Below are positions 1 through 30,796 of a stretch of 30,796 nucleotides of DNA, piece after piece. Origin of the DNA: a virus. Taxonomy: Duplodnaviria > Caudoviricetes. Within the stretch, counting starts at the first letter, position 1. The number at the start of each line of letters is the position of its first letter. The position numbers were made by a program, and so were the translations under genes. The stretch is from positions 1 through 30,796 of the IMG/VR virus record IMGVR_UViG_3300032277_000050. The stretch is one strand, 5' to 3'. Below the pieces are notes generated by a model that ran no database searches, was not told the DNA's origin, and worked only from the letters and a program-made list of their open reading frames with translations.

Positions 1-71
1 AAAACGTACGGCGGAAAATTTACCGGCAATCGTGATGCGCGGGGCGTTGCCCATTATATCCGGTAAAAAGC

Positions 72-106
72 CCGGCAACCGGCAACCGGCAACCGGCAAC
101 CGGCAA
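72..106. repeat. Tandem heptamer repeat (CCGGCAA)x5
   Basis: Five exact copies read directly; one isolated copy also at 23-29. Confidence 0.95.
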
Positions 107-108
107 GC

Positions 109-134
109 GCGGGCAGCGGGCAGCGGGCAGCGGG
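109..134. repeat. Tandem heptamer repeat (GCGGGCA)x3.7
   Basis: Three exact copies plus GCGGG, directly after the CCGGCAA array. Confidence 0.9.
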
Positions 135-300
135 GCGCGATACGCGGGGCGCGGGCTTAAAAACTAGGATTCCGATATCGAGTCAAAAAACCGTGAAAAA
201 TCAGACGTTTACCAAAAATCGCGCAGCGCGGCCACGGGCTCTGCTGGCGCAGGCAAGGGCCATGTTTCTGACAAATAGTTATATAAAAAACGATATGGAT

Positions 301-316
301 TGTTTCACGTGAAACA
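301..316. promoter_or_regulatory. parS: parS-type 16-bp palindrome TGTTTCACGTGAAACA
   Basis: Perfect inverted repeat matching the bacterial chromosomal ParB-binding consensus TGTTNCACGTGAAACA; intergenic. Confidence 0.85.
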
Positions 317-378
317 TTGCCTATTTTTTAGGCACCTCCTGCCCAAATACTGAGCTTAGATTGCCTATTTTTTAGGCA
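316..378. repeat. 19-bp direct repeat ATTGCCTATTTTTTAGGCA x2, each containing the palindrome TGCCTA-N5-TAGGCA (operator-like)
   Basis: Exact copies at 316-334 and 360-378; degenerate inverted copy at 399-415 (13/17). Confidence 0.85.
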
Positions 379-451
379 AAAACGGAAAACTTGTTAACTG
401 AGCAAAAAACAGGCATAAATATTTTATAAATTTTTTGTTCAGGGGCCCCCT

Positions 452-1897
452 ATGGATGTTTCCGATCAGGAGTTAAAGCTTCGCCTGCGACTCGCGCAAA
501 TCGAGAAGAATGAAGCTTGCCAAGAGGACTTCCTAACTTTTGTAAAATCTATGTGGCCCGAGTTTATTGCTGGTCGTCACCACAAGATTATTGCAGAAAA
601 GCTGGAAAGAGTTTCAAAAGGCGAATTAAAGCGCTTGATTATCAACATGGCCCCGCGCCATACGAAGTCAGAGTTCGCATCCTTCTTGTTTCCTGCGTGG
701 ATGATGGGCAAGAACCCACGGATGAAGATCATTCAGGCAACGCACACCACGGAGCTTGCCGTTAACTTTGGCCGTAAAACCAAAAACCTTTTGGACGACG
801 ACCGCTATAAAGAGGTATTTCCTGATGTTAAACTGGCTGCGGATAGTAAGGCGTCTGGACGTTGGGATACCTCTAGCGGAGGCATGTACTATGCTGTTGG
901 CGTTGGCAGTAATCTTGCTGGCCGTGGTGGGGATCTTGTAATCATTGACGATCCGCACTCGGAGCAGACGGCGATGTCCGCCAACGGCTTTGACGATGCT
1001 TGGGACTGGTACACAGGGGGCCCCCGGCAGAGGCTCCAGCCGGGTGGGTCGATTGTTTTGGTCCAGACCCGGTGGTCCGAAAAGGATATGACGGGCCAGC
1101 TTTTAAGAGCGATGGCTAAAGACCCCCTAGCGGATCAGTGGGAAGTTGTAGAGTTACCGGCTATTTTTGATGACGGGACCCCGTGTTGGCCGGAGTTCTG
1201 GTCTCTTGAAGATTTGACCGCGGTAAAGGCGTCCATTCCCCCGAGCAAGTGGAACGCGCAGTATCAGCAGAACCCAACGGGTGAAGAGAATGCGATTATT
1301 CCGCGTGAGTGGTGGAAAAAGTGGGAAAAGGACAGCATACCAAACCTTGAATACGTCATTCAGAGCTATGACACGGCGTTTAGTAAGCGGGAGACGGCGG
1401 ACTACAGCGCGATAACAACGTGGGGCGTATTTCGTCCGGAGGAGGCTGGGGGTCCCCCGGGAATAATATTATTAGATAGTAAAAAGGACCGGTGGGACTT
1501 TCCGGAGCTCAAGAAGGAGGCTTTGGAGCAGTATCATTATTGGGAACCGGATACTGTAATTGTAGAAGCCAAGGCGTCTGGTCTACCTTTGACGCAGGAA
1601 TTAAGAAACATGGGCATACCCGTTGTTAACTTTACGCCGAGCAAGGGAAATGATAAACTAACGAGAGTTCACTCTGTGTCGCCTCTTTTTGAGTCCGGTA
1701 TGGTTTGGGCCCCCGACACCGTCTTTGCTGATGAGATGATAGAGGAGGTGGCGGCATTTCCAAACGGGGAGCACGATGACTTGGTTGACAGCATGACACA
1801 GGCATTAATGCGCTACCGGCAAGGTAATTTTGTCCAGTTGCCCAGCGACGATTGGGATGACGAGGACGCACAGGTTCAGATAAGGGCATATTATTAA
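452..1897 (+). CDS. terL: Terminase large subunit
   Basis: Walker A-like MAPRHTKS, Walker B LVIIDD, motif VQTRW, RNase H-like nuclease with SYDTA and HDDLVDS. Confidence 0.96.
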   Translation: MDVSDQELKLRLRLAQIEKNEACQEDFLTFVKSMWPEFIAGRHHKIIAEKLERVSKGELKRLIINMAPRHTKSEFASFLFPAWMMGKNPRMKIIQATHTTELAVNFGRKTKNLLDDDRYKEVFPDVKLAADSKASGRWDTSSGGMYYAVGVGSNLAGRGGDLVIIDDPHSEQTAMSANGFDDAWDWYTGGPRQRLQPGGSIVLVQTRWSEKDMTGQLLRAMAKDPLADQWEVVELPAIFDDGTPCWPEFWSLEDLTAVKASIPPSKWNAQYQQNPTGEENAIIPREWWKKWEKDSIPNLEYVIQSYDTAFSKRETADYSAITTWGVFRPEEAGGPPGIILLDSKKDRWDFPELKKEALEQYHYWEPDTVIVEAKASGLPLTQELRNMGIPVVNFTPSKGNDKLTRVHSVSPLFESGMVWAPDTVFADEMIEEVAAFPNGEHDDLVDSMTQALMRYRQGNFVQLPSDDWDDEDAQVQIRAYY

Positions 1898-3150
1898 TGG
1901 GCGATTCGATAGTAGATTTGGGGGCCGCGGCGGCTGATTATGTAGGCGACGCTCTTTCTGGTGCATATGATTATTTAACAGGGACCTCTGAAGCTTCGGC
2001 CAGTGGTGGTTACTACAAATCTCTTGGACCGGGCGCTCGGCAGTATTATTCGGGTCCCGGAGAAGATAAAAGCTCTTCTATTATGGATTACATTGGTTTT
2101 GAGGATGGCGGCGCAGTAGATCTTGGCGCAGGGTCCCCCGAAGAAATGGAAAAATTTCTAGAGTTTTTGCGTAAAAACCGTCCTGTGTACAAGGAGGGTG
2201 ATGAGCGCCCGTACACCTATTACAGCGATATGCTGATGGTTCCCGAAGAGAAAAGAAACACGCCAGAGCAGGAGTACGAGACTTTGCCTCGTGCTGATCT
2301 GTATGAGGGCTTTGCGGAACCTTCTTATGGTATCACGTTAGAGGACATTGAAAAGGGAACTGCCCGCTTGTCTGACATACAGGACGAGGCGGTGATGGGG
2401 AATCCTTATGCTGGCACGTCTGGTAATTTTGTACCACAGCAGTACGAGATTGTTGACGGCAGTGTGATCGCCAATCCTGTTGGTTTTGGCGGTGGCGGCG
2501 TTGTATCGTTAGGCGCGGGTGATCCGGGGTATATAGACATGGGTGACATGTCTATGAACGAAGGGTTTGGCTTGTCCCGCGACGATCCGGCATACATGCA
2601 GGAAAGCGGTTTTTCTGGACCGGCATACGCGGAAGACCAAACGCGGCCCGCGGATCTTTTAGGTCCTTTTTTTGAGGAGTACAATCCGGTAGACGGTGAG
2701 TATAAGCGCCTTGAACGCTATGACATGTATCAGGATTTTCCGGAGGGCCGCAGAGGGTCTGACTTTGGTCGCTCGGCCCCGGAGATTGCAATGCAAGACG
2801 GTGGCAGTCCGGCGGTAGAGGGCATTATGTCCGTGGACCTTAGTAAGGGGGCGGACACAACGGGCCCTGACACAATGCAGCCTATTCCGCAATATCCGGG
2901 CATAGAGGGTTTTGACATATATAAGGATTTAGCTCCGGAGCAATTTAAGCGTCGCCCTATAGACAAGCAGATGTTTGATAAGAAGCGCGGCTTTCAGTTT
3001 GGTCAGATGGTTGAGTTGCGTAACGAGGCCGTTGGCGGCAAGTTGTTGAAGCAGGCTGGTATTATGATGCCTGTGGATCAGGTGAAGCAGACGGTTGATC
3101 CGAAGGTCATGGATCAGATGTCACGGATCTTGGGGCGGCAAGTTGTCTGA
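1897..3150 (+). CDS. Hypothetical acidic protein with repeated xxGG-x-V-[DS]-LGAG modules; possible virion-internal protein
   Basis: 417-aa ORF, TAATG-coupled to terL; internal repeats FEDGGAVDLGAG and FGGGGVVSLGAG. Confidence 0.75.
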   Translation: MGDSIVDLGAAAADYVGDALSGAYDYLTGTSEASASGGYYKSLGPGARQYYSGPGEDKSSSIMDYIGFEDGGAVDLGAGSPEEMEKFLEFLRKNRPVYKEGDERPYTYYSDMLMVPEEKRNTPEQEYETLPRADLYEGFAEPSYGITLEDIEKGTARLSDIQDEAVMGNPYAGTSGNFVPQQYEIVDGSVIANPVGFGGGGVVSLGAGDPGYIDMGDMSMNEGFGLSRDDPAYMQESGFSGPAYAEDQTRPADLLGPFFEEYNPVDGEYKRLERYDMYQDFPEGRRGSDFGRSAPEIAMQDGGSPAVEGIMSVDLSKGADTTGPDTMQPIPQYPGIEGFDIYKDLAPEQFKRRPIDKQMFDKKRGFQFGQMVELRNEAVGGKLLKQAGIMMPVDQVKQTVDPKVMDQMSRILGRQVV

Positions 3151-4858
3151 TTACCCTACAATGAGGAGATATCCTGAAAGGGACGGACCCATTGAAGGAG
3201 AGATACCGGCTACTCTGAAAGGTCTGGCTCAAGGTGCAACCACTGATTTAGGTGGCGGTATCTTGGACGCGGGGGCAGCGATCACAGGTGCTGCTTCAGA
3301 GATAGACCCTAGTGTACAGGTTTTTTCTCCTACTGCTTCGGCCTTGTCCGCGGCCAATCCTTTTCTTCAAAGTCTTGTAGATAAGTATGGATCAGAGGCT
3401 TTAGGTGAAGCTATATACGGTAAAGAGGACACTCCTTTACTGCAAAAAATCCGGGATGACGCTCGTTTGATTGGTGGAATAGCCGGTCTAGGTGAGATGG
3501 CTACAGCTAAAGCCGCTAAATTTGCGGCTGAAGGCATTGGGAATTTCATGCGGTTTTTGCCGAATGTGCGCCCGCAGGCGGTAACTCCGGATGGTCAGAT
3601 TATTCCGTTACCGGACGAGTCCCTTCCTAACACATCTGTAACGTCTATGTCTTCGGACGATTTCACATCAGGTTTAAAAAACTTACAGTCTTCCAAGTCA
3701 AAAATTTTGTCGCTGACGGACAGGGATGAGGCTTTTGATGCTACGGCTAATTTACAACGTGGGACGCCTGAAGTTCAAATGGTTAATACCCAGAGGCTTA
3801 TGGGTGGAGGAGTTTTAAGCTATGCGATTGAGCATGGTGGTGATTTGTTGCACCGAATGACAGAAAGAGGGGGTAATTTTTCTGAATTTGCTAGACCCAA
3901 GGTAAAAAGTTTAATTCGCTCTTTAGAGAGCGAATATGGTTTTGGGCGCGAGTTCACGGAGAATATGCGTAGCAATTACCGGTCTAAGTTAGAAGCAGCT
4001 AAATCGCAGGGCGAAGAATTTTACCCGACTTTTGAAGATTACGAAGATGCTGTTCTAAAAAATTTAGATAATTATGCGGCATACCATTCACAGTTGCCTG
4101 TATTTAATGAGTTGCAACAAGCAGCAAGAGACACGGCTATATCTTTGGGCAAGCGTGATTTTGATGGAGCGTTAGAAAATTTACGAATATTAGACGACGC
4201 CATTGAAGACGGATCTTTTGTAGAGCGCAATAGAAGTTTTGATCCGGAGTTTGAAACGAAGGCCGCGGCCCAAAGTTCTACTTTGTATCGCTCTGAGGCA
4301 GCAAGTTATGAAAACCCAAATGAGGGTGCGATTTTTTATACTCCCGATAAGTCGTATTCGGATCTCTATGCGAGTGAGGACCGAGTGTTGCGGAAAACAA
4401 GTTTACCCGCAGATGTTTTTGACATTCGGGAGCCCCGCAACTCAGAAGCTGTGCTAAATTGGGTTAACCAGAAAGTTTCAAACTTAGAAGACCTTTCTGG
4501 TGCTTCGGTGGACATAAGGGATGTTTATGCCGGTATTGAACAAGGTGGCCCGCAGGGCGCGTCTCGTGCTTTAGCTGCTTATAACAACATTTTAGCTAAA
4601 CAGGCGGAGCGTTCTATAATTCCGGGTCAAGCGGAAAAGATGTTTATGCAGGATTTCGGCGTTGACGCGATGACTATAAAAGAGGCTGGTCGAGACTTAG
4701 ATGAATATAGCGTAGCTTTTAAAGACGCTCCCGTGAACAAAGCTCAAGGCGGCGTAATAACTTTGGCCGACGTAGCGCGGAACATGAACCGCGGCCCGCG
4801 GGGCGTAGCCGCTCTTGCACCAATAGCTAGGAATATGAACCGGCCTATGGTAAGTTAG
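3143..4858 (+). CDS. Large hypothetical protein with a putative ADP-ribosyltransferase-like domain near the C-terminus
   Basis: Long ORF (track start 3095; TTG 3143 or ATG 3161 more likely given the upstream stop at 3150). Pattern LYR...IFYTPD...YA...GVDAM...EYSVAF. ORF is solid, function tentative. Confidence 0.7.
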   Translation: MSDYPTMRRYPERDGPIEGEIPATLKGLAQGATTDLGGGILDAGAAITGAASEIDPSVQVFSPTASALSAANPFLQSLVDKYGSEALGEAIYGKEDTPLLQKIRDDARLIGGIAGLGEMATAKAAKFAAEGIGNFMRFLPNVRPQAVTPDGQIIPLPDESLPNTSVTSMSSDDFTSGLKNLQSSKSKILSLTDRDEAFDATANLQRGTPEVQMVNTQRLMGGGVLSYAIEHGGDLLHRMTERGGNFSEFARPKVKSLIRSLESEYGFGREFTENMRSNYRSKLEAAKSQGEEFYPTFEDYEDAVLKNLDNYAAYHSQLPVFNELQQAARDTAISLGKRDFDGALENLRILDDAIEDGSFVERNRSFDPEFETKAAAQSSTLYRSEAASYENPNEGAIFYTPDKSYSDLYASEDRVLRKTSLPADVFDIREPRNSEAVLNWVNQKVSNLEDLSGASVDIRDVYAGIEQGGPQGASRALAAYNNILAKQAERSIIPGQAEKMFMQDFGVDAMTIKEAGRDLDEYSVAFKDAPVNKAQGGVITLADVARNMNRGPRGVAALAPIARNMNRPMVS

Positions 4859-4876
4859 GCCTAGAGGAGATAAGAG

Positions 4877-7318
4877 ATGGCACGTAAACCAATTGGCGGT
4901 TTGATGGACAAGAATGTTCCTTCGCAGCTTGATCCGGAGGATTTAGCGGCGGAAGTAGAGCTTGAGGTTCCGGGCAGCATGGACAACGTCGTGTCTTTTG
5001 AGGGCATGGCTGAAGGCATGGACATTGAGATTTCTCCGGAGGAGGACGGTGGTGTAACCGTTGATTTTGATCCGGAAGATCAGCGCGGCATGAACGACGA
5101 TTTTTATACAAACTTAGCGGAAGAGATGCCGGACCGTGAGCTTGACCGCATTGCCGGTGAGTTATTGGGTGAGTTTGACGCTAACAAGGCAGGAAGGCAG
5201 GATTGGGAAGATGCTTATGCAAACGGTCTTGAACTGCTTGGGTTCAACTACGAGGAGAGGACCCAGCCATTTAGAGGGGCTTCTGGGGTTACGCACCCGT
5301 TGCTTGCCGAGGCGGCTACGCAGTTTCAGGCGCAGGCGTTCAATGAGTTGTTGCCAGCCAGCGGCCCCGTGCGAACTGCTATTATGGGAAGCGAAACAAG
5401 AGAAAAGCAGCAGCAGTCGCAACGCGTAAGACATTTTATGAATTATTACGTCACTAACGTGATGGAAGATTACACGCCGGACATGGATCAGATGCTGTTC
5501 TATTTACCGCTGGCGGGTAGTACCTTTAAGAAGGTTTATTACGACGAGACCTTGGGCCGTGCGGTAAGTAAGTTTATACCGGCGCAAAACTTGGTTGTAC
5601 CGTATGAGACTTCTGATTTGGACACATGTCCAAACATAACCCAGTCTATTCGGATGTCTTTAAACGATTTGCGGAAAAAGCAGGTCGCGGGCTTTTATTT
5701 GGATGTTCCGGTCATTCCGGCGCAGGCTGAGATGGACTCTGTCTCAGACGAGCTAGACCGGATAGACGGTACGTCATCTACGCAGATTGATTACGACTGC
5801 ACCATTTTGGAGTGTCATGTTGATCTGGATTTGGAAGGGTATGAGGAGCTTGACGAGGACGGCGAACCTACAGGTATTAAAATACCATATGTTGTCACAA
5901 TCAGTCAGGATAACGGGCAAGTCTTGTCTATTCGCCGGAATTACCGCGAGGATGACGAGTTAAAGCGCAAAATCCAGTATTTTGTGCATTATAAGTTCCT
6001 TCCGGGCTTTGGTTTCTATGGTTTAGGCCTCATTCATACTATTGGCGGTTTGTCACGAACCGCCACGGCGGCACTGCGACAGTTAATTGATGCTGGTACG
6101 TTGTCCAATCTCCCAGCGGGTTTCAAGGCCCGTGGGCTACGTATCCGGGATGATGATGATCCGTTGCAGCCCGGTGAGTTCCGTGACGTGGACGCACCCG
6201 GAGGGGCTATTCGTGACAGCCTGATGCCGTTGCCATTTAAGGGTCCTGACCAGACGTTGTTTAATTTGTTAGGTTTTGTGGTTCAGGCGGGTCAGCGGTT
6301 TGCCACGATTACGGACATGAAGGTCGGGGACGGTAACCAGCAGGCGGCAGTAGGTACAACTATTGCGATGCTGGAGCAGGGCTCTCGGGTAATGAGCGCT
6401 GTGCATAAACGTATGCACTATGCCATGAAGCAAGAGTTCAGGATTTTGGCTCGGGTAATGAGCGAGAGCTTGCCGCAGGAGTATCCGTATTCTGTAGAGG
6501 GTGCGGACGCCACGGTAATGCGGTCTGATTTTGATGACCGCGTAGATATCATACCGGTATCTGACCCGAATGTATTTAGTCAGGCGCAGCGCATTGCTTT
6601 GGCTCAGACTAAGTTGCAGTTGGCGGGGGCGGCCCCTGAGTTGCACAACATGTACGAGGTGTATCGGGACATGTACGACGCACTTGGTGTGCGGGACGTG
6701 GACCGTATTATGAAGCGCATTCCTGATGATGAGCCGACTCCGAAGGATCCGGCGCAGGAGAACATCGACGTAATGGACATGGTGCCGTTACACGCTTTTG
6801 AGGGTCAGGAGCACGAGGCGCACATTATGGCGCACATGGTCTTTGGCTCTACTCCTATGGTGGGAAGTATGCCGACTATGGCTATGGCCTTGCAGAAGCA
6901 CATTATGGAGCACGTAAAGATTGCGGCGCGTGAGCGGGCAGCGGTGCAGTTTATCCAGAGCAGGCAGGCCGCGGGCGGCGAGGCGGCCACTGAGGAAGAG
7001 ATGTTGCAGATTGAAGGCTTAACGGCACAGTTTGTTGCGGAAGGTATGCAGATGGTCAAGCAGATGTCTGGTCAGATCTCTGGTGAAGGCCCTGATCCGC
7101 TGGTTCAGCTTAAAGAGCAGGAGCTTCAGATCAAGGCGCAGGCCGAGCAGGCGGATGCACAGAACGACCAAGCCAAGTTGCAGCTTGACGCACAGAACCA
7201 GCAGTTGCGGGCGGATCAGTTCCAGCAGCGGTTGGCGGCGCAAGAGCGGCAGACACAGGCACGTATTCAGTCTGCTATGGAGCGTGAATTACTTAAACTT
7301 GGCAGAGGAGGCCAGTAA
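4877..7318 (+). CDS. Portal protein (P22-like, with C-terminal coiled coil)
   Basis: 813 aa, RBS GAGGAG; motifs HPLLAEAATQFQA, LPLAGSTFKKVY, FYGLGLIHTIGG; Gln-rich C-terminal helix; position after terL. Confidence 0.9.
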   Translation: MARKPIGGLMDKNVPSQLDPEDLAAEVELEVPGSMDNVVSFEGMAEGMDIEISPEEDGGVTVDFDPEDQRGMNDDFYTNLAEEMPDRELDRIAGELLGEFDANKAGRQDWEDAYANGLELLGFNYEERTQPFRGASGVTHPLLAEAATQFQAQAFNELLPASGPVRTAIMGSETREKQQQSQRVRHFMNYYVTNVMEDYTPDMDQMLFYLPLAGSTFKKVYYDETLGRAVSKFIPAQNLVVPYETSDLDTCPNITQSIRMSLNDLRKKQVAGFYLDVPVIPAQAEMDSVSDELDRIDGTSSTQIDYDCTILECHVDLDLEGYEELDEDGEPTGIKIPYVVTISQDNGQVLSIRRNYREDDELKRKIQYFVHYKFLPGFGFYGLGLIHTIGGLSRTATAALRQLIDAGTLSNLPAGFKARGLRIRDDDDPLQPGEFRDVDAPGGAIRDSLMPLPFKGPDQTLFNLLGFVVQAGQRFATITDMKVGDGNQQAAVGTTIAMLEQGSRVMSAVHKRMHYAMKQEFRILARVMSESLPQEYPYSVEGADATVMRSDFDDRVDIIPVSDPNVFSQAQRIALAQTKLQLAGAAPELHNMYEVYRDMYDALGVRDVDRIMKRIPDDEPTPKDPAQENIDVMDMVPLHAFEGQEHEAHIMAHMVFGSTPMVGSMPTMAMALQKHIMEHVKIAARERAAVQFIQSRQAAGGEAATEEEMLQIEGLTAQFVAEGMQMVKQMSGQISGEGPDPLVQLKEQELQIKAQAEQADAQNDQAKLQLDAQNQQLRADQFQQRLAAQERQTQARIQSAMERELLKLGRGGQ

Positions 7319-7516
7319 ATGAAAAGCGCAGTAAAAATTGTAACGAATAAGCCGGGTGCGGCACCCAAGGCAGTAGAATATGCTCAGATTGATAATCAGG
7401 GCCGCATTCCTTATGGCAAGACCGCGGATGTAAAGGTTCCAGTCAGCATGAGTCGTGCAACGGCTCGTGGCATGGGCGCTGCCGTAAAAGGTGGCGGCTA
7501 CAATAGTTGTAGCTAA
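7319..7516 (+). CDS. Small basic hypothetical protein
   Basis: 65 aa abutting the portal stop; [11 protein letters not shown] motif. Confidence 0.75.
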
Positions 7517-7662
7517 TGCCGTTAACGCGTGGGTCAAGTCAGTCCACTATCAGCAAGAACATTAGTAAGCTGATGGATGAGGGCTACAAGCAGAAGCAGG
7601 CTATCGCTATTGCTTTGTCAGAGGCAGGTAAGTCAAAGAAGAAAAAACGAAAAAAGGCATAG
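7516..7662 (+). CDS. Small Lys-rich protein, DUF6496-like (not in ORF track)
   Basis: Hand translation [48 protein letters not shown] (48 aa); TAATG overlap; [11 protein letters not shown] motif. Confidence 0.8.
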
Positions 7663-7682
7663 TTTTTTAGCTTGGGGGCAAA

Positions 7683-8162
7683 ATGATTGCGGAGACTTTA
7701 GCAGGAATAGCCCTGTTTAAAAGTGCTGTAGACGGCATAAAAGGAGCGATTGGCACGGCTAATGACGTGTCTGAAATTGCGGGCTATATAGACAAGCTTT
7801 TTGAAGGCGAAAAGCAGGTTCAAGAACGGCGCAATAAAAAAGCCTCCGCTGCCGGACTAGCCGATCAGTTTGGTGTAGAAACGGTCGCCTCCGAAATCAT
7901 AGACGCTAAGCTAGCTAAAGAAAAAATGTATGAAATCAGCCAGTTAGTGGATTTACGGTTTGGGCCCGGCACTTGGAAATCAATTGTTGACGAAAGAGCT
8001 AGACGTATACAGGAGGCAAAAGAAATGGCAGCAGCGGCAAGAAAGAAAAAAATGCAGGAAGCAAAGGAATTTGAGGAAAACATGAAGCAGGTTGTGTTGG
8101 TATCAACCGTAGTAGTTTTAAGCGTGGTGTTTTTTGTCTTTTTGTTTTCAATAATGTTATGA
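7683..8162 (+). CDS. Hypothetical protein with C-terminal transmembrane anchor
   Basis: 159 aa, helical/coiled-coil body, hydrophobic tail VVLVSTVVVLSVVFFVFLFSIML. Confidence 0.8.
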   Translation: MIAETLAGIALFKSAVDGIKGAIGTANDVSEIAGYIDKLFEGEKQVQERRNKKASAAGLADQFGVETVASEIIDAKLAKEKMYEISQLVDLRFGPGTWKSIVDERARRIQEAKEMAAAARKKKMQEAKEFEENMKQVVLVSTVVVLSVVFFVFLFSIML

Positions 8163-8479
8163 CCCAGAAGAAGTTAGAAAACAACAGCCGTTATAATAAA
8201 CACGATCTGGACGGTGACGGTATCGTAACAGACGCGGAACTGGCGCGAGAAAAAGAAATGATTGAAATAGAGCTTCGTGAGGAAAAAAGCGAAGCTCAAA
8301 AACGCATGGCTTGGATTGCTATGGGCAGCATGATTGTATTTAGCATCGTTCTTTTTTTACCGGTTGTATCGGACAATCGCGTTAAAGCTTTAGCCGACTT
8401 GCTGGGTCTTTTCTACATAGCGCAAGCTGGCGTGGTGGGCGCATACATGGGCACAACAGCGTGGATGAGTAGAAAATAA
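8159..8479 (+). CDS. Two-TM membrane protein with EF-hand-like loop (holin-like candidate)
   Basis: DLDGDGIVTDAE loop followed by two hydrophobic segments; ATGA overlap. Confidence 0.75.
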   Translation: MTQKKLENNSRYNKHDLDGDGIVTDAELAREKEMIEIELREEKSEAQKRMAWIAMGSMIVFSIVLFLPVVSDNRVKALADLLGLFYIAQAGVVGAYMGTTAWMSRK

Positions 8480-8805
8480 TGGAGAATTTACGTATACCGG
8501 TAGCTCTTGTTGTGGCAATGGTTCTGCAAATCTCCGGTGGCGTCTGGTGGGTTGGGCAGCAAGCTCAGACAATTTCACAGCTAGAAGAGACTGTGAAGGA
8601 AATGTCTAGTCGCATGGCGATTGAAGCAAATGTAAATATGAAACGCGATATTCAGCGCAATACTGAGTCTATTGAAGGTTTGTTTGAAGCTGCACAAAGC
8701 AACAGTATGCACATGGATAAAATTGTTGATTTACTCCGGCGCGTCTCAGTTATTGAAACAGAAATACGCTTTTTGTTGAACCCTACTAGACACCCGATGG
8801 AATGA
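8479..8805 (+). CDS. Membrane-anchored coiled-coil protein
   Basis: N-terminal hydrophobic helix then heptad-like region; TAATG overlap. Confidence 0.75.
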   Translation: MENLRIPVALVVAMVLQISGGVWWVGQQAQTISQLEETVKEMSSRMAIEANVNMKRDIQRNTESIEGLFEAAQSNSMHMDKIVDLLRRVSVIETEIRFLLNPTRHPME

Positions 8806-8806
8806 T

Positions 8807-9013
8807 ATGTTTCAAGCTCTTGTCCTTGCATGTATGGTTTTTCAACCAACCGTATGTTGGCAGCTAGAGGACCAGCTTGGGCCGTACAAAACGTATGAGA
8901 AATGCGAGGCTAGGGCGTTAGAAATGGGAAGAGCGGTTCATATCCACATGGCGGGTTATCGGCCGGTATCTTGGAAATGTCAGGCTTTGCCAAAAGGGAG
9001 ATTAAGCACATGA
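8807..9013 (+). CDS. Small four-cysteine hypothetical protein
   Basis: 68 aa, hydrophobic N-terminus, four Cys; fills the gap between neighbours. Confidence 0.7.
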   Translation: MFQALVLACMVFQPTVCWQLEDQLGPYKTYEKCEARALEMGRAVHIHMAGYRPVSWKCQALPKGRLST

Positions 9014-9468
9014 TGAGCTTACTTGGAAGTTTGTTGGGTTTTGGAACAAGTTTCTTGCCGGAGGTATTAAACTTTTTTAAGGCTGGGCAAGAGCACAAAC
9101 AAAAGCTTGAAACCATGAAGATGGAAGCTGAGTTGATGGAAAAGCGTTCGGCGCTAAAGTTGCAGGAGCTTGACAAACAGGCGGATATAGCTGAAACGAA
9201 AGGCATATACGAGCATGACAGATCCATTGATGCGGGAGGTTTTGTTAATGGTTTGCGCGGTTCTGTACGTCCTGTCATAACCTACGCCTTTTTTATGATG
9301 TTTGTAGCCACCGAAGCCGTGATCATCGTAAAAGTTCTGGAAAGCGGCGGTGACTGGAAAGATGCGGTAGAGCTTATGTGGTCTCCCGAAACGCAAGGGC
9401 TGTTTGCCGCCATTATGTCTTTCTGGTTCGGAAACCGTGCTGTAAGCAAATACATGAAAGGTAAATAA
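9010..9468 (+). CDS. Holin (3TM / GTA-holin-like)
   Basis: Start likely ATG 9010 (ATGA overlap); motifs LRGSVRPVITY and IMSFWFGNR; directly upstream of the endolysin. Confidence 0.7.
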   Translation: MMSLLGSLLGFGTSFLPEVLNFFKAGQEHKQKLETMKMEAELMEKRSALKLQELDKQADIAETKGIYEHDRSIDAGGFVNGLRGSVRPVITYAFFMMFVATEAVIIVKVLESGGDWKDAVELMWSPETQGLFAAIMSFWFGNRAVSKYMKGK

Positions 9469-9980
9469 TGGAAGCCAGTTTTTTTAAAAGCCTTGAAATG
9501 GTGCTTCATCACGAGGGCGGATTTGTTTCTCATCCGGAAGATCCGGGAGGCGCAACAAACAAAGGAATTACGCATAAAACATATGCTGATTTTTTGGGCC
9601 GTCCCTTGGAGGACGTAGACGAGCTAAAAAACATCTCAGAAGAGCATGTCCAAATAATTTACAAAAACGGATACTGGGATAAAGTTAAAGGTGATCAACT
9701 TCCTGCGGGGGTTGATTTCTGCATCTTCGATTGGGCCGTGAACAGCGGGCCGAGCAGGGCGGCCAAAGCATTGCAAAAGGCAGTAATGGTAGCGCAGGAC
9801 GGGGCCATCGGTCCGAAGACGTTAGCTGCGGTAAGTGAGATGACGCCGACAGAAATCATAGAGAGCGTTACAAAGCAGAGAATAGAGTTTTACAAAGGTC
9901 TAAGCACTTTTGATACTTTTGGTCGCGGATGGCTGCGTAGAACAAAAGAAACTCGTGACTTTTCATTAGATATGGTATAA
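9468..9980 (+). CDS. Endolysin, glycoside hydrolase family 108 with peptidoglycan-binding C-terminus
   Basis: HEGGFVSHPEDPGGATNKGIT, FDWAVNSG, DGAIGPKTL, FGRGWLRR. Confidence 0.93.
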   Translation: MEASFFKSLEMVLHHEGGFVSHPEDPGGATNKGITHKTYADFLGRPLEDVDELKNISEEHVQIIYKNGYWDKVKGDQLPAGVDFCIFDWAVNSGPSRAAKALQKAVMVAQDGAIGPKTLAAVSEMTPTEIIESVTKQRIEFYKGLSTFDTFGRGWLRRTKETRDFSLDMV

Positions 9981-10012
9981 AAAGATATCAGACTTAATGC
10001 GGAGATATACGA

Positions 10013-10210
10013 GTGGATGAAATTTACTTTGCTGAAGCCGTTTTCAGGATAATTAAAGAGCGGCGTCAAGCAGTTCAAGACTTGTTACTTTATGACAATG
10101 TCAAGAACATGGAGCAATATCGTGAGCTTATGGGGAATTTAAAATCCCTAGATCACGTGGAACAGGAACTCAAGGGCCTGCTAGAGAAACAGGAGCGTAG
10201 CAATGACTAA
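10013..10210 (+). CDS. Hypothetical helical protein upstream of GroES
   Basis: GTG start with GGAG RBS; 65 aa; overlaps the next start. Confidence 0.75.
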   Translation: MDEIYFAEAVFRIIKERRQAVQDLLLYDNVKNMEQYRELMGNLKSLDHVEQELKGLLEKQERSND

Positions 10211-10655
10211 AGCGCAAGAAATCAACCTTGAAGATGTAGCGGAGGGTGTCGCAAACCTCGCCTCGGCTTACGAGGATGTCACCGACAAGGTTTTGAACCC
10301 CGAGTCCATTGGTGGTTCACTCTTAGAACGGATGCCAGAACCAACAGGCTGGCGTCTGCTTATTTTGCCATATCGAGGAAAGGGTAAGACCGACGGCGGT
10401 ATTTATCTCCCCGACGCAGTTGTGCAAGAGCAGACAGTATCCACACAGGTTGGCTACGTCCTAAAGGTAGGATCGTTAGCTTACAAGGACGCCGAAAAGT
10501 TTCCGGTGGGTCCGTGGTGTGAACAAGGTGACTGGGTAATGTTTGCCCGGTATGCCGGGTCTCGTTTCAAAATAGACGGCGGAGAAGTTCGGATTTTGAA
10601 CGATGACGAGGTTTTAGCCAAAATTCAGGAACCTGAAGATATTTTGCATTTCTAG
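10203..10655 (+). CDS. groES: Co-chaperonin GroES (Cpn10)-like protein
   Basis: PTGWRLLI, KTDGGIYLPD mobile loop, VLKVG, GDWVMFARYAG, ILNDDEVLA. Confidence 0.92.
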   Translation: MTKAQEINLEDVAEGVANLASAYEDVTDKVLNPESIGGSLLERMPEPTGWRLLILPYRGKGKTDGGIYLPDAVVQEQTVSTQVGYVLKVGSLAYKDAEKFPVGPWCEQGDWVMFARYAGSRFKIDGGEVRILNDDEVLAKIQEPEDILHF

Positions 10656-10664
10656 GAGTTGAAA

Positions 10665-11531
10665 ATGGAAAAAGAAGACGAACAGATTGAATTGGAATTG
10701 GGTGATTCTGCCGAAGTAGAGGTTTCGGGTGGGGAAGAAAAAGAAGGCGACATACCGCTTGCTGCCGAAGGTGACGACAATTTTGATCGAGCCGACAACG
10801 CTACGCAAAAACGGATTGACCGTTTAACTAAAAAGATGCGTGAAGCAGAGCGTCAGCGTGAAGAAGCGTTGAAATTTGCTCAAGGTGTGCAGGCCGAGTC
10901 AAACAGCCTAAAAAGCCGCATGGATGCTTTGGACACTAACTATGTCAACGAATACACAAATCGTGTGGAGACTCAAACTACCGCAGCAGAGCAAGATTTA
11001 GCCCGAGCCATAGAGATTGGTGATACAAACGGTGTTATTGAAGCGCAGCGTAAGATTACACGTTTAGCTATTGAAAATGACCGGGCACAAACTGCAAAAG
11101 TACAGCAGCAGCGGTATGCCCAGCAGGCTCAAGCTCAGCAGCAGGCTCGCTTACAGCAGCCTATGCCTCAACAACAGCCCCGCCGCCCAGACCCAAAAGC
11201 AGAGCAGTGGGCTCGCCGAAACGACTGGTTTGGCGAGGATGAGGCAATGACGTATGCTGCTTTTGGCGTACATAAAAAGTTAGTTGAAGACGAAGGGTTT
11301 GACCCGCAGTCCGATGACTACTATAATGAACTGGATCAGCGTATGCGGGCAGAGTTTCCGCATAAGCTAAACGGTGGTAGCAAACGGCCCGCTCAGACGG
11401 TTGCTTCCGTATCCCGCAATACATCTGGGCGCAGTAGTGGGAAAAAGGTTAGACTCACCCCTAGCCAAGTCGCAATAGCGAAGAAATTGGGTGTGCCGCT
11501 TGAAGAATACGCGAAATACGTGAAGGAGTAG
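10665..11531 (+). CDS. Putative capsid scaffolding protein
   Basis: ATG 10665 after AGGAG; acidic N-terminus, long coiled coil, C-terminal LTPSQVAIAKKLGVPLEEYAKY; upstream of head genes. Confidence 0.7.
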   Translation: MEKEDEQIELELGDSAEVEVSGGEEKEGDIPLAAEGDDNFDRADNATQKRIDRLTKKMREAERQREEALKFAQGVQAESNSLKSRMDALDTNYVNEYTNRVETQTTAAEQDLARAIEIGDTNGVIEAQRKITRLAIENDRAQTAKVQQQRYAQQAQAQQQARLQQPMPQQQPRRPDPKAEQWARRNDWFGEDEAMTYAAFGVHKKLVEDEGFDPQSDDYYNELDQRMRAEFPHKLNGGSKRPAQTVASVSRNTSGRSSGKKVRLTPSQVAIAKKLGVPLEEYAKYVKE

Positions 11532-11536
11532 TTAGC

Positions 11537-12025
11537 ATGTCTGAAGAACAAAACGAAATGTTTGAAGGTTCTGTAAAACGATCTTCTCGCGCAACACAAA
11601 CTAGGGAGAAGACGGCAAGGCGTAAGCCGTGGGCTCCCCCGTCTATGTTAGATGCACCGCCTGCACCGGATGGGTTCAAGCATCGTTGGATCCGGGCTGA
11701 AACCCGTGGTTTTGACGATACGAAGAACGTCAGCGCTAAAATGCGCGAAGGTTGGGAACTGGTTCGTAAGGACGAGTACCCAGACTTTGAGGCCCCGGTA
11801 GTCGAATCAGGAAAATACGAAGGTGTGTTTGGAGTAGGTGGACTTGTTCTTGCTCGTATCCCGGTTGAAACCATTGCCGAGCGGACAGCGTACTTTGCAC
11901 AACGCAGCGCTGACCAGATGGAAGCGGTTGACCATGATATGATGCGTGAGAACGCACATTCAACCATGACGATTAACAAACCTGATCGTCAATCTCGTGT
12001 AACCTTTGGCGGCCCACAGAAATAG
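11537..12025 (+). CDS. Conserved head-module hypothetical protein
   Basis: RBS AAGGAG; 162 aa; motifs PDGFKHRWIR and REGWELV; between scaffold and capsid genes. Confidence 0.8.
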   Translation: MSEEQNEMFEGSVKRSSRATQTREKTARRKPWAPPSMLDAPPAPDGFKHRWIRAETRGFDDTKNVSAKMREGWELVRKDEYPDFEAPVVESGKYEGVFGVGGLVLARIPVETIAERTAYFAQRSADQMEAVDHDMMRENAHSTMTINKPDRQSRVTFGGPQK

Positions 12026-12058
12026 TTTTAGGGTCGCCCTGATTAGGAGAAAACTCAA

Positions 12059-12709
12059 ATGGCAAATCAAAATACTGCCTACGGTCTTCGTCCAATCGGG
12101 CTAGTTGGAAGTGGTGCTAATTCTACCGGTGTAACCGAGTACGAAATTGCTTCCAACAACACCAATGCCATTTTTCAATACGCTATTGTCACCCCTACGG
12201 CGGCTGGCGTTATTGATTATGCTGGCGCGACAAGCGGCGGCACATCACCGGCACTGGGAGTCCTGATGGGCGTTCAATACCACGACACAGTCCAGAAGAA
12301 GCCTGTATGGCTCAACTACTGGCCGGGTTCTGGTTCTGTCAGCGTAGACACAAACTACCCTGTTAAGGCGTTTGTAGCTGACAATCCAAACCAACTGTTC
12401 AAAGTCGCGTCTGACGCAACACTTACAGACCGTGCAACTGCACTGGCTGGCGTGTTTGCAAACGCTTCTCTGGGCACTTCAGCACGTACCGGCAGCACCA
12501 ACACAGGTTCTGCAAACGGTGCACTTAGCGTGTCTTCAATTGCGGTAACGGCTACTCTGCCACTGCGTATCGTTGGCATCATGGATGATGCAGCAAACAA
12601 CGACTTCACAGCAGCAGGTATTCCGTTGATCGTTCGTTTGAACGCACATTTCAACGCCAACACAAGCCGTTTTGACTCGCAGACTACTGCGACCTCAACA
12701 GGCGTTTAG
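12059..12709 (+). CDS. Putative capsid decoration / minor capsid protein
   Basis: RBS AGGAG; beta-rich Ala/Thr/Gly composition; immediately before the major capsid gene. Confidence 0.65.
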   Translation: MANQNTAYGLRPIGLVGSGANSTGVTEYEIASNNTNAIFQYAIVTPTAAGVIDYAGATSGGTSPALGVLMGVQYHDTVQKKPVWLNYWPGSGSVSVDTNYPVKAFVADNPNQLFKVASDATLTDRATALAGVFANASLGTSARTGSTNTGSANGALSVSSIAVTATLPLRIVGIMDDAANNDFTAAGIPLIVRLNAHFNANTSRFDSQTTATSTGV

Positions 12710-12724
12710 GAAAGGGGATAGAAA

Positions 12725-13639
12725 ATGGCTATTTCTCGCGCACAACTAGCGAAAGAGCTTGAGCCCGGCCTGAATGCCTTGTTCGGACTTGAGTACGACC
12801 GCTACGAAAATGAACACGCTGAAATCTTCGACGAAGAGTCATCAGATCGTGCATTTGAAGAAGAGGTGATGCTCGGTGGGTTCTCAACAGCACCAACCAA
12901 AGGTGAAGGCGCAGCCATCACTTTTGACGATGCTCAAGAGACCTACACAGCACGGTACACACATGAGACAATCGCTCTGGCATTCTCAATCACTGAGGAA
13001 GCTATCGAGGACAACTTGTACGACCGTCTGGCATCACGCTACACCAAAGCTCTGGCCCGTTCAATGGCTCAGACAAAGCAGATCAAAGCTGCCGCTATTC
13101 TGAACAATGCGTTCAGCGCAACCGGCGGTAATGCGATTGGCGATGGTGCAGCACTTTGTTCAAACGCTCACCCATCATTGTCAGGTAACCAGACCAATAT
13201 TCTGGCTACTGCGGCTGACCTCAACGAGACTTCTCTTGAGCAGATGCTGATTGACATTGCGGGGCTGACTGACGAGCGTGGTCTGAAGATTGCTGTTCGT
13301 GGTACAAAGCTGATTATCCCGAAAGAACTGCAATTCATTGCAGAGCGGGTCATCAACTCAAACCTACGTTCAGGTACAGCGGACAACGACACCAACGCAA
13401 TGAAGAACATGGGTATGTTGCCAGAAGGGGCGGTGGTTAACCACTTCCTGACTGACACAGACGCATTCTTCATCAAGACAGATGCTCCAAACGGTTTCAA
13501 ATACTTTAACCGTTCGCCAATCAAGACAGCTATGGAAGGTGATTTTGACACCGGAAATATGCGGTTTAAGGCACGTGAGCGTTACAGCTTCGGTGTTTCT
13601 GACTGGCGTTCTGTGTTCGGTACTCCGGGCGCAGCGTAA
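12725..13639 (+). CDS. Major capsid protein (HK97 fold, Mu gpT-like family)
   Basis: MAISRAQLAKELEPGLNALFG start; FSITEEAIEDNLY; FKARERYSFGVSDWR end; followed by a terminator. Confidence 0.92.
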   Translation: MAISRAQLAKELEPGLNALFGLEYDRYENEHAEIFDEESSDRAFEEEVMLGGFSTAPTKGEGAAITFDDAQETYTARYTHETIALAFSITEEAIEDNLYDRLASRYTKALARSMAQTKQIKAAAILNNAFSATGGNAIGDGAALCSNAHPSLSGNQTNILATAADLNETSLEQMLIDIAGLTDERGLKIAVRGTKLIIPKELQFIAERVINSNLRSGTADNDTNAMKNMGMLPEGAVVNHFLTDTDAFFIKTDAPNGFKYFNRSPIKTAMEGDFDTGNMRFKARERYSFGVSDWRSVFGTPGAA

Positions 13640-13659
13640 GCTAGTTAAAATCAATGCGG

Positions 13660-13690
13660 AAGGGCGGCTTCACAGCCGCCCTTTTTTGTT
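13660..13690 (+). terminator. Rho-independent terminator after the capsid gene
   Basis: AAGGGCGGCT-TCAC-AGCCGCCCTT followed by a T tract. Confidence 0.9.
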
Positions 13691-13697
13691 GTATAGT
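13669..13697 (+). promoter_or_regulatory. Sigma70-like promoter overlapping the terminator
   Basis: TTCACA (13669-13674), 17-bp spacer, TATAGT (13692-13697); each box 5/6 to consensus. Confidence 0.6.
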
Positions 13698-13704
13698 TTA
13701 CGTA

Positions 13705-13755
13705 TCCCTGACAGCCGCATGGTGCGGCTGACACTAGCCACGACAGGAGAGACAC
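13705..13755 (+). ncRNA. Structured RNA element downstream of the capsid gene (candidate Mu-gpT-DE-like motif)
   Basis: Inner hairpin CAGCCGCA-TGG-TGCGGCTG enclosed by CCTG/CAGG, overlapping the AGGAG RBS; location fits a motif described downstream of Mu gpT-like genes. Family match not computed. Confidence 0.5.
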
Positions 13756-14217
13756 ATGGCTACAACTACTTTCTCTGGACCTATTAAGGCCGGAACTATC
13801 AAAAACACCACGGGCACATCCCTTGGGACTAACATTGCAAATGTTGGCCAAGTTGTTATGGCTCAGACTTTTTCAGCAGACCTTTCTGGCGGTGCACTTG
13901 CAGCGTCTGTAACAGACGTTGTTATCCCTGCAAATTCCCAGATTATTGACTGTGTAATTGACGTTATTACTGCGGCTAACGCTACCACTAACCTTAGTGT
14001 TGGGGATACAGTAGGCGGTGCCTCTACAATTCTGAACACTTTTGCAAGTGGAACAACCGCAGGCCGTAAGTATCCAACAACCGAAGCCGGTGGTGCATTG
14101 GCGTGGCAGGACACTGGAACAGCCGACATTCGTTTGACTGTAACTGCTTCTGCTGCAACAACCGCAGGTTTGGTTCGTTTTACAATTCTGTATCAGCAAA
14201 ACAACAACCTAGCTTAA
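13756..14217 (+). CDS. Putative virion structural protein
   Basis: RBS AGGAG; 153 aa, Thr/Ala/Gly beta-rich, begins MATTTFSGPIKAG. Confidence 0.8.
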   Translation: MATTTFSGPIKAGTIKNTTGTSLGTNIANVGQVVMAQTFSADLSGGALAASVTDVVIPANSQIIDCVIDVITAANATTNLSVGDTVGGASTILNTFASGTTAGRKYPTTEAGGALAWQDTGTADIRLTVTASAATTAGLVRFTILYQQNNNLA

Positions 14218-14229
14218 TAGGGGGCTGTA

Positions 14230-14502
14230 ATGGCAGGTTCTGACGTAAAAGCGAAGCGTGTGACGGCAACCGGGTCAGCCGGTGTCGGTCCCGCTCGTAT
14301 CCGTCAGATACAAGTTTTGACCACAACAGGCACTCCGCGCTTAACCATTACTGACGGTAATGGCGGCGCGACAGTTCTGGACTTGGACTTTCTTGCATCT
14401 GACTCGCACTCAGTAAACATTCCCGCAGAAGGCATTCGGGTATCAGATATTTATGTATCTGCTTTTACCGCTTGTACCGCTGTGACCGTGTTTTATAATT
14501 AA
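14230..14502 (+). CDS. Small beta-rich virion protein, paralog A
   Basis: 90 aa; MAGSDVKA...TATG...GPAR; similar to the next gene. Confidence 0.8.
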   Translation: MAGSDVKAKRVTATGSAGVGPARIRQIQVLTTTGTPRLTITDGNGGATVLDLDFLASDSHSVNIPAEGIRVSDIYVSAFTACTAVTVFYN

Positions 14503-14513
14503 GGAACACTTCT

Positions 14514-14789
14514 ATGGCTGGTTCTGATATCAAAGCAAGCTACATAACTGCTACAGGCACTGTTGCAAGTGGCCCACGGCGGTTAGTTTGTATTCATTAC
14601 CATACTGGGGGGTCTACAGGTAGCGTTGTTCTGAGAGACGGTGGTGCTTCCGGCACTGCCGTCTTTACATTAGATTTTCACTCAAACGCTACAGGCGATC
14701 TCCAAATTGGAGAGGAAGGCGTAAAGTTCAATACTGACATTCATGCCACTTTTACAAATGTTACAAGCATGACGTTTTTCTTTAAGTGA
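14514..14789 (+). CDS. Small beta-rich virion protein, paralog B
   Basis: 91 aa; MAGSDIKA...TATG...GPRR; RBS AAGGA. Confidence 0.8.
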   Translation: MAGSDIKASYITATGTVASGPRRLVCIHYHTGGSTGSVVLRDGGASGTAVFTLDFHSNATGDLQIGEEGVKFNTDIHATFTNVTSMTFFFK

Positions 14790-14795
14790 GGAACT

Positions 14796-15080
14796 ATGGC
14801 TACCACTAAAAATGTGACTCGAACACCTTCCGGAAGAATTAAATATAGGGGTGAAACTTTTGCTGGATACAACAAACCAAAACGCACTCCCGGAAAGTCA
14901 AAAAAGTCTGCTGTTCTGGCTAAAAAAGGAGATCAAATTAAGCTGGTTCGGTTTGGAGATCCCAACATGTCTATTAAAAAAGATCAACCAGCACGTAGAT
15001 CAAATTTTAGATCAAGACATTCCTGTGACACCGCAAAAGATAAGTTCTCTGCCAGATACTGGTCCTGTAAGGCGTGGTAA
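14796..15080 (+). CDS. Basic hypothetical protein
   Basis: RBS GAGGA; 94 aa, K/R-rich; VRFGDP...RRSNFRSRHSC...ARYWSCKAW. Confidence 0.8.
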   Translation: MATTKNVTRTPSGRIKYRGETFAGYNKPKRTPGKSKKSAVLAKKGDQIKLVRFGDPNMSIKKDQPARRSNFRSRHSCDTAKDKFSARYWSCKAW

Positions 15081-15081
15081 T

Positions 15082-15240
15082 ATGAAAACAGTAGACGTAT
15101 TAAAGCTTTTAGAGAAGCATGAAGAAGAATGTAATCGCAGGTATGCCGACATCCAACGTCAGTTGGATAAACTAGACATTCGTTTGTGGGGCATAGCTGT
15201 TTTAATTGTAGCCGCAGCAATTGCTCAACGGATGTTTTAA
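15082..15240 (+). CDS. Small coiled-coil protein with C-terminal TM helix
   Basis: ATG 15082 just after the previous stop (track start 14851 overlaps a real gene); HEEECNRRY then LWGIAVLIVAAAIA. Confidence 0.75.
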   Translation: MKTVDVLKLLEKHEEECNRRYADIQRQLDKLDIRLWGIAVLIVAAAIAQRMF

Positions 15241-15434
15241 TGGCTTACTCTCGCAAATCAAAAAGCGCTTCTTCTAAAAGCAAAGGAAGCAAGATTTGCC
15301 CTGAAGGTAAGGCGTGGGCAAAGCGCACGTTTGACACATATCCGAGTGCATACGCAAATCTTGCCGCCTCAAAATATTGTAAAGACCCTAACTACGCCAA
15401 AAAGTCTAAAGGTGGCAAACGAAAGGGTAAATAA
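15240..15434 (+). CDS. Small Lys-rich hypothetical protein
   Basis: TAATG-coupled start at 15240; 64 aa; YPSAYAN motif, two Cys. Confidence 0.8.
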   Translation: MAYSRKSKSASSKSKGSKICPEGKAWAKRTFDTYPSAYANLAASKYCKDPNYAKKSKGGKRKGK

Positions 15435-15820
15435 TGGGTAAATTACAGGAGTGGTTAGATGAGGATTGGGTCAGAATTGATAGCTCGGGTAATATTTCGG
15501 GTTCATGCGGTACGTCAAAAGATAAGCGTAACCCTGACCGTTGCCTTCCTAGACGTAAAGCTCAAAGTTTATCAAAAGCTGAACGAGCTTCAACAGCGCG
15601 TAAAAAGAAGCGTGAAGGAGCTAAAGGAAAGCAGGTTGTGGCAAACACTAAGGCTGCCAAAGTAAAGAAAATGGCTAATGGGGGCGTTGCGGGTTATGAA
15701 ACTAAAGCAAAACGCAGGTTTCGTGGCAGCAGTATCCCCGGTACGGCTGTCGCGAGAGGTTGTGGCGCGGTTATAAACGGCAGAAGAAAGCGCACTAAAG
15801 GGTCAGTGTCACAAGCATGA
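15434..15820 (+). CDS. Basic hypothetical protein, DUF5872-like
   Basis: LQEWLDEDW...CLPRRKA...KKKR...GKQVVANT pattern recalled from that family; TAATG overlap. Confidence 0.75.
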   Translation: MGKLQEWLDEDWVRIDSSGNISGSCGTSKDKRNPDRCLPRRKAQSLSKAERASTARKKKREGAKGKQVVANTKAAKVKKMANGGVAGYETKAKRRFRGSSIPGTAVARGCGAVINGRRKRTKGSVSQA

Positions 15821-16404
15821 ATATGATTGTTTTTAACACCGGAAAAGAGCAACAAATCTGTGCAGAAATAATTGCGTGGACGGAGCACACACTTAGTAAG
15901 CCTAATTCTTTTTACAACAACCTTCCGCCGTGCCCTTATGCACAAAAAGCTTGGACCGATGAAAAGGTAGCTTTACTTTTTAAGTATGACGATAATATGC
16001 AGGTTTTGTATAGCACTTTATCTCAGTGGGAAGACAGTTTAGATTTAGTTATTATAGTAGACCTAAATTTTACAGAGGATCCTGACGTTTTTCACGATTA
16101 CTTACGGGAGTTAAACGAGGCAATATCTATGGGGGTCTTTATAGACCGGGATATGTGGGTCATGGGCTTTCATCCGCATGATGAAGCCAATGATTTCATA
16201 GACGACCAAAGCTTTATGCAGGTGGTTGATGATGAGTATGCAATGATTTTTGTGCAGCGTTTATCCAAGGTGCAGGAATCAGCAGACAAACTTGCGGAAA
16301 AAGGCTATTATGATAAGTATCTAGAAGAATACAATGCGGAAGAAATTTTTCAGGAAAGATCAGATCTTTACAGGAGATTAAAAAATGGCGATGAAACCAC
16401 GTAA
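15817..16404 (+). CDS. Hypothetical protein, DUF1415-like
   Basis: 195 aa; W...PCPYA and MGFHP motifs; ATGA overlap. Confidence 0.7.
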   Translation: MNMIVFNTGKEQQICAEIIAWTEHTLSKPNSFYNNLPPCPYAQKAWTDEKVALLFKYDDNMQVLYSTLSQWEDSLDLVIIVDLNFTEDPDVFHDYLRELNEAISMGVFIDRDMWVMGFHPHDEANDFIDDQSFMQVVDDEYAMIFVQRLSKVQESADKLAEKGYYDKYLEEYNAEEIFQERSDLYRRLKNGDETT

Positions 16405-16522
16405 GATGATGAAAAAGGGCGGCGCAGTCAAGAAGATGCGCGGCGGTGGCATGGTAAAGAAGATGCGCGGCGGTGGCATGGTAAAGAAGATGCGCGGCGG
16501 CGGTATGGTAAAGAAGAAGTAA
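16385..16522 (+). CDS. 45-aa Lys/Met/Gly micro-protein of KKMRGGGMV repeats (not in ORF track)
   Basis: AGGAG 8 nt upstream of ATG 16385; MAMKPRKMMKKGGAVKKMRGGGMVKKMRGGGMVKKMRGGGMVKKK; stop 1 nt before the next start. Confidence 0.85.
   Translation: MAMKPRKMMKKGGAVKKMRGGGMVKKMRGGGMVKKMRGGGMVKKK
16430..16516 (+). repeat. 27-bp coding tandem repeat x3.2
   Basis: AAGAAGATGCGCGGCGGTGGCATGGTA at 16430, 16457 and 16484; the third copy differs only synonymously. Confidence 0.95.
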
Positions 16523-16523
16523 G

Positions 16524-17192
16524 ATGGCTACATCCGGCAGCACAGATTTTGAGTTAGACGTTTCCGATTACATTGAGGAGGCGTTTGAGCGCTGTGGTCT
16601 TGAGGTTCGTACAGGTTACGACCTAAAGTCTGCCAAGCGGTCGCTCAATTTAATGTTGGCTGAGTGGGCTAACCGAGGGTTGAACCAGTGGACAATTGTT
16701 CAAAGGACGCAAGCCTTAACCCAAGGAACGGGCAATTACGCTTTAAATAACGATGTTATCGACGTTTTATCGGTAATTGTGCGCCGTAGCGGAACTGACT
16801 ATTCTTTAGATCGTCTTAGTCGAGACGAATATTTGTCTATTCCGAACAAAACTACTGAAGGAAGAGCAAACCAGTTTTTCTTGGATCGGCAGGTCACGCC
16901 AGAATTAAAATTGTGGCCGGTTCCCGAGAATAGCACGGATGTTGTAATTTACGATGCTCTTACTCGCATGGATGATGCGGATACGTTTATTAACACAATG
17001 GACATGCCGTTTCGTTTTTATCCTTGTTTAGCCGCGGGCTTAGCCTATTACATAGCGGTAAAAAGAGCTCCAAATAGAGTTCAGCTTTTGAAAGCTATTT
17101 ATGAGGAAGAGTTTGAACGGGCCGCAACAGAAGACAGGGATCGTTCGTCCTTTAACGTAGTGCCGCAATACCAGTATTTTAGGACCACTTAA
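16524..17192 (+). CDS. Putative head-tail adaptor / tail tubular A-like protein
   Basis: IEEAFERCG...AKRSLNLMLAEWANRG, LWPVP, CLAAGLAYYIA; helical-beta-helical adaptor layout; position. Confidence 0.7.
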   Translation: MATSGSTDFELDVSDYIEEAFERCGLEVRTGYDLKSAKRSLNLMLAEWANRGLNQWTIVQRTQALTQGTGNYALNNDVIDVLSVIVRRSGTDYSLDRLSRDEYLSIPNKTTEGRANQFFLDRQVTPELKLWPVPENSTDVVIYDALTRMDDADTFINTMDMPFRFYPCLAAGLAYYIAVKRAPNRVQLLKAIYEEEFERAATEDRDRSSFNVVPQYQYFRTT

Positions 17193-17494
17193 TGGCAAAG
17201 TTCGCAAGCGGTAAAGATTCCTACGCTATTTCAGACCGATCCGGTTTCCGGTATCGGTATAAAGACATGCGTAAAGAATGGAACGGCTTGCTAGTAGGAA
17301 AAGACGAATGGGAGCCAAAACATCCGCAGCTTGGTCCTTTTCGTAAAGTTGTTGATGCAGAGGCTTTAAAGGATGCACGGCCGGATATAGTGGAGCCGTT
17401 TGATGTATATGTAGGGATTCCAACAGTAGAGGCACCTAATTTGCTGCCACCGCAAGGTTTTGGGCAAGTTGGCATGGTTACGGTGACAACATGA
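17192..17494 (+). CDS. Conserved hypothetical protein
   Basis: AISDRSGFRY...EWNGLLV...WEPKHPQL; TAATG overlap. Confidence 0.8.
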   Translation: MAKFASGKDSYAISDRSGFRYRYKDMRKEWNGLLVGKDEWEPKHPQLGPFRKVVDAEALKDARPDIVEPFDVYVGIPTVEAPNLLPPQGFGQVGMVTVTT

Positions 17495-18141
17495 GTTTTA
17501 CATACGCTGAATTACAGCAGGCTATTCAAGATTACACGGAAAACGACGAAACCACGTTTGTTAACAACATTCCGGTGTTTATTAGAAATTCCGAAGAGCG
17601 TATTCTCAAAAACGTGCAGCTTAGCTTGTTTCGGAAAAATGTCGCAGGAGCCTTGACCGCCTCAAATAAGTTTTTGGCCTGCCCGTCAGATTTCCTTGCG
17701 CCGTATTCCTTGTCATATACAGATGCGAGCAATGACGCTAATTTCCTTGATTTTAAGGATGCGGATTATGTGCAGCAGTTCAATCCGGACCCTACGACGG
17801 AAGGCGGTCCGCGATATTATGCTGTTTTTGATATAACTAACTTTATTATCGGGCCGACACCGGATGCAAGCTACGCGGTAGAGTTGCATTATTTTTATCG
17901 CCCTGCCAGTTTGACAGCGGGTGCAGGAACTGGAACTACATGGCTCAGTGAAAATGCTGAGCTAGCTATGCTGTATGGTAGCTTGATGGAAGCTTATATA
18001 TTTATGAAGGGCGAACCTGATATGCAAGCGCTGTACGAAAAGCGGTTTAGTGAGTCTATTATGGGTTTGAAGATGTTTGGGGAGTCTAAAGAGGTAACCG
18101 ACGAATATCGGACAGGAAAGATAATTAGGCCAAAACAATGA
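17491..18141 (+). CDS. Putative second adaptor / head-completion protein
   Basis: TYAELQQAIQDYTEN, GPRYYA, IGPTPD, MLYGSLMEAYIFMK; same layout as 16524-17192. Confidence 0.65.
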   Translation: MSFTYAELQQAIQDYTENDETTFVNNIPVFIRNSEERILKNVQLSLFRKNVAGALTASNKFLACPSDFLAPYSLSYTDASNDANFLDFKDADYVQQFNPDPTTEGGPRYYAVFDITNFIIGPTPDASYAVELHYFYRPASLTAGAGTGTTWLSENAELAMLYGSLMEAYIFMKGEPDMQALYEKRFSESIMGLKMFGESKEVTDEYRTGKIIRPKQ

Positions 18142-18434
18142 TAAAAGCTTTAGAAGTAGACATCCCTGCGGATTACAAAGTTTTGGTAGAGACCACCGAG
18201 AAACGAGGGTTTACGCCAGAAGAAGTTGCAGAACGCTGTGCAGACAGGATCATTCAAATATCGGACACCGCTCATCCGGGCATCCGCGACCAAGCTCATG
18301 CGTTTAGACAACATATGGTCAAGGTTTTAGCTTTTTACATGCGTGAAGCAATAAAAAGTGATAGAACTACAACATATAACGCCCTATCAGAGGCAGGTTA
18401 TAAAGAACTTGCTGAACAACTAAGGAGACTGTGA
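18138..18434 (+). CDS. Hypothetical protein
   Basis: 98 aa, ATGA overlap, fits the operon. Confidence 0.75.
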   Translation: MIKALEVDIPADYKVLVETTEKRGFTPEEVAERCADRIIQISDTAHPGIRDQAHAFRQHMVKVLAFYMREAIKSDRTTTYNALSEAGYKELAEQLRRL

Positions 18435-18435
18435 C

Positions 18436-18870
18436 ATGGCATTTACGGGCAATTTTATGTGTACAAGCTTTAAGAAAGAGTTACTTGAAGCCAAGCACAA
18501 TTTTTTGGCGTCTGGGGGAAATAGTTTTAAACTAGCCCTATACACTAACAGTGCTTCGTTTACTGCGGCTACCACCGCATATACGACTTCAAACGAAGTA
18601 TCTGGAACGGGGTATTCTGCGGGGGGTTCAGCGTTAACAAACATTAACCCGACCACCTCTGGAACCACGGCTTTTACAGATTTTGCTGATTTGACGTTTT
18701 CTTCGGCTACTATTACGGCGAGGGGCGCACTTATTTATAACGACACCGCAGCAGGAGACCCCTCTGTAGTTGTTCTAGATTTTGGTGCGGACAAAACATC
18801 TACCGCTGGTGATTTTACCATTGTATTCCCAACGGCTGACGCGAGTAACGCAATTATTCGGATTGCTTAA
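18436..18870 (+). CDS. Putative tail structural protein
   Basis: RBS AAGGAG; CTSFKKELL, FKLALYT, EVSGTGYSAGG, ITARGALIYN, VLDFGADK. Confidence 0.75.
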   Translation: MAFTGNFMCTSFKKELLEAKHNFLASGGNSFKLALYTNSASFTAATTAYTTSNEVSGTGYSAGGSALTNINPTTSGTTAFTDFADLTFSSATITARGALIYNDTAAGDPSVVVLDFGADKTSTAGDFTIVFPTADASNAIIRIA

Positions 18871-19565
18871 TGGCTGATGTAATCGTTCCAATAGGCGGCT
18901 GGGGTCGCTCTGGTTGGGGCGAAGGCCCGTGGGGTCAAAGCAGTTTTCCGTTTGCTACGACGTCTGTTGGATCCGTCACAGTCACAGCAGACGCCAACGC
19001 TCCGGCAACTGGTCTTGAGGCAACCGCAGCGGTTGGCTCTGTTACCATAACAGCAGACGCCAACACTGGCGTCACTGGCTTGGAAGCCACGGGTGGCGTA
19101 GGCTCTGTAACAGCTACGGGCACCGCTATTGTTTCTCCAACTGGTCTAGCGGCCACGGGTGGCGTAGGTTCAGCCACAGTTACCGCAGATTCCAACACTG
19201 GCGTCACTGGCTTGGAAGCTACGGCGTCTGTTGGATCCGTCACAGTCACCGCAAATGCGGATGTATCACCCACTGGACTGGAAGCCACCGGCGCGGTTGG
19301 CTCAGTTGAAGTAGGCATTTTTGTTTCCGTGGATGTGACGGGCGTATCGGCCACTACGTCGGTTGGTACGGTAACCACGACAGCGGATGCAAATGTCTCG
19401 GTGTCTGGTTTGCAAGGTACTGGAAATGTAGGACAGGTCTTAGTTTGGGGAACTATTGTGCCAAATCAAAATGCAGGGTATAATACGATCAGCCCAAGTC
19501 AGACGCCAGCTTGGTCAGACGAAACTCCGTCACAGACACCGGGTTGGGGTCAAATAGCAGCTTAG
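18870..19565 (+). CDS. Repeat-rich putative tail fibre/appendage protein
   Basis: WG-rich N-terminus then about eight 22-aa repeats TGLEATxxVGSVTVTADANxxV. Confidence 0.75.
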   Translation: MADVIVPIGGWGRSGWGEGPWGQSSFPFATTSVGSVTVTADANAPATGLEATAAVGSVTITADANTGVTGLEATGGVGSVTATGTAIVSPTGLAATGGVGSATVTADSNTGVTGLEATASVGSVTVTANADVSPTGLEATGAVGSVEVGIFVSVDVTGVSATTSVGTVTTTADANVSVSGLQGTGNVGQVLVWGTIVPNQNAGYNTISPSQTPAWSDETPSQTPGWGQIAA

Positions 19566-19578
19566 AAGGGTTAAAAGA

Positions 19579-22302
19579 ATGGCAAGCACATATACGGTTA
19601 ACATTGGTATTGAGAAACCGGGGACCGGGGATCAGTCTGGTACTTGGGGCAACACTACCAACACCAATTTTGATATTATTGACCAAGCAACAAACGGAAT
19701 TGCTACGGTCACGTTAGCTGCTGCGGGCACTTCGGGTTCACCCAACACGCTGTTAATTAACAATGGTGCACTGTCTGATGGGCGCAATCGCTTTATTGAG
19801 TTTAATGACGGTGCAGATTTAGGCGCAACAGCTTATGTGCAGCTTGATCCAAACGATGCCGAAAAGATTGTACACATCCGCAACAGCTTGTCTGCTTCAC
19901 GCGGCCTTATTCTTTTCCAAGGCACATATAATGCTTCCAATGATTTTATAGTTCCAAACGGGGCGGACGTTTTAGTAAAGTTTAATGGTGGCGGCACGGG
20001 AGCAACGGTTACTGACGTAAATGCTAATCTAGCGGTTAGTCAATTATCTTTGATTGACGGAAACAAGGCTGTCTTCGGTTCTGGGTCTGACTTGCAGATT
20101 TACCACGATGGGTCGCATAGCCGGATTGCGGATGCTGGAACTGGCGACTTAAAAATCGGCACGTCTGGTGGTGCGGTTCGTATCACTGCGAATGGTGTTA
20201 CTGATGATATGATTGTAGCAAATCAGGGCGGGTCAGTAAGTCTTTCTCACTCTGGTAGCACTAAACTAGCCACCACCTCTTTTGGCGCACAAGTAACAGG
20301 AAGTTTAGCGGTTGATACAATAACAAACGCAACTGCAAGCACTGATGTAACGATTGATACTAACTTTAATATCATTTTAGATGGCGCAAACGTGGGCATT
20401 AATGCTAGTTCGCCAACTTTAACGGGCTTTGGTTCAGGAACAAACGGCCTTGAAATCGCCGATGCAACCCTTGCAGGAATTAGATTAAACGGCAATGCGG
20501 CTGATTCTTTGTATTTTGTATCAGGCTCATCAAAACATTGGATATATGGTAAAGGTGCTGTCCCACTTACATTTAGCACAAACGCCTCAGAACGTATGCG
20601 CATCGACAGCAGCGGTAACGTAGGCATTGGAAGTACTTCGCCTGCTACTAAACTTGAGGTAGCAGGGGCTGTATCTTCAACAGGCACAGGGGCTGGTAAC
20701 GCAGCTTTTAAGTTACAAGAAGCAAGCAACAATCCGTGGTATTTAATGCAGTTTACCGGAGGTGCTTTTAGTCTAAATTACAATGGCACTACTGGTGGGG
20801 CGTCAACATTACTTGTGGACAGCAGCGGCAACGTGGGCATTGGGACGACTTCGCCTGCTTCTGATGCAGGTTTAAGTAAGGTTGTTGAGATAGAGGCGGC
20901 TACAGCAGGATTTAAAGCAACTGCCACTGGCGGTTCTTCAGTGGAAGTTTATTCTGCTTCTGCAGCCTCTTATGTAGACACAACCACAAATCACCCTATT
21001 GTTTTTAGGCCTAATAAATCAGAACGCATGCGCATCAACACCAACGGCAACGTTGGCATCAATCGTACACCATCATATGAACTTGATGTAGGTGCGAGTG
21101 ATAATGCTGGTTCAGAAATTCGGATAATCGCTGGTAGTGACAGCGGCGCAGATGCCGTTTTGAGAATACAATGCACTGCAACTGCGGGGACAAGAGATAG
21201 TGCGATTTATTTTGGCGATAGTGCAAATACCTCAATTGGTCGGATTACATATGGTCACTCAAATGACGATATGCGGTTTTTTACTAATGGCGCAGAAAAG
21301 ATGCGTCTTAATAATGTAGGCCGTTGGTGGGTTGGTCAAGCAATAGGAACTATTTTGAATGGTAATGGTGGCGAAGCCAAAACTGGAATGATGCACTATA
21401 GTAATGATCAAAATTCTTTCACTACTATTCAGTCAAATGGTTCAAATTCTCCTTTGTATGTGACAAACGGCCCTGACAGATCGGGTACTGGCCTTATACA
21501 ATTCGGTGACAATGGTAGTAATGTGGGTGCTATTGGGGACGCGGGTGGCAGAATATTTTTTGCAGACAACAATCAAAATATGGGGATTTCCTTTTTCGCA
21601 TCTTGTTTACTTCCCACCAATATCAATGGACTTGCAGTAGATAACTTTTATGATTGTGGACACCCTAGCTACAGATGGGACGATATTCGTGCCACCAACG
21701 GCACTATTCAAACATCTGACGCAAACGAAAAACAGCAAATCGCAGCCCTAACTAACGCTGAAATCACAGCAGCTAAAGCCATTAGCGTATTGTTCAAGAC
21801 GTTCAAGTGGAACAGCGCAGTTGAAGCCAAGGGCGATGCAGCTAGAACACACGCTGGTGTAATCGCACAGGACGTTCAAGCAGCTATGACTGCCGCTGGC
21901 TTGGATGCTGGTGACTATGCGTTCTTCATTATTGATACTTGGTGGGAAACACAGACTGAAGTTCCTGCTGTTGAGGCTGTTGAGGCTGTGGATGCAGTCT
22001 ATGAGGATGTTGTTATTCCAGCGGTTGAGGAAGAACTTGATGAGGAAGGCAACGTTATTGTTGAGGCACAACCAGAACGCATTGAATCTCGCCTTGTTAG
22101 CGAGGCTATTGTGCCTGTAGAAGCCGTTGATGCCTACACACGCACTGACACTTACGACACAGCAGAGGAAGCCCCAGAGGGTGCTACAGAGCGCACACGG
22201 ATGGGCATCCGCTATCCTGAGTTGCTTGCCTTTGTAGGTGCTGCAACTGAACAGCGTCTGGCTAATATTGAAACACGCCTAGCAGCGTTGGAGGCTAACT
22301 AA
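19579..22302 (+). CDS. Tail fibre/spike with C-terminal intramolecular chaperone (peptidase S74)
   Basis: TWGNTTNTN anchor; repeated ERMRIxxxGNVGI; TIQTSDANEK cleavage motif, HAGVIAQDV, GIRYPELL, terminal coiled coil. Confidence 0.88.
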   Translation: MASTYTVNIGIEKPGTGDQSGTWGNTTNTNFDIIDQATNGIATVTLAAAGTSGSPNTLLINNGALSDGRNRFIEFNDGADLGATAYVQLDPNDAEKIVHIRNSLSASRGLILFQGTYNASNDFIVPNGADVLVKFNGGGTGATVTDVNANLAVSQLSLIDGNKAVFGSGSDLQIYHDGSHSRIADAGTGDLKIGTSGGAVRITANGVTDDMIVANQGGSVSLSHSGSTKLATTSFGAQVTGSLAVDTITNATASTDVTIDTNFNIILDGANVGINASSPTLTGFGSGTNGLEIADATLAGIRLNGNAADSLYFVSGSSKHWIYGKGAVPLTFSTNASERMRIDSSGNVGIGSTSPATKLEVAGAVSSTGTGAGNAAFKLQEASNNPWYLMQFTGGAFSLNYNGTTGGASTLLVDSSGNVGIGTTSPASDAGLSKVVEIEAATAGFKATATGGSSVEVYSASAASYVDTTTNHPIVFRPNKSERMRINTNGNVGINRTPSYELDVGASDNAGSEIRIIAGSDSGADAVLRIQCTATAGTRDSAIYFGDSANTSIGRITYGHSNDDMRFFTNGAEKMRLNNVGRWWVGQAIGTILNGNGGEAKTGMMHYSNDQNSFTTIQSNGSNSPLYVTNGPDRSGTGLIQFGDNGSNVGAIGDAGGRIFFADNNQNMGISFFASCLLPTNINGLAVDNFYDCGHPSYRWDDIRATNGTIQTSDANEKQQIAALTNAEITAAKAISVLFKTFKWNSAVEAKGDAARTHAGVIAQDVQAAMTAAGLDAGDYAFFIIDTWWETQTEVPAVEAVEAVDAVYEDVVIPAVEEELDEEGNVIVEAQPERIESRLVSEAIVPVEAVDAYTRTDTYDTAEEAPEGATERTRMGIRYPELLAFVGAATEQRLANIETRLAALEAN

Positions 22303-22655
22303 TGGCTAACACATACACATGGGATTTCCCAACATTAGACACAGCCCCTTCTGAAGATGGCTTGTCAGACGTAATCAAAACAATTCACTGGCGCATCACC
22401 GCTGTCAGTGACAGTGAGCAAGACGCAGATGATAATTATCTGTCAGCATCAGTGTACGGCACAGCGGCCCCTGAACTAGACCCAGATAACTTTGTAGCAT
22501 TTAACAGTGTGACAAGGGACTGGTGCAAAGAAAAGGTGCTTGCTTCACTGGATAAGACAGAAGCAGAAATGCAAGAAACTCTGGACACCCAGATTGACAA
22601 CCTTGCTAACCCACCTATCGTACAAAAAGTACCTTCTAACTGGAGCGCGGAATGA
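22302..22655 (+). CDS. Tail-fibre-associated hypothetical protein
   Basis: 117 aa, TAATG-coupled to the fibre gene. Confidence 0.75.
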   Translation: MANTYTWDFPTLDTAPSEDGLSDVIKTIHWRITAVSDSEQDADDNYLSASVYGTAAPELDPDNFVAFNSVTRDWCKEKVLASLDKTEAEMQETLDTQIDNLANPPIVQKVPSNWSAE

Positions 22656-22879
22656 CTGAAAAAACCAATGTAATTACCATTAACGGCAGGGACTACGAAG
22701 AGTCCACTATGGACGGTCAGCAGCTTTATCTAATTAACCAGATCCGTGATCTGCAAAGCAAGGCGGCGTCTCTTCGTTTCCAGCTTGACCAAATACAAGC
22801 CGCGCAAGATGTCTTTACAAATGGTCTTATCGCATCAGTAGAAGAAAGCGATAAAGACGAAGTAGCTATAGCGAACTAA
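22652..22879 (+). CDS. Small coiled-coil hypothetical protein
   Basis: 75 aa; ITINGRDY then heptads; ATGA overlap. Confidence 0.75.
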   Translation: MTEKTNVITINGRDYEESTMDGQQLYLINQIRDLQSKAASLRFQLDQIQAAQDVFTNGLIASVEESDKDEVAIAN

Positions 22880-22885
22880 TGTCAT

Positions 22886-24811
22886 ATGCCATTAACCAAA
22901 CTGCAATTCAGACCGGGTGTTAACAGAGAGACCACCTCATATACTAATGAGGGCGGATGGTTTGACTGTGATAAGGTTCGTTTTCGGTTTGGTACGCCTG
23001 AAAAGATAGGCGGCTGGGAAAAGCAGTCGTCAAACAGCTTTTTAGGTACGTGTCGTGCGTTGCACCCGTTTGTAGCACTTTCTGGGGAGTCCTATTTAAG
23101 CGTAGGTACGCACCTGAAGTATTACATTAACGAGGGCGGCGCTTACAACGATATCACACCCCTCCGTGAAACAACGGCAGCGGGTGCGGTGACGTTTTCG
23201 GCTACTGACGGGTCTTCCACAATCACCGTGACAGATACAAGTCACGGTGCATTAGAGAATGACTTTGTGACATTTAGCGGCGCTGTAACGCTTGGGGGCG
23301 ACATTACCGCGGACATACTCAACCAAGAGTATCAGATTACCGCGATTGTAAATTCCAACACCTACGAGATTGAAGCCCGCGCAGTAGCTACTCTGGCGGA
23401 TATCACAATAGATGGTCAATACACACCAACTCTTGTAGTAGCTAACGCGTCGGATACCGGAAACGGCGGCGCGTCAGTGGTTGGTGCATATCAGGTAAAT
23501 ACTGGTTTGGACACAACCGTAGCGGGTACCGGTTGGGGCGCTGGCACTTGGGGACGTGGTGCGTGGGGTTCGGCCGCTAGTTTGACAGCTATTGGCAGCA
23601 TTCTACGGATTTGGGGTCACGACAATTTCGGCGAAGATTTAGTGTTTAATATCCGCGATGGTGGCCTTTTTTATTGGGATAAAAGCACGAGTTCCGCACC
23701 TTTTGCTCGCGCGGTAGCGCTTTCCGATTTAGCTGGTGCGGACCCTACAACACCGACGATTGCGAAGCAGGTGCTTGTTTCAGACAGAGACAGGCACATT
23801 ATTGTTTTTGGGTGTGACCCAGAAAATGATATCGGCGTTCAAGACCCGCTATTAATTCGGTTTTCGGATCAAGGCAATCCGATTGTTTGGCAGTCTTTAG
23901 CGACAAACACCGCGGGGGATTTGCGGATTGGTTCAGGGTCTCAGATTATAACGGCGGTAGAAACCCGTCAGCAGGTGCTAGTGTTTACGGATGTTTCGCT
24001 TCATGCGATGCAGTTTTTGGGGCCTCCGTTTACTTTTGGTATTAACGAGATATCCACTAATATCACCATTGCCGGTCCTTTAGCGTCTATTGCTGTAGAA
24101 GATACGGTCTTTTGGATGGGCCGGGAAGAGTTCTACGTCTTTAACGGACAGGTTCAAAAGCTGCCCTGCTCTGTGCGTTCTTACGTTTTTAATGACTTTA
24201 ACGAAACGCAGGCTGAAAAAGTAACCGCGGGGGTCAACAGCAGCTTTTCTGAGGTCTGGTGGTTATACCCATCAGCGGGGTCAGATAACATTGACCGCTA
24301 TGTTGTGTACAATTACCAAGAACAGGTTTGGTACTACGGCACTTTGGCGCGGTCGGTTTGGCTGGACCGCGGCATTAACCAGTTCCCCCTAGCGGCAGGT
24401 CTGGACGGTTACTTGTACTTGCACGAAAGGGGCTTGGACGACGGCAGCACAACTCCGGCAGTGGCAATATCTGCCTATATTGAGAGCAGTCAGATGGATA
24501 TTGGCGACGGAGAAAACTTCGTCTTTATGCGCCGGTTGATACCAGATTTGACGTTTGATTCGTCTACGGCGGCATCTCCGCAGGCAGATTTTACCTTACA
24601 GACTAGAAACTACCCGGGTGGACCGTACTTACAAACTAGCACGGACGCTGTTACGCGAACGGCTACAGTGCCTGTAGAACAGTTTACCAATCAGGTAAAT
24701 CTAAGGCTTCGGGGTCGGTCCTTTGCTTTAAAGATTGCGTCTAGTGATACGGGTGTAGCGTGGCGGTTAGGGTCGCCCCGAGTAGATATACGTCCAGATG
24801 GTAGGCGCTAA
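22886..24811 (+). CDS. Tail tubular protein B / DNA stabilization protein (P22 gp10-like nozzle)
   Basis: 641 aa beta-propeller-like; PEKIGGW, LIRFSDQ, NTAGDLRI, VFWMG, RLRGR; located just before the ejection proteins. Confidence 0.75.
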   Translation: MPLTKLQFRPGVNRETTSYTNEGGWFDCDKVRFRFGTPEKIGGWEKQSSNSFLGTCRALHPFVALSGESYLSVGTHLKYYINEGGAYNDITPLRETTAAGAVTFSATDGSSTITVTDTSHGALENDFVTFSGAVTLGGDITADILNQEYQITAIVNSNTYEIEARAVATLADITIDGQYTPTLVVANASDTGNGGASVVGAYQVNTGLDTTVAGTGWGAGTWGRGAWGSAASLTAIGSILRIWGHDNFGEDLVFNIRDGGLFYWDKSTSSAPFARAVALSDLAGADPTTPTIAKQVLVSDRDRHIIVFGCDPENDIGVQDPLLIRFSDQGNPIVWQSLATNTAGDLRIGSGSQIITAVETRQQVLVFTDVSLHAMQFLGPPFTFGINEISTNITIAGPLASIAVEDTVFWMGREEFYVFNGQVQKLPCSVRSYVFNDFNETQAEKVTAGVNSSFSEVWWLYPSAGSDNIDRYVVYNYQEQVWYYGTLARSVWLDRGINQFPLAAGLDGYLYLHERGLDDGSTTPAVAISAYIESSQMDIGDGENFVFMRRLIPDLTFDSSTAASPQADFTLQTRNYPGGPYLQTSTDAVTRTATVPVEQFTNQVNLRLRGRSFALKIASSDTGVAWRLGSPRVDIRPDGRR

Positions 24812-25107
24812 TGTCTAGGGGTCTGGTACAACCGCAATTTCCACTTGCACCTCAAGCATATACTCAGAGGTATATGTCGGAGGTTGTGCGGTCATTTTCG
24901 GTGTTTTTGCAGCAGGTAAACAATCCGGGGCCTTGGCAGGCCTCTTCGTTAGCTCTACCGAATTTGCAGCAGGATAACTTCGGTCTTCGCATAGGAGATG
25001 TATTTCAACATGGGGACGAGTTGCGGATAACGGTGGCAAATAAGCCTTATCCGCGGGGTTCCGCAGCAACAGGGGCCGTGGGTGTCGTCACGGTATCAAC
25101 ACCATGA
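24811..25107 (+). CDS. Hypothetical protein
   Basis: 98 aa, TAATG overlap. Confidence 0.7.
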   Translation: MSRGLVQPQFPLAPQAYTQRYMSEVVRSFSVFLQQVNNPGPWQASSLALPNLQQDNFGLRIGDVFQHGDELRITVANKPYPRGSAATGAVGVVTVSTP

Positions 25108-25334
25108 GTGAAACAATTATTATAATGGCGGACGGATCTAAGTGGCGTCCTTCTACAAGCAGAGACGTAGTAAGCTGTGTTTCTTGCGACAACGAGGTGG
25201 ATACCCCAGAGGAAGTTTTGTCCTATCCAACCGGTAACTGCCCAAATTGCGGTAACCCGTGGACTGGAAGTGAAAAAAGAAGTACAATGATCACGGTAAC
25301 GATGCCTCAAGGGTTATCAGGCGGAGCAGGCTAA
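25104..25334 (+). CDS. Small zinc-ribbon protein
   Basis: CVSC...CPNC; overlaps both neighbours. Confidence 0.75.
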   Translation: MSETIIIMADGSKWRPSTSRDVVSCVSCDNEVDTPEEVLSYPTGNCPNCGNPWTGSEKRSTMITVTMPQGLSGGAG

Positions 25335-27010
25335 TGGCACAGACAGCATTAAAAGACGAAGAATTTACCTTTCCTGCGGGGGGTATTGCCGACTTCTATA
25401 TGGAAGACGATGAAATCGCGACACTTGAGCGGGAAGAAGCCGAGCAGGCTTTTGGAAAATCAGGTATTGCTGAATTTGGGGAAGTAGCGTCTCGCATGGC
25501 TTCGTATGGCCGTGGCGGGGATGACACCATTGCTCACGTTGCCACCGGCGAAATTATCATACCGTTGCCGTTGATTGAAAACAATCCACGGATGAAGGCC
25601 TCTATCTTTAACCATTTGCGTGAGCTTGGCGTTGAAGATCCAGAGCAATATGTAGTGGGCTCTTCTGCTAACTCTATCAACCCTGAGACCGGCCTTGCCG
25701 AATTTGGCTGGTTTAAGAAATTAGTTAAAAAAGTCAAAAAAACCGTTAAGAAGGTCGTTAAAACTGTTAAAAAAGTTGTTAAAAAAGTAGCGCCTATTGT
25801 TCTTCCTATTATCGGTTCCATGTTCCTCGGCCCTATTTACGGAGCAGCGCTTGGTTCTGGTATCGCTACCTTGATAAATGGAGGAGATTTAAAAGACGCC
25901 TTTAAGTCGGCATTGATTTCTGGTGGTACAGGTGCCTTGTTCTCTGGCGTATCTGGCGCTATTTCGGGCGATGGATTTATGTCAGGCATTTCTAACGCTG
26001 CTAACCCAGCTAACTTGACTGAGGGCTTCTCAAATATCGGTAAGGCGTTTACCGGTGATTTCTCTGGCGCTTCTTTTGCTAACATGAAGGGTGGCCCTGC
26101 TTCAGAAGGCGGAACTAACTTTGCGGGGACTTCGGACACCGCACTTTCAACCAGCCCGTCCGGCACACCAACTTCCGTCTCAGATGTAAATACAGCGGCT
26201 ACAATTGATCCTGCGACGGGCAGGCCTCCCGTTAGTGCGGGGACACCTAACAATATGTCTTTAAGTAATTATGACGCCGCTACGGGGACGTTTAAAACTC
26301 CGCCGCCGGGTGCGGATTTATCTCTTAGTCAGCCGTCAAGCTTTATGGACACCGCTAGCGGTTACTACGACAAGACGATGGATTATTTAGTTCGTGGGGG
26401 TCAAACCGAGTCGGCGGTTAATATAGCAAAGGAGAAAGCGGGCCAAGCTTACTTAAAAGACATGGCTGCCGCAGGGATTGCCCCAACACAAGCCGGGCTA
26501 GAAGCTGCTAAAGCCGCAGCCGGTCCCGGCCTTTTAGCAACTTATGGACCTTCGGCCGCGTTAGCTGGAACAGCGGCCTATGCTACAGGTTTCTTCGACG
26601 CTCCCGACGATCCGCCGGTAGATACCCCGCCGACAGGGGAAGAACTTATTGCGGCTGATCCGGAAAAATACCGGATTGCTGACCTTGAGGTTCGCCGTTC
26701 AGAGGGTCCGACAGAGGTTGCGTCCCCCTACACGATTGTCCCCGGTCAGGGCACATTTGTTAACCCCTTCTATCGGCCACAACAATATGCGGCAGAAGGC
26801 GGCGAGATCTTCCCGCGTCGTGTTGGCGGTATTATGCCAAATGAAGGCATTCCGGGACAGGACAGCGTCCGCGCTATGCTTATGCCGGGTGAGTTTGTTA
26901 TGACGACAGATGCCGTTAAAGGACTAGGTGGCGGCAATATGCGGCAGGGCATCAATAATATGTATGACATGATGCGCGGTCTTGAGTCTCGTGGAAAGGC
27001 AATGGCGTAA
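25334..27010 (+). CDS. Putative internal virion / DNA ejection protein
   Basis: 558 aa; INPETGLAEF, cationic amphipathic helix, glycine-zipper segments, DSVRAMLMPGEFVMT module. Confidence 0.75.
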   Translation: MAQTALKDEEFTFPAGGIADFYMEDDEIATLEREEAEQAFGKSGIAEFGEVASRMASYGRGGDDTIAHVATGEIIIPLPLIENNPRMKASIFNHLRELGVEDPEQYVVGSSANSINPETGLAEFGWFKKLVKKVKKTVKKVVKTVKKVVKKVAPIVLPIIGSMFLGPIYGAALGSGIATLINGGDLKDAFKSALISGGTGALFSGVSGAISGDGFMSGISNAANPANLTEGFSNIGKAFTGDFSGASFANMKGGPASEGGTNFAGTSDTALSTSPSGTPTSVSDVNTAATIDPATGRPPVSAGTPNNMSLSNYDAATGTFKTPPPGADLSLSQPSSFMDTASGYYDKTMDYLVRGGQTESAVNIAKEKAGQAYLKDMAAAGIAPTQAGLEAAKAAAGPGLLATYGPSAALAGTAAYATGFFDAPDDPPVDTPPTGEELIAADPEKYRIADLEVRRSEGPTEVASPYTIVPGQGTFVNPFYRPQQYAAEGGEIFPRRVGGIMPNEGIPGQDSVRAMLMPGEFVMTTDAVKGLGGGNMRQGINNMYDMMRGLESRGKAMA

Positions 27011-29016
27011 TGGCTACAGAAACCCAAATTGTCCGAGAAGCCCCTGAAATTGAAGCCTATAAACTCGGGCTTCTAAAAGACGCTAAAGCTCTTGCCAACA
27101 AAGGTATTACTCTTCCTACTCAGCAAGTAGCTGGGTTTACGGATCTTCAAGACTTAGCCTTCAAAGCCGCTCAACAAGCAGGCGGAATTGGCGGCTATCA
27201 GCCCTATTTAACGCAAGCAGGCTATACAATGGGCGATGCCCAGCAGCAGCTTGGCGGTGTATATGGCGCAGCTTCACCTTATATTACAGGTGCTATGAAG
27301 ACCGCCGACCCTTATCGGCAATCCTCAGAAGCAGCGCTTTTGTCTGCAATGCGAGGCGTCCCAACTCAGGTAACAGCCGCGCAGAAGGGTATTGAGGGCG
27401 CACTTGATTATGGTCAAGCCGCTACCGGCGGCGCGTTAAGCGCGATGGACGCAGCGTCTCTCGCGGCTCGCGGCCAAGCGCAAACTGGTATTGGCAGCAT
27501 TATGGGTGCTGCCGGGTTAATTCCGGGACAGGTACAAGCAGGTCAGGCGGGTATGAGTGCCGCCGCGCAGCAGGCGGGACAGATTGCGGGTCAAGCAGGC
27601 GCTGGCTTGCGGGGATATATTCCGCGCCTTGGAACGCAGCTTAATCGGGCCACAGCCGGAGGCCTCGGAGCGGCGGGAACTGCTGGTCAACGAGCTCAGC
27701 AAGCTATTCAGGGCGCTCGCGGAATTACGGCTGGAGCCGCGCAAGACTTAGCTAGCGCAGGCCGGTTTGGGCAGATTGCGGCACAACAAGGCATAGTCGG
27801 TCTTGCCGGTGGCGCACAACAGTTTGACCCCTCTACGATTGCTCAATATATGAGCCCTTATGAAAATGCCGCCGTTCAGCAGGCTATGCAGGATATTGCA
27901 CGTCAGGGGCAGATTGCACAGCAAGGTCAGGCTGCACAAGCCGTTGGGGCAGGCGCTTTTGGCGGTTCTCGCGCGGGTGTTCAGGCCGCAGAGACAGCCC
28001 GTGCTCAGTTGGAGCAGCAGGGCCGTACAGCCGCACAAATGCGGGCGCAGGGTTACCAGAGTGCAGCGCAGCAGGCGCAGCAGGCATTTGAACAGGCTCG
28101 TGGTCGCCAGCTTCAATCAGCACAACTTCGGGGCCAGCTTGGACAGGCCGGTGCTGGAACAGCCCTTCAGGCGGCGCAACAAGCCGGTCAGTTGGGTCTA
28201 TCAGCAGAACAGCTTGCGGCACAGACGGGCCTCCAGACAGGTCAACTTGGTTTGTCCGCCCAACAGCAGGCCGCAGCAAACGCCGCGCAATTTGCTCAAA
28301 TGGGTATGTCAGCAGAAGAGATCGCAGCCCGCACTGGTCTTTCTGCTCAGCAGCTTAGCGGACAATTGGCGGGTCAAGCGGCTCAATTGGGCCTTACTGG
28401 CGCACAACAACAGGCGGCTATGGCCGAGCAGGCTGCGCGGCTTGGTATCTCTACCGAACAACTTGCTGCACAGATTGCCCAGCAGGGCGGTCAATTGGGT
28501 CAGGCACAAGCACAGCTTGGTCTATCTGGCGCACAAGCGGGCGGTCAATTGGGTCTTCAAGGCCAGCAGGCGCAAGCCGCTATGGCGGGCCAGATGGGAG
28601 ACCTCGGTCTTCAGTACGGTCAGTTTGGTCTACAGGGCGGTCAAGCCCTCGGCCAGCTTGGGTTGCAAGCAGGTCAAGCATTGGGTACACTGGGGCTTCA
28701 GCAAGCTAGCCTTGGTGAATTGTCGCAACAGACCGGGCTTCGGAACCTTCAGACTCAGTACGAGCTTGGGAAACAGCAGCAGGCTCAGCAGCAGGCTACT
28801 CTGGAAGCCAAACGTCAAAGCGATCTGGCTCAACTATACGAGCCGTATCAGCGTCTGTCATATTTGTCAGACATTTATAAGGGTGCTCCGTCAACGCAGC
28901 AAACCATTGCTACTTCGACTTCACCCGGTGTATCACCAGCCCAGCAGTTTATGGGTTTAGGTATCGCAGGATTATCAGCAGCAGCAGGCGCAAATAAAGC
29001 GGGGTTATTCGGATGA
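27010..29016 (+). CDS. Gln/Gly/Ala-rich putative DNA ejection (transfer) protein
   Basis: 668 aa; YMSPY...AGAFGGSR motif; GQLGL repeats; C-terminal glycine-rich hydrophobic helix. Confidence 0.75.
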   Translation: MATETQIVREAPEIEAYKLGLLKDAKALANKGITLPTQQVAGFTDLQDLAFKAAQQAGGIGGYQPYLTQAGYTMGDAQQQLGGVYGAASPYITGAMKTADPYRQSSEAALLSAMRGVPTQVTAAQKGIEGALDYGQAATGGALSAMDAASLAARGQAQTGIGSIMGAAGLIPGQVQAGQAGMSAAAQQAGQIAGQAGAGLRGYIPRLGTQLNRATAGGLGAAGTAGQRAQQAIQGARGITAGAAQDLASAGRFGQIAAQQGIVGLAGGAQQFDPSTIAQYMSPYENAAVQQAMQDIARQGQIAQQGQAAQAVGAGAFGGSRAGVQAAETARAQLEQQGRTAAQMRAQGYQSAAQQAQQAFEQARGRQLQSAQLRGQLGQAGAGTALQAAQQAGQLGLSAEQLAAQTGLQTGQLGLSAQQQAAANAAQFAQMGMSAEEIAARTGLSAQQLSGQLAGQAAQLGLTGAQQQAAMAEQAARLGISTEQLAAQIAQQGGQLGQAQAQLGLSGAQAGGQLGLQGQQAQAAMAGQMGDLGLQYGQFGLQGGQALGQLGLQAGQALGTLGLQQASLGELSQQTGLRNLQTQYELGKQQQAQQQATLEAKRQSDLAQLYEPYQRLSYLSDIYKGAPSTQQTIATSTSPGVSPAQQFMGLGIAGLSAAAGANKAGLFG

Positions 29017-30796
29017 TGAGTAGAGACATAATGCAAAGACAGATGTTTGCTAAAGGTGGTGCAGCTTTTCCTGACATGAGTGGCGATGGGCGAGTTACAC
29101 AAAAAGACATCCTGATGGGTCGTGGCGTTATCCCGATGCAAGAAGGTGGCGATCCGATGGCAATGGCAGCAATGATGCCTCCGGGAGGTGCTATGATGGG
29201 CGTGTCCAGTGTTCCAGACGAGCAGGCTATGATGATGGGTGAGCGGGCAATGGACCCCGCTATGCTGGAAGGCGCGTTGTCTCAAGTAGCTTCTAACATT
29301 GAAAACATAGACACTGCTGAAGATTATGAAAGCGTTATGAACGCAATTCGTGGCGACAATGTTCCACTTGAAGGACGTTATAACGAGCTTGCTGGGGTAG
29401 TTGGTGAAGAGGATGCCGGTCAAACCCCCGAATCCGTTTTGGCCCTCGTTCAGCCGGTTATGATGATGGCAGCCGTGGACCAAGGAATTGGTGGCTTGGC
29501 TGCCGAAGAAATGACCGCGCCTGTTGAAGGTGCGATGGCAGAAGGCATTATGTCTACTGTAGCTCCTCCACCGCAGCCCGAAATGATGGCGGCACCGCCC
29601 GCGGCCCCCGGCCCTATGATGGACCCCGCAATGATGGGAGGGCCCCCACCCGTAAATTTTAATCAAGGCGGGCTGGTCCGCCGCGGAGACAACCAGCCAG
29701 TCATAATGATGGAGACTGGTGGCGATCCTGTTGCAGCAGCGGGGCGTCTTGGCGAACTGTATGAACAGAAGATGCCTTTATATAAGTCTATTTTGGGTGA
29801 TCAAAGCGCCTCTCTTGAAGAGCAGAAAAACCTAACTCAAGCGCAAATGCTGTTTGACGTTGCGGGCGCAGCCCTTGCTTATGCAAACCCTCTTCAGGCG
29901 GAAATTCAAGCGGGCCGTAAACTGAGCCCCGCAGAGCGTCTGGCTGCGGCCGTGACGGAAACTAAGCTGCTGCCAACTATTAGCGCTCGTGCAGGCGAAC
30001 AACTAAAAGCTAAGCAGGCCGTCACCGCCGCAGAGCAGCAGATGAAGCTGTCAGCGTTGGGTGCGGCTGAAACTGGTTTGGCCGCAGAAGCTAAAGCCGC
30101 GGCTGACTTAGCTAAAACAAGACTTGAGGGAGATCAAAAAATCGCGGGTATGAATTTACAAAGCCGTCTGGATACTGAGCGACAAGAAAGAATTGAAGCA
30201 TTAAAACAATCTGGTGTATCGAAGCTTGAGGCTGAAAAACAAGCAAATCGCGAGGCTCAAGAAAGCCTTGTACAAGACAATCGTATAATTATTGAGAACT
30301 TGCGGCAAGCGGGAGACAAAAGAAGCCGAGTTTTGGCTAATGAGTTGGAACAGAAAAACATCTTGTTACGAGGCGACGTGGAGCTTTCAAAACTTGGTGT
30401 AATGCAAGAGTTTGAAATAAAGAAAATTGACACTCTTTATGGACAACAGACCGCGTTGCAAAACTCACGGCTCACGGTTCAAAAAGAGCTTGCAGCTAAC
30501 TCTGATGCAATTAAGCAAAAACAGCTTGAACTGGACACTCTTAATTCGGCCCTTACTCAAGCTCGCGCAGACAAAAAATTTCAACTCGCGCAACAAACAG
30601 AGGATAGGATTAAAAAACTTGGGGAAGATAAACTTGCTCTAGATGAACGCGAAGTAGACCTAAAAGCCGCGGCACAGAACCTTAATATGTTTGGTACTGG
30701 ACTAGAGGGTAAAATAACTACAATTCTAGCAGGACCCGAGGCTACCGAGTTGGCGGATAAATATGCGTCAGGAAAAAATATTAGCGAAGAGCAAGA
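29013..30796 (+). CDS. Large putative internal virion protein, 3'-truncated by the window edge (not in ORF track)
   Basis: ATGA overlap; hand translation MMSRDIMQRQMFAKGGAAFPDMSGDGRVTQKDILMGRG... stays open to the window end; Met/Pro-rich N-terminus then long coiled coil. Confidence 0.85.
   Translation, partial: MMSRDIMQRQMFAKGGAAFPDMSGDGRVTQKDILMGRGVIPMQEGGDPMAMAAMMPPGGAMMGVSSVPDEQAMMMGERAMDPAMLEGALSQVASNIENIDTAEDYESVMNAIRGDNVPLEGRYNELAGVVGEEDAGQTPESVLALVQPVMMMAAVDQGIGGLAAEEMTAPVEGAMAEGIMSTVAPPPQPEMMAAPPAAPGPMMDPAMMGGPPPVNFNQGGLVRRGDNQPVIMMETGGDPVAAAGRLGELYEQKMPLYKSILGDQSASLEEQKNLTQAQMLFDVAGAALAYANPLQAEIQAGRKLSPAERLAAAVTETKLLPTISARAGEQLKAKQAVTAAEQQMKLSALGAAETGLAAEAKAAADLAKTRLEGDQKIAGMNLQSRLDTERQERIEALKQSGVSKLEAEKQANREAQESLVQDNRIIIENLRQAGDKRSRVLANELEQKNILLRGDVELSKLGVMQEFEIKKIDTLYGQQTALQNSRLTVQKELAANSDAIKQKQLELDTLNSALTQARADKKFQLAQQTEDRIKKLGEDKLALDEREVDLKAAAQNLNMFGTGLEGKITTILAGPEATELADKYASGKNISEEQ

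Follow-up and report, generated by a model that had tools for sequence, protein, structure and literature searches.

The plasmid prophages P1 and N15 encode their own ParA and ParB and have site sequences of their own. Pseudolysogeny is often invoked for marine phages. According to PMC9437464, the genes that it requires have not been defined in any system. The same paper describes CtrA boxes in the promoters of Alphaproteobacteria phages, for which a delay of lysis, 'lytic deferment', was proposed; the term parS is absent from the main text of that paper. In phage phi29 there are five parS sites, there is evidence that host Spo0J segregates the phage DNA into the prespore, and Spo0A represses phage promoters (PMC2731898, PMC9437464). 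On the bacterial side, one Caulobacter parS binds ParB at 30 nM, with spreading up to ~2 kb (PMC5815017), and a single parS together with its par operon stabilises plasmids (PMC7022226).

The HTVC023P group of pelagiphages is described as the most abundant known marine viral group, in which no integrase was found (10.1101/2019.12.14.876532). HTVC027P has a latent period of ~18 h and is described as obligately lytic (PMC12753301). Neither parS nor ParB is mentioned in PMC9599517, which deals with HTVC023P-type pelagiphages. In the literature searched, which covered title listings and the openings of abstracts, mostly outside subscription journals, no report was found of a host-type parS on lytic phages outside the phi29 family, or of NtrC at phage promoters.

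The parS site and its genomic setting

The window, that is, the whole stretch of 30,796 nt that was analyzed, is a 30.8-kb fragment, as against ~57 kb in complete relatives, and has a GC content of 49%. At 301-316 it contains TGTTTCACGTGAAACA, with 0 mismatches to the parS consensus. This is the sole parS match at ≤3 mismatches in the whole window and also its sole perfect 16-bp palindrome; ~8e-6 exact matches would be expected by chance. PMC7383237 works with the same 16-mer as its parS consensus, and PMC7022226 lists it as the Hyphomonas parS, so the earlier note was right to call it the consensus of chromosomal ParB. Its distance of about 135 bp to terL also holds: 135 nt lie between the end of parS and the ATG at 452, and the gene is identified as terL by phrog_38. 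The site is not an assembly artefact, because contigs of other runs cross it; one covers 246-1548, and another covers 252-434 with 0 differences to the window.

Table 1. Features of the window, with the basis on which each was assigned
Feature	Position	Strand	Basis
GC-rich non-coding tract, short tandem repeats, conserved motif near 163-184; may be an origin or packaging region	1..256	none	sequence comparison
Conserved element upstream of parS, present also in relatives without parS	257..297	+	alignment of relatives
Host-type parS (a 16-bp palindrome without mismatch); probable site of host ParB loading	301..316	none	consensus match and conservation
NtrC-type box 1 (TGC-N11-GCA around an AT-rich core), separated from parS by 1 nt	318..334	none	motif match
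NtrC-type box 2, same sequence as box 1; in most relatives a single box is found at this place	362..378	none	motif match
Inferred sigma70-type late promoter, TTGTTA, 17 nt, CATAAA	391..419	+	conserved spacing
Degenerate third NtrC-type box across promoter spacer, 3 mismatches	399..415	none	alignment
Near-invariant G/C motif directly before terL start, likely ribosome-binding site	441..450	+	conservation
terL, first gene of co-oriented packaging and virion block	452..1897	+	phrog_38, E 4e-111
Portal	4877-7318	+	same block as terL
Major capsid	12725-13639	+	same block as terL

Gene content and gene order are those of HTVC023P-type phages. TerL is 54-62% and DNA polymerase 49-51% identical to those of HTVC023P-type pelagiphages, the window TerL being 62% identical to that of Pelagibacter phage HTVC027P and 54% to that of HTVC023P. 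A TerL tree was calculated from 115 representatives of 197 loci with ≥1200 nt upstream and a TerL of ≥400 aa, plus the window; it is a FastTree phylogeny, with supports weaker than those of a full likelihood search. The window falls in a separate, higher-GC clade of 46 of the 115 representatives, and no cultured member of this clade is among the matches. This stretch occurs in runs from metagenomes of marine, freshwater, mat, sediment, and mollusc origin.

A GC-rich non-coding tract of ~500 nt, with lineage-specific short tandem repeats, follows a terminator-like hairpin (window 1-256; L158, L166, L181, L189, L206, L216, L359). Many contigs end within this tract, which is a candidate origin or packaging region, and the part upstream of parS has no Rfam match for a structured RNA. 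Locus L227 encodes at 14196-14561 (- strand) a 122-aa protein with a sigma70 region-4-like HTH and an RNA polymerase alpha-CTD-like domain, a candidate transcription regulator.

As the earlier note had stated, the window lacks parA and parB: no ParA or ParB family was found among 40 ORFs (PHROGs) or 39 ORFs (Pfam). A phage-encoded ParB, which according to the note would change its reading to ordinary plasmid-prophage partitioning, was not found in near-complete relatives either. ParB_N is present in 0 of 10 records that are ≥90% complete, and ParA, integrase, and HTH_ParB are each present in 0 of 5 near-complete relatives. Among 50 records chosen for length, one has a ParB_N match; the match is weak and falls within a 1056-aa frame of a record that has no parS. 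A long protein with a weak ParB_N-like domain is encoded at 1-2964 (- strand) of L473, a relative without parS. In the complete relative G002, the genes that Pfam searches of 65 ORFs identified are, apart from those of HTH proteins, all concerned with replication, packaging, or the virion. Near-complete relatives carry a host-type parS with neither an integrase nor par genes, which is the arrangement of the phi29 type; the phage ParA plus ParB of a plasmid prophage with its own par system was not found in them, nor was parS near parAB on the same replicon.

Conservation and placement of parS in relatives

The earlier note had proposed that relatives be scanned for parS at the same position. 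Exact parS is present in 60 of the 80 closest terL loci, and 63 have it at ≤1 mismatch; in 51 of these 63 it lies within 200 nt of terL and in 12 farther off. The lack of conservation that would have spoken against the note's reading is thus not what is seen. Eleven of the 17 remaining loci have <1200 nt upstream, and six lack parS despite having more. Across all 310 loci (3.1 Mb, window counted, many near-identical) the exact site occurs in 95, as compared with 0 exact matches and 1 locus at one mismatch for 60 shuffled palindromes over the same 3.1 Mb. Where TerL identity is ≥84%, parS lies within 200 nt in 72 of 119 loci with enough flank; at 50-65% identity the exact site is found in 0 of 148 loci, and 5 have it at ≤1 mismatch. 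Column identity across parS is 99.75%, versus 70% and 82% in the flanks, in rows selected for having parS. The site is single (≤1 mismatch) in 33 of 34 positive records, one subclade adding a second, variant copy, and five near-complete relatives have exactly one perfect parS each.

Placement is less uniform. Among 52 distinct regions anchored on flanking motifs, parS precedes the inferred promoter in 43, which is the placement in the window, follows it in 1, and is missing from 8 (one anchor is spurious). In the regions without parS the entire cassette is gone and the site has not decayed; two such loci have parS elsewhere. At least four placements other than that of the window occur within its clade or its relatives. 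In some relatives parS, frequently as a pair of copies, is situated after the promoter and ahead of the start codon. In L146, L356, and L364 it is ~1.1 kb away from the promoter, where the upstream region joins terL, and in L206 it stands ~1.2 kb before terS, and in the L189 group the whole cassette precedes terS. The earlier note had tied parS to terL; this is correct for the window, but the subclade with its cassette before terS indicates that the site is not bound to terL as such. On the TerL tree, the presence of parS changes at least 10 times, with 7 of the changes inside the clade of the window.

Two distant relatives have parS inside long virion-block frames, L423 at +4699, +5380, and +6418 from terL and L442 at +4598. 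In L219, L337-L346, and L359, T/A and C/G forms of parS stand in tandem, ~24 nt apart and 70-100 nt before terL; both sites of this subclade are between promoter and start codon. The commonest parS variant in the phage loci is TGTTCCACGTGGAACA (19 times), which dominates the Verrucomicrobia parS sites among the matches listed and fits the Caulobacter parS consensus (PMC7022226). Variation among the phage sites stays within the forms that bacterial parS tolerates, as judged from the bacterial variants among the matches listed. A sequence that is kept exactly while its position varies would be more in keeping with a loading site than with an operator of the classical kind.

The site is dispensable, since it is lacking near terL in 17 of the 46 representatives of the clade, is absent altogether from 2 of 10 near-complete records (≥90%), and was not found at ≤2 mismatches in the 34-37 kb read of HTVC023P, DSL-LC04, and 023Pt_psg01. 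It is present in 33 of 57 high-GC versus 1 of 58 low-GC representatives; a link between GC content and parS was considered and dropped, as independent pairs give no signal. A missing host system does not account for the absence of parS from pelagiphages, because partition genes are annotated in SAR11 (SAR11_0353/0354; supplement of PMC12753301). HTVC027P has a 1-mismatch parS (L220, 15897-15912) in the codons for AFHVKH of an unannotated VRR-NUC-like gene beside terS, and this site was not counted as parS. Rare codons are favoured there (GCG 10/12, GTG 10/12), the His codon breaks the parS core in 7 of 12, and the codons that follow are also nearly fixed. Codons 75-118 of this gene show almost no synonymous change in 12 relatives, which hints at an overlapping element.

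Matches to parS are also found on other phages. It occurs in ~5700 IMG/VR stretches, host DNA included, versus 3 for one control palindrome. A 30-mer centred on parS matches 521 cultured-phage records, among which full sites were verified only for Roseobacter phage DSS3P8 (L504), a cultured phage, and a possible test system, with two exact intergenic sites (2944-2959 and 4988-5003) near the record end, in the 6 kb read. The parS-centred query also matches phages of Listeria, Arthrobacter, Clostridium, and Microbacterium as well as small phages, namely Microviridae and genomes of 6 kb that have a Zot-like gene; in some of these phages it matches at several places.

The parS of these phages is real and under selection. 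Its conservation, its relocation, its bacterial-type variants, and the lack of ParB, ParA, and integrase in near-complete relatives make it very probable, on comparative grounds, that it is a selected loading site for host ParB.

NtrC-type boxes and the probable host

The sequence TGCCTATTTTTTAGGCA starts one base past parS and is repeated 44 nt on (Table 1). The NtrC motif is TGC-N11-GCA with an AT-rich core (PMC10746234). In phage loci, 80 of the 82 strict NtrC-type copies are found upstream of terL at a distance of no more than 1300 nt. When 251-451 was shuffled 2000 times, no strict copy arose. The 1-nt spacing between parS and box is kept in nearly all relatives with both. A third box, with 0-2 mismatches, is found in the promoter spacers of 26 of 51 distinct relatives. 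The promoter itself is a conserved TTGTTA-17-CATATT element in relatives, read as sigma70-type; a consensus promoter scanner made no call at 391-419 of the window. The earlier note had overlooked both the phi29 precedent and the membership of parS in a promoter cassette with NtrC-type boxes.

The motif suggests that NtrC probably binds the boxes. Only one subclade has them, with 2 changes on the tree; among the 29 representatives that bear parS, 14 are without boxes, and independent-pair tests reveal no coupling of parS and box (p 1). A sigma54 promoter was rejected: the -24/-12 pattern is present in only 2 of 127 loci. The activator mode of NtrC is thus not what is found, and the arrangement would fit repression of a sigma70-type promoter instead. 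A CtrA box at the TTAAC element was likewise rejected, as the element is not kept and reads TTGTTC in 7 of 51.

Among bacteria, 45 of 121 genomes from the Maricaulis class have the NtrC-type motif, versus 2 for the control (the tally includes the unpublished genome G046), as do 12 of 121 of the Legionellales class versus 6, and 8 of 121 Verrucomicrobia versus 5. Among 29 bacterial copies examined, 5 precede P-II genes, 1 precedes amtB, 5 precede an ntrB-like kinase or dus, which we take to be the head of ntrBC, 10 precede uvrC, and 8 precede other genes. The core regulon consists of glnBK, amtB, and ntrBC (PMC5343134). The copies before uvrC are in alphaproteobacterial loci (L475, L476, L483, L489, L490, L495, L496, L498, L499, L501; position 1501) and perhaps reflect an unseen small RNA or another regulator.

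Of 301 genomes sampled from the Maricaulis class, 273 have the same parS, mostly twice, versus 6 for the control (the tally includes the unpublished genomes G221 and G046), and most sampled alphaproteobacterial genomes have only ~2 sites. The motif evidence points to an alphaproteobacterial host as likely. Two of the closest bacterial-genome matches are in Verrucomicrobia MAGs; a Verrucomicrobia host is weakened by the near-control frequency of the NtrC-type motif and by parS sites that are nearly all of the C/G form, among the matches listed. Three small bacterial genomes (G460, G105, G126) have 29-36 parS-like matches each; those of G460, among the matches listed, are mostly one central variant spread over many contigs.

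Possible roles of the site and comparison with known systems

The reading preferred here is carriage as in phi29. The host ParB clamp would load onto phage DNA at parS, and the host partition machinery would position the phage genome and carry it while lysis is delayed; NtrC at the adjacent boxes is predicted to hold the late promoter under nitrogen shortage. A more far-reaching form of this reading, with a probability of roughly 0.3, is that a branch of this abundant phage group has a phi29-like starvation switch made from two host proteins, with no phage repressor: NtrC would hold the late operon when nitrogen runs short, and ParB would take the waiting genome through host divisions. Carriage is favoured because there is usually just one site, because it is found where the late genes begin and, in this subclade, directly beside the boxes of a starvation regulator, and because HTVC027P takes ~18 h to lysis. 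That positioning of the phage genome by host ParB during the delay is the selected benefit may be put, by analogy, at a little under even odds. Several observations count against it. In a Caulobacter-like host lengthy carriage would be costly, since a plasmid-borne parS diverts segregation and cuts viability up to ~1000-fold (PMC5815017); HTVC027P is described as obligately lytic (PMC12753301); and the clade representatives without a site near terL show that parS can be dispensed with. Against the predicted part of NtrC stand the restriction of the boxes to one subclade, their lack of coupling to parS, and the 10 of 29 bacterial copies before uvrC.

Lytic jamming of the host is a close rival of carriage and may act as well, though as the explanation of the site it is doubtful. 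Replicated phage copies of parS would out-titrate the few host sites and draw ParB, together with MipZ in the case of Alphaproteobacteria, away from the chromosome, so that segregation and division are blocked and one large cell is kept for the burst. With only ~2 chromosomal sites in most sampled alphaproteobacterial genomes, and with a toxicity of plasmid-borne parS that is proportional to affinity (PMC5815017), such an effect is plausible; some titration is expected if ParB binds at all. No carrier state is needed, which suits lytic relatives, and a flexible genome position is expected. If the site served as a sponge, arrays would be expected, but it is single in 33 of the 34 positive records. 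Jamming also leaves unexplained the position of almost every site at the early/late boundary, though other gaps exist, and the kept 1-nt spacing to the NtrC-type box.

A timer of late genes is unlikely. As long as only one infecting genome is present, ParB spreading along it would keep the late promoter low, and replication would later relieve this by diluting ParB; NtrC beside parS would be a competitor or roadblock. This is consistent with the presence of parS in promoter cassettes that have moved to a place before terS or before an inserted gene (L189 group, L171), with the spreading of Caulobacter ParB up to ~2 kb from one site (PMC5815017), and with the repression of parS-adjacent promoters by Pseudomonas ParB (PMC7022226). 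The effects on promoters at native ParB levels are, however, modest (PMC7022226), and the position of parS relative to the promoter is not fixed, being upstream, downstream, ~1.1 kb on, 6.6 kb away, or in virion genes.

It is improbable that the palindrome is an operator of a phage protein, or that it serves, in the manner of plasmid prophages, a phage ParB that escaped detection. About half of the genome of the window phage is missing, the complete relative G002 encodes HTH proteins, and divergent ParB folds could evade Pfam. On the other side, ParB_N, HTH_ParB, and ParA are absent from near-complete relatives, the lone ParB_N match in 50 records is weak and in a long frame of a record without parS, the variants track bacterial parS forms, and the same site is found on unrelated phages. 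A neutral passenger or chance sequence can hardly be credited: the site is absent from many relatives and near-identical loci make the counts overstate independence, but neutrality is largely refuted by recurrence in non-homologous contexts, with at least 10 changes on the tree, controls at zero, and the column identity far above that of the flanks in rows selected for having parS.

The starvation switch, if true, would provide a molecular basis for pseudolysogeny in nutrient-poor water, and hijacking of the host centromere would be a general strategy of lytic phages. A 16-bp host centromere with adjoining NtrC-type boxes is a small, mutable handle on pseudolysogeny. Use of host ParB may be widespread, given the IMG/VR stretches, some of them host DNA, and the many cultured phages that match.

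The window phage resembles several known systems in part. It shares the consensus and the tolerated variants of parS with the chromosomal ParABS of Caulobacter, Hyphomonas, and B. subtilis, and differs from them in that the site belongs to a phage whose near-complete relatives have no parAB. Like P1 and N15 it has a centromere-like site on phage DNA; here no par genes were found and the site is that of the host. It has probable host regulator sites in a phage promoter as do the CtrA-box phages, for another regulator. Gene set and order are shared with HTVC023P-type pelagiphages, of which the cultured low-GC SAR11 phages have no clear parS. The likeness to phi29 (and Nf) is that of a lytic-looking phage with a host-type parS, probable use of host ParB, and probable host stress-regulator boxes at a phage promoter. 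The five sites and the entrapment in spores of phi29 are replaced by usually one site (33/34 records) at the late-operon boundary of a marine phage with ~57-kb relatives and a likely non-sporulating host, and the second motif is NtrC-type. The principle is known from phi29; new here are the abundant marine lineage and the added NtrC-type element.
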